The position numbers and the translations under genes are program-made. A model generated the notes under the pieces. The model searched no databases. It was not told where the DNA came from and saw nothing but the letters and a program-made list of their open reading frames with translations. Of a DNA stretch of 64,000 nt, positions 1 to 64,000 are shown one piece after another; positions within the stretch are counted from its first letter, which is position 1; each line of letters begins with the position of its first letter. The stretch lies in sequence record LC727699.1, one strand, 5' to 3'.

Positions 1-270
1 ATAGGCTTTAACTGCTTTAAGACCTTTATTAAAGAACATAGCTTCAACATAAGTAATGTTACTTACATCCTCGCCGATAAGTTCCCATTTGATGCAACGT
101 GTAACAGCGTTGATTGTAATATCTAATCCGTTTGGGAATAGGGTTACTTCATCGGTCAGGTGAATCCAATCGGGAACCTTCGCTCCATTACGTAAACGGG
201 GACTAAAAGTAAGATTATAAAGTGTTTGTAATGGTTGTCTCAATAGTTCTTTTTGTTCTTGATGTTCCAT
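1..270 (-). CDS. Hypothetical protein, truncated at the window edge (MEHQEQKELLRQ...)
   Basis: ATG at 270 with AGGA upstream; frame stays open for 90 codons to position 1. Confidence 0.7.
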   Translation of the reverse strand, partial: MEHQEQKELLRQPLQTLYNLTFSPRLRNGAKVPDWIHLTDEVTLFPNGLDITINAVTRCIKWELIGEDVSNITYVEAMFFNKGLKAVKAY

Positions 271-278
271 GTATTTTC

Positions 279-500
279 CTAGAGACATTTAAAAATATAA
301 ATAGAATGGTTATCTCTTTCGGTTATCTTTAGAGTATTCTCATTTCGAATAACTTCAAGAGACTTGTATTTATGTTCCAGAATATCCAGATGAGAAATAC
401 ACTGTTCCCTATTTTCAAATAGGATATTACTTTCATTAGTCGAAATGAAACCAAATAATCCAACTTTGATAGATAATACCAACATTATTACTGTATTCAT
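279..500 (-). CDS. Small hypothetical protein with hydrophobic N-terminus (73 aa)
   Basis: ORF track 279..536; ATG at 500 has a GAGG SD, whereas the longer TTG start lies inside a terminator hairpin. Confidence 0.6.
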   Translation of the reverse strand: MNTVIMLVLSIKVGLFGFISTNESNILFENREQCISHLDILEHKYKSLEVIRNENTLKITERDNHSIYIFKCL

Positions 501-526
501 GTTTTCCTCAATGAGACAGTATAAAA

Positions 527-544
527 CCTCCCCCAAGTGGGAGG
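527..544 (-). terminator. Terminator hairpin downstream of tRNA-Ile2
   Basis: CCTCCC/GGGAGG stem followed by TTTTATA on the minus strand. Confidence 0.55.
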
Positions 545-552
545 CTAGTATA

Positions 553-629
553 TGGTGGGCCCAGCAGGACTTGAACCTGCGACCAAGCGATTATGAGTCG
601 CCTGCTCTAACCAACTGAGCTATAGGCCC
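553..629 (-). tRNA. tRNA-Ile2 (CAU anticodon, lysidine type, reads AUA)
   Basis: 77-nt cloverleaf GGGCCTA...TGGGCCC-ACCA; anticodon arm GGCGA-CTCATAA-TCGCT matches the bacterial tRNA-Ile2 (ileX) arm, not tRNA-Met. Confidence 0.85.
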
Positions 630-636
630 TTTTTAT

Positions 637-930
637 TTATTCTGGTAAGAATGTTCCATCTTTTTCACGGACTAATACACCTGACCATTTGAATGTATTT
701 GTATCACTAACAGGGCACTCTCTAATTACATTGGTTCTAAATGTGCCATGTGGATAGGTTACAGTGAATGTAATATGATTATTACAAACATGCAATACAG
801 AAGACTTTGCTTCTGTTAGATAGTGTAAGCCTTGAGCTAATTGAATATTAGTTAATTCAGGGTCACTAATAATAGCGTAAAGAGCTGTTCCTATAATTTG
901 ATGTTCCCATGATATCCATTTATTATCCAT
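637..930 (-). CDS. Hypothetical protein (97 aa) between tRNAs
   Basis: ORF track; AGGA-type SD; fills the gap between tRNA genes. Confidence 0.7.
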   Translation of the reverse strand: MDNKWISWEHQIIGTALYAIISDPELTNIQLAQGLHYLTEAKSSVLHVCNNHITFTVTYPHGTFRTNVIRECPVSDTNTFKWSGVLVREKDGTFLPE

Positions 931-951
931 CCTATTTACCTATTATTAAAA

Positions 952-1027
952 TGGTCGGAGTGGGGAGACTCGAACTCCCGACATCCTGCTCCCAAAGCAG
1001 GTGCGCTACCAACTGCGCTACACTCCG
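952..1027 (-). tRNA. tRNA-Pro(UGG)
   Basis: 76-nt cloverleaf CGGAGTG...CACTCCG-ACCA; anticodon arm CCTGC-TTTGGGA-GCAGG; TTCGA T-loop. Confidence 0.95.
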
Positions 1028-1036
1028 TATTTAAAT

Positions 1037-1121
1037 TGGTGCCCGAAGTCGGATTCGAACCGACAAGACCGTAGCCGGAAGATTTTAAGTCTTCTGTGTT
1101 TACCAATTTCACCATTCGGGC
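1037..1121 (-). tRNA. tRNA-Leu(UAA)
   Basis: 85-nt class II cloverleaf GCCCGAA...TTCGGGC-ACCA; anticodon arm GAAGA-CTTAAAA-TCTTC; long variable arm. Confidence 0.95.
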
Positions 1122-1179
1122 ATTGTGCTTCAATACATAACATGTAATACTAGGTATTTTATTACAACTTATTTTAAAT

Positions 1180-1632
1180 TCAACGTGGCCATTGTAAAGA
1201 AGTTATCTTATTACCATTAATGTAGACATCGGTCACTTCGCACCAATCATTAATTCTGTGCTCAATAATTGGCACATCATTTCGGCCAGCCACTCCAATC
1301 ATATTCCATTTAACATAAATATTCATTAGATCAATTGTTAATTTCTCTTTTATGAGTTTAGGAGAAATTAATTTAATATTATTAATGTTAAAGAAGTAAT
1401 TATTAACTTCTTCTAAATATTCATTAGTATTAGTAGTACTAACTTTACCTTCATGTTCAAGTGAAGATGGTTTATTTTGATTTACAATATTATTCACTAG
1501 ACTTCTTAAAACGGCGCTTGCCCTACCAGCTTCACGTCTTTTATATTTATCATAGTCTTTTACATTAGCTGCAATTTTATCAAATTCTTTTTGGGCATAG
1601 ATTAACCCTGGTAAAAGTTCATTCTTAATCAT
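1180..1632 (-). CDS. Hypothetical protein (150 aa)
   Basis: ORF track; AGAG upstream; co-oriented with the tRNAs. Confidence 0.7.
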   Translation of the reverse strand: MIKNELLPGLIYAQKEFDKIAANVKDYDKYKRREAGRASAVLRSLVNNIVNQNKPSSLEHEGKVSTTNTNEYLEEVNNYFFNINNIKLISPKLIKEKLTIDLMNIYVKWNMIGVAGRNDVPIIEHRINDWCEVTDVYINGNKITSLQWPR

Positions 1633-1695
1633 TTTATAATTACTCTATGTTATTTGTACATATTTTAACATACTCACGTAAAAACAAAATATAAA

Positions 1696-1713
1696 GCCTC
1701 CCCGAAGGGAGGC
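1696..1713 (-). terminator. Intrinsic terminator with UUCG loop
   Basis: Minus strand GCCTCCC-TTCG-GGGAGGC-TTTATATTTT. Confidence 0.85.
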
Positions 1714-1720
1714 GATATAT

Positions 1721-1832
1721 CGTCATTAATGCCCAGCAAAGAGTTTTACTCTCTGGGAGCCAGTTGGAAGGGGGACTGGCTCCGATTTATTATGACTAAT
1801 GTAGAAACGAGGGGGAGGGATCATTTCTACAT
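1721..1832 (-). ncRNA. Candidate structured 3'-UTR RNA with C-rich loops
   Basis: Three hairpins (1732-1757, 1756-1783, 1799-1832) plus outer GTCAT/ATGAC pairing, between a stop codon and a terminator. Confidence 0.45.
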
Positions 1833-1852
1833 ATCATTACATACTCAGTAAG

Positions 1853-3736
1853 TTATTCTTCAATACCAATGACCGTATTGCGTTCATTGGTGTTCTCTAC
1901 GGTTGAACCACTTGGGAAGCTACTGACAGATGCTTGCATTAGTTTCAACATGTCGATAGCAAATACTCGATATGTAGATTCAACCTTAGCGTCGTCGTAC
2001 GATGCATGAATGTTAAGAATGGCATTATCGGCCCTTTTAGCCAGCAGATATACATCCTCAAGAGCATCTTTATCTTTAATAGTGGATAGCTTATGTTTGT
2101 AGATATCCCCATTGACAGATAGGTCAGGATACTGGGCTACCCAAGTGTCCGCAATAGTCTTAGTGTTGTTAGACAGAACGTCAATGATAACGTTAGCTGC
2201 TTCCACAATACCGGTAGCATCAAGCAACTTAATCTTAGCACCAGCATTATCTGGCCATTTGGGTTCTTGGAAGTTTGTCTTTACATTGGGTTTCCATTCA
2301 GCCAGAAGAGTAGCGACTTTCTTAGGGTCTTGCCAATCATTCCCTTTGAACAGATTAACCACGGGGGCTAGTATCTTACTGTTCTCATCCAGAACTTTCT
2401 GGTTGTGACGATCAGCTTTAGCTACAGCATTAGTGATATTGGCTTTTGCGGTCTTAGGATCATTAGACGCGAACGTCTCGTAACTCGATACTTTTACTTC
2501 GCCGGTTTTAAGCTTTGCTTCTGCCACCCATTTGGCATCACCATAGGTACTTTTCAGTGTAGCAATAGCTTTCTTCTTTTTATCAAGATTGATCTCAGGG
2601 CCAGAGTCGAAGATACTCTTAATGGTGTCGATAAGACCTTCATTTGAGACTTGTATAAAACCGGGAGTATTAATGATGGACTTCTCTACATACCCGCCAC
2701 GAATAACTCGATTTATAAAACCATTAAGACCACTACCAGTTTCGGCCATATCTTTCATGATTTCTATATTTGTTTCACCAGCACTCTGGGCATTGTATAA
2801 ATAATAAGAACCATCTTTAAATTTTAGTATAATCCAGTCATCTCCAGTTAGATATGAATCAATATTACTATCATTCATACTTTGGTATTTAATGAATTCT
2901 GGATTAGTACTTAGTACTTCTTCAATAAACTCTTCTAATGCCGCAGAATTATTAATAGCATCAACAGGTGGAATTTCACCATCAATGGGTTCAGTAGTTG
3001 GACCAGTAACAATGGCAGGTAACGGATCCTCCTCTACAATAACAGTTTCTTCCACTGGTAGAGCACCACATGAAGCATCAATTAGTTTATTAAAACTACT
3101 AATGATCTCACCAAGTGCTACAAGAACTGCTGGCTGTTCAACTTGTTCAACTTTAGCAATACCAGTTTCTGTAAATTCTTCAGTGATTCGGTTATAAACT
3201 TCTACTAGTTGGTTAGTAAGTTCTGCTACTTTTGGCAGAGTCTGCTTAGACAGAGGTTCAACTACAGTTGTATCTGCTTCAACAAAAATAGAATCATCTT
3301 CTTCTAAACGGCTAGTATTAGCTGAGCCAGCTGTGAAGTTATAAGGCATATCTTGAATTACTTCATTAATTTCAGATGCCTCCATATCTTCATTTAGACG
3401 ACCACTATAAGTACGCATCATACCTTCTGCTTCTTTAATAGTGGAATGCGCTAAGCGTCCCCAATCACCACGCATAATACCGCGCTCGGTAAGACCGCGT
3501 GCAGCTGAACCAAGATCAATAGGTTCTTCAATAAATGATTGTTCTTCAACCCACTCTTCATTACTGTAACATTCTTTTAGAATGGTTTTAAATTTAGTAC
3601 TAAAGGGTTGTAGAATCTTTTTATCTACTTGTTCAACATTTGTTTTAAAGTGTTCTAGACTTGGTGTAGCTTTTGAAGATACTTTTTCAGTACCGCTATA
3701 TAGCGTACGGTTTAGGAAGTTTAGCATTTTATTCAT
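1853..3736 (-). CDS. Probable internal head protein (phiKZ gp303-like, 627 aa) with a KTSC-like insert
   Basis: S/A-x-E prohead-protease-type motifs (SNEE, SNEGL); two LKxxYxxxxWVxE segments; acidic linker; synteny upstream of RNR. Confidence 0.6.
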   Translation of the reverse strand: MNKMLNFLNRTLYSGTEKVSSKATPSLEHFKTNVEQVDKKILQPFSTKFKTILKECYSNEEWVEEQSFIEEPIDLGSAARGLTERGIMRGDWGRLAHSTIKEAEGMMRTYSGRLNEDMEASEINEVIQDMPYNFTAGSANTSRLEEDDSIFVEADTTVVEPLSKQTLPKVAELTNQLVEVYNRITEEFTETGIAKVEQVEQPAVLVALGEIISSFNKLIDASCGALPVEETVIVEEDPLPAIVTGPTTEPIDGEIPPVDAINNSAALEEFIEEVLSTNPEFIKYQSMNDSNIDSYLTGDDWIILKFKDGSYYLYNAQSAGETNIEIMKDMAETGSGLNGFINRVIRGGYVEKSIINTPGFIQVSNEGLIDTIKSIFDSGPEINLDKKKKAIATLKSTYGDAKWVAEAKLKTGEVKVSSYETFASNDPKTAKANITNAVAKADRHNQKVLDENSKILAPVVNLFKGNDWQDPKKVATLLAEWKPNVKTNFQEPKWPDNAGAKIKLLDATGIVEAANVIIDVLSNNTKTIADTWVAQYPDLSVNGDIYKHKLSTIKDKDALEDVYLLAKRADNAILNIHASYDDAKVESTYRVFAIDMLKLMQASVSSFPSGSTVENTNERNTVIGIEE

Positions 3737-3791
3737 GTCTACTCTCTCGTTGATGACTGTTAATAAGAGTGCTATAGAATTGTTAGCATAA

Positions 3792-3813
3792 ACCCTCCCA
3801 ATTAAGGGAGGGT
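3792..3813. repeat. 22-bp hairpin ACCCTCCC-AATTAA-GGGAGGGT, copy 1
   Basis: Identical to 5466-5487. Confidence 0.9.
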
Positions 3814-3821
3814 CATTATGT

Positions 3822-4235
3822 CTACATTATATCTCGTGTACCATCATTCATTTCAACAACAGTGACTTTATCACCAACCTTTGGTTTTTCATTGGTAACT
3901 GTTTGAACCATGTACTGCTTGCCATCTGTATTAACAATCAGTTTACATTGAAATGTTTCAGTAGCACTAACATTATTACCGACTGCGCCGCCTGCGGCAC
4001 CACCGATTAAACCACCTACCCAACCTCCAGATTTACCAAAGATTGCTCGACCTAATACAGCGCCTGCGGTGGCTCCAACCGCACCTCCAACAGTAGTGCC
4101 GACAACACTACTATCTTTAGCAACTAGCTGACATTCTGAATGTGCAATAATACCATCTGTAGTTGATTTTACTTCAGTTGCTGCAAATAGGACAGTGGAC
4201 CACATTAAAACTACGAATGCGATAATCTTAATCAT
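3822..4235 (-). CDS. Glycine-zipper envelope protein (YcfJ/SlyB-like) with signal peptide
   Basis: N-terminal signal ending VLFA; GxxxG repeats VGGAVGATAGAVLG...GGLIGGAAGGAVG. Confidence 0.75.
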   Translation of the reverse strand: MIKIIAFVVLMWSTVLFAATEVKSTTDGIIAHSECQLVAKDSSVVGTTVGGAVGATAGAVLGRAIFGKSGGWVGGLIGGAAGGAVGNNVSATETFQCKLIVNTDGKQYMVQTVTNEKPKVGDKVTVVEMNDGTRDIM

Positions 4236-5395
4236 AAGAAGTCAACCTCAAATTCTTCTTCTTCACCAACATCATTTACAACGTTGACCATGTAATCAGG
4301 CTTCTCTTCTTCCTGAGGAGATGCTTGGGTTGATGAAATATCTAGGTAGTCTTCCATATAAAGAAGTGGGTTCTTCTCTGGCCAAACAAAATCAAATCCA
4401 GCTGATTCTTTAAACTCCACTTGATACTGTTCTACAACATCATTTTCAATACTTAGGAATGTTGCTGCGGCATTAGCATTGAAAAGTACCCAGTTAATAA
4501 GTTTAGTCGCATTAACACCAGTTAGTTCACGACCTTCAGAGAATAGATAATTAATCCAGGTAACTTCAGTCTTTACAATTTCCCATAGTAGTTCAATGAT
4601 TTTATCTTTACATTGACTGTAAGCGAGTTTACCGCGTTCAGTTGCCAGTAGTGCACGAATAACTTCTTGTCCATATTGTGCATGGATTTCGAATTCGTCT
4701 TGGGCAATTTTCTTAACAGCGGCTGCAATTTGCTGGAATGCACCAGTACGACCAATAGCAAAGGTTACTGCAAAGGATGCCATGAACTGGATACGTTCTA
4801 GGAAATATAGAGCGATGAAGAACATGAATACTTTATTGTAAAGTTCTTGATCATTGGGTACCTGATTAAGAGCATACGCATGAACTGCGTCATGTGCTTC
4901 ACCCATAGTGCGGGCTACTGCAACCATTCGTTCTTGTGCTTCTTCTACCCTAAGAATTTCGTCTAGAATAACTTTAGGATCTTTAAAGCTATTACGTACA
5001 ATTTCAGAATAAGTTAAAGCATGTACGTCTTCATTATCATTAATACGTACATATCCCGCCCATACTCGTGAATCTGTCATGACAGGTGATAGAATATTAA
5101 CAATGGAACGACTGGCTACAGAGTCAGCTTCCCATTGCCAGGCCAGTGTCTTAATCATCATGTCATAAGTTGATTTATCACACGTTTCAAATTCTACTAG
5201 ACAAGTGGAAAAGTCAAATTCTAGCTCATCCCAATCAAGCATCTTTAGACGCTTATATAGCTCCCACATTTTAGGATAATGAGTGTGGATTGAATCTAGT
5301 AGACCTGGATCATCTCCAAGAATAATTTCCGGTAGATGATAATCACTCTTAGCAACATTGAAGATTTTCTTTGGTAGTTGAGATTTAGTAGACAT
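4232..5395 (-). CDS. nrdB: Ribonucleotide reductase class Ia beta subunit
   Basis: WEADS, EDVHALTY (ExxH plus radical Tyr), LERIQFMASF, DEFEIH; C-terminal Tyr tail. Confidence 0.95.
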   Translation of the reverse strand: MSTKSQLPKKIFNVAKSDYHLPEIILGDDPGLLDSIHTHYPKMWELYKRLKMLDWDELEFDFSTCLVEFETCDKSTYDMMIKTLAWQWEADSVASRSIVNILSPVMTDSRVWAGYVRINDNEDVHALTYSEIVRNSFKDPKVILDEILRVEEAQERMVAVARTMGEAHDAVHAYALNQVPNDQELYNKVFMFFIALYFLERIQFMASFAVTFAIGRTGAFQQIAAAVKKIAQDEFEIHAQYGQEVIRALLATERGKLAYSQCKDKIIELLWEIVKTEVTWINYLFSEGRELTGVNATKLINWVLFNANAAATFLSIENDVVEQYQVEFKESAGFDFVWPEKNPLLYMEDYLDISSTQASPQEEEKPDYMVNVVNDVGEEEEFEVDFL

Positions 5396-5465
5396 ATCAG
5401 TTCCTTTACAATTTAAAAATATTTCTTACAATAAATAATAGAGGTTAGTATAAATTGGGAATAAC

Positions 5466-5487
5466 ACCCTCCCAATTAAGGGAGGGT
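5466..5487. repeat. 22-bp hairpin ACCCTCCC-AATTAA-GGGAGGGT, copy 2
   Basis: Identical to 3792-3813; lies between nrdA and nrdB. Confidence 0.9.
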
Positions 5488-5495
5488 GTATACAC

Positions 5496-7784
5496 TTAAA
5501 GAGTGCACGAACCGCCTGCACACCCAACTTCAGTATTAGTTACCTCAACAGCACGTTCAAGTGATTTAATATCAAGTCCTGCTGCTGTTTCTAGATTTAC
5601 ATAATACCGGGTTTTCATTCCACGTTTCACCATGTAGAAGTGATTACCTAGCATTTCATTAGAAGAGATCTTTTCAGAACCTACAATGCGTCGGTAGAGG
5701 TCCGCACTGATTGTTTGATCAGTCCACTTTTGAATAATGGCATAGCAATCAATAAGATCTTTAGTGGGGATATCATAAGCTGATTCATACACATAGGAGT
5801 CATCATCTCCATATGGAGCAGCCCATAGCACACGTGCACCATTATCAGTCTTATTAAGAATTAGGCGACGTACCGGGTATGGACCATTAGTTGACCCTAG
5901 TGCCTTAGATGATGCTTCACCAGGCATGTATGCAGCTAGTACGGAGTGTGCAATACCACCATTCTCCTTAATTTCTTTCTCTAGCTCATCCCATGGATAA
6001 AGTTCTTCAAAGCCACCTTCAATGATAGTATCCACTGACTTATTATAAGTCTTACGTGGAGTCCATCCCTCTGGCCATTTAGTCTTATGAATCCAAGGCG
6101 CATTCCCGCGTTCTTTAGAAATCTTAAGTGACGCCTTGATAAGGAAGTACATATGCCGTTCAGCAATGAAGTGGATTTCAGCTTTACCAGCATCGCTGCT
6201 ATATTTAAGGCCAGCACGTGCCATATGTGTGGCTAGACCCATGATACCAACACCAGCACTCATTCGATTCTTAGCGGTTAGTGCAAGGTGTGGGAAAGCA
6301 TACTCTGCATTAAGGATACAATAGTCAATCATCTTAAGTGCGTAGTAAGCCGCCATTTCATAAGTTTGCTTATCAGGAACGTTATCCACTGCAATAGCAG
6401 CCAGTGAACAAGTAGCAATCTCACCGCGCCCGTGATCCTCACTAGAATAAAGATCTTCCATTCGATAGTAAGGCTTAGTGGGTTCTGCGATTTCAAGGCA
6501 TAGGTTAGAACTGTAAATAGGTTCTTTAAATGGTGTATGATGATTGAGTTCATCAATTTGAGCTGAATAGATGGTTCCAGTCTCATATGCTTCAACTAGC
6601 ATTGATTTGAGAAGATCCCGAGCATTTACATAAGTTTTCTCAAATTTAGGATCCGCTTCATATTTTTCATAAAGCTTAATAAACTTATCAATATCACCAC
6701 TATAGAAAGCATCATGTAGATCTGGAGCAGTAAATGGATTGAATACAAAGATCATGCCATCTTTCTGAGCCGCTTTCTTAGCAAAGAACTTATTACTTAG
6801 GAATGCATAGTGAAGATCACGGTTCTTCCTATCCTCAGTAGAACGTGGATTACGTAGCTGAGTAATCATATCTGCTTCAGGATCGAAAGCACTGTAGTAA
6901 CACGTAACAGCACCACCTCGACCATTTTGTAGGTTAGCCCTTACTGCTTTACCAATTACATCGATGTATGGTTTCTTACCTTGGTGAATGATTAGGCCAT
7001 TACGGATAGGATCACCAATTGACCTAGTCATTAAGTTAACACCAATGCCTGCTGATGATTGGGTCATGATGTTAGCAATATAATCGCCCATTGCCAGTGA
7101 TACACCATTATCACCAGAAGCAAATAGGCAACATGATGCAAAACCACGAAGCTTAGTACCTAGGTTAACGTAGTTAGGTGTTGGCGCACTAAGAATTTTA
7201 TTAGAAAGTAGTTTATAGTAATTCTCCACATGAGTCATGCGAGTTTCAGCTGGCTCTTTTTCAGCTAGAGCCATTGCCATTCGCATATATACAAACTGGG
7301 CAGTCTCATATTCTTGACCAGTTTTACGATTACGTAGAGCATACTTTCCACGAATGTGATGAAGTGAAAAATGCGGACAAAGTAGGTCAAGATCGTGATC
7401 AATGATCTTTTCAATCTGAGCGTATTCTTTACTACTATAATCTAATTTAACAATGATACCATCTTTACGCATCCTGGTTTGAAGCGCTTTAACAGTTGGG
7501 ATGCCATTTAGACCATAGAACTTCTTACGAAGATAAATCGCATATAGTCTACCAGCCATTAGATAATAAGACCATGTCTTACGATTTAAACATTCTTCAA
7601 TAAGTTGTAATTGTAGTTCTTGTGATGAAGTTTTATCACCAAGAGCTTGAACAGCATCCATCACAACACTACTCCAATCCACCTTATCGCCAAGATGTTG
7701 GGCTGCCCATTCACCCCAACCATTAATCTTAGCAGGTGAGTATGCTTCTTCAGTACCGTCTAGTTTAATGATAGTTTTTAACAT
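5496..7784 (-). CDS. nrdA: Ribonucleotide reductase class Ia alpha subunit
   Basis: SAPTP, ASCCL, SNLCLEI (N-C-E catalytic triad), TCSL, KTRYY, C-terminal CxxxxC; likely start MLKTIIK at 7784 rather than 7835. Confidence 0.95.
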   Translation of the reverse strand: MLKTIIKLDGTEEAYSPAKINGWGEWAAQHLGDKVDWSSVVMDAVQALGDKTSSQELQLQLIEECLNRKTWSYYLMAGRLYAIYLRKKFYGLNGIPTVKALQTRMRKDGIIVKLDYSSKEYAQIEKIIDHDLDLLCPHFSLHHIRGKYALRNRKTGQEYETAQFVYMRMAMALAEKEPAETRMTHVENYYKLLSNKILSAPTPNYVNLGTKLRGFASCCLFASGDNGVSLAMGDYIANIMTQSSAGIGVNLMTRSIGDPIRNGLIIHQGKKPYIDVIGKAVRANLQNGRGGAVTCYYSAFDPEADMITQLRNPRSTEDRKNRDLHYAFLSNKFFAKKAAQKDGMIFVFNPFTAPDLHDAFYSGDIDKFIKLYEKYEADPKFEKTYVNARDLLKSMLVEAYETGTIYSAQIDELNHHTPFKEPIYSSNLCLEIAEPTKPYYRMEDLYSSEDHGRGEIATCSLAAIAVDNVPDKQTYEMAAYYALKMIDYCILNAEYAFPHLALTAKNRMSAGVGIMGLATHMARAGLKYSSDAGKAEIHFIAERHMYFLIKASLKISKERGNAPWIHKTKWPEGWTPRKTYNKSVDTIIEGGFEELYPWDELEKEIKENGGIAHSVLAAYMPGEASSKALGSTNGPYPVRRLILNKTDNGARVLWAAPYGDDDSYVYESAYDIPTKDLIDCYAIIQKWTDQTISADLYRRIVGSEKISSNEMLGNHFYMVKRGMKTRYYVNLETAAGLDIKSLERAVEVTNTEVGCAGGSCTL

Positions 7785-8128
7785 TGTTAATTTCCAATTG
7801 TGAGTCGTAAGTTCATGTGAAAAAGTATTCAACATATCTTTAGATCAACTAAGTATTTTTACGACCCATTTTAAATGAATTTAGTTGATCTATTGTAAAA
7901 GCATATTATGGTACATTGGATATCTTTATCTTAAAAACCTCTGTAGCCTTAGTGCCTTAAGGGTTACAGCTATATAGTCCAATATCGTTCTACCATGCTA
8001 TTTAAGAGCTTTAAATAATAACCCACTATGTACCCTTAGGTTTTATTTTATCAACAATATAGCTTAAAATAGAAATATACCTAAGTGCTTTTTACTATAC
8101 TACTATTATTTATCGGAGTTAATTAAGA

Positions 8129-8518
8129 ATGTCTTTTTATCTACCGAAATACACCGATCCAATTGAAGCAATCGAATGGAAAAAGAACGGTGATATACCT
8201 GGTGATGGCGTTATCAATAATATCAACCAAGGTGCTATTGTTGGTTATGCTATACCTACTAAAGAGTCTACTCTTAGTAATGCGATTTGCCCATTATGTA
8301 ATCTAACTGAATCTAGTCATGGTATTTTACGTGTAGGCCCAGATAAAGATAAAATTGTCTGTCCGGGTGATTTTATTATTTTAATTCGTAAAAATAATGG
8401 GCGTATACTAGATTACAAATTAATGCGTCAACGTGAATTTAATAAACTTTATCAACTGGTAACAAAAGAGGAAGCTAAACAATGGGTAATGATGTTGGAT
8501 CCAGAAAAGAAGGACTAA
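8129..8518 (+). CDS. Hypothetical protein with CxxC and VCPGDFI motif (phiKZ gp1 position)
   Basis: GGAG SD; ORF track. Confidence 0.75.
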   Translation: MSFYLPKYTDPIEAIEWKKNGDIPGDGVINNINQGAIVGYAIPTKESTLSNAICPLCNLTESSHGILRVGPDKDKIVCPGDFIILIRKNNGRILDYKLMRQREFNKLYQLVTKEEAKQWVMMLDPEKKD

Positions 8519-9066
8519 AGTTATATGAAGCTTTAGTTGAGGATATAATCATCACCAATGATCTTGGTACTGGTCTTCGACCATCTCTTAATATAACCAC
8601 TAATGATGGTGTAACTAGGAATGTTACATTTGATCAACTTGAGAATTTTATTAAAGTTATAAAAGCCACGCATGATACGCAAACTGTTGGCACTCCATTA
8701 CAATGGTGTATTTACAGGTATGCTCCTAATTTAGTTAAAGCTCGGTATATTGCAACTAGTTGGAAAATAACTGTAGACCATGTTAAAAAGACTTTGAATT
8801 TTCAAGGTACTTTAAATCACGAAGGTACTGTAATTGATCATCCTAACTATGATCCAGATATTACCGCAAGAGAACTAATGTTCGATGAAACTATTACTGA
8901 TTTTAGTCGATTTGAACAAATTGCTCTGTCTGGAAATATCGCTAACTTTAAAGAAGAATTCAAAATGATGAAATATAGTTTTGACTTTAGTTACATTATT
9001 GAAGTTAGTAATGGCATGACTAGACTCAAGGAGTTAGCTAATGATCAAACTGGATTATCAGATTAA
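8482..9066 (+). CDS. Protein at the phiKZ gp2 position; possibly the chimallin-interacting shell protein ChmB
   Basis: Synteny only (second gene of the cluster ending in DHFR, which is gp4 in phiKZ); GAGG SD; sequence not independently recognised. Confidence 0.45.
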   Translation: MGNDVGSRKEGLKLYEALVEDIIITNDLGTGLRPSLNITTNDGVTRNVTFDQLENFIKVIKATHDTQTVGTPLQWCIYRYAPNLVKARYIATSWKITVDHVKKTLNFQGTLNHEGTVIDHPNYDPDITARELMFDETITDFSRFEQIALSGNIANFKEEFKMMKYSFDFSYIIEVSNGMTRLKELANDQTGLSD

Positions 9067-9547
9067 ATCAGAAGTCAATCATCTATTAAATAGATTATTA
9101 GTTAAAAACTTAGATGGCACTGTTTATTTTAGAACAACTATTAAAGAAGACGATTTAAAAGACTTACCTGTTAATCTGATTAGCCTACAAGTACTTATAA
9201 ATCTATTGATAGGTTATGAAGGACTAGATATTACAACTAATATTGAGGAATTCACACAGCAGATTAGTCTGATTCTTTGGGACATGCCCATACTAGAAAA
9301 AGGCGAAGTGGAATACCTCTATATTGAACAAGATATTAAGTTGAATGAATTAGTTATTAAACATAAAAGACCTGGTGTATTAATTGATGAGAAAGTATAT
9401 GGTGAATTAACGCTATTACAAATGGCTCAAATTAATTACCTATTAGCGTCTACATTTAAGTTTAAAACTAATTTCACTTGCTGTAGTTGGGCTATTGAAT
9501 TTAAAGATAATGAAGTATCTTGTAAATTCTGGCCTAAGGAAAATTGA
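9041..9547 (+). CDS. Hypothetical protein (168 aa)
   Basis: GGAG SD; overlaps both neighbours. Confidence 0.75.
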   Translation: MIKLDYQIKSEVNHLLNRLLVKNLDGTVYFRTTIKEDDLKDLPVNLISLQVLINLLIGYEGLDITTNIEEFTQQISLILWDMPILEKGEVEYLYIEQDIKLNELVIKHKRPGVLIDEKVYGELTLLQMAQINYLLASTFKFKTNFTCCSWAIEFKDNEVSCKFWPKEN

Positions 9548-10068
9548 TGGCTATTAAATTAATCGTTGCCCATGACCTAAATGGTGTCATTGGATATAAT
9601 AATCTATTACCTTGGCATATACCTGAGGATTTAGCTTTCTTTAAAGAAATGACAACTGGTTGCTGTGTTATCATGGGTAAAAATACTTTCTTATCCTTAG
9701 GTAGTAAACCGTTACCTAATCGTAATAACATTGTTGTATCATCAAGTTTATATCGTAACGGTAATTACCCAGTATCCTGTGATAATAAATTAGGTGTACT
9801 CCCTAATCTAGATGCGGCTCTTGTATATGCTGATCATTTTAGTAAAGAAACTAAAAAGGATGTATGGGCCATTGGTGGTTCTCAACTTTATAAAGAAGCC
9901 ATTAAAAAGGATATTTTAGACGAAATGTACATTACTACTGTCAAGATGGAAATCGATAATAGTAGTTGTGTTTATTTCCCTAAAGAAATCATTAAATGGG
10001 ATAAATGGAAATCAACCATTATTAAAGAAACAGATTTGTGTAAATATACACGTTGGATTAAAACATAA
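9547..10068 (+). CDS. folA: Dihydrofolate reductase
   Basis: IVAHDLNGVIG, LPWHIPEDLAFFK, VIMGKNT, LPNRNNIVVS, IGGSQLY. Confidence 0.97.
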   Translation: MAIKLIVAHDLNGVIGYNNLLPWHIPEDLAFFKEMTTGCCVIMGKNTFLSLGSKPLPNRNNIVVSSSLYRNGNYPVSCDNKLGVLPNLDAALVYADHFSKETKKDVWAIGGSQLYKEAIKKDILDEMYITTVKMEIDNSSCVYFPKEIIKWDKWKSTIIKETDLCKYTRWIKT

Positions 10069-10072
10069 TAAT

Positions 10073-10094
10073 AGCCTTCCCTAATGGGAAGGCT
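10073..10094 (+). terminator. Terminator hairpin after DHFR
   Basis: AGCCTTCCC-TAAT-GGGAAGGCT-TTATGT. Confidence 0.75.
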
Positions 10095-10105
10095 TTATGT
10101 CATGT

Positions 10106-10133
10106 ATTCAAACCTATTTAAAGGGTATATTAC
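10106..10133 (+). promoter_or_regulatory. Early (virion RNAP) promoter, TATATTAC core
   Basis: ATTCAAACCTATTTAAAGGGTATATTAC; TATATTAC is the known phiKZ early promoter core. Confidence 0.75.
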
Positions 10134-10185
10134 AAAAGTGTAATTAAATATAGATTATTCTATTTATTATTGGAGAGTACAGTCC

Positions 10186-10590
10186 ATGAAGAAACCTAAG
10201 AAAACAACTTATAATGCTATCGATCTAAGTAAATTAAATAAAGATATGTTCAGTGGTAGTAGGACCTGGGCAGCGGTTGAGTTTGCAATAAGTTGTGCAA
10301 ATGAGTTAATGGAATTAAATAGTAAAGGAAATATTATTTTATTTGATAACGATATTGTCGACAAAGTTGAATTTGAACTTAAGATCTATGATTGGTATGA
10401 TGCACCACACGGATGTTATCTTTATAGATCTTTATGGAAAAATACTCAGGAAATTGTCTTTGGTGATAATGTAAATAAAGATGGAAGACTTGTATTGACT
10501 AAAGAAGAAGTACGTGAATACTTTTCAAGATTCAAAATTTTCCGTAGTGTCATGTACTTATCCAACAGTATTAAAAAGTTAAAAGGGTAA
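10186..10590 (+). CDS. Early hypothetical protein (134 aa)
   Basis: GGAG SD; downstream of early promoter. Confidence 0.75.
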   Translation: MKKPKKTTYNAIDLSKLNKDMFSGSRTWAAVEFAISCANELMELNSKGNIILFDNDIVDKVEFELKIYDWYDAPHGCYLYRSLWKNTQEIVFGDNVNKDGRLVLTKEEVREYFSRFKIFRSVMYLSNSIKKLKG

Positions 10591-10603
10591 CCCTCCCCTA
10601 CCG

Positions 10604-10680
10604 ATAATACATTCAAACCATTTTAAACAGTATATTACTAACTTGATATTTAACCTTCAATTAATGTAAAAAGGAATCTA
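10604..10680 (+). repeat. Early promoter-leader cassette, copy A
   Basis: 10622-10674 identical to 12473-12525 (53 bp); 10604-10626 identical to 12105-12127 (23 bp); TATATTAC at 10631. Confidence 0.9.
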
Positions 10681-10684
10681 TACC

Positions 10685-11200
10685 ATGTTCGAAATTAAAT
10701 TTTCTAAAAAAGAACAATTCCCTGGCCGTGGTCACTGCATCGAACTTTATGGTGATTATGTCACCGAGCGTGTATGGCATGCAGTGAAACAAATGGTTGA
10801 ATGTAACATTACCAATCACGAGTTTTATAAGGCAAAAGAAGGTTTCTGTGTATTCTTCCAAGGTGGGCATGATAACCCTCATGGGAAATGGATCCTTCTG
10901 GAATTCTGGGTAGACGACATCGAGAAGACTCGTGAGTTCGTTCGTCTCTTGACCATCACTATTAATCGAGTATTGACGGAGCGTTTTACTCAAATCTGCG
11001 TTAACCCTAATCAAATGGGTTATGCAGATGGGGCAGGTGCATATACTGTACTTGGCGAAATCCATAAAGAAACTGGATGTCGTGTTAATTGGGGTAGTCC
11101 GACTACACCCATTACCTTCTATCCAGAAAATAACTTGGAACATCGTAAAGTACTCGACTTGTGTGAAACCTTCGAACTCCCAGTAACTAAATGGGTATAA
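10685..11200 (+). CDS. Early hypothetical protein (171 aa)
   Basis: AAGGA SD; ORF track. Confidence 0.8.
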   Translation: MFEIKFSKKEQFPGRGHCIELYGDYVTERVWHAVKQMVECNITNHEFYKAKEGFCVFFQGGHDNPHGKWILLEFWVDDIEKTREFVRLLTITINRVLTERFTQICVNPNQMGYADGAGAYTVLGEIHKETGCRVNWGSPTTPITFYPENNLEHRKVLDLCETFELPVTKWV

Positions 11201-11217
11201 TTAGAGGATAAAGTACC

Positions 11218-11454
11218 ATGTACATCGTTATCCACAGAGACGAGTCTGAAAGACATGAATTGACTGTAGGTGATCCTAAAGATCTTATCGCGATCTTAGT
11301 CATTCTGGAGAATAGTGATAAAGTCATTGAATATAAGGTTATCGATTCGGATGTTGGTGTAATCAAGGACTTTAGATACTCATTTGGTTGGGGTAACGGG
11401 TTCTTCACTAAAAATGCAAAAGATAATTTTAACTGGAATCAATCGAGGAAATAA
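11218..11454 (+). CDS. Early hypothetical protein (78 aa)
   Basis: GAGGA SD. Confidence 0.7.
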   Translation: MYIVIHRDESERHELTVGDPKDLIAILVILENSDKVIEYKVIDSDVGVIKDFRYSFGWGNGFFTKNAKDNFNWNQSRK

Positions 11455-11456
11455 TA

Positions 11457-11669
11457 ATGGCTAACAGTAAAATCAGTGGCGAAGCTGTAATGAAATATCT
11501 ACGTTCTCGAAATGACCACGTGGATTTTATGCGAGATAAACTGTCGGTTTACATTGAAAATGATGAAGTGGTAGTTAAGATTATAGATACTACTTCAGGT
11601 GGTTCTGCAACACACCACTCAGGTTATGATGTAAACAACTTTGAAAGAACGTATGGTCAAACTAACTAA
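11457..11669 (+). CDS. Early hypothetical protein (70 aa)
   Basis: GAGGA SD; abuts previous gene. Confidence 0.7.
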   Translation: MANSKISGEAVMKYLRSRNDHVDFMRDKLSVYIENDEVVVKIIDTTSGGSATHHSGYDVNNFERTYGQTN

Positions 11670-11700
11670 ATAAATTAGTAACACTTATTGGCGACATACA

Positions 11701-11718
11701 CCCTCCCTTCGGGGAGGG
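11701..11718 (+). terminator. Intrinsic terminator
   Basis: CCCTCCC-TTCG-GGGAGGG-CTTTATTTT. Confidence 0.85.
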
Positions 11719-11770
11719 CTTTATTTTCAATATAGACATATTTTTTTAATACATTAGTTGGAGTTTAAAA

Positions 11771-12103
11771 ATGTTTAATAAAAATTTTATCAATGGTATT
11801 CAAATTTTTGTTGCCGCAACTACTGTTGCTACAACTATTGTTAAGTTAGTCGAATCATACAACAAATTAAATGAAGAAAAATCGGCTAACGATGTATGTA
11901 AGAAAATCCATATGGAAATCCATAAATTAACTAGCCTGTTTATCGAACAAGATATACCTAATGAAGAACGCTGTGTTAGGTTACGTAAAACTGTTGATAC
12001 ATTAGTTAATAAACACTGCTCTAAATTAACTGGCCGGCGGCGACTCAGGGCTGTTGCAGAAATCACTCGACATGTAGATGACTATTGTCGTCTGTGGAAA
12101 TGA
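11771..12103 (+). CDS. Early hypothetical protein with amphipathic N-terminus (110 aa)
   Basis: GGAG SD. Confidence 0.7.
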   Translation: MFNKNFINGIQIFVAATTVATTIVKLVESYNKLNEEKSANDVCKKIHMEIHKLTSLFIEQDIPNEERCVRLRKTVDTLVNKHCSKLTGRRRLRAVAEITRHVDDYCRLWK

Positions 12104-12104
12104 A

Positions 12105-12180
12105 ATAATACATTCAAACCATTTTAACCAGTATATCACAACAGTGTAATTAAACCTATTAAATCAGTAAAAAGGAATCA
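12105..12180 (+). repeat. Early promoter-leader cassette, diverged copy B
   Basis: ATAATACATTCAAACCATTTTAA shared with copy A; TATATCAC at 12132; GTAAAAAGGAATC leader end. Confidence 0.8.
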
Positions 12181-12184
12181 AACT

Positions 12185-12445
12185 ATGACAACTTTCCTGA
12201 CTTTTAAATCTGACGAAGACTTGGAGAAAGAAGCAATCCGTCGTGCACGTGCTATCATGGGTTTCCGTGGTGACCGTGATGCAGCTACTCGTCAGGTATG
12301 CATCAATCCTGTACGAGGTAAGGATTACCGTAACTGGTTATCCCATAGCGCTACCTGGAAAGATGGTAACATTGTTGTTGATGAAGATAGTCTCATTGAG
12401 CTAGCCCGTGCCATCATTGATGAGACCTACCTGCACGATATGTAA
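12185..12445 (+). CDS. Early hypothetical protein (86 aa)
   Basis: AAGGA SD. Confidence 0.75.
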   Translation: MTTFLTFKSDEDLEKEAIRRARAIMGFRGDRDAATRQVCINPVRGKDYRNWLSHSATWKDGNIVVDEDSLIELARAIIDETYLHDM

Positions 12446-12461
12446 TAACTACTACTCCCTT

Positions 12462-12525
12462 ATTCAAACATATTTAAACAGTATATTACTAACTTGATAT
12501 TTAACCTTCAATTAATGTAAAAAGG
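12462..12525 (+). repeat. Early promoter-leader cassette, copy C
   Basis: 53-bp identity with 10622-10674; TATATTAC at 12482. Confidence 0.9.
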
Positions 12526-12535
12526 GACTTTAAAA

Positions 12536-12685
12536 ATGAAAGCATTCGCACTAGTGGTTATTGGTTTGACTTTTGGTGGACTGTTTGTAAACGCTAAGTT
12601 TGAAGAGCAAACTATTTCTAATGAAACTGTTATCCTCGGTCATCGTATCGGTCCCAATGGTCAAGAAATGCTCGTAACTAAATAG
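12536..12685 (+). CDS. 49-aa small membrane protein (MKAFALVVIGLTFGGLFVNAK...), absent from the ORF track
   Basis: First ATG after cassette C; AAGGGA SD; hydrophobic N-terminus; TAG at 12683-12685. Confidence 0.7.
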   Translation: MKAFALVVIGLTFGGLFVNAKFEEQTISNETVILGHRIGPNGQEMLVTK

Positions 12686-12695
12686 AGAAATAAAA

Positions 12696-13037
12696 ATGGA
12701 AAAGTCCGTAGCAGTTAAAGTAATCGACAACATGTGCCGTCCGAATATCGTTGCTCGCATGAATGGTAAACTGGTCTACCATGCTCGTAATGTAAAAATA
12801 GTAGAAGGTAAGGATCTATGGCCGAACCGCACTGACGTAGATGATGTTCGTGTACTGGTCGGTGAAGCCTTCCGTAACGGTGAATGGGTACCCATGCGCA
12901 GTTCTAGCCTGGTTAACGTAGATGCTGTTACCGGTGTATACGAAACCCTCAACTCTGTTTACATTGCTCCGGATCTTCTGGGAAGTCTCTCGGTGGGTCC
13001 TGATATCTTCAATGATGATGCAACTTTGAAAGGATAA
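12696..13037 (+). CDS. Early hypothetical protein (113 aa)
   Basis: ORF track; codon usage of the early block. Confidence 0.75.
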   Translation: MEKSVAVKVIDNMCRPNIVARMNGKLVYHARNVKIVEGKDLWPNRTDVDDVRVLVGEAFRNGEWVPMRSSSLVNVDAVTGVYETLNSVYIAPDLLGSLSVGPDIFNDDATLKG

Positions 13038-13042
13038 TCAAT

Positions 13043-13435
13043 ATGAACTTCATCAAAGAAAACGCACTTGGTCATATTGCACTGGCAGTTGGCGCAACAG
13101 CCGTTGCTGCCATCCTCGCGGTCAAAGCTACCGTAAAGGAAGACGGTCAGGCTGTAGCCGAACAGATCGAAAGCAGTATCTCTGATATTCTTATCGATAA
13201 GATCTCCACCTACCGCAACAGCGAACAACATCGCAAGCTGGTAAGTCGTATTCGTCGTGATCGAAATATCACAACGGAAGAGTTCATCAGCCGTATCCAG
13301 TTGGATATCGCCATGAACGTCCTGCCGGAAGTAGAAGTACTTCTGGAATAGCATCGTGACCAGGTAACCGAAGAAGAATTCGAACGCCTGGTAGCCAACC
13401 TTCAACACTTCGTACAACGGATCATTGCCAAATGA
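13043..13435 (+). pseudogene. Early gene with N-terminal TM segment, interrupted by an in-frame TAG at 13349-13351
   Basis: Frame continues 27 codons (HRDQVTEEEFERLVANLQHFVQRIIAK) to a TGA overlapping the next ATG (ATGA). Confidence 0.55.
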
Positions 13436-13608
13436 AAGTAAAGATCGGAATGGGATTCATTGCAGTACTGATGGGTATCGCTGCCGCAGGTGGTGAGTTC
13501 TATTACGATCTCACTAAACCTGAGGGCAAGGTATCTAAAGAGTGGTGCCAACACCCGGCTAAGCCGAAATGTACCATGTATGCATTCAACGTCAAAGAGG
13601 ACAAGTAA
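13432..13608 (+). CDS. 58-aa membrane-anchored protein (MKVKIGMGFIAVLMGIAAAGG...), absent from the ORF track
   Basis: ATGA coupling upstream; TAA immediately before the ATG at 13609. Confidence 0.7.
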   Translation: MKVKIGMGFIAVLMGIAAAGGEFYYDLTKPEGKVSKEWCQHPAKPKCTMYAFNVKEDK

Positions 13609-14211
13609 ATGGAACAGCGTCTCCTGAAAGCTTTCAAGAACATAGATCCCGTGTTCACGCAGAAACAGCACAACGAGTTGATCGATCGACGCGGTGCCGA
13701 CATGGGTTTGACTGTCAAGGTCGACGCCATGCTACTGTTGATCAAGAACGACCCGGTCAAGTACAAAGACCTGGAAACCAAGATCATCGAAGACGCCATC
13801 GCCTTCATAAAAGGTGAGCGTTCCTCCGATATCGCCCTGGGCCTGTTCAACAAGATGGTTTATCAGGACAACGGTCCCGATGCCGTCGGCCTGCTGGAAT
13901 ACGCCAAGGTTTCCGAGTACAAGAACATCCACGTGGATGAGTCCTGTGCTTGGGTCAACGTCTACCGTGGCAAGCTGAAGACCTTCATGGTTACATTCAT
14001 CTCCCAATGTGCCGGTAACGCTCTGGTACGTTCGGAACTGAAGACTCTTCAACATCAGCGTTACAATATCGCTAAGCAGAACTTCCGCGACATGAACAAA
14101 CCTGTGCCTGAAGGTACTGTGAAAGAACTGGCCAAAATGTACGGTAAATCCATCTCGGAAATCCGTCGCATGAAAGCCGAAGGTCGTCTTGGGGAACTGA
14201 CCCAAGAATAA
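13609..14211 (+). CDS. Early protein with C-terminal helix-turn-helix-like motif (200 aa)
   Basis: GAGGA SD; VKELAKMYGKSISEIRRMKAEGRL. Confidence 0.7.
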   Translation: MEQRLLKAFKNIDPVFTQKQHNELIDRRGADMGLTVKVDAMLLLIKNDPVKYKDLETKIIEDAIAFIKGERSSDIALGLFNKMVYQDNGPDAVGLLEYAKVSEYKNIHVDESCAWVNVYRGKLKTFMVTFISQCAGNALVRSELKTLQHQRYNIAKQNFRDMNKPVPEGTVKELAKMYGKSISEIRRMKAEGRLGELTQE

Positions 14212-14305
14212 TAGATGGGTCTCTTCGGAGACCCCATCTCAATGCGTCTTGAAAAGGATGCATTGAGATGTACTCAACCCAATCAATCGTAAAAAGGAAA
14301 TTACC

Positions 14306-15418
14306 ATGAAACAGTATCGTGAACCCGTAACCCGTCTGACCAAAGAAAAACTGGAATGGGTTATCAGCCGTCGTAAAGAAAGAAAGGCCGAACAACCTTT
14401 CGGTCGTGCCCATTTCCCTGCCGGTACTCGTGCTATCTTCGAATCCTGCTCCCTTCGTTACCTGGATGAGAATGAACGTGTGTATCCTGGACAGCGCTAC
14501 GAGACATTCGAAGCTACTGTTCTCGGCGTTGTGGCCAATGGTCATAACAGTTATGTCGCTATTCTGGACATGCCCTGTGATCTTACTGAAAGCCGTAACA
14601 AGGCAATCAACGTCAGTTGGTGCCGTGGTATTGTATCGCGCGGTGAAGGTAATTTCACCTGGTTCAAAGAAGAGTCAACCGAGTATGATCGCAATCATGG
14701 TTGGAACATCCGTGAGAAACATCCGACTGTTCGTTGGGCAGAAGGTCCTCGTCCTACTAAAGTACGTAGCCTTACCTGGGCAGAGGAATTCGATTATAAC
14801 CGCGCAGTAGATCCGGTATACATCGAAATCAACAAACATCACAGTCAGTACTATATCACTGACATGCGTTCGTTTGTGATGTTCACTCTTCGGGAACATC
14901 CTGCTTATGCAAACTCGTTTAAAGATCATCTGCACAAACTGGACAAGCTAGTCATGGCGCTGTACTCCGATCCGACTATCAAAGCAGCTGAAGTAAAGCT
15001 GTCTCGCTACTCTGTTAGCTGGTTGATCAGCAAGAAGAAGTTCCATAAAGTCCTGCAACGCCTGCTTCCGTTCTACAAGACTTCTCGTCGTAAGGCGCAA
15101 GAAGAAGACGATAAAGCAATTAGCGAGATGTATGAGGCTGAACTGGACCGTGACCTCAGTGAACAGTATGGTGAGTCTGATGATACCTCGGATGAATCAA
15201 GCTATTCATGGAATGACAGCACGCCCCTGGATGATGATGATCTGAATGTGTTTGATATGTACGACGACTCGGCATGCTCGCGTGAAATCAGTGATGATGT
15301 TCAACCCAAAACTATTGGTGAACTCCTGCGTGAAGCAATGGGGAACCCTGAAGAAGAGAAATCCAAATTAGTTATTGGAAGTATGGAAACTCTTTCTAAA
15401 GCGGTTATCATCAAATAG
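14306..15418 (+). CDS. Early protein (370 aa) with acidic C-terminal tail; possibly the ribosome-associated phiKZ014 homologue
   Basis: AAAAAGGAA SD; largest early ORF; phiKZ014 link is by position only. Confidence 0.5.
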   Translation: MKQYREPVTRLTKEKLEWVISRRKERKAEQPFGRAHFPAGTRAIFESCSLRYLDENERVYPGQRYETFEATVLGVVANGHNSYVAILDMPCDLTESRNKAINVSWCRGIVSRGEGNFTWFKEESTEYDRNHGWNIREKHPTVRWAEGPRPTKVRSLTWAEEFDYNRAVDPVYIEINKHHSQYYITDMRSFVMFTLREHPAYANSFKDHLHKLDKLVMALYSDPTIKAAEVKLSRYSVSWLISKKKFHKVLQRLLPFYKTSRRKAQEEDDKAISEMYEAELDRDLSEQYGESDDTSDESSYSWNDSTPLDDDDLNVFDMYDDSACSREISDDVQPKTIGELLREAMGNPEEEKSKLVIGSMETLSKAVIIK

Positions 15419-15433
15419 ATTACACGCAATAAT

Positions 15434-15451
15434 GGGAGTCTTCGGACTCCC
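15434..15451 (+). terminator. Intrinsic terminator
   Basis: GGGAGTC-TTCG-GACTCCC-TTTTATTTT. Confidence 0.9.
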
Positions 15452-15522
15452 TTTTATTTTCTACATCGTAATATTTTTTTATTTAGCAATATATTCATAA
15501 ACTGTAAAAAGGAAGATATCTC

Positions 15523-16524
15523 ATGATCATCAATGCAACCATCACTCGCGCAATGTTGAGTGCTCAAACTACAGAATCATCGCTTCTGTTTATTCTGACA
15601 CACCTACATGGCAGTCCAGATGCTACTTCGTCGGATATGAACGACACCAAGCGCATTCTCGCCTCTAACGATCCTCTAAGTACCCTGTGGCAATGTGGTT
15701 GCCATTTGGTCGTATCGGAAGACGAACGCTGGTTCATTTCTCCATTCGGTGATACTGTACGCCTGGCATACCAGCACAAAGTACGTGGTAGCTGGATTAC
15801 TTTCGGCATAGACCTGTTCGATCCGGAAGAATCCGAATCGGTACTATTGGCTATCCGTAGGCGGCTCCGCACCGGTTTCCCAGCAGATGAACTTGAAGTT
15901 AACTGTGGTATCAAAGGTTACCTCGAAGAAAGTTACGAGGTCAACGGGACCGGTTTGTGGAGCGTAGGTCGGATCATTCTGGCTCTGCATCCCACCAGCC
16001 CTTTCCGTTTTGCTGCTCTGGAACGTTTGTACGAGATTGCTAAGTTCCATAAGAACTACGCTGACATCGTGGATAATGTCGGGATCAATCATGATCGTAA
16101 TTACCTGAATAACATCGTTGATGGAAAATGGGTGGTCGAAGAGAAAGATGCTCAAGCTGTATTGAACAGCTACTTCACTTCGATGCTGAAGTTATTCTTC
16201 GACCGTGGTTTCTACTATCAGGATACTATCGATGGCGGCAGGATCGATGTTCGTAGCAATGAAGGATCGTACTACCTCATTGGTGGTAATGCCACTGTAA
16301 ATACCATCAATATCACTTACCTCAGTGCTAACAAAATAGAGATTCGTGATGGTGAATGGGAGTTCGCTTGGGACTGCAACAACACTGAATACTTCTTCGC
16401 TGAACATCCAGTAGATGCACTGCTTGCATATCACAAGCGTGTTGATCAGGAACATTCTTACAAAGCCACTGGTCTTGGTCATAGCCTGGAAGACATCCAC
16501 AAGGTTCAACATATTCTAAAATGA
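15523..16524 (+). CDS. Early hypothetical protein (333 aa)
   Basis: GTAAAAAGGAA leader; ORF track. Confidence 0.8.
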   Translation: MIINATITRAMLSAQTTESSLLFILTHLHGSPDATSSDMNDTKRILASNDPLSTLWQCGCHLVVSEDERWFISPFGDTVRLAYQHKVRGSWITFGIDLFDPEESESVLLAIRRRLRTGFPADELEVNCGIKGYLEESYEVNGTGLWSVGRIILALHPTSPFRFAALERLYEIAKFHKNYADIVDNVGINHDRNYLNNIVDGKWVVEEKDAQAVLNSYFTSMLKLFFDRGFYYQDTIDGGRIDVRSNEGSYYLIGGNATVNTINITYLSANKIEIRDGEWEFAWDCNNTEYFFAEHPVDALLAYHKRVDQEHSYKATGLGHSLEDIHKVQHILK

Positions 16525-16536
16525 GGAAGATTAATT

Positions 16537-17016
16537 ATGTCGTATAACCTAGGCATTGTCACTCGCAATAAGTCGGCACTGATTGTCACCAATGATTACA
16601 AATATGATGAGTTCGTTCTACTAAAACCGACCAGTGGTCTCAAGGTAGAAGGTCAGTTGGTGCAATTGGTCTGTATCTGTTTCGGTGACAAGGAAAAGCG
16701 TTCTCTGACTCACAAGATCATGACCAATGCTGAACAAGCAGATTACACCAAGGAAGACATCCTGGCTATGATGAAGGAACACGGTGTAGAACTTCGAGTG
16801 ATCACTGATAAGGCAGTTCATGTATTTCAGTACATTCGTGATGTGGCTATCCATGGTGTGGTTGATTCCAATAACACCACCTTCTGGTTCGGCGACACGG
16901 AACACCGAAAATTGTTTTATCCGTATTGCGGTATTGAAGGTAAATCTTTTCATCATGCCCATCGTGATAAAGAATTGTGTCGGGTATTTGAGTTTGTCGC
17001 TGTAATCAATTGGTAA
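16537..17016 (+). CDS. Early hypothetical protein (159 aa)
   Basis: GAGGA SD. Confidence 0.8.
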   Translation: MSYNLGIVTRNKSALIVTNDYKYDEFVLLKPTSGLKVEGQLVQLVCICFGDKEKRSLTHKIMTNAEQADYTKEDILAMMKEHGVELRVITDKAVHVFQYIRDVAIHGVVDSNNTTFWFGDTEHRKLFYPYCGIEGKSFHHAHRDKELCRVFEFVAVINW

Positions 17017-17022
17017 CGATAT

Positions 17023-17048
17023 AAATACCCTCCTTCGGGAGGGTATTT
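17023..17048 (+). terminator. Terminator hairpin
   Basis: AAATACCCTCC-TTCG-GGAGGGTATTT-ATTTT. Confidence 0.85.
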
Positions 17049-17072
17049 ATTTTGTGATTAGAGGAATAAAAA

Positions 17073-17216
17073 ATGGTAGGTTATCGTATTATTGCTTTTA
17101 ATGGTACTCAGTGGGAATCTCCGAGTGGGTACACCATTCAGCAAGCGGTGAATGAGTTCCTAAAGAAATATGATTTACATGAATTAGATATTCGCAGTAT
17201 TACCGCATTACACTAA
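17073..17216 (+). CDS. 47-aa hypothetical protein (MVGYRIIAFNGTQWESPSG...), absent from the ORF track
   Basis: GAGGA SD; TAA at 17214-17216. Confidence 0.65.
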   Translation: MVGYRIIAFNGTQWESPSGYTIQQAVNEFLKKYDLHELDIRSITALH

Positions 17217-17244
17217 ATCCAATTTTAAATAGGAATACGTATTA

Positions 17245-17637
17245 ATGAATTATAATGCAGAGAAATATGCCGCACTGCTAGTTTCAATTGCAGCAAACAT
17301 TGACACTGTAAATAAACTCACCAAAGAAATTTTATCGTCTTCTGATAATAGGGATTTTCTCTATGATGTGCATCAAATGACTGACATGTCCCTCGCCAGT
17401 CTTCATACGCATCTAACTAAAGAAGTCGAAAAGTTGGTAGAAACAATGGATCTAGTTAAAGATGGTCTATATGTCCAGGATGTTGAACTCATTAAGGGTA
17501 AGGGAAACTGGCGACATATCGCGGATAATGAACCTACCATCAACGCTATTAAAGCACTGCGTAAACACATTGGCGAAATCAGTGCATTAGAAGCTAGAAC
17601 TGTTGTTAAAGGTTACAAGGCAGGTGTCTTAAAATAA
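17245..17637 (+). CDS. Early protein with C-terminal ribosomal L7/L12-CTD-like segment (130 aa)
   Basis: INAIKALRKHIGEISALEARTVV resembles the bL12 pattern VIKAVRxxTGLGLKEAKDLV. Confidence 0.55.
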   Translation: MNYNAEKYAALLVSIAANIDTVNKLTKEILSSSDNRDFLYDVHQMTDMSLASLHTHLTKEVEKLVETMDLVKDGLYVQDVELIKGKGNWRHIADNEPTINAIKALRKHIGEISALEARTVVKGYKAGVLK

Positions 17638-17699
17638 CATCGAATAGTATTAAGTCTATCTTCTAGGAGGTATACTTAATAAATCATGAGGAAAATATA

Positions 17700-18029
17700 A
17701 TGTCCAATATGAAAAAATCTAGTTTGAAAGAATTCTTCGAACATATCACTCAGGCTGATCCATTTAATCCTTATTCCTTCATCTACTCCAGACCTATGCA
17801 ATACGCTGGTGAAGATAGCGAGTACGCACTACATGTTACGTATGTGCATGGTGCAGCTTACATTGAAGGTCTTGTTGGCCATGAAGGAATCAGAATCAAT
17901 GTATTCTACAATAAACTCCAAGGTATTCAACTTTGGACATACTTTGATAACGAACCTCGTGTTGATTCATGGCCGTATTATCAAGTTGATGCAGCTTTAG
18001 AAGAAATCATCCGCCTAACTAAACTATAA
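17700..18029 (+). CDS. Early hypothetical protein (109 aa)
   Basis: GAGGA SD. Confidence 0.75.
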   Translation: MSNMKKSSLKEFFEHITQADPFNPYSFIYSRPMQYAGEDSEYALHVTYVHGAAYIEGLVGHEGIRINVFYNKLQGIQLWTYFDNEPRVDSWPYYQVDAALEEIIRLTKL

Positions 18030-18049
18030 ACTCTATTTATAAAAAATAG

Positions 18050-18268
18050 GTGAAGAAAATGATCTATCTGGGATGGTTTACCATTATCTTTGTTACAATG
18101 AGTCTATGTCTGTTTTATGTATTTTGTCACCGTAGTATTCGTGAATCACACCCAGGTGTAATAGAAAAACAGACTACTCGAAAAATTGTTATTTGGGCTG
18201 GTATTCTATTGGCACTCGCTTACTTAAATGAAATCAGCCGAGTCTATATAGAGCAGATGGTAACCTAA
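18050..18268 (+). CDS. Two-TM small membrane protein, paralogue 1
   Basis: Aligns with 20747..20956 (MIYLGWFTIIFV, FCHR, LAYLNEISRV). Confidence 0.8.
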   Translation: MKKMIYLGWFTIIFVTMSLCLFYVFCHRSIRESHPGVIEKQTTRKIVIWAGILLALAYLNEISRVYIEQMVT

Positions 18269-18325
18269 ATATTCAATAACTCCGAAATAATCAAAACTAT
18301 TTAATATATCAAAAGGAATATTTCA

Positions 18326-18613
18326 ATGTTCGAAACCCAAGTCGCTCTTACTGATGAACTCAAACAGACTTTTGATCAGATGACTCAAGAATTCATCCGT
18401 GAAAAAGGTTACATCACTTGTGAATTCTCGATTCAACAAAAATACCTCGTGGCAGCGCACGACTACGTTTATGTGAAAAACCGCGAGCTGCCTTCGTATG
18501 GAATGTGGCGTATCTTCAAATGCGAGGCATGTATCAGCCATAATGTGGATCATCCTTATCATGTCGAAATCTTGGCACTGGCGGCCATCGATACGAAGGA
18601 ACACAATATCTAA
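18326..18613 (+). CDS. Early hypothetical protein (95 aa)
   Basis: AAAAGGAA SD. Confidence 0.7.
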   Translation: MFETQVALTDELKQTFDQMTQEFIREKGYITCEFSIQQKYLVAAHDYVYVKNRELPSYGMWRIFKCEACISHNVDHPYHVEILALAAIDTKEHNI

Positions 18614-18663
18614 CAACTGGAAGATAATCATAATGTCCAACATACTAAATGTGAGCCCACCGT

Positions 18664-18969
18664 GTGGGAACAAGAGAAGTGATTAACATTAATCATGATC
18701 TACCTATCTGGATATTACTACTGTTAAGTACAGCTACATCATTCATCTATGCCTTTGTAAAAACCTTTCAACAAAGAAACATCTTTCATGGGTACAAAAA
18801 AGCTGCTTTCTTCACCTCATGGGGTATCAGTACCCTTGAGTTGACCACCATTGGACTATTTGTAATAGTGGGTCTTCCTGCTATCATATCCAGCGGTCTA
18901 GGTGGTTCGATAGGCGTCGTGTTGGCAATGACGTTCCATGATAAGATTTTTCGTAAAACAACAGAATAG
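18664..18969 (+). CDS. Small multi-pass membrane protein
   Basis: About three hydrophobic helices; GGSIGVVLAM; start may be the GTG at 18679. Confidence 0.7.
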   Translation: MGTREVININHDLPIWILLLLSTATSFIYAFVKTFQQRNIFHGYKKAAFFTSWGISTLELTTIGLFVIVGLPAIISSGLGGSIGVVLAMTFHDKIFRKTTE

Positions 18970-18980
18970 GAAAAAACATA

Positions 18981-19319
18981 ATGTCTAGGAAACTTGGAAA
19001 GAAACATCCTCGCAATCATCACGAAGATGCAAAGAAATACGAAACTCGGCTACGTACCGAGAAAGCTGAGTTGGCTAACTGCCGGCTTGGTCAACTGTAC
19101 TCGGTTCGAATCCTGAATGATAACTGCTTCTTGCGTAATCGATTCATGTGTCAGGAACAAGATATGTTCGATCCTCTTCGCTTGACCCGTGCTAAACGAG
19201 AACGTTATTTCAAAGGGGAGCGTTACTGGCTAAATGCCGCCGGCGCTAAGTTCATCCGTTCCGATTATGAAAAGAACTGGGCCAAAAACAAACGTAAGGA
19301 GATGGCCAATGAGCAGTAG
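18981..19319 (+). CDS. Basic Arg/Lys-rich protein (112 aa)
   Basis: AGGA SD; composition. Confidence 0.75.
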   Translation: MSRKLGKKHPRNHHEDAKKYETRLRTEKAELANCRLGQLYSVRILNDNCFLRNRFMCQEQDMFDPLRLTRAKRERYFKGERYWLNAAGAKFIRSDYEKNWAKNKRKEMANEQ

Positions 19320-19449
19320 TTATAATCCACCGGTGGACACCGTTGATGTCCTCCATATCGACTGCGAGTATGAAAAGTTCTCGTTTGGCAAGTTGTTCCA
19401 ACGAATGATCGATCATTTCGGTGTTCGAAACTCAAGGCGTTCTTACTGA
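19309..19449 (+). CDS. 46-aa hypothetical protein (MSSSYNPPVD...)
   Basis: AAGGAG SD about 8 nt upstream; stop overlaps the next ATG. Confidence 0.55.
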   Translation: MSSSYNPPVDTVDVLHIDCEYEKFSFGKLFQRMIDHFGVRNSRRSY

Positions 19450-19706
19450 TGAACTCTAACAAGCTACGAGGGATACTGACTGACCTCGGTATACTCCCAC
19501 CTCGCTTTGTTGAGAGCACCGATATCCGTGTCGGCAACTTCCGATTTCAGCGCTGGAAAACCCAGGTCCTCAAACCTGCTGCTCCTGGTTATCGGAAGTG
19601 GATTGACGTGGGTAGGTTAGAATGGGTGGAGGTTAAATACCACCTCAACAAATTACTTAAAGAGAATAATCTCAATATCCAAGAAGAAAGTAATCGGTCT
19701 GGATAA
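19449..19706 (+). CDS. Hypothetical protein (85 aa), possibly frameshifted with true end at 19791
   Basis: ORF track; +1 frame open from 19621 to 19791. Confidence 0.6.
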   Translation: MNSNKLRGILTDLGILPPRFVESTDIRVGNFRFQRWKTQVLKPAAPGYRKWIDVGRLEWVEVKYHLNKLLKENNLNIQEESNRSG

Positions 19707-19852
19707 CCTCCGGAAGCTCCTGTCAGATCAACTCAACCCGCCACGTCAGTTAACAGACGCTGTACGCGAGAAAAATCTTCACAGCAAGTAACGATATAAG
19801 GCCCCTCCCTTCGGGTAGGGATTGTCTATTCATTTCTTAACAGGAAATTCTA

Positions 19853-20188
19853 ATGGAAGACTTCAAAGAAATCGAGATTTACAGTATGACGTTCATCGAC
19901 CATTCGGAAAATGCTTCTCGTGTAGTGATTGCACAGATCACTACTTTGGATGATCGTACTGTTTACGGGGTAATGGAGGTCAATGGTTTCGGCGGTCAGG
20001 CCACTACTAATCTGCGTCGATTCGAACAGAACCGTCAACACGCTCGTTACTTCTTCACCAAGTCGGTAGCCACTGCTCACGCCGAGGCTTACGTCAAGTA
20101 CCTGAATGACGACATGGTCGAACAAGACTACCTCGATATGAATACCGGCTACAACTACACCGAATTTATGAACATGGTAAATATCTGA
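19853..20188 (+). CDS. Early hypothetical protein (111 aa)
   Basis: AGGA SD. Confidence 0.75.
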   Translation: MEDFKEIEIYSMTFIDHSENASRVVIAQITTLDDRTVYGVMEVNGFGGQATTNLRRFEQNRQHARYFFTKSVATAHAEAYVKYLNDDMVEQDYLDMNTGYNYTEFMNMVNI

Positions 20189-20195
20189 GGTCATC

Positions 20196-20750
20196 ATGGA
20201 CAAAAAATTGAAGGAATTCCAAGCAGTGACCCCTGGTGTTGATCGTTTCGTTTACTGTGAGAAGACTGACACCTGGCTTCCGAAGGCTACTCATCCTCTG
20301 GATTGTCACCGTAATAAAAACGCGATAACAGCATTCGATAAAGCCAACGAAGAAATTCAAGAACGTTGGTTCTACTGGTGCATTGCATGGGAGAAAGCTT
20401 CTGTTCGCCCTACAATGGAAACCGAACTCTGGAAGAACCCGTTCATCTCTGTTGAAGAACGACTGGAGATTGCAGAAGGCGCCATCGCGTTCCGTAACGA
20501 GGTCATCAGAAATCTCCAGGGGCGTTTAGTTTCGCCAACGATTGCCGAGTTCAAACTTAACGACGAAATGGTGGAAGCTATCTTGGATAGCAGTTACACT
20601 GTAAAAGATTTCGATCGGAACTCGGAAACGGGCGAAGTAGAGCTTCAGTATCAGATTTCCAATAACTTCCACAATCGCGAGTTGGCACGTGATACTGTTC
20701 ACCGTATCATCAATGCCCTCAAACAACTTACCCCGGTGCAACAGCAATGA
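20196..20750 (+). CDS. Early hypothetical protein (184 aa)
   Basis: GAGG SD. Confidence 0.75.
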   Translation: MDKKLKEFQAVTPGVDRFVYCEKTDTWLPKATHPLDCHRNKNAITAFDKANEEIQERWFYWCIAWEKASVRPTMETELWKNPFISVEERLEIAEGAIAFRNEVIRNLQGRLVSPTIAEFKLNDEMVEAILDSSYTVKDFDRNSETGEVELQYQISNNFHNRELARDTVHRIINALKQLTPVQQQ

Positions 20751-20956
20751 TCTACCTTGGTTGGTTCACCATCATCTTCGTGGCGATGGGTCTTGGTTTA
20801 TTCGGTGCTTTCTGTCATCGAATAGTTAATTCCACTAATCCTGGATTGGAAGAGAAGCGTACTACACTGAATATCGCTATCTGGACAGGTATTCTTCTAG
20901 TGCTCGCTTATCTCAATGAAATCAGTCGAGTCTTTATTGTAGGAGTAGTTACATGA
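20747..20956 (+). CDS. Two-TM small membrane protein, paralogue 2
   Basis: ATGA overlaps on both sides; paralogous to 18050..18268. Confidence 0.8.
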   Translation: MIYLGWFTIIFVAMGLGLFGAFCHRIVNSTNPGLEEKRTTLNIAIWTGILLVLAYLNEISRVFIVGVVT

Positions 20957-21195
20957 CATTACAAGAGCTGCGTGAACTTCTTTATAAAGAAGCTGGTATG
21001 GAATCAATCCATGCTAAAATTAAGCAACGGGCGCTCGCTGGTGATTCAGAGGTAAACTTCGATTACAGCAACGAGAACACGCCAGTTGAAGGGAAGATGA
21101 ATAATCGTCAAGCGGAAATCCTCCGTAAAGACGGTTACATTGTTGAATACAATAGTGCCTGTCTCTGGTACGAAGTAAAAGGATGGGATGAATAA
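20953..21195 (+). CDS. Early hypothetical protein (80 aa)
   Basis: AGGAG SD. Confidence 0.75.
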   Translation: MTLQELRELLYKEAGMESIHAKIKQRALAGDSEVNFDYSNENTPVEGKMNNRQAEILRKDGYIVEYNSACLWYEVKGWDE

Positions 21196-21461
21196 TGGGA
21201 CTCCGTTACATGGGTTATTCCGTTAAAGCAACTGTGACTGACCGTGAAGGCGAGTCGCATATCTTTGACGGCTTTGCCAAGCCTGGCGAGGGTAATTCGG
21301 TTTATCCCGGAGCTAATGGTGAAGGTGATAAGCGTCTTGCAGCTCGCCGCGCACTGGAAGCCTTCATGGATAGTCCAGTCTTCGAGGAACTAACATCGGA
21401 TATGTACGATACGTTCGATGTTCGTTTCAATTCTCTTGTGCACACTGGAATGCCGGAGTAA
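21195..21461 (+). CDS. Early hypothetical protein (88 aa)
   Basis: TAATG coupling. Confidence 0.75.
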   Translation: MGLRYMGYSVKATVTDREGESHIFDGFAKPGEGNSVYPGANGEGDKRLAARRALEAFMDSPVFEELTSDMYDTFDVRFNSLVHTGMPE

Positions 21462-21466
21462 TAAAA

Positions 21467-21904
21467 ATGTCGATGTATACCAAAGACAACGCTGAACTTT
21501 ACACCCACAAAGAAGATGGTGGTATTTACTACTACCATGGCTTGGCTCATGGTACCGGTGATCAACGTGGAGAACTGCTGCACATCTACAGTGATTACTT
21601 CACTGACATGATGTACTACCGTAACCACACCTGGTCTACTCGGATGGAACGCGTTTCTGCTCCAGGGCTTCGTCTGAGTCGTTCCTTGCATCCACGTCTA
21701 TGGATCACCACTCTGATCGGTTTGATGATCATTATCATTACTCAGGTTGTTTTCGGCACCGAGTTCAATGCAATCACTCTCCAAGAGATTGTCGGTACAG
21801 CCGTCGCTGGTGTACTGGCACTGGGTCTTCCGAGTTTCATCCTGCACCAACTGTACAAGTGGAAGTACAAGAAACCTGTTAAACAGAAGTCCGAAGCGGC
21901 ATAA
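21467..21904 (+). CDS. Protein with DUF1653-like N-terminal domain and two TM helices (145 aa)
   Basis: YTHKEDGGIY...A...ELLHIYSD...MYYR pattern; two hydrophobic helices. Confidence 0.55.
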   Translation: MSMYTKDNAELYTHKEDGGIYYYHGLAHGTGDQRGELLHIYSDYFTDMMYYRNHTWSTRMERVSAPGLRLSRSLHPRLWITTLIGLMIIIITQVVFGTEFNAITLQEIVGTAVAGVLALGLPSFILHQLYKWKYKKPVKQKSEAA

Positions 21905-22076
21905 AAGGAAATCCCCATTGGCCGCTAAACCAATGGGGTTCCAAACAGTGCATTCGCGACTACACTGTCAGCAGGTGTCGTCCAAGAGAACTGCGGATTA
22001 GCTACTTACCCCTCGTGGGCATTTTCACTAGCAGTATTATAACAACACCGTACGTTCTGAAAAGATTAGCCCTCCT

Positions 22077-22424
22077 GTGCAACCAGGAGGGCTATATGTC
22101 GTCAAGTTTAAGCTTGACTTTTTGCCCAAATGGGCCCACTTGCAGAGGAGACTCCTAATGAAAGTCTTTGAAACAAGTTCCAGACCAGATCCCCACCACG
22201 GGTACTTGACTGGTCTAGAGGTAACAGCATTCAATGGTAAGCCGATCGTCTATGGGCGAAATGAGCTAATCAAAATTGCTGTATATGATAATAAAACTTT
22301 CCTAGGTTACATTGGCGATGGTCAGCTTGTAAACAAGATTTCCGATGCTAAATGGATTGACGGATCGTCTAACTATCATATTAATTCTAACTCCAGTAAT
22401 CTTTTGTTCGCTAGAGTTGCTTAA
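22077..22424 (+). CDS. Hypothetical protein (115 aa)
   Basis: ORF track; start uncertain. Confidence 0.5.
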   Translation: MQPGGLYVVKFKLDFLPKWAHLQRRLLMKVFETSSRPDPHHGYLTGLEVTAFNGKPIVYGRNELIKIAVYDNKTFLGYIGDGQLVNKISDAKWIDGSSNYHINSNSSNLLFARVA

Positions 22425-22431
22425 CTTCAAA

Positions 22432-22456
22432 TACCCTCTTCATTGCGAAGAGGGTA
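22432..22456. terminator. Bidirectional terminator between convergent genes
   Basis: TACCCTCTTC-ATTGC-GAAGAGGGTA. Confidence 0.75.
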
Positions 22457-22477
22457 ACGTATTATTATTTTTTTTGT

Positions 22478-24631
22478 TTAATACCAACTATTTCTAGAAT
22501 ATCTGTTAATACGCACTCTACGTGTACGCTCTGTACGAGCTTGATTTAACATGGCATCAATACCTACACCACTGCTATCATCAATATTAACACGTTTAGA
22601 CAATTGTTTCAAACGCATTTCTAATTTAGCTGCAATCATCGGGTTCTTTTCACCGCGAAGCTGCTCAATTATCTCTTCAAATTCTTTGCGACCTTGCTGT
22701 TCTTTCTCTTCATGATATTTTTCAAGTTGACTTGGTTCTTTATCACGTAATTTTGATTTACCTAAGATGGGAACATTGATACCATAATAAGATAAATTCT
22801 TACCTTGTATTAATAACCAATGGGCTAATAATAATGATACCACTAAGTCATCATGGTTCCCCTTAGCATGGTCAATTCTACCATTACGGATAGTAAGTGC
22901 TAATAACTCCGTGCTAAGTGGTTTATCATAGATGGTCCTTACCCCATAATGCATTGCTGATGGTAATGCCACCTTAAATAGATTATCACGAGAATACTCG
23001 CCAGTACCTGACGTTGCATAGCCAAAATAACGTTTAAACCTATCATAGAACGATGGTTGTCTTGTTGATAACGGAGTTTGAATGTCTCTGAAATCATTTT
23101 CTCTTTCTGATGATTCATTGACAATTCTGTTAAAGATACGCCGGAATGGATCTACTCCTTTAGTATGTAGAATCAAGATAACATGGTCAATTAACGATAT
23201 ACCTATTGATTTACGTTCTGGTATCCAAAGAATATTAGGATATCTCAATAGCATTGTTGCAAAGAAATTACCCATTGATGGCACTGATGATTCATTGTAT
23301 CTACCAACACACATAACCTCATGTGTTTCTACGTCAACTACAACTGTGCCGGTGGCGTCATTATCTTCACCAAGAAGTTCAGATGGGTCGGTACCCATAA
23401 CGAACCTACCTTTCATCATCCGTGAGGCTACTTCTTCTTTTGGTATATACCAACGAAGTGTGTAACCATCATCCGTGATTTCTGTCCAGCTTGGCTCACG
23501 CATATTGTTTTTAAGTTTATCTTTCTCATCTGATGATAAGGGTGAACCTTCACCACCAACTGTCCAAATATTGAAGAAGTCCCTATCGGCAATTTCACCG
23601 AATGAACCTGATTCACGAAGTGTGTTATATAACCACTCATCGGTACGTCCTAATTGACGGTGGTTAAATGCACCATAAACTAGAGGTTTCTTTCCAGTAG
23701 TGCCTTTTTCTACAACACGATGTAGAGTTTTCTGATCTGGTAGATCAAAGAATTCCTCTGACCATGGGCAGCCACCTGTTAAGAAGTGATATGCAAATTC
23801 ACCATCACGGGTAGTGATGTTACCAGCTGTAGTTGTATAGATGTTACCATAAGGCTGGTTCTCACGGCGAGCTTCATCACGAGCTGCTGAACCTGACGCA
23901 AGTGCAACAGGTAGTGAAACACCAATTAAATTAATATATGCAAGTTCGTCAAAGTGCATATTTGGTACTGTAAGACCACGACCTAATTTATCAGCTGCGT
24001 TAACATCATTTCGACCAACAGCTGTTAAATACCTATTACCTAATCTAATACATGTCATCAATTCGGAGTTATCCGCATCTAATGGATCGGTATAGTGGAT
24101 ATACTCTGGTAACAAATCACGCATTACTTTTAGACGCTCGATGTTAGCATTGCGTAGTTTGTTATCTTTAGTAATAAGGTTAATCTTAGTGTTCTCGCCC
24201 CAGATATACATCATGCCTGTATTGAGCACGTCAGTTGATACGGACTTACCTGTCTGACGAGGCTGTAATAAACCAAAATCTACGTGATTGAAATAACACC
24301 AGAATAAAGCAATATTACCACGGTTAGCTTGGAATGGAATTGGGTTATTACCCGAGTTAGGGGGGATTCTTGCCACTTCCCTAAAAAAATACCAAGGATT
24401 ATATTTGCATTCCATGTTAATACGGAACTTCATTTCTTCGCTAAGATTAGGGTCATATGGATCCACCCCAATTAAACCTTGGTCCAATATAGCTAGTATA
24501 AATTTGTAATTTTTAATACCCATCTTTTTATAAGTTAAAGCTAACTTTATAAAAGATTTATTTTTAGTAGTAAGATCAACACTAGCGCTGTAGTATTTAT
24601 CCCAATCACTATTGAAAAGTATAACGTCCAT
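22478..24631 (-). CDS. terL: Terminase large subunit (phiKZ gp25-like)
   Basis: Walker A LLQPRQTGKS, Walker B HFDE, nuclease GTDPS, WIPERKS, HDDLVVS. Confidence 0.95.
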   Translation of the reverse strand: MDVILFNSDWDKYYSASVDLTTKNKSFIKLALTYKKMGIKNYKFILAILDQGLIGVDPYDPNLSEEMKFRINMECKYNPWYFFREVARIPPNSGNNPIPFQANRGNIALFWCYFNHVDFGLLQPRQTGKSVSTDVLNTGMMYIWGENTKINLITKDNKLRNANIERLKVMRDLLPEYIHYTDPLDADNSELMTCIRLGNRYLTAVGRNDVNAADKLGRGLTVPNMHFDELAYINLIGVSLPVALASGSAARDEARRENQPYGNIYTTTAGNITTRDGEFAYHFLTGGCPWSEEFFDLPDQKTLHRVVEKGTTGKKPLVYGAFNHRQLGRTDEWLYNTLRESGSFGEIADRDFFNIWTVGGEGSPLSSDEKDKLKNNMREPSWTEITDDGYTLRWYIPKEEVASRMMKGRFVMGTDPSELLGEDNDATGTVVVDVETHEVMCVGRYNESSVPSMGNFFATMLLRYPNILWIPERKSIGISLIDHVILILHTKGVDPFRRIFNRIVNESSERENDFRDIQTPLSTRQPSFYDRFKRYFGYATSGTGEYSRDNLFKVALPSAMHYGVRTIYDKPLSTELLALTIRNGRIDHAKGNHDDLVVSLLLAHWLLIQGKNLSYYGINVPILGKSKLRDKEPSQLEKYHEEKEQQGRKEFEEIIEQLRGEKNPMIAAKLEMRLKQLSKRVNIDDSSGVGIDAMLNQARTERTRRVRINRYSRNSWY

Positions 24632-24738
24632 ACACTGCCCTTTAAGGTACTTATTTTAATGTGCCATAATAAAGCCGTATTGAACGGCAATTGTAAAGTA
24701 TAGTCTCATATGGATAATGTGTTAAAAGACGTTATAAA

Positions 24739-24763
24739 GCCCCCTAGGTGGTTCCTAGGGGGC
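24739..24763. terminator. Terminator hairpin
   Basis: GCCCCCTAGG-TGGTT-CCTAGGGGGC. Confidence 0.7.
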
Positions 24764-24770
24764 AGTATAT

Positions 24771-30101
<5,331 letters not shown>

Positions 30102-30178
30102 TACCGCTACTCCTTAAATGGATAGTAAAAAATAACTAGTATGGTCAACTATGATTAATATCTATGATTGACTGTTAG

Positions 30179-32317
<2,139 letters not shown>

Positions 32318-32345
32318 GTGGGTGGCTTTCAGAATGAGGAAAAGT

Positions 32346-33229
<884 letters not shown>

Positions 33230-33230
<1 letters not shown>

Positions 33231-33412
33231 TGGCAAAAGTATATCCGATGGTCCCACCTGGGAAGACTCGCAACCAAGATCAGAACTTTGATATCAATGC
33301 ATTCTTTTCTCCCGATGTAGTTGCGGCTGGCAATGGTCTGGTTAGTCAACTTCGGCGAAATGCTCAAACTGAAAAGAATGAGCAGACTGTCGGTACTAAC
33401 CAAAAAAGCTAA
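33230..33412 (+). CDS. 60-aa hypothetical protein
   Basis: TAATG coupling to the tube gene; ends before a terminator. Confidence 0.6.
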
Positions 33413-33420
33413 AGCATATC

Positions 33421-33438
33421 GCCTCCCTTCGGGGAGGC
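33421..33438 (+). terminator. Intrinsic terminator
   Basis: GCCTCCC-TTCG-GGGAGGC-TTTATGTT. Confidence 0.85.
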
Positions 33439-33461
33439 TTTATGTTGTTAAAAACTATGCT

Positions 33462-33486
33462 AAAAAATAATTAAGATATATATTAC
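33462..33486 (+). promoter_or_regulatory. Early promoter, AGAT-type
   Basis: AAAAAATAATTAAGATATATATTAC. Confidence 0.7.
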
Positions 33487-33539
33487 ATGTTTGCTTATTC
33501 AATAAGTAAAACTAGATTGTAAATTTTAGAGAGGTTAAA

Positions 33540-34736
33540 ATGAAAATTAATGAACTTACAAATACTGATTTATTATTAGAAAACCACACTATTAATAAAA
33601 TTGATTGTTTACTAGGATTACTTTATAAACATAACTTCGATAAAGAATTTACATCTAAAATTAATTTTGGTATTCTAACGCAAATGACATATCAGAAGGA
33701 TGATGTCAGTTTCGTAGTGAAGCCTAGCTTTGAACAAGGTTTTATTAATATCACTTTTAGCAATGATACATCATGGAATGTTAATTTTGCACTCATCGAT
33801 GGTAAACCTAAATACATTGGTTATACTGATCAAGAAGTGACAATTGAAGAGCCGCATAGCAGGGAATATTACACTCTAACAAGTGAGAGTATTCGGCAAT
33901 TAACAATTCAAGTATTAATTAATACATGGTATCAAGTAAATAATATTCCAAGCGAAGTATACGAGTATCAACATCACTGGAAACTGGATAAAAATATTCT
34001 TAACGATGATGATATTATTCGATACTATTATCGTTTCATTTTAGCTACCTATTGGGGAATGCCAACACCTGATAGACAAGCTACATTTGAAAAGTGGTTA
34101 GAAAATGACATTGCAAATGGGGAAGGTGATGACACAACTAATAGTCATTTAAAATGGCTATTCAAACAGGATCATTCTAATATTACTGAAACAACTAATG
34201 TTAGAGATGAAATTAATGCATGTAGCATCCACCACATTTATCCGTCAGGCAATATTACGTGTGTTTTAACTGATAATAAGAAACCCACACGTTGGCGAGA
34301 ATATGTAATGCATGCCTTCTATAAAACCATTGGGTATACTTGGGTTAATCCAATTGAACTATATTGGCATAAAGGTACTTCTGTGGAGTATGTTAGTTTA
34401 GAAACGGTTAATGCCAACCTTTTACTAGCTGCAAATATTTTCACTGTATACAGTAATTGGAATATTACGGAAAATAGCCATACTTCAGATAACTCTGTAT
34501 CTATCCCAGCTATTAACCTATTTTGCATCAATAGTGAAAATAGTCAATATGCAGTATCCTTTAAGAATAAAAATAATAACTCTTATGAATTATTTGATTC
34601 ATTATCCTTAAGTGGAAATCAAATAATTTCATACACTGAAACCGCTATTGAGAAATCTAATTGTTCTGGTCCATTGAAATTTGTAAGTGATCACGTTATC
34701 AAGTTTATTTGTAAGGAACTAACAACGTGTCGATGA
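33540..34736 (+). CDS. AT-rich hypothetical protein (398 aa)
   Basis: GAGG SD; behind early promoter. Confidence 0.8.
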   Translation: MKINELTNTDLLLENHTINKIDCLLGLLYKHNFDKEFTSKINFGILTQMTYQKDDVSFVVKPSFEQGFINITFSNDTSWNVNFALIDGKPKYIGYTDQEVTIEEPHSREYYTLTSESIRQLTIQVLINTWYQVNNIPSEVYEYQHHWKLDKNILNDDDIIRYYYRFILATYWGMPTPDRQATFEKWLENDIANGEGDDTTNSHLKWLFKQDHSNITETTNVRDEINACSIHHIYPSGNITCVLTDNKKPTRWREYVMHAFYKTIGYTWVNPIELYWHKGTSVEYVSLETVNANLLLAANIFTVYSNWNITENSHTSDNSVSIPAINLFCINSENSQYAVSFKNKNNNSYELFDSLSLSGNQIISYTETAIEKSNCSGPLKFVSDHVIKFICKELTTCR

Positions 34737-35089
34737 AGAATGAAATTGATAGTTTAACTAAAATTATTAATGATTTATTAAAAGAGCACTTTACTAATCG
34801 TAAAGAATTTATTACGAAGATTGGTAATAAACGTATAGTCGTTCCGGGTGCTCTAGTTTTCTTCAAAAAGTTACGTGGAGAAATTACGGCTAAGGTTTAT
34901 GCAAAGCGTAAAGTAGATGGTGGCTATCATGAGCCAGCTATTAGCACTGTATGCGTTAGTAATACAAATGTATCATGGGGTGGATTCAGTGGTACCCCGC
35001 GTAAGGAAATTAAAGATAGTTTAACTATTTTTACTTATGTGGCTATTTACGATGCTCTGAAAAATTTATGTAATGATCAATCTAGCTAA
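34727..35089 (+). CDS. Hypothetical protein (120 aa)
   Basis: AAGGA SD. Confidence 0.7.
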   Translation: MSMKNEIDSLTKIINDLLKEHFTNRKEFITKIGNKRIVVPGALVFFKKLRGEITAKVYAKRKVDGGYHEPAISTVCVSNTNVSWGGFSGTPRKEIKDSLTIFTYVAIYDALKNLCNDQSS

Positions 35090-35107
35090 TGTTACTTAAC
35101 AGCATAA

Positions 35108-35128
35108 GCCCTCCCATTGCGGGAGGGC
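35108..35128. terminator. Bidirectional terminator
   Basis: GCCCTCCC-ATTGC-GGGAGGGC; 34-bp context nearly identical to 44802-44835. Confidence 0.8.
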
Positions 35129-35135
35129 ATTATGT

Positions 35136-36410
35136 TTATTTTGTTTTTGTATAGTAATTCTTAGTCATAGCACGTAGAATTAAATACAACATCAACCCAG
35201 TCCTAGTTGCTGCGATATATGCAGGTACCCTAGAATTAGTCGCATCCCTAACTAACTTCTCACCTTCTTCACGCATGAAAATAACTTGAGCATTTTCTGT
35301 TTTAGATGCCATTATCTTTGCTCGTATTTTTACAAGCAATGTTTGTAGATCATTATTTCTAGCAACCATTGTACGGAGTGATTGCATATAATCGAAAGCA
35401 TACAATAAGCACTCATCTACGAGTTTCTCAAGCTTTTGTGCCCTAGGTTGACCGATGTTACGGGAAAGGTGTCTAAGTGTCGCCATGAACATTTCTGGTG
35501 GCATTGTGGGCATTATCTTTTCAATAATACCGACTAACTCAGGTCTAATGAAATTTTGTTCTTGTTGCGCAACTTGATGGATATAAGTAAGATATGAGCG
35601 ATACCCAGTAGACTTATCGCGTAGAATCTGCTCACCATCAGAATTAATAGCCATGTCTGATGAAATAACTAATTTACCACCTGATTGCAGTGTTCTGATA
35701 TAAACATCATAGTACTTGTTGATTAATTCACGTAGACGTGTTTGAGTATCAGATACTACACGACCAGACCAATAATTCAGTTCTTGTGTTTTACCAGTTA
35801 AGAAAGGTGCATAAATAGAATCAGGTGCAATGATACCTTCAGCCCGTTGCCTAAATAGTTTCTCCCATGACCCAATTGTCTTAATGTCAAATCGATAATT
35901 GAGTGCGGCGAATGCAGCTTCGGCTACTTCTTTACGTGCAGGATATTTAAAGCGTGGTACAAGTAAAGATGTTAGATATTTAAAATGCAACACCATGAAA
36001 CAACTAACCATTGCTTCATGTCTAATATTCAAAGGAACATTAGTTGTTTTTAAAAGCCTAGAACAAATATAGGCAGGAAGATGATTGAATACATCTGACA
36101 TTACACGATGGTTAGGGTCAATGAATTCAACTGACTTAAAATCTTGGACTAACAGCGCTTCATCAATTCGTAAAACATCATCATACCAAATCTCACGATC
36201 CGTATCGAAGAATTTAACTTGTTGTACACCTAGTAATACACCACCAAAGAAAGCAGAGTGATCAGCATTCCTATTCATAAAACTGATAGTAAAGTCAATA
36301 ATTCTTTTACATAAATCGCGATCAAATTGAACATCCTTAAAATTTCTATCAAGGACTTCTTTAATAGTTGCCATTGGGAAAACCTCCTGGAGAATCAAAT
36401 CATAAGTCAT
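35136..36410 (-). CDS. Conserved protein, likely virion-associated (phiKZ gp32-like, about 412-424 aa)
   Basis: Long ORF; probable start MATIKEV (GGAG SD); synteny. Confidence 0.65.
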   Translation of the reverse strand: MTYDLILQEVFPMATIKEVLDRNFKDVQFDRDLCKRIIDFTISFMNRNADHSAFFGGVLLGVQQVKFFDTDREIWYDDVLRIDEALLVQDFKSVEFIDPNHRVMSDVFNHLPAYICSRLLKTTNVPLNIRHEAMVSCFMVLHFKYLTSLLVPRFKYPARKEVAEAAFAALNYRFDIKTIGSWEKLFRQRAEGIIAPDSIYAPFLTGKTQELNYWSGRVVSDTQTRLRELINKYYDVYIRTLQSGGKLVISSDMAINSDGEQILRDKSTGYRSYLTYIHQVAQQEQNFIRPELVGIIEKIMPTMPPEMFMATLRHLSRNIGQPRAQKLEKLVDECLLYAFDYMQSLRTMVARNNDLQTLLVKIRAKIMASKTENAQVIFMREEGEKLVRDATNSRVPAYIAATRTGLMLYLILRAMTKNYYTKTK

Positions 36411-36464
36411 AAAAGTACTTATGTTATTTATTCCATGTAATTACATAAATTAGAGGATAATAAA

Positions 36465-37334
36465 ATGGTTTATAAAATGATTAGTTTATTAAACCTAGCT
36501 AACCCTAGTTTAATTCAGCAATTAAGTCAATCGGTATCTAATGAAAAAGATCTAGAAAATCTTAGAACTAGTGGTTGGCTAAAAGATGATCTTAACAATA
36601 ATGTGTTTTTCATTTATTCTGAAACATCTTCCGATATTCTAGCTAGTCTAAGGATTAATTTAACTATTGACCCATGGATAGATAGTGATAGTCCCTATCA
36701 GAAACTAGATGTTGGTCAAGTTAGTCGATACATGACAACTGCACTTGCTTGTACTAATAATGATTATGAAGTTAATGTTATTAAAACTATTTCTAAATTA
36801 TTATTATCATTTATTAATAATCAGATATGTTCAGTTAATAATATTAAGTTTAACAATAGTGGTAATGAAACTCAACTATCAGTTGGATTAATACATAATT
36901 CTTATACCCTGGACATAGATTTAAATATTGGAATGAAATCATTTATTGATAATAAAACTATTATTGATAAATATAAATTATTTGAAACATCGTTAAGTAA
37001 AACTAAGAATGAATTTAATTTTTCTATAGTCACTGATGACAAAGTTAATAAAGTTGCATCCATATACAAGACCGCATCTACATGTGAATATGATGATGCA
37101 ATTCTATTTAACAAAGATTCGCTAGTAAGTATAAAACCATTTATTGATGGTCATTCACTTATTACTACTGATCTTATTGAATCACTTATCGAAGAAATTC
37201 AAAATAAAGAAACTAAAAAATTAAAGTTAATCAAAGTTATGTGTTCCAACCATTATCAGAGAACTCATGGAGATTTAATCACAATTGTCTTATGCAGCCC
37301 TGTTAATATTTGGTCCATAACTATCTATGTATAG
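36465..37334 (+). CDS. AT-rich hypothetical protein (289 aa)
   Basis: GAGGA SD. Confidence 0.75.
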   Translation: MVYKMISLLNLANPSLIQQLSQSVSNEKDLENLRTSGWLKDDLNNNVFFIYSETSSDILASLRINLTIDPWIDSDSPYQKLDVGQVSRYMTTALACTNNDYEVNVIKTISKLLLSFINNQICSVNNIKFNNSGNETQLSVGLIHNSYTLDIDLNIGMKSFIDNKTIIDKYKLFETSLSKTKNEFNFSIVTDDKVNKVASIYKTASTCEYDDAILFNKDSLVSIKPFIDGHSLITTDLIESLIEEIQNKETKKLKLIKVMCSNHYQRTHGDLITIVLCSPVNIWSITIYV

Positions 37335-37341
37335 GTAACAT

Positions 37342-37545
37342 ATGGATTTAAATCCTCATGACATCGATAATCAAGCAATATTTAATTATTTAGAAATGCT
37401 ACCATCTACTTTTAAGATAACTGAATCTACTTTTGTTGCTGCTGATTTTGATAGTAATGGTGATGTCATCATACAACTAGAGCAATCATTAATTTATACT
37501 GGTTGCTCTTTATCTAAATTTAATGCGTGTTTTAACACTATGTAA
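37342..37545 (+). CDS. Hypothetical protein (67 aa)
   Basis: AGGT SD. Confidence 0.6.
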   Translation: MDLNPHDIDNQAIFNYLEMLPSTFKITESTFVAADFDSNGDVIIQLEQSLIYTGCSLSKFNACFNTM

Positions 37546-37552
37546 ATATAAT

Positions 37553-37574
37553 GCCCTCTCCATAAGGAGAGGGC
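37553..37574 (+). terminator. Terminator hairpin
   Basis: GCCCTCTCC-ATAA-GGAGAGGGC-TTATG. Confidence 0.75.
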
Positions 37575-37631
37575 TTATGATGTATTTTCTCTTTTATCAT
37601 CTGTAGTACAATAACTCAAATATAATTGTAG

Positions 37632-38411
<780 letters not shown>

Positions 38412-38420
38412 GGTACAACC

Positions 38421-39236
38421 ATGGCTAAACGAAAAGCTCGCGCAGTAAGTGCACCAGTAACATTATCAGAAATTAGTGAAATCCCTAATGAAGTAACTAA
38501 TGCAGAGGATAGTGTCAATGAACTTGAAACCACTCCTACTGAAATTGTTTCTACTGAATCAAGTGAAAATGAAAATACCACTGCCGATTCAGAAAACACA
38601 GCCGCAACTGACTCGACAACAGATGAAGAATCAGAAGACACGTCTTCTACTGAAGCAAATGGAGATGGGGAATCAGAAGAGCCCGATCTATCGGAGAATC
38701 AGGAAGATCCGAAGGAGCCTATAGAAACGCCTGAGGAGCCCGTTGAAGATGATGATGGTTCAGGTGACCCTGATGGTGGCACATCTGAAGAAAAGCCAAC
38801 AGAAGGCGATCCAGAGGATCCTGAAGAGCCAACTGAACCTACTGACCCTGAAGAACCCACTGATCCAGTTGATCCGGTGGAACCACCGCCTGAAGAACCT
38901 AAAGCATTCCAATTAAACCTAGCTACAGTGAAATCACAGTTTGGTGATTTACCAACGTATTGGGCTATTGAGTTAATTAAACGTTATTTCAGTGCGCCAC
39001 CTGCTATCTATATCCCAGATGTAGTCGATAACCCTGATTTCAAAATAATGGTTCAACAGGTAAAATTCTTTGGTAATGGTCTACGTCCGATATATAACTC
39101 TAAGAACATGATTACTTTCACCACTATGTTAGAAGGTGCAAGTGAAGCAACAATCTTAGAGGATATGAAGAAACAACAACCGGCATTACTAAGTTTATTA
39201 CCTTGGTATGATCCAAACGCTGAAATAGATAAATGA
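38421..39236 (+). CDS. Acidic low-complexity protein with Pro-Glu/Pro-Asp repeats (271 aa)
   Basis: PEEPTEPTDPEEPTDPVDPVEPPPEEP; folded-looking C-terminal domain. Confidence 0.8.
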   Translation: MAKRKARAVSAPVTLSEISEIPNEVTNAEDSVNELETTPTEIVSTESSENENTTADSENTAATDSTTDEESEDTSSTEANGDGESEEPDLSENQEDPKEPIETPEEPVEDDDGSGDPDGGTSEEKPTEGDPEDPEEPTEPTDPEEPTDPVDPVEPPPEEPKAFQLNLATVKSQFGDLPTYWAIELIKRYFSAPPAIYIPDVVDNPDFKIMVQQVKFFGNGLRPIYNSKNMITFTTMLEGASEATILEDMKKQQPALLSLLPWYDPNAEIDK

Positions 39237-39243
39237 ACATATT

Positions 39244-39261
39244 GCCTCCCCTAGGGGAGGC
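39244..39261 (+). terminator. Terminator hairpin
   Basis: GCCTCCC-CTAG-GGGAGGC-TTTATG. Confidence 0.8.
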
Positions 39262-39274
39262 TTTATGCTGAGTT

Positions 39275-39299
39275 AAAAAAAGTTTAAGATCTATATTAC
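39275..39299 (+). promoter_or_regulatory. Early promoter, AGAT-type
   Basis: AAAAAAAGTTTAAGATCTATATTAC. Confidence 0.75.
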
Positions 39300-39339
39300 A
39301 TATTTGCAATAATAAACAATATTCAAATAGGTATCTATA

Positions 39340-40152
39340 ATGACTGAATCAACTACTTTTAGTTTTACCCCTAATCCACATCTAAAAGAAATATACGATA
39401 ATTTTAAAAATAAATATCCTAAAAACAGTGTAATCTACGGTTGGATAAATAAAGAAAATAATAAATGGGGAATTACCGGTAATACGAAATATAATTCAAT
39501 TACAGGTACTGGCCATAATGTTCAATACATTAATCATCTAATTTCTAGACTACTAGAAGAAGAACAGCATTTTGAGAATACACGTATTGAAAGAGCATGG
39601 CTTAATTTAATTGAGTCATATGAAGACAGTTATAAAAGCGATGTATCTCACTATACTAATCTGCCATTAAAAGCCACCTTACCAATTGGTAAGCTCAATG
39701 TATTTCAAATCGGAAGAGCACACTCAGATGAACTAGGCATGATTACACTAAAATCTGCCAATGTATCAGAAATCATTATTGAGTCTAAATCAGCTCTTGA
39801 TGAAGCTCTTAATTCTATTGATTGCATTATTCATGAAAACATTAAAACTGATTTTAAAGTACTCATGCATGAATTTTATAAAAATGAACCATATAGGCCT
39901 GATTGGTTAAAAGAAAATGGTACATGCAAATTTATTCAATCAACCTTTAACATTGGTTCATCATTTGATTTAATTTACTATGGATGGAAGTGGGAAGGTG
40001 TAACCAGCAAAACAAGTGATCGAGATGCAGCTGATATGCTGTATTCTGGTATTATTATTAATACATCAAAATTAGTTAATGATCCAGATAATGAACCGTT
40101 ATTTGAACAATTAGTTAATGTATGTGAAGTATCAACTGCTAAAGTAAAATAA
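39340..40152 (+). CDS. AT-rich hypothetical protein (270 aa)
   Basis: AGGT SD; behind early promoter. Confidence 0.75.
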   Translation: MTESTTFSFTPNPHLKEIYDNFKNKYPKNSVIYGWINKENNKWGITGNTKYNSITGTGHNVQYINHLISRLLEEEQHFENTRIERAWLNLIESYEDSYKSDVSHYTNLPLKATLPIGKLNVFQIGRAHSDELGMITLKSANVSEIIIESKSALDEALNSIDCIIHENIKTDFKVLMHEFYKNEPYRPDWLKENGTCKFIQSTFNIGSSFDLIYYGWKWEGVTSKTSDRDAADMLYSGIIINTSKLVNDPDNEPLFEQLVNVCEVSTAKVK

Positions 40153-40188
40153 GTGTATTATTTTTAATAAATGAAGAGGTTAGAAAAA

Positions 40189-41010
40189 ATGACTCAATTT
40201 AACATCACCTGGGAAGAACAACTCCAAGCCCTATCTAAGCTAGATGGTTTACATCATCCACATAAATTAGAGGATATCTCCGTTCATTGGGTATTTAATC
40301 CAGTAGATATTTCAGTTTTTGTTACATGTGCGACCATGAGTAGTCATAACACCCACTATACTTTTAAACCGCAGTCAAGTCCAGATGATGCCATGGTGCG
40401 AGAATATGTACTATCTCGCATTATTGCCGATAATCTGAAATATGTTGATAATTTATATCTAGCGGCTGGTGCCGTTATTTGCGGTAATGACGAATACATT
40501 AGTGATGGTAATGTGATTGGAATTCATATCGCTGACGGCGTAGGAGGTAACAAGCTTATTCTACCAGTCATTGAATTTATGCCAGGCGTTCATGTTGATG
40601 ATATCAGTGATGAACTAATCGAGTCGTCATCTTATCAAGGTATTTTCAAAACAGATAACCTTGAAGAGTTTGAATTCCTTGTTGATAAGAAGAATGCAAT
40701 TAATGTAAAAGAATTAATTCTAGCCCATACTGATTATTTCGCTAATAAGCTGGCCTTTAAAGATCCAGCTGAACCAGCTGTAGAAATGTATCAGTTTATT
40801 GATCGGACTGAAGTATATTTTAGTTTCGAAGGATGTCATTCAGATGTTGAAGAAGTTCTATTTACTATTAAGATCACACGTTATAATCAACCGCTCAATT
40901 CAACCGCGATGCAAGTATTTTTGAAAAACCCGCTATTACCGCACATCCGGACCATCGTCCGGCAGGCCAATCCGACGCAACGGACTCGCGGTGTACTATT
41001 TAATTTTTGA
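40189..41010 (+). CDS. dip: Degradosome-interacting protein Dip (RNase E inhibitor; phiKZ gp37 homologue, 273 aa)
   Basis: N-terminus MTQFNITWEEQLQALSKLDGLHHPHKLEDISVHWVF recalled from phiKZ Dip; two genes before PhuZ (gp39); GAGG SD favours the 40189 start. Confidence 0.8.
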   Translation: MTQFNITWEEQLQALSKLDGLHHPHKLEDISVHWVFNPVDISVFVTCATMSSHNTHYTFKPQSSPDDAMVREYVLSRIIADNLKYVDNLYLAAGAVICGNDEYISDGNVIGIHIADGVGGNKLILPVIEFMPGVHVDDISDELIESSSYQGIFKTDNLEEFEFLVDKKNAINVKELILAHTDYFANKLAFKDPAEPAVEMYQFIDRTEVYFSFEGCHSDVEEVLFTIKITRYNQPLNSTAMQVFLKNPLLPHIRTIVRQANPTQRTRGVLFNF

Positions 41011-41258
41011 GAAATTCATTACTTTAATAGACTGTATTTCTCTTATTTATCTCTTTTTCTTCTAAAAAGAAAATTATATAAATAGTATATTATGTGGGGG
41101 GGACCCTTTGGGGGGGTCCCATATAATATTCCTTATTATTAGAGAAGGGGTATAACCCATCCTTAGTTCGAGAATCTATTACTTTTAGTAATAAGGGATT
41201 GGCTATAAAAAGCCAATACCGTTTAATTTGAAAATAGAAAAATTGGAAAAAATGAAAA

Positions 41259-41771
41259 ATGACTGAACAGAAAGATTACACTCTAGTACGTACTCCACTA
41301 ACTCATGATGAACTAAAGAAAGCATTTAAAGAAGATAACATTCATGCATCTGATGTTCAACTAGATAGGTTAGTTAAGTTATCTGAAGAAGTATGCAGTG
41401 TTAAAGGTAATTATAACATTCGTCCTTTAGCTAACACAAAAGGTATGGTATTTGAATTCACCAACAAAGATGGTGAGATCATTGCATTAATTCCTTTTGA
41501 TATTTCTAAAGAACGTAAAAATGCCAAAATCCCAAAAACGAAATGGCTTACTGAACTTCTAAGTATCTACCGTTATAAAGTCAGTAAGATTGAAGTTAAG
41601 AATGTACTAAACATGATTATTGATTGTGTTAAGTCAGGTGGCACTTGGCAAACCTATATGTGTCGAGATAAGCTTGCAATTGAATTTAAATCAGATATTG
41701 GTAAAGTGGTTAATGAATTAATTGTTCATCAAGAACGAACTCATGAAGAGATCGTTACTTTTAAGCACTAA
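41259..41771 (+). CDS. Hypothetical protein (170 aa)
   Basis: ORF track. Confidence 0.7.
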   Translation: MTEQKDYTLVRTPLTHDELKKAFKEDNIHASDVQLDRLVKLSEEVCSVKGNYNIRPLANTKGMVFEFTNKDGEIIALIPFDISKERKNAKIPKTKWLTELLSIYRYKVSKIEVKNVLNMIIDCVKSGGTWQTYMCRDKLAIEFKSDIGKVVNELIVHQERTHEEIVTFKH

Positions 41772-41821
41772 TACCATTTACAAGTTGGTATATGAATTTA
41801 TATTAAACACAATGAGGTGTA

Positions 41822-42805
41822 ATGATGTCTAAAGTAAAAACTCGAATTTACTTTTGTGGTGGTGCTGGTTTCCGTATTGGTGAACTATTCCATGGCTATC
41901 ATGAGGATGTTTGCTACATTGATACCAGTGTACAAAATAAACACAAACATAATACTGATGATAATACGATCATTATTGAAGCGGATACTAAGCTAGCTGA
42001 CCAGACCGCACGTAAACGGGCTATCGGTATGGGTAAAGATCGTAAGGCAGCCGCAGAACTAATCTCTTCACACATTCCTGCCATTGCCCATCATTTCCCA
42101 GCAGGGGATGCTAACATTGTAGTGTATTCAATGGGTGGCGCTTCTGGTTCAACTATTGGTCCTTCCCTTGTTAGTCATCTACAACAACAAGGTGAAGTAG
42201 TTGTAAGTGTAGTCATTGGATCTTACGACAGTGATATTAGTCTTCGAAATAGTAGTGGTAGCCTTAAGACGTTTGAAGGGGTTTCCTCTGTTAGTAAAGT
42301 TCCGATGATTATTAACTACCATGAGAATGTTGAAGGTGTACCGCAGTCAATGGTGAACCAAAACATTCTTGAAGTGCTAGATGCACTAGTAACTCTATTT
42401 AATCAAGAACACCAAAGTCTTGATCTAATGGATATCACTAACTGGGCACACTTCCATAAACACCATGATGTACCTGTACAGACTGTCCAATTACACGTGT
42501 GTTTTGATCGTCAAGAAGCCCAGGCTATTCTGGATCCAATTTCTATTGCTTCACTATACACTGACCCTGATCGCGAAGTATCCATTAACACTGTTTTAAC
42601 TCGTACTACTGGTTATGCTGATCCCGAGAAATATGATTTCGATCAAATGCATTTTGTGATCACTAGTCTATCTGTTGAAGATATTCGAAAACGATTAGAA
42701 GAACGTCGTGAAATGATGAATCGAGCCAAAGCTAATATGCGTAAGCGTCAGTCTACTCTAGATGTGGATGACCAAGCGACTAGTAGTGGTCTTGTATTCG
42801 ATTAA
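41822..42805 (+). CDS. phuZ: Phage tubulin PhuZ
   Basis: CGGAGFRIG, YIDTS, GMGKDR, SMGGASGSTIG tubulin signature, DLMDI T7-like loop; 327 aa ending SGLVFD. Confidence 0.95.
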   Translation: MMSKVKTRIYFCGGAGFRIGELFHGYHEDVCYIDTSVQNKHKHNTDDNTIIIEADTKLADQTARKRAIGMGKDRKAAAELISSHIPAIAHHFPAGDANIVVYSMGGASGSTIGPSLVSHLQQQGEVVVSVVIGSYDSDISLRNSSGSLKTFEGVSSVSKVPMIINYHENVEGVPQSMVNQNILEVLDALVTLFNQEHQSLDLMDITNWAHFHKHHDVPVQTVQLHVCFDRQEAQAILDPISIASLYTDPDREVSINTVLTRTTGYADPEKYDFDQMHFVITSLSVEDIRKRLEERREMMNRAKANMRKRQSTLDVDDQATSSGLVFD

Positions 42806-42812
42806 TATAACT

Positions 42813-42830
42813 GGAGCCCTTCGGGGCTCC
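42813..42830 (+). terminator. Intrinsic terminator after phuZ
   Basis: GGAGCCC-TTCG-GGGCTCC-TTTTATTTTTTT. Confidence 0.9.
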
Positions 42831-42858
42831 TTTTATTTTTTTTGTAACGAGGTGTAAT

Positions 42859-43341
42859 ATGAAGCCAGTAAATACAGTTACTTATATTCCTTTACATGTA
42901 GCTGAATCATTTTATTCCCCTAGAAATATGATCTGTCTACTGGAGAAAGGTAGAGTCCCACTTTATTCAGCAAGACATCTTAATTATTTACGTATCAATG
43001 TTGACGACATTGAGGATTATGTTGATTCTTCTTATGATCTATTTGATCATCGTCATGCACAACGTATTATTTCGTTCTGTGAAGCTCTTGGTAAGGGTCA
43101 ACACCTATTCGTACACTGTGAGGCAGGTATTAGCCGATCGGCTGCTGTAGCTAAGTTTCTGTGCGATAAAATGGGATTCATTCATGTACCGCATAATCCA
43201 TCTTTATTTAATTTTGATGGTTACAATGGTCACATTTATGGAGTTTTATGTAATGCTAAAGCAGGGAAGCTTTATTATGACGATAGAGCCGATGGTATTT
43301 TTATGGGTAAAGTAAATCAGAATTTTGCAGATATTAAATAA
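42859..43341 (+). CDS. Protein-tyrosine/dual-specificity phosphatase-like protein
   Basis: P-loop VHCEAGISRSAAVA (HCx5R); upstream acid-loop-like NVDDI. Confidence 0.8.
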   Translation: MKPVNTVTYIPLHVAESFYSPRNMICLLEKGRVPLYSARHLNYLRINVDDIEDYVDSSYDLFDHRHAQRIISFCEALGKGQHLFVHCEAGISRSAAVAKFLCDKMGFIHVPHNPSLFNFDGYNGHIYGVLCNAKAGKLYYDDRADGIFMGKVNQNFADIK

Positions 43342-43380
43342 CTAGCGATAATTAATAATCTGTATATTAGGAGATAACCG

Positions 43381-43854
43381 ATGGCAAAGAACACTGCTAA
43401 AAAGCTCGACGAGCAAATGGCAGCTGAACTTGATCTGACGTTATCTCCGTTTACTATGGTTCTGAAACACGTAGTTCGTCTCCCCAACATAGTTGAGGGA
43501 TTTATCTTTGTAATGGTTAAGGATGGAATTATTAGCTATGACCGGGTAGACAAATGGGCTGAAGTAAACGGGATGCGTTTGCGAGTTCCTCGTTTCAAAT
43601 CGCATTCGGTTATTGAGAAGCGGTTAAACGATAAGCTGTATAGGCGTTGGTATGTTTGGGGGAATGGTATTTTATATCCATTACAAACATCCAAGGTTGA
43701 AGATTTAAAAGATAATTTCTATTTCAAGATTGACAGTAACCCCCACTGTTGTACCATCCACATTCCAAATATTGATGCAGACAGTATACGAAATAATACA
43801 TTACCATTTTTCGAAAGAGTCCACCCTGGATGGGGTGTTATATTAACTAATTGA
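43381..43854 (+). CDS. Hypothetical protein (157 aa)
   Basis: AGGAG SD. Confidence 0.75.
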   Translation: MAKNTAKKLDEQMAAELDLTLSPFTMVLKHVVRLPNIVEGFIFVMVKDGIISYDRVDKWAEVNGMRLRVPRFKSHSVIEKRLNDKLYRRWYVWGNGILYPLQTSKVEDLKDNFYFKIDSNPHCCTIHIPNIDADSIRNNTLPFFERVHPGWGVILTN

Positions 43855-44183
43855 GATTTACGTATATGCTATTATTGATTGATTATCCTGAGGTTAAGGA
43901 ACTGGCAGATTATGTAATGTCTGAATTTGAACAATATCCTAAATTAGTTAGTGGTTCTATTCTTTCACTTGAACACCACACTAAAGGATCATTTGATTTT
44001 ATCTGGAGATATGACGGATGTGTTGATATTAGATATAAAAATCATATCTGTGGGACTATTACATTTATGGGTTCATATCCAACTTATTTAACTTATAAAA
44101 ATGTTATTACCATCAATGTCCAAGATATGATTATTTCATTAACAGATATCGAGAAATCATTATGTCAACAGTTGCTCAGTTAA
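43851..44183 (+). CDS. Hypothetical protein (110 aa)
   Basis: ORF track; TTGA overlap. Confidence 0.6.
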   Translation: MRFTYMLLLIDYPEVKELADYVMSEFEQYPKLVSGSILSLEHHTKGSFDFIWRYDGCVDIRYKNHICGTITFMGSYPTYLTYKNVITINVQDMIISLTDIEKSLCQQLLS

Positions 44184-44449
44184 GTATTTATGTAAAACAG
44201 TTTGTTCGTCTTAATCTTAAAGATGAGGATGTTATTTTAGCCGATGGCGAGAAATGGAATATTTTTGTTTTAAATAAAAATAAACTATTGATCCGTGATA
44301 GTGATCGAATAGCAGTTACAACTATCGATTATGATTCATTTGGTAAGATTATTAAGATTGATCATTCTGATTTTGTCAATAGCTCCATGGCAACCGATAA
44401 GGCGTATGAGGTATTGAAAACATATATAGCCCATCGCTATGGGGTTTAA
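44162..44449 (+). CDS. Hypothetical protein (95 aa)
   Basis: ORF track. Confidence 0.65.
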   Translation: MSTVAQLSIYVKQFVRLNLKDEDVILADGEKWNIFVLNKNKLLIRDSDRIAVTTIDYDSFGKIIKIDHSDFVNSSMATDKAYEVLKTYIAHRYGV

Positions 44450-44454
44450 TAAAT

Positions 44455-44482
44455 ATTTAAATACATTTAAAGGCTATATTAC
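44455..44482 (+). promoter_or_regulatory. Early promoter, TTTAAA-type
   Basis: ATTTAAATACATTTAAAGGCTATATTAC. Confidence 0.65.
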
Positions 44483-44516
44483 AAACATGATAATAATCCA
44501 TGTTAAAGGAATAATC

Positions 44517-44744
44517 ATGAATAGCCTTGCATATAAAACAACTGTTGTATTCGGTAAGACATATCGCGTAACAGGTAACAAAGCATTTATATCCATTCTA
44601 GATTCACGTGGCAATATTTGCTTTGAATTAAATATCGTTGAAAAGAAAGCATGTCAACCGTGTAATAACTTTAGACGGTATTGTTCAGGCATTGGTATCG
44701 CACCTGGTGATCTCATCAAAAAGATTCTCAACAGTGTTAATTGA
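44517..44744 (+). CDS. Small Cys-containing protein (75 aa; CQPC...C)
   Basis: AAGGA SD before the ATG at 44517; the track start at 44439 runs through the promoter. Confidence 0.6.
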   Translation: MNSLAYKTTVVFGKTYRVTGNKAFISILDSRGNICFELNIVEKKACQPCNNFRRYCSGIGIAPGDLIKKILNSVN

Positions 44745-44807
44745 TGATGAATTATACCAGTATGTTTTTAAATATAGTGTTATTTAGATATTATCTTAAT
44801 GGCATAA

Positions 44808-44828
44808 GCCCTCCCATTATGGGAGGGC
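44808..44828. terminator. Bidirectional terminator
   Basis: GCCCTCCC-ATTAT-GGGAGGGC between convergent genes. Confidence 0.8.
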
Positions 44829-44850
44829 ATTATGTCTTTTTTTTTATTTT

Positions 44851-45660
<810 letters not shown>

Positions 45661-45787
45661 CTATAATGCGCTGTACGCGTTTTTTCGATGGAGATAATAC
45701 CCAACTAAGGTATAATATACATCGGCTTACCACGAACAGATTTGACTAAAAATATTTTTAGATCTATATCATGTTCCTGAACATTTA

Positions 45788-46216
45788 ATGAGAGATTGTA
45801 CTGTGACTACTCCCCAAGTAGCTGACCTGTATGTAATAGATGTAACGAGGGTGATAGCCAAGTTAGTACCAAGATCGCCAAAAGAGCTAATAAATGCTCG
45901 TTTAGCAATTAGGTGCCAAAGCTTTGGAATACATCCAGATGACTATGGTACATTAGAGCATATATTTAAATCAGTAGAGGACAGCTTAATTGATGACTTC
46001 TTTAAATATTCTATTGACTCTTTTGAATTCATGTATACTACTGGATATAATCCAATAAATAACACCCCTCAAGAAATCCAATGGTTTCATGATAATCATG
46101 AGGCCGCATCTGATCTTTGGGATATATTAAAAATTATACCTAGAGTAAATGCAGGTAAGTTTGTAATATTTTATCGGTTAAAGAACACAGTTTGGATCGC
46201 TATTCCAAAAAATTAA
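45788..46216 (+). CDS. Hypothetical protein (142 aa)
   Basis: ORF track; TATATCAT promoter-like motif at 45765. Confidence 0.65.
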   Translation: MRDCTVTTPQVADLYVIDVTRVIAKLVPRSPKELINARLAIRCQSFGIHPDDYGTLEHIFKSVEDSLIDDFFKYSIDSFEFMYTTGYNPINNTPQEIQWFHDNHEAASDLWDILKIIPRVNAGKFVIFYRLKNTVWIAIPKN

Positions 46217-46229
46217 TTGGAGAAATATA

Positions 46230-47303
46230 ATGTCGAATAAGCTCATTGTACTTGATACGCGCCACCAAGAAAAAGCAATATACGATTTACTAGGTCAGCT
46301 TACAGCTTCAGCTTCAATTGATGAAGCGATTGGGGTGAAATTGAGTAAAGATGTGGCTCAACAGTTTTTACATCTAATGGTTGAAAATATAGTAGAGAGT
46401 TTAGTTTCATATAAAACAGCCAAAGACCAGTACACCAATCTTAAGATGGCAGCAGCTATTTTTAATTGTGCTGTAACTGACGTAGATAGTAATAAAGTTG
46501 CTTGGGTAGAAAATCTAATGAAACTACCTTATCTAGAAACTATTTATCTAGATATCTATAAGCAAGTAGCAAAATATATCGATAGTGGTACATGGATCCA
46601 ATGGGATGTAGTTAAAGCTGGTTCAGTTATAACTTTAATCAGTGGTAAAGATTATCGAATCGCGGAATATGATCGTATCCATGGGATTGATAATGGTGAT
46701 GATCATGCAGTGGTATCACTTAACCTACTGAACCCATTAAACTATTTATTTAGTGAATTTCTCCGTACATTCTTCCATGGCTTTGACAGAATTAATTTAC
46801 AAAAACTAGGTTATAGTATCTACGAATCTAGGCGTAAAACTCAGCTATCTACTACTAGTGCCAGTAGCTATACTTTAAATAAAGACCACATCACTACTAA
46901 CCATGCATATAACATCGCAGTAGAATATATTCAAGAACAGTTAACTGCATTACTTATTGGTGTAATTGTTAAACAATATAGTAATATTAAAGTATCTTAT
47001 CTAATACCTAAGGTTAATCATGATTTCTTTGCAAATTTAGGACTTGATAATTTAATTCTATTTGAAGAGAAATATATTAGCCCTCTAGTTAGTTCTATTA
47101 ACATGGCATATTTTTCAACCAGAATTGAGCATGACGTTAAGTATGAACTAGAGTATCATAGCTATGTAATTTCTGTATACAAGAATAAGAATGCAACTTA
47201 TCCTATTGAGAAATTAGTATTTGAATATCAACGTGGTGATTATTTACCTGATGATCAGCGAGCGCAAGCTGAGCGATACATTTTAGAAAATAATCTATAC
47301 TAA
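46230..47303 (+). CDS. Hypothetical protein (357 aa)
   Basis: GGAG SD. Confidence 0.8.
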   Translation: MSNKLIVLDTRHQEKAIYDLLGQLTASASIDEAIGVKLSKDVAQQFLHLMVENIVESLVSYKTAKDQYTNLKMAAAIFNCAVTDVDSNKVAWVENLMKLPYLETIYLDIYKQVAKYIDSGTWIQWDVVKAGSVITLISGKDYRIAEYDRIHGIDNGDDHAVVSLNLLNPLNYLFSEFLRTFFHGFDRINLQKLGYSIYESRRKTQLSTTSASSYTLNKDHITTNHAYNIAVEYIQEQLTALLIGVIVKQYSNIKVSYLIPKVNHDFFANLGLDNLILFEEKYISPLVSSINMAYFSTRIEHDVKYELEYHSYVISVYKNKNATYPIEKLVFEYQRGDYLPDDQRAQAERYILENNLY

Positions 47304-47352
47304 ATAAAGCCCTCCTTATGGGGGGCTTTATACCGATTATAAGGTTTTCATA

Positions 47353-47742
47353 ATGAACATATCTAATGATAAAGACACATCAATGTGTATCAGAATGGAA
47401 GTAAGATCTTTTGTACAAGATCAACATTCTGATATTTGGAAATCTATAAAAAATAGTATTGGTGCAGAATATGCATTAACAATTGTATTGGCAGCAGCGT
47501 CTGAGAGAGCATCAGGTAGCACATCTAATGATGTCATAGAACTAATTAATCAGATGCTGGGTTATAGAGATATTTGTGATATTGACTTAACAACTTATCT
47601 GTATAATTGTTCTAACCGGGTAGTTCTACCATCAGCTGGTAACATCCAGTTAAATAGGGTTATTTATGATACTGAGAAACCAGAAGATCTATACGTCACC
47701 ATTACCCACACCACAACCTCGTTTTTTACTAAGAGCGACTAA
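47353..47742 (+). CDS. Hypothetical protein (129 aa)
   Basis: AAGGT SD. Confidence 0.7.
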   Translation: MNISNDKDTSMCIRMEVRSFVQDQHSDIWKSIKNSIGAEYALTIVLAAASERASGSTSNDVIELINQMLGYRDICDIDLTTYLYNCSNRVVLPSAGNIQLNRVIYDTEKPEDLYVTITHTTTSFFTKSD

Positions 47743-48118
47743 AAGTAAACTTATTAAAGATGATAACTATCTAAGATTTGTATTGGACTTTTTAGATATT
47801 GGTTATATCGAAGCAATGCATTTGCTTGTTGCATTGGCAGAACAGAAGCTTATGCAAATGGTCGTTAAAGAAGAAATGTTCTATGAATATGCTAAAGACA
47901 TTCATTTCATGCATAAACTAATAGAACTTCTCGATGAGGGTGCTGAGCAGATCATGCACCTCATTCCAACAAATACTAAGGAACTGTGGTATGAAACAGA
48001 AGCACGAGATGGATTGTACATCGGAGGAAGTACAACGTCTGGTATATGTATTGCCAATCGAAGTGGTATTCCCACAATTAATCACATTGATAAAGAAATT
48101 TACTTACCTAACAAATAA
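47666..48118 (+). CDS. Hypothetical protein (up to 150 aa)
   Basis: ORF track; start uncertain. Confidence 0.55.
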   Translation: MILRNQKIYTSPLPTPQPRFLLRATKSKLIKDDNYLRFVLDFLDIGYIEAMHLLVALAEQKLMQMVVKEEMFYEYAKDIHFMHKLIELLDEGAEQIMHLIPTNTKELWYETEARDGLYIGGSTTSGICIANRSGIPTINHIDKEIYLPNK

Positions 48119-48449
48119 GGATGAAGCTACAGCTATCGTCTTATTAACTCAATGGGTTGTTAAGGTGATGTCTAAATTACAACAGGATAATACGGTTATT
48201 CCTTTTGTGGATATACCAATACAATTAGGAAACGGTCCAGATTGGGATGAGTTCATTAATTTGTTCTATACAACTGGAATCCAATTACTACATAGAACAC
48301 CGAAGAATTTAATAGACTATAAGTTCATTAGAGTAATAGATAATAAAGTTGTTCTATTAACTATAGTCACTGGTAAAGAGTGGAGTCAATATGCAATTGT
48401 TGCTAATTTTGAAACCGCGTTCTTTTACGGAAGAGCTAGGTGTAGATGA
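47934..48449 (+). CDS. Hypothetical protein (true start probably downstream of 47934)
   Basis: ORF track; large overlap with the previous ORF. Confidence 0.5.
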   Translation: MRVLSRSCTSFQQILRNCGMKQKHEMDCTSEEVQRLVYVLPIEVVFPQLITLIKKFTYLTNKDEATAIVLLTQWVVKVMSKLQQDNTVIPFVDIPIQLGNGPDWDEFINLFYTTGIQLLHRTPKNLIDYKFIRVIDNKVVLLTIVTGKEWSQYAIVANFETAFFYGRARCR

Positions 48450-48825
48450 ACCGACTGACTTTGTACTGTGGTGTATCAATAGACTTCTAGCAGCATATGT
48501 AGAATACTTTAACCACTGGCAGAGATTAGATTGGCCTACCTTTTTAGAGCAATGGTTAGAAGATTACTTAAGCGATACCTATATAGAACCAGATAGACCG
48601 ATGAGCATGATGGTATTTGATCATCAGGGAAATCCTAATACTATCAATTGGCACTTAAGATCTGCTGAGATTATCGAAAGGGTATTGGATTTATTTGGAA
48701 CTGATTTCTTAGAGATAATCCAAAAACAAGTTATTCAAGCAGGTAATCTTATTACTAGTCTTAAATGTATAGAAGTAGATAAATATAAGATGGTAACTAA
48801 ATTAGTTATGAGGTCTCAAACATGA
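48391..48825 (+). CDS. Hypothetical protein (144 aa)
   Basis: GGAG SD. Confidence 0.65.
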   Translation: MQLLLILKPRSFTEELGVDEPTDFVLWCINRLLAAYVEYFNHWQRLDWPTFLEQWLEDYLSDTYIEPDRPMSMMVFDHQGNPNTINWHLRSAEIIERVLDLFGTDFLEIIQKQVIQAGNLITSLKCIEVDKYKMVTKLVMRSQT

Positions 48826-49358
48826 TGCATCCACTTCTTTATAGACAACAAGAAATGCAGCGGATAAATGATGCTAATAACATAACTCCAGGCCAACAAG
48901 GAATGACGAGTTTCGTAGTTATTAACATCAGTGATATCTGGCCCATTGTTAATAAAATGGCTGATGTAGTTGTCAATAAGTCTTACAATACTCCTTACCC
49001 ATATACTGAACACCAATCTATAGAACAGTTATGGTATCAGGCGATTAATGCATATATTGAATTTCTAGCACAACAGCCTACTCAACCAATTATAGGGGTT
49101 GACTATTATTTACAAGAATACTTTCCATCAGTAGCGCCTGTGATTATGCAAGATAAATATGCATTGAGTATTCTTAATATGTGGTTTGCAGCTGTGTGTA
49201 AAACACTGGCTAGTAAACTACAATCTGAAATAGCGTATCTTTATCAGAATGGATATGGTGTAGAAAGAATCCAATCAATAGCAGTTGATCAACATAATCA
49301 AGGTTATATTCTAGAAGGTGAAGACTTTGGTATGGACTGCTACAATGATGTGGATTAA
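48822..49358 (+). CDS. Hypothetical protein (178 aa)
   Basis: GAGG SD; ATGA overlap. Confidence 0.75.
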   Translation: MMHPLLYRQQEMQRINDANNITPGQQGMTSFVVINISDIWPIVNKMADVVVNKSYNTPYPYTEHQSIEQLWYQAINAYIEFLAQQPTQPIIGVDYYLQEYFPSVAPVIMQDKYALSILNMWFAAVCKTLASKLQSEIAYLYQNGYGVERIQSIAVDQHNQGYILEGEDFGMDCYNDVD

Positions 49359-49430
49359 GTGACACATATTAACAATTGACGTAAATAGGAAAGCCTATCG
49401 GTTCACATAGGCTTCCTACTAGGAACCGAT

Positions 49431-49814
49431 ATGGAAAAACGAGTATTTATCGTATTTAAATCTAAAGAGTCAGAAATATATTCGCAACATTTGCTTCGTG
49501 AATATACAAAACGAATGATATATCCAGATTGTCCAACACCACTTGATTTATTTGAAGAATCACGTAAGTTAAGTTATATGGATACGCTTAATAATGACAT
49601 ATATATCCATATGCTGATGTATGGACATGACTCATTTGATGATCCTGACGAAGATATTGAGTTAGAGAATTATTCTACTAAAGGATATGTTATTGAATAT
49701 TGTACCGACTTTATCAATAGCTTTAAAGAAAAATATCCAAATGGACATGTATTAATTACAGTGCCAATGGATACAAAAGGTCTGTTTGGTGTAGTTGTAT
49801 TACTAGATGAGTAA
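49431..49814 (+). CDS. Hypothetical protein (127 aa)
   Basis: AGGA SD. Confidence 0.7.
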   Translation: MEKRVFIVFKSKESEIYSQHLLREYTKRMIYPDCPTPLDLFEESRKLSYMDTLNNDIYIHMLMYGHDSFDDPDEDIELENYSTKGYVIEYCTDFINSFKEKYPNGHVLITVPMDTKGLFGVVVLLDE

Positions 49815-49839
49815 TACCCTATGTAACCAACTATTTTAG

Positions 49840-50265
<426 letters not shown>

Positions 50266-50465
50266 CTATAAAGGAGCCATTATGGCTCCTTTTATGTTGT
50301 ATTATTTTTACTTGCTTACATCATCTAATGTGAATGTAAGTTGATGTGCTACCTCTCAATTTAGGGTGCCCGTATAGGGTACCCATTCTTTCCTTTTCTT
50401 TTTTAGTTAAAGAGAGAGAAATCATTCACTATAATTAAAAATAAGTATACTGAGAGATATGTGAA

Positions 50466-52661
50466 ATGACCGCATTTGCCCAACCAAATCCGTTTTTAAA
50501 AGATGTCAATGATTACCATCGTGATATTGATATCATTAATGCATGTCTTGATGATAATGCCAAATATCTTCAATTAATGACAAAAGATGAATTAAATATT
50601 AGTTTAGAAGAATGTAAAGAATTTGTTAAAGAACAATTACGTCAAAATGGCGAATATGCACTTCGTAATCCATTAGCAACTATTCTAGATAAAAATAAGT
50701 TTGGTGATAGGGAATTAAAGACGGTTTCATTTATGGCTTTTCTTAACCGTGTTAAGAAACAGAATCTATTATTATCTCCATCAATGACCGCATATTTACC
50801 AGAGTCTGTTAGACAGTCTACGCACTCCATCTATATTGCCGAAGGTGTGAAAAACCGTAAGCGTGTTAAAGGTGAACAGATGCAGGCTGAACGTGAAGCA
50901 GCTGCTTTCCTACAGGCCGGCGATAAAGAGAATTCACAAATTAAAACAGAACTTGCACAAGTACGTAAAGGCGAGCAAGAAAACTTCAAAATTAACAATA
51001 ACTCATATTCAGGCGGTACTGTATCTGCTGCCACTATTCTTTATTATAAGTCCACACACTCTAGTTTAACATCTACCTGTAGAACTGGTACCTCTTATGC
51101 TAACTCAAATAATGAAAAATTCATTATGGGTAATAGGCATTATTATACTCCAGAAATCACAAAAGCTAATTTAGTAAACACTATTAATGTAGCTGATATG
51201 GAGTTAATTCAAAAAGCAGTAACTAATTTTAATCTACATTGCCCAACGCCAGAAGAAGTAGTTGATATGGTTCTTTATTCAACTAAACACTATTGGCAAA
51301 ATAAGTACTACACGGCGCAGATTTTAAAACTAGCTACTGGGATGACACCAGTCGAACGAGCAGCAGTTATGTACGTAGGTGATCTATATCACTTATATAA
51401 ATACAATAAAGAATTAATCAAGAGCTTTCTAATTAAATTAAGCCAGGTTGGAACAAAAGAACAAATCATCACTGAAGAAGAATATTCAACTTATGATGGT
51501 GATATGGATCTATTGGCTAGCTTTATTTGCTTTGATACTGTTAAAGGTCGATCTAAAGCTAAACTAAAAGAGTCAGATCCAGATACATTAAACCAAGTTT
51601 ATGCCACTGGTCGAAATATCGCTGAAACTCTTAATGAATATCGTCTATTGATTGAAGCTTTCTTCTTGACTAAATGTGTACCATCAAGCATTCATGCTTT
51701 TCCAACTGTGTATAGACGAGCTGCTGTTATTTCAGATACTGACTCCACTATGTTTACATTACAATGGTGGGTTGAGGAATTCTTTGGTAAAGTAACTTTT
51801 AGCAATGAAGCTAAGCGACTAGTATTCGCACTAGTGTTTCTAGTGTCTGAAGTAGTTATGCATATCTTGGCGATTCAATCCGCTAATATGGGTGTATCTA
51901 AAGATAAGCTTCGTCTATTTGCAATGAAGAACGAATATTATTTCGCAGTACTGGCCTTAACTACTCGTTCTAAACATTACTTTGCATCACAGGATGCCCA
52001 AGAAGGGGTAATGTTTAATGAGTCACGAATGGAGATCAAGGGTGTAGGACTAAGGGATAGTAAAGTACCTAAGAAGATTAATAGTCGTGCTAAAACACTC
52101 ATGGAAGATATCATTAAAACTGTAAAGACTGAAGAGAAAATCGACTTGGCTTCAATTCTAAAAGAAGTTGGTGATATCGAAAGAGAAATTATTGAGTCTG
52201 TTAGAAGTGGTAAAGCTGAGTATCTGACAAGTGGTCAAACTAAACGACCTGAGTCTTATAAATCTGAAGATAACTCAACCCATAAAAAGGGATTAGTGTG
52301 GAAGACTGTATTTGCTCCATCATTTGGTGACGCTGGTGATCCACCTTATTCACATGTAAAGATCTCAGTTACTCTTAATAATAAAACTGCGATCAAAGAA
52401 TGGATTGATGGTATCGAAGATAAGAAATTAGCTGCTCGTATTCAAGCATGGGTTACTGAAGAAAATAAAACCAGTATTGGTGATTTCCATATCCCGAGTA
52501 CAGTAGTAGAAACTGGTCGTATTCCAGAAGTTATTACGCGTGTTGCTGACGTTAGAACTATCATTGGAAACACTATGGGTGTATTCTATCTAACCTTAGA
52601 GTCCCTAGGTATTTTCCTTATTGATAAAAATAACGATCGACTCATCTCTGACTTCTATTAA
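50466..52661 (+). CDS. Family B DNA polymerase, polymerase-domain polypeptide (phiKZ gp50-like)
   Basis: KINNNSYSG (KxxxNSxYG-like), ISDTDS (motif C), MKNEY, KHYF, EIKGVGLR; no N-terminal exonuclease domain seen. Confidence 0.85.
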   Translation: MTAFAQPNPFLKDVNDYHRDIDIINACLDDNAKYLQLMTKDELNISLEECKEFVKEQLRQNGEYALRNPLATILDKNKFGDRELKTVSFMAFLNRVKKQNLLLSPSMTAYLPESVRQSTHSIYIAEGVKNRKRVKGEQMQAEREAAAFLQAGDKENSQIKTELAQVRKGEQENFKINNNSYSGGTVSAATILYYKSTHSSLTSTCRTGTSYANSNNEKFIMGNRHYYTPEITKANLVNTINVADMELIQKAVTNFNLHCPTPEEVVDMVLYSTKHYWQNKYYTAQILKLATGMTPVERAAVMYVGDLYHLYKYNKELIKSFLIKLSQVGTKEQIITEEEYSTYDGDMDLLASFICFDTVKGRSKAKLKESDPDTLNQVYATGRNIAETLNEYRLLIEAFFLTKCVPSSIHAFPTVYRRAAVISDTDSTMFTLQWWVEEFFGKVTFSNEAKRLVFALVFLVSEVVMHILAIQSANMGVSKDKLRLFAMKNEYYFAVLALTTRSKHYFASQDAQEGVMFNESRMEIKGVGLRDSKVPKKINSRAKTLMEDIIKTVKTEEKIDLASILKEVGDIEREIIESVRSGKAEYLTSGQTKRPESYKSEDNSTHKKGLVWKTVFAPSFGDAGDPPYSHVKISVTLNNKTAIKEWIDGIEDKKLAARIQAWVTEENKTSIGDFHIPSTVVETGRIPEVITRVADVRTIIGNTMGVFYLTLESLGIFLIDKNNDRLISDFY

Positions 52662-52668
52662 GAAATAT

Positions 52669-52689
52669 AGCCTCCCCTAGTGGGAGGCT
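52669..52689 (+). terminator. Terminator hairpin
   Basis: AGCCTCCC-CTAGT-GGGAGGCT-TAT. Confidence 0.75.
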
Positions 52690-52759
52690 TATATACTAAA
52701 AAATAATTAAGATTTATATAGTCTGATTGCCAATTACTAACTTAATATGGTTCAATATA

Positions 52760-52936
52760 ATGACAAATCATACCGAATTTAATTTTGACTTAGATCGGAT
52801 GAAGAAGGCAATTAACAGTGGTACTATCACATTACCAACCGCTCCACCTGGGTTAACTCGTGAAGAAAAACGAGCATTTATCCGAAGTTATATTAAAGAC
52901 AAATTAAAAGAGGTAACTAATGATGAAAGAGAATAA
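52760..52936 (+). CDS. Small hypothetical protein (58 aa; FNFDLDRM...GLTREEKR)
   Basis: ORF track 52727..52936; first ATG at 52760. Confidence 0.6.
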   Translation: MTNHTEFNFDLDRMKKAINSGTITLPTAPPGLTREEKRAFIRSYIKDKLKEVTNDERE

Positions 52937-53642
52937 AGAAGTCCGCGTAATTACCTGGAATGATTATAGTAAATTAGTAAATGATAATCGTATTAGGATC
53001 CATGGATTAGCACCTGATGATTCCACCAAAGCAACAGCCTATGTTCTTTTGGATGACGGTAGTGAAGAATTAGTATATGTAACTTATACCAACGAATTAA
53101 AAGAAGTTGATGTTACTACTGAAACAACTGCAATTACTAGTGATAAAAGTTCACTAGATGATGTTCAACCAATTGGTTTAATTACCTCTAGTAACGAACC
53201 ACCAAAGTTAATGAGTCTAAATGACTATATTGATGAATTCAATTGGCACTCAAGTGCTGACAACGATTACAATAATGTCTCACTTGAATTAATGTTAAAT
53301 ACCCATCATACAACTCTTTGGGAATGTGATAATATCCTGGTAAAAGACGTAACTATTAAACAAGCTCTTAAAGAAGGTGTTGATAAACAACTTATTAATA
53401 CCGATAGTTCATTTGATGAACTAGTTACTCATCTAAGATTGACTGCTAAAGCTATTATGGACCCATTAGATGAAATGGATAATGGAGTTAAAAGCAGTGA
53501 CCAAGCTGTAGTTGATCAATTACTAAATCATGACCGCAAGCCAGGTAAGTTTAGTAATAAAATGCTATTACCAGCTATCCCAGGAATTAACCGAGCTGAA
53601 CGTAGAAAATTACTTTCTAAAATGAAGAAAGGTAATTTCTAA
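52920..53642 (+). CDS. Hypothetical protein (240 aa) ending in an NRAERR motif
   Basis: GAGGT SD. Confidence 0.75.
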   Translation: MMKENKEVRVITWNDYSKLVNDNRIRIHGLAPDDSTKATAYVLLDDGSEELVYVTYTNELKEVDVTTETTAITSDKSSLDDVQPIGLITSSNEPPKLMSLNDYIDEFNWHSSADNDYNNVSLELMLNTHHTTLWECDNILVKDVTIKQALKEGVDKQLINTDSSFDELVTHLRLTAKAIMDPLDEMDNGVKSSDQAVVDQLLNHDRKPGKFSNKMLLPAIPGINRAERRKLLSKMKKGNF

Positions 53643-53655
53643 TAAAACGGCATAT

Positions 53656-53681
53656 AACCCCCTCCAATTTAGGAGGGGGTT
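53656..53681. terminator. Bidirectional terminator
   Basis: AACCCCCTCC-AATTTA-GGAGGGGGTT. Confidence 0.8.
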
Positions 53682-53685
53682 TATG

Positions 53686-54777
53686 TCACATTTCTTTTCT
53701 TTTAAGTGCATCTATCATCCAATCAACTTGTGCCTGTTGAGCTTTTACAAACTCACTATTTGCTTGTTGCTTAAATGCTTGATCATTAGATGCTTCTATA
53801 AGATCAATTAATACAGTGTTAACAGAAGATTGATCATAACCAGTATTCTTTAAAAGCTGCCCTACAAGATACTTAATGAAGGGTGTGCGAGCCAATACAT
53901 AAGCCCATTCATTATTCCTGTTAATAGGTTCTCGTGGGAGCCGCATCATATCGAACAAATTAGATTGTACGATAGCTGGTGTTATCCATGATAAACCTTC
54001 CATGTCTACACCTTTTAATATGGATTCTCTATTGATAGTTGTACATAGTTTATCAATACGTGGATTCATATCAGTGATGTAAAATGGATGCGGTATAGGG
54101 AATGTTGGATTTTTAATATCTAAAGCATTCCTTGCTAACCTATTAAAGAAAGAAATATCTAAATAAGAGTCAACCATATTTGGCAATACAAATGATCCTA
54201 TAAACCTATAAGTGTCTTCTACTTCATCAGGATTCTTCTCAACTTGCCATCGATACCAGTAACGGTACATCACAAGAAGCATTGGTATATTTACTAGAGT
54301 TACACCATAGCCTCTACCCTGTGTGGTATTGTTCATGATAGGTAAATTAGTATCAGTACGTGTATGATACAGATACGTAACAGGGGAAAGTTTATACCAT
54401 GTTTTATTTAGATCTTTTAGATCAAAGCTCTCTGATGTGGATACTAGAACTTCTTCAGTTTGAGGACCAAGTGTAACACCACCTACATGAACCTTACCTT
54501 TATTTAAAGATGATGTAATACCAAATGAACGAATAATAGCACGTGAACGATCGTCCACGTTCTTTATAAAAGTAGCATCATCACTTAGTAACTCTACGTT
54601 AAAATGTCGAATCATTTGTGCTAATATGTTTTTAGATTCAACATACTTCGGTGCCCGTCTATAATAACTTTTAACGTCCCTAATTTGCTCAGCGTAGATT
54701 CGTCGGATATAATGGATGTTAGGATCAACCACCTGCCCCAATTTACGTGACGGAGCATTCTTAAATAAATTATACAT
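53686..54777 (-). CDS. Conserved phiKZ-like protein (gp52-like, 363 aa)
   Basis: Long ORF; synteny near chimallin. Confidence 0.75.
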   Translation of the reverse strand: MYNLFKNAPSRKLGQVVDPNIHYIRRIYAEQIRDVKSYYRRAPKYVESKNILAQMIRHFNVELLSDDATFIKNVDDRSRAIIRSFGITSSLNKGKVHVGGVTLGPQTEEVLVSTSESFDLKDLNKTWYKLSPVTYLYHTRTDTNLPIMNNTTQGRGYGVTLVNIPMLLVMYRYWYRWQVEKNPDEVEDTYRFIGSFVLPNMVDSYLDISFFNRLARNALDIKNPTFPIPHPFYITDMNPRIDKLCTTINRESILKGVDMEGLSWITPAIVQSNLFDMMRLPREPINRNNEWAYVLARTPFIKYLVGQLLKNTGYDQSSVNTVLIDLIEASNDQAFKQQANSEFVKAQQAQVDWMIDALKRKEM

Positions 54778-54858
54778 GGTTATTATCCGATTAAAAATTA
54801 ATTGAGATCTATATCATAGTTTGGTAACAACAGTAGTAATTACAAATAGGAATATACA

Positions 54859-55224
54859 ATGGCTAAAAATAATGTTGAAGATCCGCCACTATATTTAGGT
54901 AATAACAAAGATCTTACTGTATACATGACTAGCAAAGAAATTGTAGTAAACTTTTTCAATGTCGAGCGTAGGATTAAGATAGATCCTAATGATCCCAATC
55001 CATTAGCAACTGCTACTAAACTCCATGAGGAATTAATAAAGGTATTAGTCGCATATCGATTTGGTAGTGTAGTTAAAGTAAATGAAACATCTGCTTCGGC
55101 ACATTCACCATTTATTGCTAAATTTGATACAACTGATAATAATAAAGTTGATCCAGTTAGTAAACTATACAAACTGTATCATTCTCTTTTTGGAACAGTT
55201 CGTAAGTATATGCGAAGTAAATGA
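54859..55224 (+). CDS. Hypothetical protein (121 aa)
   Basis: AGGA SD; TATATCAT motif at 54810. Confidence 0.7.
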   Translation: MAKNNVEDPPLYLGNNKDLTVYMTSKEIVVNFFNVERRIKIDPNDPNPLATATKLHEELIKVLVAYRFGSVVKVNETSASAHSPFIAKFDTTDNNKVDPVSKLYKLYHSLFGTVRKYMRSK

Positions 55225-55439
55225 TAACTGCATTTTATAAAAATACTGATAGTTATTATTTAATACAGGACTGACGTAAATTAGTTTCTGGATTCAAACT
55301 TTATACCCATAAACTCAAAAAAGAAGATATGGAAATTGTAAGATGAAAAATAAATAATACTCAGATTGTAATAATATGTAGTGAACATAGTGTTCGTTAC
55401 GATCTGCTGATAGCAGATTATAGCGTCTATGTTGTAATG

Positions 55440-55463
55440 AAAAAAATTTGAGATTTATATTAC
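55440..55463 (+). promoter_or_regulatory. Early promoter of the chimallin gene
   Basis: AAAAAAATTTGAGATTTATATTAC, about 70 nt upstream of the ATG. Confidence 0.75.
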
Positions 55464-55535
55464 TAAATTGAATCTAGTATACTAAGTACTTAGGTTCTTC
55501 TTGATCAAGAAACCATAATCGTAAAGGTATTTAAA

Positions 55536-57416
55536 ATGGCTGTTAACGAAAACGAAATCGGCACCGTTCAAACTCAAGCTACCGCTCCGGCTCCGCAACC
55601 CACTGCACAACGTCAAGCTCAACGTCCGGCTGGCGCACCTGGGTCCACTACTGGCATTAACCATCTAATGCGTCGCTCTGGTCGGCTAGATGGCTCTGAT
55701 GCTCGTTCAGCAGATGCCCTACAAGTATTCACTAAAGTAAAAGAAGAAGCAATCCGCCATCAGGACCTACCTGATGACTTCGATATCCATCGTTTCGATC
55801 GCGATGCACAACAAGTGGGTATGGCTGGTCTACTCATTGTTAAACTAGCTAAAGATATCAATGGTTCCATGAAGGCATTCGTTCGTACTCTAGTACTCGA
55901 TAACCTACCTGGTACTCGCATCCGTCCCCGTACCCACAAAATCAACAATGGTCTAACTGATGACATCATTGAAGAGAAGGTACTACCGCGTGATGTATTC
56001 ACTGCTCAATACTGGAGCAAGATCGGCGAGTTCCTACGGAACCGTTACAACATCCCTGGTCTAGAAGTACTATCTGCCGGTCCACGTGCAGTGTATGCTG
56101 ACTTCGACTTCAAAGATGAACTAGCTGTTAAGAACCTACTAGTTGAATCCGTTAATATCTGTGAAGATGCTATTGCGCGTCGTAACAATGAGACTCCGTT
56201 CTCTATTGCGACCCACATCAAAGCAGAAAACGAACAGCTTACCTGCAATCTAGACTACAATGGTATTCCGGTTAAAGATAGCTGTGGTAATCCGATCCGT
56301 TCTGACCTGGTCATCTCCACTAGCCGTGGTAAGAAAACCAACGTACCTGAGAACGAGTTCTATGATACCGATAGCCAGCTAAACCAAGTTAGTCTATTCG
56401 TAGATCTACATTGGACTCCGACCACTGGCCAGCAACAAGGTATGTTTGGCGTAACTCTACCTGGTGCAGTTCTACCTCCGCAGTTCACTCCTTACATCGT
56501 TATCACTGACGTTCGTAAGGCATCCTGGATCCAAGCATGGACTCTAGAAATGTGGCTGTTCGCACTTGGTAATGCGTATCGTGCAACTGCATCCCAGGCA
56601 TGGGCTCGTACTCTAATGCCGAAGATCGCTACTAGCAAGATGCGTGATATTGGTGCACTTGGTTATTACTCAGAGCTAGGTAAAGCGATTGAAACTCGCA
56701 CCGAAGCATTCATGGCAGACGATAGCAACTTCGTAATGCTAATGAACAAGATGGTTAACCAGAACCCTGCATTCCAGATCGATATCGATCCGATGGGTGA
56801 CAACTCTGCTCTTGAGCAGGTAGTCCTAGATGCAGCTGGTGGCGTAAACCAAGCTCGTGCAGTTAGTCTGATCTTCCAAGCTCTAACTAACCTATACGGC
56901 ACTGATTTCCGTCAGTTCTATAATCTAGCTGAAGCTGGTCCGATTATCTTTGACAACCATCATGAAGTAGACCTCGGTCACTACACTGATGAGCATGGTG
57001 AACTAAGCGACCGTCGTGATCTCGACGTTCTAGGTGCCATGAACATGTCTGAAGGTAATGACCAAGAGTGGAAGACCTGGTATGCTACTCAGGTAGGTAA
57101 TGACCACATTGTGCGTCGTATGAATAACAGTAAAGGCTTCGACAAGATGTACCTAGGTAACGTTACCTATACTGGTCGTGCTCGTCGTCTAACCTTTAAC
57201 CCGAAATTCATCACCGCAATGGATGCCGCAGCAGCAGCAGCTGGTGTAACTGTAACCATGGAAAACCTAATTACCAACTTCGGTCAACAGCGCTTCGCTG
57301 GTTACACCGGTATGGGTAACATGGCTGTTTCTGGTAGTGCACAAGTTGGTATGGCTGGCAGCATGGGTCAAACTTACGGCGCTCCTTCCTATAACGCACC
57401 GGGTACCTGGTACTAA
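55536..57416 (+). CDS. chmA: Chimallin, major phage-nucleus shell protein (phiKZ gp54)
   Basis: 626 aa; segments resembling 201phi2-1 gp105 as recalled ([62 protein letters not shown]); next to the nvRNAP subunit. Confidence 0.95.
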
Positions 57417-57425
57417 TAGGAAATA

Positions 57426-57767
57426 CCTCGGTAGATAGGGATGTTAAATAAGTAACATCCCGATTCTAATACTGCGACCCGGTTCACTTCAGTGATAACG
57501 GTTAGGAGTAGGTTCCGTGAAGTAATCGACTAGTGGACTTAGTCTAGGTCGACCTATCACTACACGAGGATGATAGATCACTTAACCGAAAGGAGTTACT
57601 CAAAAGGTGACGTGTGATCAAAAACTACAATGGATGGTAAATGAGACTAGTGCCGGTATGCTACAAAGAAGAGCGGAGGTTAAGCTTTGTAGATGACGCT
57701 AGGCTCGGGCCAGGCTCCGTTGGTGGTCCATTGTAAAAACTGATATAGCGGCTCCTTCGGGGGCCGC
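57426..57767 (+). ncRNA. Candidate multi-domain structured RNA downstream of chmA, ending in a UUCG terminator
   Basis: No ORF; nested long-range helices (see findings); terminator GCGGCTCC-TTCG-GGGGCCGC at 57748-57767. Confidence 0.55.
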
Positions 57768-57809
57768 TTATATCTCCTTTTTTTGTTAATCGATAAATAG
57801 GAGTTTGGT

Positions 57810-58946
57810 ATGGGTCTTTATGCCAAAGTTGTTGATCATAATGAAGTTCATGATCAATTTACGGGTAAACGAATTTATGCCAATGATTACAATACGAGTA
57901 ACTCAGATGAGAAAGAAGAATTTGATAGGCATTTCTATTCTCATTTCCAAGATTCAGAAGCAATTGAAAGTAGTGTAAGCTGTGATTGTCGAGCAATCGA
58001 AGACGCACATAAACTCGGAGTAATCTGTGATATTTGTAATACTCCAGTTGTCAATACTTCTAGCCGTCCTATCGAACCATCAATGTGGGTTCGTACACCA
58101 AAACATGTACGTAGCCTAATTAACCCACGTTTAATCATTATGCTAACCGGATATCTAGTAACTAAAGAATTCGATTTCTTAGCATATCTAACTGATACTT
58201 CTTATCGATACGATGTAGAATCTATTGGTTCTAAAGAAACACGCAGGAAAGTAGATAGGCTACTGCATCGAGGATTTGAAAGAGGATTAAATCACTTCAT
58301 TGATAATTTCAATGAGATCTTCCAATTCCTACTAGATGCAAATATTATCTCTAATAATAAATCCGAATTCGCTCAATTCGTTGCTCAGAATAAAGATAAG
58401 TTATTCCCTAAATATTTACCAGTTCCTTCTAAACTCTGTTTCGTAGCAGAATCAACCACATCTGGTACTTACTTAGATAAACCAATTGAAGCAGCAATTG
58501 ATGCTACCTTAACCTTCGCTAGTATTGATGCATCATCTGTACCACTTAGTCCAATTAAAGCTCAGAATAGGACTATGCGAGGACTAAGACTATATGGCCA
58601 GTTCTACGAGATCTACGCAAAATCACGAATTGCTCAAAAGCCTGGTCTTGCTCGGCGTCACATGTTTGGTGCTCGTCTCAACGCTACGGCACGTGCAGTA
58701 ATCACTTCTATTAGTGACCCGCATGATTATGATGAACTACATATCCCTTGGGGGGTAGGTTGTCAATTATTAAAGTATCATCTAACCAATAAACTAAAAG
58801 CAAAGTTTAACATGACAACTCGTGAAGCATTCTCATTTGTATATGAGAATGTACTTCAATATAACCAAATCATTGCAGATCTATTTAAAGAGCTAATTGC
58901 AGAAGCAGCCCCTTATAAAGGGATGGGTTGTACTTTTCACCGAAAT
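57810..58946 (+). CDS. Non-virion RNA polymerase beta'-N subunit, exon 1 (phiKZ gp55-like)
   Basis: Zn-finger CDC...CDIC; RRHMFGARLNATARAVIT; ends CTFHRN immediately before intron 1. Confidence 0.9.
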
Positions 58947-59251
58947 TAATTTGTATATTAATACTAAATGGTTTCCTTGTAATAGAAATATTACTCGACA
59001 AAACTCCTTTAATTGCTGGGACATCTCAATGAGACAATCAGCAGCGAAGCTTTCCAGAAATGGATTGAACGTTCAACGACTATCGAAAGGCACGAAAGTG
59101 AACCGAGTAGAGTAGAGTCAAGTGACTCGAAATGGGGAGCACCTTACTGGGTAATGCCAAAGGTGAAGATATAGTCTGGTCTGCATGGTGACATGCAGCT
59201 GTCTGTTACTAATAGACGGGATAAGCTTAACGAACTTATCTGAACACAACG
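58947..59251 (+). mobile_element. Group I intron 1 (305 nt, no ORF)
   Basis: P AATTGCTGGGA 59011, Q AATCAGCAGC 59036, R GTTCAACGACTAT 59071, S AAGATATAGTCT 59166; P1 GAAAT/GTTTC with U.G at the splice site; terminal G. Confidence 0.9.
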
Positions 59252-59359
59252 CCAACCCTTCAACGTGGATCCACACAGCAGTTCTTTATTACCAAAGTAA
59301 AAGATGACATTAATGATAATTCTATCAGCATGTCAGTATTATGCTTGAAAGCGCCTAAT
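59252..59359 (+). CDS. nvRNAP beta'-N exon 2 (36 codons, PTLQRGS...LKAPN)
   Basis: Restores RNPTLQRGS (beta' NRxPTLHR-like motif) in frame; absent from the ORF track. Confidence 0.9.
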
Positions 59360-60731
59360 GGACAATTGAATAACTAAATAAGGGTAAAAACAATGGATCA
59401 AAACGGAGTAGTGTCCGTCTTTGATCCGGCTTCATTTAAAATTGAATGGCGGGATATTCCTGGATACTCAGCATATGAAGCTAGTAACCTAGGAACAATT
59501 CGTCATAAGCGGTTAAATAGAATATGTAATTTCTTCCTTACTAAAACATCGATTGGGACATATCTCAATATTGGTGCAAAAAATGATGAAAAAACATCTA
59601 AGAGTAAGGGAGTTCATATATTAATCTGTTTAGCTTTCCATGGTCCATCACCTGGACCAGATTATGAAGTCAATCATAAAGACGGCAACAAACATAATAA
59701 TCTACCATCTAATTTGGAGTGGATGACTCGTGGTGAAAACTTAGAACATGCTTACAAAAATGGATTAAGAAAAGAAAATAGACGAGTAATTGCAACTGAT
59801 GTTACCACTGGTGAAAAGACTACTTATTACTCGATGAGTGAACTTGCTCGGGCATTAGGAGTTAATAAAAATACGGTTTGGGTTATTATACGTGATCATA
59901 AGACTAAGCCGTATAGAAATAGATTCACATTTGAATTTATTACCGGTGAGACTAAGATTGCTGATCGAGATAGTACCAAGACGGTTTATGTTTTAGACTA
60001 TAAGACTAAGACATTGCATGTGTTTCATAACTTAGCAGAAATGGAACTTGCACTAGGTACTAAACGTAATAAAGCCTATTACCATCTAGTTAGAGGTAGT
60101 AAGGAAATCATGGATGGTTTGGTATTCTCATATACCGCTAATCCTGAAGATTTCCCTAAATATACTCAGAAAGAAATTGAAGCCTCATTTGGAAAACCTA
60201 GTAATGGAAAAGGTACTCCAATTGAAGTAACCGACACCATCTTGAACACTACCAAAGTGTATCCGAGTATTCCACACTTTGCAAGAGATGTCGGTATTAA
60301 GCATCCGAATACTGTTCGAAGAGCAATCTTTGAAAAGAATGGAGTGCTTGATAAATACCTTATTAAGTTAATCAAGTCTAGTTCCCCTAATGAGTAATCA
60401 TTGGGATGAGTTCTCTCTAATTGCTGGGATATCCTGTTAAACTAATCTACCACTGCGAGTCGAAAGACAAAGCCAAGGTTTGAAAAAGATTAGGTAGGGC
60501 CAATCAGCAGCCAAGCTCCGTAACATTCCATTTAGGAATAGGAGAAGGTTCAACGACTATTACGGTATCAGGTGCACCGGTCCTAGAAATAGGATGTAGA
60601 GTCAAGTGACTCGAAATGGGAGACACCCCACTCCGAAAGGAAGGGTGAAGATATAGTCTGGTCTTCTAGTGAAAGCTAGAGCTGCACGTAATGGTGCGGG
60701 TATCAATTAACGACTGATACTGAACAATACG
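59360..60731 (+). mobile_element. Group I intron 2 (1372 nt) carrying an HNH endonuclease ORF
   Basis: P 60419, Q 60502, R 60548, S 60648; terminal G at 60731; splicing restores NADFDGD. Confidence 0.9.
59393..60397 (+). CDS. Intron-encoded HNH homing endonuclease (NUMOD4-HNH with C-terminal HTH repeats, I-HmuI-like; phiKZ gp56-like)
   Basis: YEASNLGTIR; HILICLAF; VNHKDGNKHNN..SNLEW.T..EN; repeats YYSMSELARALGV and YPSIPHFARDVGI. Confidence 0.92.
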   Translation: MDQNGVVSVFDPASFKIEWRDIPGYSAYEASNLGTIRHKRLNRICNFFLTKTSIGTYLNIGAKNDEKTSKSKGVHILICLAFHGPSPGPDYEVNHKDGNKHNNLPSNLEWMTRGENLEHAYKNGLRKENRRVIATDVTTGEKTTYYSMSELARALGVNKNTVWVIIRDHKTKPYRNRFTFEFITGETKIADRDSTKTVYVLDYKTKTLHVFHNLAEMELALGTKRNKAYYHLVRGSKEIMDGLVFSYTANPEDFPKYTQKEIEASFGKPSNGKGTPIEVTDTILNTTKVYPSIPHFARDVGIKHPNTVRRAIFEKNGVLDKYLIKLIKSSSPNE

Positions 60732-60953
60732 GCTGATTTTGACGGCGATCAATTGAATCTTACGTTAATGCCTGATGTGTATCTAACTAAAGCAACTGAA
60801 CGCATTGCACCACACACGTGGGTTCTATCTATTGATGAACCACATGAAATCTCAGGTAACCTTGAATTACAGGGTCCTGTTGTAGAAACAATTATTAACT
60901 GGGCACATGAGAAGTATTTACCGCCATTAGAAGAATGGCTAAAAGCAAAATAA
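60732..60953 (+). CDS. nvRNAP beta'-N exon 3 (ADFDGDQLNLTLMPD...; phiKZ gp56.1-like)
   Basis: Catalytic DFDGD motif lies just upstream of the track ORF 60753..60953, in the same frame. Confidence 0.92.
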   Translation, partial: ADFDGDQLNLTLMPDVYLTKATERIAPHTWVLSIDEPHEISGNLELQGPVVETIINWAHEKYLPPLEEWLKAK

Positions 60954-61001
60954 ATTAATAGGGGAGTTAGACTCCCCTATTATTTCTTTGAGGCTGGTAG
61001 C

Positions 61002-61385
61002 ATGCATGATTTAGTTATCTATTGGAAAGCTCATGATGGTTACTACATACAAGATGAACATGGTGAACATCCTGTAACTTTCCAATTTGCAGAAATTAAT
61101 TGGAATTTCACCGGAGCTTATGAATACGGTGGTTCTGAATTAATTGATGATCACTTAAGATTTGGTATAGATTTCAAAGTACGTGATATTGAATGGCAAA
61201 TTAGGTTTGATTTAGACGGTAAATTTACTCTGTACAATATGTCAAATAATGATCGGGATGATACCCTTGTAATTCCAGCTACTTCAAAATTTGCACAATT
61301 CTTTAAAAAGACAGGTAAACATGTAATTACTAATGAAGTTATCACTATTCCAATCAATTGTTCTTTTGATAAACAAATCTATTAA
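61002..61385 (+). CDS. Hypothetical protein (127 aa)
   Basis: GAGG SD. Confidence 0.75.
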   Translation: MHDLVIYWKAHDGYYIQDEHGEHPVTFQFAEINWNFTGAYEYGGSELIDDHLRFGIDFKVRDIEWQIRFDLDGKFTLYNMSNNDRDDTLVIPATSKFAQFFKKTGKHVITNEVITIPINCSFDKQIY

Positions 61386-61397
61386 AGGTAAATAAAG

Positions 61398-61823
61398 ATG
61401 AATAGTAAATGCAACGAATGTACTAAGCAAATCGATAATTCCCATGATGTACCAAAAACACTTGGTATCTGCCATAAGCATTATCGATTCAATGTATTTG
61501 GGGATAATGGTTTACTTAAAGATTCAGATAAACTAGTTACATTTAAACTTAATAAAGAAACTAATCTATTTGAATGTATTCTAGAAAATACTAAAGGTGA
61601 GTATGCGGGATTCCATCACCCTAAGTTTGGATTCCGTATTAAACATGATGATCCAATCACTATTGTGGTGACTGCACCTGAACATGATATCCATGTTGAA
61701 TTAACTGTAACTGTTGAAGGTGTTACAAAAGCTGTCAATTGGATCGGTCAGGAACTAGATACATTTAACTTACCTATGCAACATCCGTTTAATCTATGTT
61801 GGTCATATACAGCCAATAACTGA
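61398..61823 (+). CDS. Hypothetical protein with N-terminal CxxC...CxxH Zn-finger-like motif (141 aa)
   Basis: CNEC...GICHKH; AAGGT SD. Confidence 0.7.
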   Translation: MNSKCNECTKQIDNSHDVPKTLGICHKHYRFNVFGDNGLLKDSDKLVTFKLNKETNLFECILENTKGEYAGFHHPKFGFRIKHDDPITIVVTAPEHDIHVELTVTVEGVTKAVNWIGQELDTFNLPMQHPFNLCWSYTANN

Positions 61824-61831
61824 AGTGTATA

Positions 61832-61891
61832 ATGATTATAGACGCCCATGGTGTGGATCTCTTGAACAGCTGTGCCGTGAAGTTACACTGA
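61832..61891 (+). pseudogene. Relic duplicate of the 5' end of gene 62198..62809
   Basis: MIIDAHGVDLLNSCAVKLH* versus MIVDAHGVDLLDICAGGH. Confidence 0.75.
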
Positions 61892-61914
61892 ATTCAATTT
61901 CAGATTTATATCAC
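61892..61914 (+). promoter_or_regulatory. Early promoter-like motif
   Basis: ATTCAATTTCAGATTTATATCAC. Confidence 0.55.
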
Positions 61915-61945
61915 TAAGGTGCAATAGTGATAAGGGGAATATCCA

Positions 61946-62128
61946 ATGTCTAATATTCGTGAAATTATTCGACGTAACCCGGAACGTTTATCACAAGCCG
62001 AACGAGATGAACGTGAAGCCAGATCGGTAGCTATATTAACTGGGAGATATATCACTCGTGGGAATGGTGATGTAGTGGTAAACAGAAGGTTTGTCGATGC
62101 ATATGTCGAAATGATCTCTAAGCTTTAA
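61946..62128 (+). CDS. 60-aa basic hypothetical protein
   Basis: AAGGGGA SD. Confidence 0.65.
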   Translation: MSNIREIIRRNPERLSQAERDEREARSVAILTGRYITRGNGDVVVNRRFVDAYVEMISKL

Positions 62129-62197
62129 GAGGTAACCTATTATGCAACGTCTATTTAATCTGTGCTGGGTATATGAGTACAGTATCTGAGGTGAATA

Positions 62198-62809
62198 ATG
62201 ATTGTAGATGCACATGGTGTAGACCTCTTGGACATCTGTGCAGGTGGCCATCTTACACAGCAAACAACCCAATGGTTGGGTGAGCGTAGTCAGGCACTGC
62301 GTTCAACTATGTCAACTGCTGCTGCTAGCTTTTTCAATACTGCACAAAATATGTACAGTATGATTAGTGAATCAGCTGCTGTTCAAGCACTGCGGAATCT
62401 AACCACAAAGAAAGATAATTTATGGCAGTCGAACAACATTGTGTATCTTGAGACTTTAGCTGAACTACAAACAGCTGGTCCGATTATGCAACGTTGGGTT
62501 ATGGCGCATGAGCGTCTAAGAACTATGTATCTTAATAATGAAGTTGATGGATATAGTGGTTCTTATAATAACATCCAAGGTGATGCAGTAGGTGAACGAC
62601 AGTTTGATTATCGTCGCGTGATGGATGGAGTTATGTATACCGATAAGAAAGAATTCGGTTATAAAAACTATCACGAAGATATCAAGAGTGATCGTAAACT
62701 TAGTCTGCATGAAAAAGTTGACATCATCCGTATGTGGAATGCTATTGATGGGCATCTGGACGCAGGTGAAGAAGATCCAACTTCAGTCGTAGGTAATCTT
62801 CTAGGTTAA
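62198..62809 (+). CDS. Conserved phiKZ-like protein (203 aa)
   Basis: GAGGTG SD; C-terminal EEDPTS. Confidence 0.8.
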   Translation: MIVDAHGVDLLDICAGGHLTQQTTQWLGERSQALRSTMSTAAASFFNTAQNMYSMISESAAVQALRNLTTKKDNLWQSNNIVYLETLAELQTAGPIMQRWVMAHERLRTMYLNNEVDGYSGSYNNIQGDAVGERQFDYRRVMDGVMYTDKKEFGYKNYHEDIKSDRKLSLHEKVDIIRMWNAIDGHLDAGEEDPTSVVGNLLG

Positions 62810-62860
62810 ATAAATGAGAGTCCCGTACAGGGGCTCTCTTCTATCGTTTAGGAGAGATCT

Positions 62861-63196
62861 ATGTCAATTGATCTACTCGTACCAAATAAACTAAAGATGT
62901 TTCAAAAAAGTCCAGATGGTACGGGATATATGTATTTTAATAGTACAGATGGAATAGAACTTAAACACGATAATCAAACACGACTATTGTATCTTCCTGA
63001 TAATGTCTATGTAACTGGTGATTATGTTTCACCTGATACTAAATTTATTTTCACAGTTATTGAAGGTGAAGTGGTCTCTATTAAATTAGATACTGGCGAG
63101 GAAATACATAGTTATAGTTTTTGTGATGAGAGTCCATTGTGGAACCATCCACATATTGCTTTTTACGTTAAGGAAAATACAGATGCTATTAATTAA
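62861..63196 (+). CDS. Hypothetical protein (111 aa)
   Basis: AGGAG SD. Confidence 0.75.
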   Translation: MSIDLLVPNKLKMFQKSPDGTGYMYFNSTDGIELKHDNQTRLLYLPDNVYVTGDYVSPDTKFIFTVIEGEVVSIKLDTGEEIHSYSFCDESPLWNHPHIAFYVKENTDAIN

Positions 63197-63635
63197 GCGT
63201 AATGACTCATCAATGCCACTACACCCTATTCTTAAATTAACTACTGCTGTAGTTGATTCAACTCGTTTTAATCTTGAAGAATATTCTTATCTTAAAGAAG
63301 CATTTAAGAATGGCACTCTACGTATCTATGTGACTGGATATGACTATGCTTACCCATCTGAAGATGGTCATCTTGTTATTAAAGACGAATATCCTAAGGT
63401 GGCTAGCAGGCCACCATTTGTACATGTTGGTAGGGATCCAAATGGGTTAATTGATGATACCCAGTTATATGTAGCTACAACTCATTTTTCAGGGGCAGGT
63501 GCCGAGATTGCTACCAGACCCATTAGTGTACACGCATGTGTTACTGAACACGATATCGTTTTAACAAGTACACTCAAGAAAAAAGAAGGTACTGTTATCG
63601 TATACCACATTGAATTAATTGCAAGTAAATATTAG
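63183..63635 (+). CDS. Hypothetical protein (150 aa)
   Basis: AAGGA SD favours the ATG at 63183 over 63123. Confidence 0.65.
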   Translation: MLLIKRNDSSMPLHPILKLTTAVVDSTRFNLEEYSYLKEAFKNGTLRIYVTGYDYAYPSEDGHLVIKDEYPKVASRPPFVHVGRDPNGLIDDTQLYVATTHFSGAGAEIATRPISVHACVTEHDIVLTSTLKKKEGTVIVYHIELIASKY

Positions 63636-63682
63636 TACACTAGTTAATATAAGTATTTAACTGTATGTATCAAGTAATATAA

Positions 63683-64000
<318 letters not shown>

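Follow-up and report, generated by a model that had tools for sequence, protein, structure and literature searches.

The window analysed in this work is a stretch of 64,000 nucleotides (sequence record LC727699.1) that derives from a phiKZ-like Pseudomonas aeruginosa jumbo phage. It harbors chmA, which is 100% identical to Pseudomonas phage sp. LC and 99% identical to gp54 of phiKZ, followed by the nvRNAP gene gp55. A gap of around 390 bases (57417-57809) separates both genes. The early promoter motif TATATTAC is found in extended form at 55456, upstream of chmA; no copy exists in the interval 56500-57900, and hence none between chmA and gp55. The gp55 product is an early protein (PMC4666361), and a six-gene operon has been described as including PHIKZ054 (PMC8244752). 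Altogether, these observations indicate that expression of gp55 is probably dependent on read-through. The gap belongs to the part of the chmA early operon that is transcribed.

The GC content of the gap is 44-46%, compared with 26% in the intergenic DNA upstream of chmA and 37.8% in the whole window. Two copies of the heptamer AAAAACT, found only in the genus Phikzvirus, are located at 57620 and 57735. Both traits had been pointed out in a preliminary description of this DNA, and they were confirmed together with the coordinates given there. Open reading frames in the gap encode just 25-31 amino acids, and comparison with relatives revealed none whose position or strand is conserved. Several database records annotate "hypothetical proteins" of 30-60 amino acids in the gap, as placed by gene callers. 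When the window was scanned with Rfam at gathering thresholds, the matches were three tRNAs and two group I introns, all of them outside the gap. The introns (58949 and 60360; 88.9 and 79.1 bits with RF00028) are accompanied by an HNH endonuclease gene, 1.1-3 kb downstream of the gap. What lies between the chmA stop codon and an intrinsic terminator is a non-coding array on the + strand made of three independently folding modules, henceforth D1, D2 and D3 (Table 1). The element is single-copy in the window, where no further copies were detected.

Table 1. Features of the chmA-gp55 region; positions are those of the window.
Feature	Coordinates	Strand	Description or support
chmA (chimallin, nuclear shell protein)	55536..57416	+	Pfam PF25677 Chimallin_Phikzvirus, 1119.6 bits, full length
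D1, four-way-junction domain	57426..57569	+	MFE fold, z = -3.3; pair counts
D1 P1	57427-30/57565-68	+	
D1 P1a hairpin	57432-35/57465-68 plus 57438-46/57453-61	+	
D1 P1b	57470-79/57500-10	+	with UCAC-UUCA-GUGA hairpin 57484-95
D1 long arm P1c	57517-22/57554-60, 57526-31/57547-52, 57534-38/57542-46	+	
D2, small three-way junction	57576..57619	+	P2 GAUCAC/GUGAUC; P2a CC-GAAA-GG; P2b GUUAC/GUGAC
D3, ~108-nt three-way-junction core motif	57627..57734	+	alignments and covariance model R1
D3 P3.1	57627-34/57727-34	+	
D3 J1/2	57635-42	+	UGGUAAAU
D3 P3.2	57643-52/57697-706	+	
D3 P3.3	57659-68/57685-95	+	
D3 16-nt loop L3	57669-84	+	AAGAGCGGAGGUUAAG
D3 P3.4 hairpin	57710-23	+	CCAG-GCUCCG-UUGG
Intrinsic terminator	57742..57784	+	14-bp stem GAUAUAGCGGCUCC-UUCG-GGGGCCGCUUAUAUC, then UCC and U7; -22.4 kcal/mol, z = -5.8
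gp55 (nvRNAP beta' N-terminal part), start	57799..57812	+	Shine-Dalgarno AGGAG 57799-57803, ATG 57810

The minimum free energy (MFE) of the whole region is -124.5 kcal/mol (z = -4.3), and an equally good fold was found in none of 100 shuffled sequences. Stronger evidence that the structure exceeds chance comes from sequence comparison of regions downstream of chmA. In the alignment of D1 and D2, 99.4% of the cells are paired and, according to pair counts, 6 pairs are changed on both sides (3.2 ± 1.0 in shuffles; 1/500). In D3, 98.9% of the cells are paired and both-side changes affect 20 of 32 pairs, compared with 10.7 ± 2.0 in shuffles (0/500); this alignment comprises 12 distinct sequences only, split into a few sub-lineages of two deep groups (one phiKZ-like plus Pawinskivirus, the other made of three contigs from uncultivated Psa21-like phages), and many of the covarying cells have therefore been inherited together. 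When the D3 partners were shifted by 1-3 columns as a control, only 29-54% were paired. Conserved G-U pairs (e.g., GU:12 at 92/99 and UG:8 at 30/77) indicate that the + strand is the sense strand, and covariance model R1 matches this strand only. Hence, the gap almost certainly encodes a genuine, conserved structured RNA. The earlier proposal of a three-domain, non-coding structured RNA on the + strand of the chmA 3'UTR is thus upheld by folding, covariation and ORF comparison.

In D1, pairs changed on both sides are counted in P1, P1a-outer, P1a, P1c-outer and P1c-mid. A script-based check of the helices showed that PhiPA3 retains all those of D1 and D2 with a different sequence, and an expansion of ~150 nt is found within its P1c. 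D1 was not found outside Phikzvirus, Pawinskivirus and PhiPA3, and a pattern scan of IMG/VR retrieved PA7 and PhiPA3 only. Two pairings that had been proposed for this domain, GTAG/CTAC and ATAGG/CCTAT, are not supported: both are broken in Pawinskivirus and W10-2, and covariation, which they lack, backs the partners UAGA/UCUA and GUGAAG/CU(N)UCAC instead. A third one, ACTTCA/TGAAGT, is compatible with the sequences of phiKZ and Pawinskivirus but is absent in PhiPA3, which keeps a competing hairpin of the UCAC-UUCG-GUGA type. The remaining helices of the preliminary description are supported. Concerning D2, helix P2 is AACCAC/GUGGUU in PhiPA3, where both partners of two pairs have changed. The P2b of HPP-Temi is GUUGC/GCAAC. 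A scan of IMG/VR with the D2 motif yielded 28 matches; those in PA7 and PhiPA3 are real, and the others are chance occurrences in coding DNA. A strict D2 pattern had no match in metagenomes.

D3 is the old core of the three modules. Its stems covary, and hardly any change is seen in its loops and junctions between lineages that share only ~44% identity in ChmA protein. Compared with the three uncultivated Psa21-like phages that carry D3 (L058, L069 and L080), 37-38 of 44 unpaired positions are identical (~85%), as opposed to 26-29 of 64 stem columns (~43%). Constant loops on variable stems are the pattern that would be expected for a surface involved in specific binding or in tertiary contacts. 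L058 and L080, each folded independently by MFE, show the same architecture as D3 of the window. A kissing pair between L3 and L4 is possible, CGGAG (57674-78) with CUCCG (57715-19); both this pair and P3.4 are invariant and, for this reason, beyond the reach of covariation. Two other candidate features were considered and discarded: a K-turn in the internal loop, as inspection revealed that its G-A pattern is lost in most sequences, and a small ORF behind GGAGG, whose AUG is ACG in SL2 and Pawinskivirus.

The survey of D3 was extended in several directions. Among 36 chmA loci, model R1 detected no D3 in PhiPA3, Psa21, 201phi2-1, Phabio, Viktualia, D6, Noxifer or the remaining IMG/VR contigs. 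The D3 pattern retrieved one real new copy from metagenomes, that of L080, together with two chance matches, and the six matches obtained in bacterial genomes were all fortuitous (~10 bits by model R1). When targets of the D3 loop were sought within the window, the sole match was the element itself.

The array ends at the UUCG terminator anticipated in the preliminary description, a GC-rich hairpin with a U7 tract three nucleotides past the stem; a terminator-prediction tool with a stricter spacing rule does not list 57742-57784. With 97% identity it recurs in phiKZ, Pawinskivirus and PhiPA3, and it is common to relatives with and without RNA modules.

The RNA could not be assigned to a known family, in agreement with the initial impression. 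Among the 4227 models of Rfam 15 are those for riboswitches, ribozymes, RNase P, SRP, 6S, tmRNA, CrcZ, RsmY/Z, ROOL, GOLLD and HEARO. A scan of 57350-57850 with this collection at E<=10 gave only noise of 12-16 bits, and the homologous gaps of phiHQ, PhiPA3, Psa21, L058 and L069 had no match at E<=1. ARAGORN found neither tRNA nor tmRNA in 57000-58200. A group I intron was discarded as RF00028 is silent here at E<=10, ChmA is full length and gp55 begins after the gap. No RNA at this locus is named in the searchable main texts of the phiKZ studies by dRNA-seq, Grad-seq and ONT-cappable-seq. Likewise, the searchable literature and RNA databases yielded no description of it.

The length of the gap varies from 78 to 874 nt across the 36 chmA loci, and the shortest versions consist of the terminator and a ribosome-binding site. 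In D6 and Noxifer, for instance, the homologous terminator is the sole content of gaps of ~80-85 nt. Related phages carry in the same slot either unrelated structured inserts or the terminator only. D3 alone occupies the chmA-nvRNAP slot in L058, L069 and L080, and it is absent from D6 and Psa21, whose ChmA proteins are 84-86% identical to theirs. Modules are also replaced: phiHQ has a different module instead of D1 and retains D2, and PhiPA3 has a replacement of D3. Divergence between neighboring sequences is uneven as well. The gap is 82% identical to that of Pawinskivirus (PA1C), as compared with 60% for the 3' end of chmA, 65% for gp55 and 49% for the ChmA protein. Furthermore, Pawinskivirus ChmA is closer to that of PhiPA3 (66%) than to that of phiKZ (49%), yet its RNA is phiKZ-like. 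The distribution of modules is thus in conflict with ChmA relationships, an indication that modules have been exchanged between phages. These data show that jumbo-phage genera gain, lose and swap such modules and that the chmA-nvRNAP gap is a cassette slot. Hence, the view of a single large multi-domain RNA gives way to a mosaic of separately inherited modules. Swapping of this kind, between genera with different Pseudomonas species as hosts, also provides direct evidence of recombination at the locus.

What might these modules do? The interpretation that we tentatively prefer, as a plausible one that falls short of being probable when taken as a whole mechanism, is an accessory RNA in the chmA 3'UTR, abundant early in infection, that binds a factor and acts as a decoy or modulator. 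As passengers of the early mRNA with the highest abundance, the modules would be made in large amounts within the first minutes after infection. They would remain as the 3' portion of the chmA transcript that ends at the terminator and might serve as platforms for binding that are accessory rather than essential. The loops of D3 that are invariant, UGGUAAAU, GAGCGGAGG and CCAGGCUCCGUUGGUGG, would provide a surface for a host or phage protein or another factor, and the net role would be that of a decoy or modulator RNA rather than a structural part of shell assembly. Indeed, an indispensable role in localisation of the shell mRNA or in assembly of the shell is unlikely, as D6 and Noxifer manage without the RNA.

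The position of D3, however, combined with the existence of an early gene without its own early promoter just downstream, fits a role in cis at least as naturally. One possibility, real but rather unlikely in our opinion, is an attenuation or antitermination device: D3, perhaps jointly with the other two modules, would respond to a protein, the phage RNA polymerase or a small ligand and set the level of read-through into gp55 and the following early genes, thereby tuning the ratio between ChmA and nvRNAP in the manner of a riboswitch or of HK022 put. In all lineages with D3, the terminator follows it at a distance of 5-15 nt (7 nt in the window), and gp55, early and lacking an early promoter after chmA, probably depends on read-through. 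D3 also has the anatomy of an aptamer, with a three-way junction, invariant junctions and loops and covariation-supported stems, and the GGCUCC of its loop repeats the 5' strand of the terminator. The same GGCUCC is, however, present in terminators of the clade that are not preceded by D3 (PhiPA3, D6 and Psa21), and no convincing exclusive antiterminator was found: inspection detects no overlap between P1 and the terminator, and the only alternative is a weak 6-bp pairing of GGCUCC with the terminator 3' strand, which would compete with the adjacent 14-bp UUCG hairpin (-22 kcal/mol). No known riboswitch class is matched, and the same operon is expressed in the close relatives D6 and Noxifer, which have only the terminator.

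The variety of unrelated inserts found in the slot raises another possibility, namely that any stable structure could suffice. The gap would then contain a generic spacer, comparable to REP elements, that shields chmA mRNA from 3'-5' exonucleases and RNase E or prevents mispairing of the terminator with the coding sequence, and its particular sequence would matter little. High GC content, stable folding and location between a gene in demand at very high copy and others in lower demand are consistent with this explanation. It is nevertheless unlikely: the near-invariance of unpaired D3 nucleotides in the midst of rewritten stems is not anticipated by it, the excess of identity in the gap over the flanking genes denotes either sequence-specific constraint or recent transfer, and the terminator hairpin alone is already a strong 3' block.

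Two roles contemplated in the preliminary description are very improbable. One is that of a sponge that would titrate RsmA/RsmN through GGA loops. A single invariant GGA is indeed present in the 16-nt loop of D3 (GCGGAGG, 57675-57677), but the multiple conserved loop GGA motifs of Rsm (CsrA-family) sponges are missing: the other triplets are located in stems and junctions, those of D1 and D2 (GGAG) are lost in PhiPA3, and there is no Rfam likeness to RsmY or RsmZ. The other is that of a zipcode for chmA mRNA localisation or a scaffold on which the shell nucleates, a notion to which the physical joining of the RNA to the chmA message lends some appeal; the existence of nucleus-forming relatives without the RNA rules it out as a general requirement of shell formation. 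As for the idea that the gap is not an RNA element at all, and that it contains small protein genes or the decayed remains of a group I intron or mobile element, or owes its pairing to chance, the ORFs annotated there and the true introns and HNH gene nearby might suggest it, but its likelihood is close to negligible given that ORF position, strand and start codon differ among relatives, stem substitutions are compensatory, the group I model that scores 79-89 bits on the true introns is silent here at E<=10, ChmA and gp55 are complete without the gap, and shuffle and slide controls exclude chance.

A further speculation, doubtful as it may be, is that the gap is an exchangeable slot for RNA "gene" cassettes and that D3 represents a class of RNAs, new and specific to nucleus-forming jumbo phages, that bind a ligand or a protein, either a read-through sensor or an abundant early decoy against a host factor that binds or targets RNA. 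As the phage nucleic acid that the cytoplasm encounters after genome enclosure is mainly mRNA, counter-defence at the RNA level would be a new layer of the biology of these phages. A decoy or protective function would point to a conflict between host and phage at the level of RNA, at the one stage of phage exposure. A regulator of read-through into phage RNA polymerase genes would control how early transcription gives way to later transcription. Phage-therapy cocktails make use of phiKZ, which is also the model for nucleus-forming phages, and chmA is the key early gene of phiKZ and a favoured knock-down target. An RNA of ~320 nt, supported by covariation and carried on the chmA message, has gone apparently unremarked despite three transcriptome studies of phiKZ. 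D3 is unusually tractable as it is small, has clear invariant loops and is naturally found with and without neighbors.

Comparison with known systems reveals likenesses of several kinds. D3 resembles terminating riboswitches and attenuators in its three-way junction, in the covariation of its stems and in the invariance of junctions and loops. The purine "tuning fork", with two hairpins and kissing loops, is an example: D3 has the possible CGGAG:CUCCG pair, a terminator within ~10 nt and then a gene. However, one D3 arm is far longer than the other, and D3 follows a coding gene instead of forming a 5' leader, matches no Rfam riboswitch class, and is dispensed with in relatives; a search for an alternative antiterminator pairing found no convincing one. 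HK022 put RNA is likewise a folded phage RNA ahead of a terminator past which transcription must continue to reach downstream genes, but it consists of two short stem-loops that act on the host RNA polymerase; here the polymerases are those of the phage, and neither sequence nor structure is similar.

With 3'UTR-derived small RNAs of phages and bacteria, such as 3'UTR_PHIKZ298 of phiKZ and ncRNA1/2 of PAK_P3 (PMC8545117, PMC10914365), the element shares location between the stop codon of its own gene and the terminator, lack of a promoter of its own and conservation among related phages. It is, however, far larger (~320 nt plus terminator) and multi-domain, and no single-stranded seed or target was identified in it. 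REP and intercistronic stem-loops of the malE-malF type are also structured RNAs placed between a highly expressed gene and less-needed genes of the operon; they are simple palindromes repeated genome-wide, in contrast with the sequence-specific loops, defined junction and single copy of D3 in the window. RsmY and RsmZ are similar as non-coding RNAs with GGA motifs, a Pseudomonas setting and presumed high expression, and differ in having many GGA hairpin loops where D3 has one conserved loop GGA and no Rfam match. A last parallel, to be taken as an analogy only, is provided by flavivirus 3'UTRs (xrRNA, dumbbell, 3'SL; sfRNA decoys). Hosts and nucleases differ, and exonuclease stalling is a feature of the flavivirus side; the resemblance lies in independently folding modules that are duplicated, lost or swapped, and in the decoy role proposed for them.

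As judged from sequence comparison, the RNA encoded between chmA and gp55 is a mosaic of modules. A preliminary description had proposed a single multi-domain RNA between the genes for chimallin, the nuclear shell protein, and the non-virion RNA polymerase (nvRNAP). The placement agrees with the identity of both flanking genes, as the upstream ORF is ChmA and the downstream ORF encodes the N-terminal β' part of nvRNAP. The structured domains (D1, D2 and D3) were also recovered; their unity was not, because modules are present, absent or replaced depending on the lineage. The interval 57300-57900 matches Pseudomonas phage sp. LC at 100% identity and phiKZ (AF399011, 47412-48013) at 99%, and the 57 phage records that match it are Pseudomonas phages without exception. 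The gp55 equivalent is intron-free in PhiPA3 and Pawinskivirus.

Coordinates of the gap RNA modules, flanking genes and other features in the window
Feature	Position	Strand	Remarks
chmA (chimallin/ChmA)	55536-57416		full-length Pfam PF25677 match, 1119.6 bits
chmA-gp55 gap	57417-57809
D1	57426-57569
D2	57576-57619
D3	57627-57734
UUCG/U7 terminator	57742-57784
gp55 (phiKZ gp55; N-terminal β' part of nvRNAP)	57810-60944		exons 57810-58946, ~59240-59371, ~60732-60944
Two group I introns interrupting gp55	58949-59198; 60360-60681		Rfam matches
HNH+NUMOD homing-endonuclease ORF	59393-60397		inside second gp55 intron
Three tRNA genes	556-629; 955-1027; 1040-1121	-	Rfam RF00005, 63-73 bits
Early-promoter motif copies	10126; 10631; 12482; 33479; 39292; 44475; 55456	+

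The gap (393 nt) contains ORFs of 25-31 aa only, whose position, strand and start codon are not common to relatives; a coding reading was rejected. The gap is also GC-richer, as had been stated (44-46%; the gap preceding chmA has 26% and the whole window 37.8%). The AAAAACT linkers are found at 57620 and 57735 as described, and are confined to the genus Phikzvirus. The entire region folds with an MFE of -124.5 kcal/mol (z = -4.3; none of 100 shuffles folded equally well). Individual z values were -3.3 for D1, -1.8 for D2, -1.8 for D3 and -5.8 for the terminator; hence, thermodynamics alone is only suggestive for D2 and D3. A search of the gap against Rfam 15 gave no noteworthy match, even at E≤10, and ARAGORN detected neither tRNA nor tmRNA at the locus, in keeping with the earlier view that core motifs of tmRNA, RNase P, SRP or group I/II introns cannot be recognised. 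The Rfam families detected across the window (three tRNAs and two group I introns) lie outside the gap, and an intron remnant was discarded on these grounds. Homologous gaps of phiHQ, PhiPA3, Psa21 and the loci L058 (IMG/VR) and L069 did not match Rfam either. Rfam has no family for this RNA.

Module layout was read from an alignment of phiKZ-like phages, Pawinskivirus, phiHQ and PhiPA3. The order D1-D2-D3-terminator is found in phiKZ-like phages and Pawinskivirus. In phiHQ, ~310 nt of unrelated sequence replace D1 and are followed by D2, D3 and the terminator. In PhiPA3, one arm of D1 is expanded by ~150 nt; D2 follows, then an unrelated segment where D3 would be, and finally the terminator. 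The gap of D6 and Noxifer (~85 nt) has nothing but the terminator and a ribosome-binding site. Gap length varies between 78 and 874 nt among the 36 chmA loci taken from GenBank and IMG/VR.

In D1 and D2, 99.4% of 540 cells are paired among phiKZ-like phages and Pawinskivirus, and six pairs changed on both sides, compared with 3.2 ± 1.0 in shuffles (1/500): P1 U-A→C-G, outer P1a A-U→U-A, P1a U-A→C-G, outer P1c U-A→C-G, middle P1c A-U→G-C (W10-2) and, in D2, P2b A-U→G-C (HPP-Temi). PhiPA3 retains all D1 and D2 helices with different sequences (GGGGUGUACG/CGUACAUCCC, UUAGGC/GCCUAG, GUGGUAGC/GCUAUCAC and AACCAC/GUGGUU), and its hairpin CUC-GAAA-GAG replaces UCAC-UUCG-GUGA. Two pairings of the preliminary description, GTAG/CTAC and ATAGG/CCTAT, did not hold: they are broken in seven cells and show zero covariation. 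A third, ACTTCA/TGAAGT, is paired throughout phiKZ and Pawinskivirus (A-U, G-U, G-C) and lacks a PhiPA3 counterpart; chance or an alternative conformer could explain it.

D3 is the old core module. A profile search of chmA loci detected D3 alone in L058, straight after chmA and ahead of the terminator, and preceded by an unrelated ~70-nt element in L069; a pattern built from two invariant D3 loops added one copy, in metagenome contig RCUK01000114.1 (L080). The ChmA proteins of these loci are 84-86% identical to those of P. syringae phages Psa21 and D6, and 44% to that of phiKZ. With the D3 covariance model R1, D3 was absent from the chmA loci of Psa21 and D6. It was not found in bacterial genomes, where six pattern matches scored ~10 bits with R1.

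In the three distant copies, all three long D3 helices are rewritten yet complementary: ACAAUGGA/UCCAUUGU becomes AACCAGU/ACUGGUU, GAGACUAGUG/CGCUAGGCUC becomes UGGUGUAUUG/CAAUACAUCA (UGGUGAUGGG/CCCAUCAUCA in L080), and CUACAAAG/CUUUGUAG becomes UCACGA/UCGUGA. In a MAFFT alignment (A4), 97.0% of D3 cells are paired, and 17 pairs show two-sided changes, versus 8.4 ± 1.8 in shuffles (0/500). In a model-fitted alignment of 12 distinct sequences (A7), 98.9% of cells are paired, a figure that falls to 29-54% when partners are slid by 1-3 columns. Changes on both sides affect 20 of its 32 pairs, compared with 10.7 ± 2.0 in shuffles (0/500), and chance complementarity was therefore rejected. Because changes recur within lineages (W10-2, FBPa36, PA7 and HPP-Temi; L080 versus L058), the signal does not depend on a single split. 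Separate MFE folds of L058 and L080 gave an identical architecture. Conserved G-U pairs and the strand-specific matches of R1 place the RNA on the + strand.

Conservation is concentrated in the unpaired nucleotides: 37-38 of 44 are identical between the window and the distant copies, versus only 26-29 of 64 paired columns. Three segments never vary: J1/2 UGGUAAAU, the 16-nt loop AAGAGCGGAGGUUAAG, and CCAGGCUCCGUUGGUGG. The last of these can fold into a 4-bp hairpin with a CUCCG loop that complements CGGAG of the large D3 loop; as neither the hairpin nor the loop-loop pair varies, covariation neither supports nor rejects these pairings.

The gap is more conserved than its flanks. With Pawinskivirus (PA1C, PS119XW, HPP-Temi, HHBS36_1 and BRkr), the blastn alignment (~81%) covers the gap only and ends at the coding flanks; global alignment with PA1C gave 82% identity for the gap, 60% for the final 300-600 nt of chmA and 65% for gp55. 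Pawinskivirus ChmA is only 49% identical to that of the window and of phiKZ, versus 66% to that of PhiPA3. Despite this, the gap RNA of Pawinskivirus is phiKZ-like, and D3 is missing from PhiPA3. Within Phikzvirus, P3.2 and its internal loop (57643-57706, compared with loci L043-L047) exist as two haplotypes: one in LC, phiKZ and FBPa36, and another, equal to the Pawinskivirus form, in PA7, SL2, T2P and W10-2. This distribution points to inter-genus recombination at the locus.

Altogether, the slot appears to be a hotspot of RNA cassettes. D3 is patchy within the Psa21-like clade. A second structured module, X, is shared by phiHQ (L006, ~1334-1500) and Psa21 (L008, ~4400-4560), a P. aeruginosa and a P. 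syringae phage. The two copies are 73% identical along 156 nt; of 40 predicted pairs, 11 are compensatory, and Rfam has no match. Annotated ORFs lie inside the slot in 201phi2-1 and Phabio, and inserts are common to L053 and Viktualia, L061 and L063, and L054 and L057. IMG/VR loci L053, L054, L057, L059, L061, L063, L068 and L075 have additional inserts (60-250 nt) between chmA and the terminator that are unrelated and fold stably; in Psa21, an annotated 80-aa minus-strand ORF overlaps part of the gap. At the site of D3 in its relatives L058 and L069, D6 (L013, 4259-4290) has no more than a mini-hairpin, ACCA-AUAG-UGGU. It resembles the D3 closing stem minus the interior, which suggests either that D3 was cleanly lost or that it was inserted into a hairpin. 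The 5' start of D1 contains the motif UAGAUAGG (57432-57439), and forms of it (GUAGAUAAGG or UUAGAUAGG) lie directly 5' of the terminator stem in Pawinskivirus and the Psa21 clade; the resemblance may be fortuitous or may reflect a short direct repeat that brackets the inserted modules.

An extended early-promoter motif, AT-rich and ending in TATATTAC, has seven copies on the + strand of the window, a one-strand arrangement that phiKZ early promoters would be expected to show. One is upstream of chmA (55456), and none lies within 56500-57900. Downstream sequence is identical for copies 10631 and 12482. Early genes encode nvRNAP subunits (PMC4666361), and a six-gene operon includes PHIKZ054 (PMC8244752). 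By inference, the chmA transcript carries D1-D3 in its 3'UTR, and transcription gets to gp55 by reading through the terminator. The terminator is 97% identical among phiKZ, Pawinskivirus and PhiPA3, although the ChmA proteins of these phages are only 49-66% identical; such conservation is far above what a generic hairpin needs. Its homologue is the sole content of the shortest gaps.

Three readings of the function fit. Our preferred, if tentative, one is that D1-D3 act as an accessory, factor-binding RNA, which would owe very high early expression to the promoter and terminator of chmA. It ranks best because the modules are patchy and swapped, dispensable in relatives, and endowed with invariant loops. 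A cis-acting attenuator or antiterminator ahead of gp55 is less likely: the RNA has a fixed position adjoining the terminator and gp55 has no early promoter of its own, but a credible antiterminator was looked for and not found, and relatives operate the operon with the terminator only. Rather improbable is a generic stabilizing or insulating spacer, which the variety of inserts would accommodate and the sequence-specific conservation of D3 loops contradicts. An RsmA sponge or a role in localization or scaffolding has little support.

No RNA at this locus is described in the searchable literature, nor do the phiKZ studies by dRNA-seq, Grad-seq and ONT-cappable-seq mention one in their main texts; an unremarked listing in supplementary tables or in Ceyssens 2014 is possible. 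As a kind, it belongs with the known conserved structured RNAs of phage 3'UTRs and intercistronic regions; within that kind, D3 has a fair chance of representing a new functional class.

Follow-up and report, generated by a model that had tools for sequence, protein, structure and literature searches.

Three exons and two predicted group I introns in the non-virion RNA polymerase beta' gene of a phiKZ-like phage

The window analysed here, a 64,000-nucleotide stretch from sequence record LC727699.1, belongs to a phiKZ-like phage and is 100% identical to 'Pseudomonas phage sp. LC' (LC in the following). Downstream of the gene for the nuclear shell protein, a synteny marker kept in all relatives examined, lies the gene for the N-terminal part of the beta' subunit of the non-virion RNA polymerase (nvRNAP beta'-N), arranged as three exons with two group I introns between them. 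In metagenomic contigs, the interrupted gene is adjoined by PF25677. The features of the locus are as follows.

55536–57416, plus strand: upstream neighbour, nuclear shell protein (chimallin, gp54), annotated 'nuclear shell protein' in relatives
57810–58946, plus strand: exon 1, orthologue of phiKZ gp55, 379 aa with the end ...CTFHRN, from the ORF list
58947–59251, plus strand: intron 1 at site A, an ORF-less group I intron of 305 nt, UAAU...ACG (Rfam RF00028)
58970–58976, plus strand: internal guide sequence of intron 1, GGUUUCC, from the minimum free energy (MFE) fold
59252–59359, plus strand: exon 2, 108 nt encoding 36 aa, PTLQRG...KAPN, in full PTLQRGSTQQFFITKVKDDINDNSISMSVLCLKAPN
59360–60731, plus strand: intron 2 at site B, a group I intron of 1372 nt (Rfam RF00028)
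59393–60397, plus strand: HNH homing endonuclease, orthologue of phiKZ gp56, 334 aa, intact and wholly inside intron 2
60386–60405, plus strand: hairpin CCUAAUGA-GUAA-UCAUUGGG, from sequence inspection and a 13-phage alignment
60732–60953, plus strand: exon 3, phiKZ gp56.1, 73 aa plus stop, starting ADFDGDQLNLT
60956–60982, no strand assigned: bidirectional terminator-like hairpin that ends the transcription unit, a 12-bp stem followed by a T-run, from a consensus scan

An in-frame TAA stands immediately 3' of exon 1. As the original prediction had it, both introns insert in phase 0 after an AAT (Asn) codon, at RN/PTL and PN/ADFDGD, and the joined exons give a product of 379+36+73 = 488 aa. 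All 488 residues are identical in PDB 7OGP chain A, the solved gp55/gp56.1 fusion, where exon 1 corresponds piecewise at 100% identity to residues 21-399, exon 2 to 400-435 and exon 3 to 436-508. The junctions are also set independently by intron-less alleles, with exons 1 and 2 contiguous in phiKZ and exon 2 contiguous with ADFDGD in OMKO1, and about 49 intron-less homologues, PhiPA3 among them, are colinear with the spliced LC protein, neither junction showing an indel. Exon 3 begins ADFDGD, so that the catalytic motif NADFDGD arises only when exon 2 is joined to exon 3, again as predicted. Exon 2 itself is a segment of the catalytic barrel flanked by the conserved motifs RNPTLxRGS and NADFDGD; its protein is unchanged in 14 phages, and its DNA differs among them at up to 11 of 108 positions, every change being synonymous. 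Among full-length homologues, on which PF00623 is detected, NADFDGD and RNPxLxRGS are kept in at least 80%. Three other origins of the split gene were ruled out: an intein, because stop codons follow each exon; a frameshift, because the gaps of 305 and 1372 nt match ribozyme models; and an assembly error, because identical structures recur in many independent genomes.

Both intervening sequences score far beyond chance against the group I intron model RF00028, as had been expected of two group I introns: intron 1 gives 88.9 bits (58949-59198, E 2.8e-22) and intron 2 gives 79.1 bits (60360-60681, E 2.3e-19), where the gathering score is 50 and both cover model positions 1-253 of 253. The P/Q/R/S cores described beforehand were found as identical strings in the two introns (59011/60419, 59035/60501, 59071/60548 and 59165/60647), and so was the 25-nt repeat (59112-59136 = 60596-60620), which is the longest string common to both. 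The two introns share the ending CUGAACAnnACG, with last nucleotides ...ACG and a terminal omega-G at 59251 and 60731, respectively. In addition, hundreds of records of T-even, Enterococcus and other phages contain introns that align with the core of intron 1 at 60-80% DNA identity. The candidate subgroup for the introns is IA2-like.

The ORF list agrees that intron 1 carries no endonuclease-like ORF. Its MFE fold (z = -2.7) comprises P1 (GAAAUUA:UGGUUUC) plus P2-P9.2, with P2 at 58979-58994 after the guide sequence, and within P1 the guide pairs with the GAAAU that ends exon 1 (GAAAU:GUUUC), which puts a U.G pair at the splice site. GGUUUCC is invariant in all site-A introns, including those of metagenomic relatives at 48-57% protein identity, and in a set of nine site-A introns compensatory changes on both sides occur at 15 of 50 predicted pairs, in P2, P3 and P9. 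The site-A intron of one Tara Oceans contig (L014) was missed at the Rfam gathering threshold and was recognisable by eye only. Near-identical copies of intron 1 are present in seven independently isolated plaque-forming phages besides LC, in which an in-frame stop likewise follows exon 1; those of PA_ZH1, kmuB, Bobae, PhiPizzaParty and KEN19 are at 99% identity. phiKZ lacks intron 1, exons 1 and 2 there being one ORF. No description of intron 1 was found in the literature searched. We infer from its sequence that intron 1 is spliced.

Intron 2 is, by its sequence, the known phiKZ gp56 intron, to which it is 98.2% identical. phiKZ gp55/gp56/gp56.1 has the same element at the same site, the same exons and a protein product identical to that of LC. 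The boundary of intron 2 is ambiguous by 1 nt (G/G) and was set by requiring U as the last nucleotide of the 5' exon. Its endonuclease gene follows the 5' splice site and precedes the ribozyme core, and the encoded protein matches phiKZ gp56 at 331 of 334 residues and contains PF13392 (HNH_3, 4e-14), three copies of PF07453 (NUMOD1, 2.8e-29) and PF07463 (NUMOD4, 2.4e-5). In KEN49, Wadjak2 and ANB1 this ORF is interrupted by nonsense mutations, and phages of the sp. 30-1 type carry a deletion of it. Such degenerate and deleted copies, together with a patchy distribution and a synonymous divergence that peaks around the insertion sites, are indirect signs of homing by the intron-2 HNH endonuclease. 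The best candidate for the intron-2 guide is the 3' arm of the hairpin (60398-60405), which may form 8 bp with CCUAAU/GG at 59354-59361; the 5' arm mimics the end of exon 2 and overlaps the endonuclease stop codon. A guide GUUC directly before P2, as used by the site-B intron of the metagenomic relative L016, was considered by analogy and dropped in favour of UCRUUGGG, because in Phikzvirus it makes only 3 bp with CCUAAU. In the candidate P1, LC has A60400 opposite the splice-site U (U-A), whereas phiKZ has G at this position, as do KTN4 and KEN49 (U.G). Since A60400 is not the canonical-wobble G, splicing of intron 2 could be less efficient in LC than in phiKZ, or the candidate P1 assignment could be wrong.

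The introns of LC belong to a wider pattern. Phikzvirus genomes have three insertion sites (A, B and C) inside 126 nt, of which site C (60749/60750, after ADFDGD) is empty in the LC window and occupied in OMKO1, fnug, PA7, W10-2, Brmt, MRostami-2023c and KEN49. All three sites are occupied in KEN49, which leaves an 18-nt ADFDGD exon, while phiKZ and 22 other isolates have one intron and PhiPA3 has none. An ORF-end census places the ends of about 60% of 119 homologue clusters, some 70 truncated ones, within the same short stretch of the gene, which is an intron hotspot across related phages. A tentative extension, which we consider possible though rather unlikely, is that the 43-codon stretch around NADFDGD in the nvRNAP of jumbo phages is a standing battleground of at least five competing intron/endonuclease lineages, with insertion points after RN, PN, NAD, ADFDG and ADFDGD, in which occupancy is selected for protection against the nucleases of co-infecting relatives. 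This would explain why none of the Phikzvirus genomes compared is intron-free and why sites are filled up to the micro-exon of KEN49. On the same reading, the hairpin that joins the site-B guide to an exon mimic overlapping the endonuclease stop codon could couple splicing to the translation of that enzyme, once the RNA has left the phage nucleus.

Intron 1 had been thought to hitch-hike on the intron-2 nuclease, which would make it immobile by itself and dependent for its spread on co-conversion, whenever that endonuclease cuts an intron-2-less allele 108 nt away. Co-conversion tracts in T4 and SPO1 homing are long enough to include 108 nt, a distance that thus fits this route, and in LC the ORF-less intron 1 does adjoin an intact intron-2 endonuclease. 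The intron presence and absence across relatives tells against it, however, and we regard it as improbable. An ORF-less site-A intron together with a full-length intron-2 ORF is found only in LC and KEN49, and in KEN49 that ORF stops at codon 18; of the eight phages with the window-type ORF-less intron 1, seven have an intron 2 devoid of the endonuclease. Elsewhere the same intron family encodes its own HNH ORF, as in eight Phikzvirus genomes (277 aa in Churi/GUMS; 273 aa in KTN4, ANB1, OMKO1, fnug, SL2 and fMGyn-Pae01) and in the site-A intron of the 57%-identical metagenomic relative L016 (398 aa). Moreover, the intron-2 nuclease would find almost no empty targets, because in every Phikzvirus record site B is either occupied or altered by a site-C intron with synonymous changes. 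Finally, LC and PA_ZH1 share 99.3% identity in intron 1, whereas their exon 2 sequences, between the introns, differ at 9 of 108 nt, the nearest difference lying 3 nt from the end of the intron, and there are 10 differences in the final 150 nt of exon 1. The intron thus appears to have moved without co-conversion of its exon flanks. Intron 1 is best read as the endonuclease-free form of an independently mobile element, since other site-A members carry their own HNH gene in the P1 loop, and probably not as a passenger of intron 2.

RNA data bear directly on intron 2. phiKZ RNA-seq contigs from two studies hold exactly the predicted junction 59359/60732, so that its splicing in phiKZ appears real, with the proviso that these are assembled contigs rather than raw reads and come from infections by phiKZ, whose intron is 98% identical to that of LC. 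In run X9, a 3681-nt contig at depth 33.9 joins 59359 to 60732, with intron contigs at about 16, and run X1 from another study contains a 59-nt junction unitig at depth 143 against an intron depth of 91. Native phiKZ gp55 is a protein of 56 kDa (PMC4666361), consistent with the 488-aa spliced product, whereas the annotated 420-aa ORF would be smaller. However, ONT-cappable-seq of phiKZ gave no splicing evidence at gp56, gp72 and gp179 (Putzeys et al. 2024, PMC10914365), which conflicts with the short-read contigs. For intron 1, a transcriptome of a phage bearing it was sought and none was found, all clear RNA runs being of phiKZ. For the phiKZ introns, other papers cite Ceyssens et al. 2014. 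The earlier remark that reported splicing of phiKZ gp55-56.1 makes the arrangement 'not new in kind' applies to intron 2 alone, because phiKZ has no intron 1.

It is also quite unlikely, in our judgement, that the twin introns are regulatory, with splicing efficiency timing the appearance of nvRNAP and the intron-1 ribozyme sometimes using the 3' splice site of intron 2. That second element would skip exon 2 and yield an in-frame 452-aa protein (...FHRN-ADFDGD) devoid of part of the catalytic barrel; we count it within the same low estimate. The identical ending of the two introns would suit such skipping, and the pairing of the candidate intron-2 guide with the exon mimic overlapping the endonuclease stop codon could suit control of splicing, as could the intron depth in phiKZ RNA-seq, about 1/4 to 1/2 of exon depth, which means that much phiKZ RNA is unspliced or excised intron. 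Nevertheless, no skipped junction has come to light, no regulatory need is evident given the single intron of phiKZ and 22 isolates and the intron-less gene of PhiPA3, and the pattern of presence and absence resembles the turnover of selfish elements rather than a conserved regulatory design. Hardly credible is that intron 1 stays unspliced, with each exon translated as its own polypeptide and the pieces assembling non-covalently, or with an LC-type allele that is simply defective: jumbo-phage RNAP subunits already split into several polypeptides (PMC7598289) offer a precedent, and two low-depth 'RNA?' runs, both of which look like metagenomes, contain only the unspliced exon 1/intron 1 boundary, but exon 2 has neither a start codon nor a ribosome-binding site, its 36-aa segment lies inside the catalytic barrel and is invariant at the protein level, intron 1 is common to eight independent viable isolates, and its ribozyme fold is intact and supported by covariation.

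We therefore favour, at a probability of roughly 85%, the reading that in LC the N-terminal half of beta' is encoded in three exons, with two mobile, self-splicing group I introns from a single related family between them. Before the 488-aa subunit could be made, both introns would have to leave the pre-mRNA. In each case guanosine would attack the 5' splice site, which the guide sequence holds in a P1 helix, and the exons would then be ligated after the terminal G. The magnesium-binding NADFDGD would exist only in the product of the spliced RNA, and translation of unspliced RNA would stop after residue 379. The P1 loop of intron 2 accommodates an intact homing endonuclease gene of the HNH/NUMOD type. 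Intron 1 would be an ORF-less member of the separate 'site A' lineage, with the target CGAAAU/CC (Arg-Asn/Pro), other members of which have an HNH endonuclease of their own in the corresponding P1 loop. It may be inherited vertically or may be mobilised by recombination or, in co-infected cells, by a site-A nuclease acting in trans. The data establish the anatomy, the Rfam family membership, the colinearity of the spliced product and, for phiKZ, splicing of intron 2 in vivo; inferred are splicing of intron 1, base pairing in P1 of intron 2 and the way in which the introns spread.

Several phage introns offer comparisons. Staphylococcus phage Twort, cited in PMC11620839 and PMC12908238, reportedly has three group I introns in one gene, orf142, with exon skipping, and is said to have two introns in nrdE. 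As in LC, several related self-splicing group I introns would there lie near one another within a single phage gene and enclose short internal exons, but host gene and phage lineage are different; skipping in Twort would be a precedent for exon-2 skipping, which in LC is only proposed. SPO1/SP82 DNA polymerase introns (I-HmuI/I-HmuII) and those of T4 td/nrdB/nrdD share with LC the HNH_3/NUMOD-type intron endonucleases in an essential gene of a virulent phage, and in all of them related introns have divergent, degenerate or absent ORFs, although in Phikzvirus the P1 loop houses the endonuclease ORF, downstream of the 5' splice site and upstream of the guide. A further comparison is gp210 of PhiPA3, an HNH homing endonuclease encoded by a group I intron of the virion RNAP beta gene, for which nicking and a competitive effect were demonstrated and where intron occupancy may act in co-infection competition (Birkholz et al. 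2024, PMC11620839). Like LC, PhiPA3 has an HNH intron beside the conserved catalytic-site aspartates of a jumbo-phage RNA polymerase, but it is a single intron in the beta subunit of the virion polymerase, as opposed to two introns in beta' of the non-virion enzyme, and its nicking and competition are experimental results, whereas the LC endonuclease is known from sequence.

In summary, this kind of split arrangement and intron 2 were already known; intron 1 has no description in the literature searched, and the insertion stretch is a hotspot across relatives. In nucleus-forming jumbo phages, some of which are in use or under consideration for therapy (OMKO1, KTN4 and others), all middle and late genes are transcribed by the enzyme whose catalytic magnesium-binding loop resides in the interrupted subunit. 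The exon structure puts right the routine annotation of this gene as two to four unrelated 'hypothetical proteins'. It also raises the question of where group I splicing takes place when transcription and translation are physically separated. The natural allele series, with three sites, endonucleases that are intact, nonsense-mutated or deleted, and swapped ribozyme modules, would be a ready system, following the work on PhiPA3 gp210, for the study of how introns home, how their nucleases compete and how immunity arises in phages that keep their DNA inside a protein nucleus.

The gene interrupted in Pseudomonas phage sp. LC is orthologous to phiKZ gp55 and encodes the N-terminal half of the nvRNAP (non-virion RNA polymerase) beta' subunit; the region around it (57600-61200) is 98.4% identical to phiKZ in the parts common to both.

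Features of the interrupted locus (positions in the window)
55536-57416, nuclear shell protein chimallin, upstream neighbour of the interrupted gene
57810-58946, exon 1, 379 aa
58947-59251, intron 1, 305 nt
59252-59359, exon 2, 36 aa
59360-60731, intron 2, 1372 nt
59393-60397, ORF of intron 2, 334 aa, with NUMOD4, HNH_3 and three NUMOD1 modules
60732-60953, exon 3, 73 aa

Re-deriving exons, introns and residue counts bore out the coordinates and arithmetic of the original prediction, as well as its assignment of twin group I introns: each matches Rfam RF00028 across the whole model and above the gathering score of 50 (88.9 bits for intron 1, 79.1 bits for intron 2), they have the same P, Q, R and S strings, and the reported 25-mer (59112-59136 = 60596-60620) is the longest string common to both. 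The 5' exon of each intron ends in the terminal U of an AAT codon, and the last nucleotide of each intron is G. The exon boundaries are fixed independently because alleles lacking one or the other intron exist (phiKZ without intron 1, OMKO1 without intron 2); the spliced LC protein aligns to intron-less homologues with zero indels at any junction, and residues 21-399, 400-435 and 436-508 of chain A in PDB entry 7OGP, a deposited PHIKZ055/PHIKZ056.1 fusion bearing a 20-residue tag, are 100% identical to the translations of exons 1, 2 and 3. Elsewhere in the window, three tRNA genes lie on the minus strand (556-629, 955-1027 and 1040-1121), all reaching the Rfam gathering threshold.

Intron 2 is an already known element, the phiKZ gp56 intron (98.2% identity), and its intact ORF shares 331 of 334 residues with gp56. 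The predicted exon 2/exon 3 junction was found exactly in assembled RNA-seq contigs from phiKZ infections in two studies. In run X9, a 3681-nt contig of depth 33.9 runs through exons 1, 2 and 3 with 59359 joined to 60732, and intron contigs have a depth of about 16; in run X1, from the other study, the 29 nt that close exon 2 run directly into 60732-60761 in a 59-nt unitig of depth 143. Splicing of intron 2 in vivo at the predicted junction is thus supported for phiKZ, and the 56-kDa native gp55 isolated from infected cells (PMC4666361) is consistent with the spliced 488-aa product. Long-read cappable-seq of phiKZ gave no evidence of splicing at gp56, gp72 or gp179 (Putzeys et al. 2024, PMC10914365); the short-read contigs with a precise gp55/gp56.1 junction contradict that report on gp56. 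The joint 58946|59252 in the short-read contigs was rejected as splicing, since phiKZ DNA is simply without intron 1.

For intron 2, UCAUUGGG (60398-60405) is the best guide candidate, forming 8 bp with CCUAAU|GG. In this proposed P1, A60400 lies opposite the splice-site U, so that U-A would take the place of the U.G wobble canonical for a 5' splice site; phiKZ, KTN4 and KEN49 have G there, which gives the wobble, and 60400 is A in 10 of 13 phage alleles examined (60388 and 60406 are listed alongside). The candidate guide also pairs locally with CCUAAUGA (60386-60393), a copy of the exon-2 end that doubles as the last endonuclease codons, giving a hairpin (60386-60405) with the guide as its 3' arm and the stop codon in its GUAA loop; this hairpin is a possible alternative-pairing switch.

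Intron 1 is new, though of a kind already known. It is absent from phiKZ and 26 other Phikzvirus genomes, a census resting in large part on span arithmetic, and occurs at 99% identity or more in PA_ZH1, kmuB, Bobae, PhiPizzaParty and KEN19, and also in AttikonH10 and PaZh_1. Folded with its flanks (z = -2.7), it forms a P1, GAAAUUA:UGGUUUC, whose splice-site pair is U.G, together with P2 (GAAA loop), P3, P8, P9, P9.1 and P9.2. Nine introns from this site were aligned, among them two from metagenomic phages with a protein identity of only 48-57%; of the 50 pairs predicted, 15 show compensatory changes, and the guide GGUUUCC never varies. Because intron 1 opens with an in-frame TAA, translation of unspliced RNA stops at 379 aa, short of the catalytic loop. 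The subunit is one that the phage cannot do without, and the window-type intron is present in eight independent isolates, so we strongly infer that intron 1 is spliced; a search for RNA evidence of this event found none. Outside the window, an intron of the gp71/73 nvRNAP beta gene (phiKZ AF399011.1, 65442-65671) is 79% identical to the intron 1 core, and the KTN4-type core resembles phiKZ 186376-186509, possibly the intron of the vRNAP gene gp179; the RNAP introns of the phage may be one family.

Within Phikzvirus, introns occupy three sites inside 126 nt of coding sequence: site A after FHRN (intron 1), site B after KAPN (intron 2) and site C after ADFDGD, empty in LC. None of 44 distinct genomes is intron-free in a census made in large part by span arithmetic, calibrated on 13 loci read directly. 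Site-A introns have two core variants, A1 (the window type) and A2. Eight phages have A1 with no ORF, and in Churi and GUMS it contains an HNH ORF of 277 aa; the HNH ORF of A2, found in KTN4, fMGyn-Pae01, ANB1, SL2, OMKO1 and fnug, is 273 aa long, and the A2 copy in KEN49 has none. Wherever there is an ORF, it lies within the P1 loop, flanked by the splice site and the guide. The site-B endonuclease is intact in LC, phiKZ and KTN4, nonsense-mutated in KEN49 (codon 18), Wadjak2 and ANB1 (both codon 28), and deleted in sp. 30-1, T2P, KEN19 and others. Site C is filled in OMKO1, fnug, PA7, W10-2, Brmt, MRostami-2023c and KEN49. The last (L013, PP456877.1, 2289-4525) has introns at all three sites and three Rfam matches; its 18-nt micro-exon (L013 4120-4137, GCTGATTTTGACGGAGAT) codes exactly for ADFDGD, and its site-C guide GUCUCC pairs with GGAGAU 8 nt downstream of the splice site. 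P9 modules are swapped between neighbouring introns, the A1 P9 resembling that of type-2 site-B introns and the A2 (KTN4-type) P9 that of type-1 (window 59165-59251 versus 60647-60731; loci L004, L005 and L002), which indicates recombination between paralogous introns.

Over its first 336 nt (locus L012, 3023-3358), the site-C intron is 92% identical to a segment of PS119XW (MN103543.1, 44612-44948), and phiLBG22 matches likewise; elsewhere in the gp55 locus, these searches gave no match to either of these 301-kb Pseudomonas phages. The similarity suggests recent transfer of the site-C intron between more distant phages. Phages also vary in the spacer that separates exon 3 from the gp57 orthologue: it is 48 nt in LC (60954-61001), has about 390 extra nt in Wadjak2-/KEN19-type phages (L004 3364-3752), and in T2P, GUMS and Bobae includes an additional ORF of 189 nt (L007 2598-2786); phages with the longer spacer differ in the final 15 nt of exon 3 too.

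As to how intron 1 spread, the original prediction had it hitch-hiking by co-conversion with the intron-2 nuclease. This is unsupported: the site-A lineage has its own nucleases, ORF-less A1 is mostly paired with an endonuclease-less intron 2, and site B is occupied or altered in every genome, leaving that nuclease few targets. LC and PA_ZH1 share intron 1 at 99.3% identity, although 9 of the 108 exon-2 positions and 10 of the final 150 nt of exon 1 differ between them. The mismatches closest to the intron ends are 3 nt and 16 nt away, so hardly any flanking sequence was converted when the intron moved. Exon-2 substitutions are all synonymous (14 phages), and divergence, about 1.6% over the first 987 nt of exon 1, climbs to 7-8% beside the introns, the pattern that would be expected from repeated homing-associated exchange. 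The further ideas of the original prediction, exon skipping and temporal gating by splicing, are speculative.

Beyond Phikzvirus, 119 clusters of exon-1 protein homologues (28-100% identity) were compared. In the alignment of the spliced LC protein with intron-less homologues, RNPxLxRGS and NADFDGD are the two most conserved motifs, and they house sites A and B. Full length with PF00623 is reached by 49 of the 119; the others end after RN (~21), PN (~11), NAD (~17-22), ADFDG (~4) or ADFDGD (8), so that about 60% of clusters have an ORF terminating at one of five points within a 43-codon stretch. These early-ending clusters, at 28-70% identity, come from wastewater, marine and other metagenomes, and the read-through tail NFLNCW in several is the translated conserved P3/P4 core. 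Three contigs were checked directly, all of them with chimallin preceding the gene. Two HNH ORFs and three Rfam matches were found in L016, one HNH ORF and one Rfam match after NAD in L015, and in L014 (Tara Oceans) an ORF-less site-A intron recognisable by eye. The ORF ends suggest a family-wide intron hotspot, and this wider pattern is the more interesting result.

Follow-up and report, generated by a model that had tools for sequence, protein, structure and literature searches.

An HNH endonuclease ORF looped out by a long-range P1 helix that is predicted to cover its ribosome-binding site in a phiKZ-type RNA polymerase intron

In the td intron of phage T4, which carries the endonuclease I-TevI, the ribosome-binding site (RBS) of the nuclease is sequestered, the 3′ end of its ORF lies within splicing helices, and occupancy by ribosomes impairs splicing (Gibb and Edgell 2010, in PMC3073962). 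The account of this intron in PMC3073962 also records that unmasking the RBS caused a splicing defect, which was shown experimentally. Endonuclease ORFs located in P1 have been described as well, for I-Ssp6803I in the tRNA-fMet intron of Synechocystis and for I-PpoI in Physarum (Table 1 of PMC3073962). For neither of these two introns did we come across a report of an RBS masked by P1. Pairing between an RBS and a distant coding segment is known from the Min Jou interaction of MS2, in which translation through one strand opens the pairing.

Here we analysed a 64,000-nucleotide stretch of sequence record LC727699.1 (the window), in which two group I introns, recognized with Rfam, interrupt the gene for the N-terminal β′ part of the non-virion RNA polymerase (nvRNAP), the homologue of phiKZ gp55. 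The second, intron 2, contains an HNH endonuclease ORF; intron and nuclease had been predicted already in 2002, according to the citation of that work in PMC11512511. Like td, intron 2 is a phage group I intron with an endonuclease ORF in a peripheral loop, an RBS held in RNA structure (predicted in the case of intron 2) and an ORF that overlaps splicing helices. The layouts differ. The td ORF lies in P6a and its RBS in a local hairpin, whereas the ORF of intron 2 lies in L1 and its RBS is predicted to be held by an extension of P1, in which it pairs with the 3′ end of the same ORF at a distance of 965 nt. In T4 the repression is relieved through late-promoter transcripts, and nothing comparable is known for intron 2; T4 also couples transcription with translation, whereas phiKZ-type phages do not. 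The ORF of I-Ssp6803I overlaps P1/P2 by 61 nt, compared with 40 nt for the overlap of the intron 2 ORF with the P1 extension (hereafter the clamp), the guide sequence and P2. I-Ssp6803I and I-PpoI belong to the PD-(D/E)XK and His-Cys box families, unlike the HNH/NUMOD enzyme studied here, and the host genes are different too. The MS2 interaction takes place in the genomic RNA of an unrelated virus, involves no ribozyme and joins a masked gene to a masking sequence in a different gene. An ORF in P1, an overlap with the core and masking of an RBS are each known already, and the regulatory logic would, by analogy, repeat that of td/I-TevI (PMC3073962). Two features match regulation of the I-TevI type: the placement of the Shine-Dalgarno sequence (SD) in a helix, predicted in silico, and the overlap of ORF and splicing helices, given by the coordinates. 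A limited search of the open literature returned no description of an RBS masked by a P1 extension through the ORF's own last codons. The arrangement is real, but it is a variation on T4 intron regulation and not a new kind of system.

The region of the window is a 100% match to Pseudomonas phage sp. LC and a 97% match to phiKZ, and the window comes from a phiKZ-like giant Pseudomonas phage; alleles of Phikzvirus were used for comparison. The features of the locus are collected in Table 1. Its phiKZ counterpart lacks exactly 58947-59251 (intron 1), which is why phiKZ-derived contigs show the joint 58946->59252. The core of intron 2 (60360-60681) scored 79.1 bits against RF00028, for which the gathering score is 50. 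The reading frame of exon 2 resumes after 60732 in an NADFDGD motif, and splicing restores the catalytic motif A-D-F-D-G-D. The ORF inside the intron matched HNH_3 (4e-14), NUMOD1 (2.8e-29, three stretches) and NUMOD4 (2.4e-05) in Pfam; its identity is 99.1% to PHIKZ056 and about 30% to I-BasI and to genes annotated as I-HmuI. By motif and modules it is classed as an HNH/NUMOD homing endonuclease of the I-HmuI / I-BasI type. Among 17 alleles the ORF is intact in seven, interrupted by early stops in two and deleted in eight, the usual decay cycle of such ORFs, which bears on cleavage and homing only indirectly.

Table 1. Coordinates of the features in and around intron 2, as positions of the window
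Feature	Position	Strand	Basis
Chimallin gene	55536-57416		Pfam, 1119.6 bits
Exon 1 of the nvRNAP β′-N gene (phiKZ gp55 homologue)	57810..58946	+	ORF list; phiKZ annotation PHIKZ055; contig joint 58946->59252
Intron 1, group I without ORF, sister of intron 2	58947..59251	+	Rfam RF00028, 88.9 bits
Exon 2, 108 nt, 3′ end ...CCUAAU, U59359 as splice-site U	59252..59359	+	RNA contig joints
P1 core, 5′ strand (AAU/GGAC, across the 5′ splice site)	59357..59363	+	Pairs with 60376-60383
Intron 2, group I, HNH ORF in P1 loop	59360..60731	+	Rfam RF00028; RNA contig joint 59359->60732
P1 extension (clamp), 5′ strand; includes the larger part of the SD and a stop in the exon frame, UAA 59375-77	59366..59383	+	Duplex, fold, alleles
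Shine-Dalgarno AAGG(G) of the HNH ORF, 8 nt 5′ of ATG 59393	59380..59384	+	Sequence
HNH homing-endonuclease ORF, 334 aa, phiKZ gp56 homologue	59393..60397	+	Pfam; PHIKZ056
P1 extension, 3′ strand (ORF codons 322-328)	60358..60375	+	Duplex, fold, codon resampling
Internal guide sequence GUCU-A-GUU; G60381 pairs with U59359, A60380 bulged	60376..60383	+	Position before P2; allele C insertion
P2 hairpin, 8 bp, GUAA loop; ORF stop UAA 60395-97 in the loop	60386..60405	+	Sequence; MFE folds
Ribozyme core P3 to P9, terminal G60731	60406..60731	+	Rfam alignment; contigs end at 60731
Exon 3, starting A-D-F-D-G-D	60732..60953	+	Sequence, ORF list, RNA contigs

Splicing of intron 2 was examined in RNA contigs from four libraries of four studies, all of which carried phiKZ-specific letters and were compared with the window; contigs of this kind are uninformative on RNA levels and on transcript starts. 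In three of the libraries a contig joined 59359 directly to 60732, and in the fourth a loose end was found at the junction. The same RNA runs also contained intron 2 itself with phiKZ-specific letters, and the libraries held contigs that ended at 60731 and contigs that started at 59360. Two of the latter had one extra letter in front, at the end where a group I intron would receive a non-templated guanosine. A circle-like joint, 60731->60364, occurred in one run only. The placement of the 5′ splice site after T59359, which an earlier note on this DNA had proposed from the sequence, is right since the contigs join 59359 to 60732. An ONT-cappable-seq preprint (10.1101/2023.10.13.562163) reported no evidence of splicing for gp56, and the contigs contradict it on this point. 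Exact splice junctions can now be given for the phiKZ gp55/56 intron, where this long-read study had reported none. With a U59359·G60381 pair at the splice site, a terminal G60731 and precise exon ligation in RNA, intron 2 bears the marks of a self-splicing group I intron of the phage type.

The same note had claimed that 59357-59383 pairs with 60358-60383, with a U·G pair, two mismatches and bulges, and that this pairing forms P1. The complementarity is found where it was placed. RNAduplex gave 21 pairs between 59359-59383 and 60358-60380 at −19.9 kcal/mol; the register of the note has 23 pairs, with A60380 bulged, U59359·G60381 formed and A59357/A59358 opposite U60383/U60382. This register is interrupted by A·A mismatches at 59370/60371 and 59376/60365, and AA 59364-65 is unpaired. 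The energy model alone favours U59359-A60380 over U59359·G60381. A C inserted after the splice site in four alleles, opposite A60380, fixes the U·G register, because only the register with U59359·G60381 preserves the downstream GGA/UCU pairs.

The pairing is stronger than the composition of its strands would suggest. Dinucleotide shuffles averaged −8.7 ± 2.3 kcal/mol and reached the observed energy in 1 of 2000 cases for the 5′ strand and in 3 of 2000 for the 3′ strand. Among 3,200 windows of 57800-61000, the site at 60358-60383 was the best partner, the next unrelated site being AT-rich and reaching −16.9 kcal/mol. The segment 60358-60383 comprises codons 322-331 of the 334-codon ORF, and resampling of 11 codons of the 3′ strand with synonymous codons never reached the observed energy (0/4000), indicating that the complementarity did not arise as a side effect of the encoded protein. 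When 1,491 nt were folded with a partition function, the duplex's 21 pairs had probabilities of 0.72-1.0, to be read with the caution that equilibrium predictions over a 1-kb range are unreliable in vivo. Seven ORF-deleted alleles were also folded, and each MFE structure contained the helix; for the SL2 allele the fold had z = −5.47, and none of 200 shuffles was as stable. The structural evidence as a whole consists of thermodynamic prediction and a shallow comparison.

Several lines of evidence show that the helix includes P1, as the earlier note had it: the confirmed splice junction, a guide sequence 2 nt before P2, one covarying core pair and the register set by the inserted C. The 3′ strand ends 2 nt 5′ of P2, and the guides of intron 1 and of the gp71/73 intron occupy the same place relative to P2. 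P2 was present in MFE folds, and three one-sided allele changes in it all preserve pairing. We also considered the 3′ strand of P2, AUUGGG, as a guide pairing with CCUAAU of the exon. This alternative was rejected, as it would give U-A at the splice site in the window; it is further disfavoured by the support for P2 from position and from the pair-preserving changes. We accordingly take the P1 core to be real and place the HNH ORF in L1, the whole of it looped out between the two P1 strands, as had been proposed. In the resulting model, the 5′ splice site and the guide, 1 kb apart, are joined through a 7-bp P1 core, and the clamp is predicted to stack on this core.

At the apex of the clamp, 7 bp are predicted to pair CCUUAUU (60358-60364, codons 322-324) with AAUAAGG (59377-83), that is, a cis anti-SD within the coding sequence with the SD of the same ORF. 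In the 1,491-nt fold this part had pair probabilities of 0.84-0.99, SD nucleotides 59380-83 were unpaired with a probability of 0.03-0.05 (95-97% paired), and the AUG was open. The proposal that the SD is buried in the helix thus holds at the level of prediction, with AAGG(G) in the apical part and paired at p about 0.95. The apical part was likewise predicted in phiKZ, PA7 and NK1, and more weakly in KEN49 (p about 0.25). The coordinates also bear out the claim that ribosomes on the ORF would unwind the guide sequence: codons 322-334 and the stop span the 3′ strand of the clamp, the guide sequence and the 5′ strand and loop of P2, and a ribosome finishing the ORF must cross the guide sequence and P2.

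Comparison of the 17 Phikzvirus alleles gave a mixed answer to the question, raised in the earlier note, of covariation among orthologous introns. One pair of the P1 core covaries: 59363:60376 is C-G in 12 alleles, U·G in two, U-A in one and C·A in two. Apart from 60376, the 3′ strand is unchanged in all of them. This conservation is uninformative, since 53% of 26-nt windows of the ORF show as little change, with no more than one variable site across the nine long alleles, and we rejected it as evidence for the helix. Variation in the 5′ strand is unusually high. Only 8 of 17 alleles have a pair at 59366 and at 59368, and 11 of 17 have one at 59375; the one-sided changes at mid-helix (59366-68, 59375) lose pairs, none of which is compensated. 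Duplex energies range over the alleles from −12.4 to −20.0 kcal/mol, and alleles with intact ORFs are among the weakest, such as NK1 and KEN51 at about −12.5 kcal/mol. A tuned switch of 22 bp does not agree with these energies or with a middle third that varies without compensation. UAAC/GUUA is unvarying except in PaZh_1, in which a 4-nt deletion removed UAAC, and AAUAAGG/CCUUAUU is unvarying throughout, the SD region AAUAAGG being unchanged in 17/17 alleles. With SD and anti-SD invariant, the comparison neither supports nor refutes their pairing; the roles of these segments as SD and as coding sequence could be enough to account for their conservation. In alleles without G59384 the helix is longer by two pairs (UA/UA). 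In all 17 the frame of exon 2 meets a stop codon UAA after 4-8 intron codons, within the 5′ strand of the helix and 5-19 nt short of the nuclease AUG.

More distant introns would be needed for a sharper comparison, and none were found. In tblastn searches of the phage collection with the HNH protein, full-length relatives had at least 92.8% identity, the next match, at about 35%, was the paralogous ORF of intron 1, and no intermediate orthologue (35%-92% protein identity) was present; the collection thus holds no introns diverged enough for a test of SD pairing. An exact-pattern scan of IMG/VR for the intron core gave no match. The HNH protein of Erwinia phage RAY (27.7% identity) was set aside as well, for its gene is free-standing, outside any intron and beside a gene for ribonucleotide reductase. 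Retention of both clamp strands in the ORF-deleted alleles was also discarded as independent evidence, because a short direct repeat is found where the deletions end and was probably their cause.

The sister introns in the RNAP genes of phiKZ-type phages place the clamp in a wider context. In other phages, L1 of intron 1 contains a paralogous HNH ORF, of which there are two diverged versions (fMGyn-Pae01/ANB1 and GUMS), and the gp71/73 intron of phiKZ carries gp72 in L1. For the latter intron, we replaced a splice site after AAU with one after GGU, which fits the HG-x-KG motif and a U·G pair. The gp72 ORF, too, extends across the guide sequence and the whole of P2. Each of these three other ORF-bearing forms is closed by a long-range helix attached to P1, at −36.4, −29.7 and −29.8 kcal/mol. 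The sister introns resemble intron 2 in ribozyme type, in the location of the ORF in L1 and in having clamps of about 9-19 bp. The presence of clamps in all ORF-bearing forms suggests that a clamp is a general solution for spanning an L1 insertion. They differ from intron 2 in the SD, which in the three other forms lies outside the paired clamp, within the loop or beyond, and is inside the clamp only in the gp56 intron. In these models, masking of the SD through the clamp would be particular to the gp56 intron.

On this basis we propose that the clamp hides the nuclease SD in RNA folded for splicing, that translation and splicing exclude each other, that splicing is the default and that the nuclease is made from unspliced RNA. 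We give this combined reading about an even chance; regulation by masking and by conflict with splicing is plausible from the predicted structure. In RNA folded for splicing, the RBS of the nuclease would be hidden. A ribosome completing the ORF would have to melt P1 and P2, so that splicing and nuclease translation would be mutually exclusive on any one molecule. The coupling of nuclease dose to RNAP maturation that the earlier note suggests would be a further, hypothetical consequence. In chimalliviruses, transcription takes place first in the early infection vesicle and later in the nucleus of the phage, and ribosomes are absent from both (PMC12908238). A co-transcriptional competition between ribosomes and P1, as implied in the earlier note, is unlikely in such compartments. 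Because transcription occurs inside them, the clamp could form and splicing could proceed before ribosomes arrive, and by default the polymerase mRNA would be spliced and the nuclease kept silent. If transcription and translation were coupled, the SD would stay exposed for roughly 25 s; this interval would be irrelevant here. The RNA can fold and splice before export. The nuclease would probably be made only from a minority of unspliced RNAs that reach the cytoplasm. On such RNAs a ribosome translating exon 2 would read 5 codons into the intron, halt at UAA 59375-77 and open the clamp; the clamp would then be open 15 nt before the nuclease AUG, and the ribosome could hand over by translational coupling. 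This coupling at the UAA is suggested purely by the geometry.

The most serious rival to masking is that the helix is a structural clamp only, which joins splice site and guide over the 1-kb insertion, with the SD inside it by accident and nuclease translation under no meaningful control. We regard this as unlikely, yet as the alternative to be taken most seriously. It agrees with the clamps in all four ORF-bearing forms and with the SD outside the paired clamp in three of them, and also with the free drift at mid-helix and the lack of covariation in the SD part over 17 alleles. However, the SD part is the most stable segment of the clamp and an invariant one, and alleles without G59384 add two pairs there. 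An SD paired at p about 0.95 should reduce initiation whatever the origin of the pairing, and masking of the RBS is common among phage intron ORFs (PMC3073962).

Two further explanations were considered. One is that pairing in vivo is confined to the short P1 core; the longer complementarity would then be incidental, a product of AT-rich sequence or of the way the ORF came to be inserted, and would be outcompeted by local structures and proteins. That unrelated sites reach −16.9 kcal/mol, that some alleles reach only −12.4 kcal/mol and that long-range predictions are unreliable would fit with this. Nevertheless, the rarity of the observed energy among shuffles (1/2000) and its absence from the synonymous resamplings (0/4000) speak against a by-product, the helix adjoins without a gap the P1 core on which the observed splicing depends, and it is predicted in 7/7 short and 4/5 long alleles; we consider this explanation improbable. 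The other is that the nuclease comes mainly from a different RNA, either the abundant excised intron with its clamp opened or cut or a transcript that starts within the intron, making the clamp irrelevant to nuclease dose. Persistence of the excised intron is suggested by the contigs that start at 59360 and end at 60731, and the joint 60731->60364, seen in one run, would part the ORF from the core. But the excised intron retains both strands of the clamp, so its SD would still be masked, and a cut at 60363/60364 would cost the ORF its last 11 codons and the stop. Moreover, transcript starts are not visible in contigs, and only a single run contains the circle-like joint. We judge this source of the nuclease to be very unlikely, the least probable of the three.

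Returning to masking by the clamp, a more specific and rather speculative version, which we would not expect to hold in full, is that P1 and its clamp act as a compartment-aware switch. Splicing with a silent nuclease would be the rule in the vesicle and the nucleus, unspliced RNAs that escape would be unlocked by the exon 2 ribosome, and nuclease output would report splicing failure. If this is true, a cis anti-SD in a gene's own last codons would form part of a ribozyme helix. If the clamp masks the SD, a single helix would define the splice site, span a 1-kb insertion and silence a potentially harmful nuclease. The setting is unusual, as transcription and translation are physically separated in phiKZ-type phages, as they are in eukaryotes. 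Should masking prove true, the introns of phiKZ-type phages would be a tractable model for the spread of a mobile intron set against the needs of an essential host gene, the phage RNA polymerase.

We compared the 17 Phikzvirus versions of intron 2, a group I intron in the nvRNAP beta'-N gene, and found that about 890 nt of its HNH ORF (the phiKZ gp56 homologue) were deleted in eight of them (loci L002-L004 and L012-L016). The deletion endpoints are two copies of a short A-rich repeat ending in GAATGG, and two distinct deletion junctions leave ORF remnants of 37 aa and 21 aa. Early stops in the HNH ORF were found in two more alleles, KEN49 and ANB1. Such losses are typical of the decay cycle through which homing endonucleases pass.

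Coordinates of the features described (in the window unless a locus is named)
Feature	Position	Remark
Intron 1	58947-59251	without ORF
Exon-intron junction, intron 2	59354-59360	CCUAAU|G
Variable stretch	59364-59389	26 nt after the P1 core
Start-region hairpin	59395-59427	59395-99 with 59423-27
Deletion repeat, first copy	59437-59450	
Deletion repeat, second copy	60330-60342	
P2 5' strand	60386-60393	CCUAAUG
Intron 1 with HNH ORF	L005, 401-1750	
gp71/73 intron	L019, 950-2180	phiKZ gp71-gp73

At the start of the nuclease ORF, the minimum free energy fold contains a local hairpin that begins at the G of the AUG and is kept in all ORF-deleted alleles. The hairpin may be a further limit on nuclease initiation. 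The stretch that follows the P1 core is the most variable part of the intron 2 5' end, with substitutions, a slip of a CTAA unit and single-base indels; despite this variation, TAA triplets are still present in all three frames ahead of the nuclease ATG.

In this phage only, owing to T60388, the P2 5' strand repeats the exon-intron junction, which makes the 5' exon a possible alternative partner for the P2 3' strand. The other alleles have CCCAAUG or CCCAGUG at this position.

Two further introns were compared. Intron 1, located in the same gene, is missing from phiKZ, and in fMGyn-Pae01, ANB1 and GUMS (L005, L007 and L012) its P1 loop (L1) holds an HNH ORF of 273-277 aa. The ORF occurs there in two diverged versions that share about 35% identity with gp56, and a separate long-range helix closes each of them. 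In the gp71/73 intron (L019 and L017), the 5' splice site is best placed after GGU, since this yields H-G-G-K-G and a U.G pair with the guide AUUGCC, which lies 2 nt ahead of P2. The gp72 ORF crosses this guide and the entire P2 before it stops.

Contigs from phiKZ RNA libraries also show ends and joints of intron 2. In two runs, X5 and X14, intron contigs have 59360 exactly as their first base, preceded by one unaligned letter, which may be the guanosine added in splicing. In run X14 only, one contig runs from 60731, the last G of the intron, into 60364, and a second starts at 60364 after four extra letters. The 60731-to-60364 joint looks like a truncated intron circle, made by attack within the 3' strand of the P1 extension. 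Such a circle would set the ORF part free without its last 11 codons.
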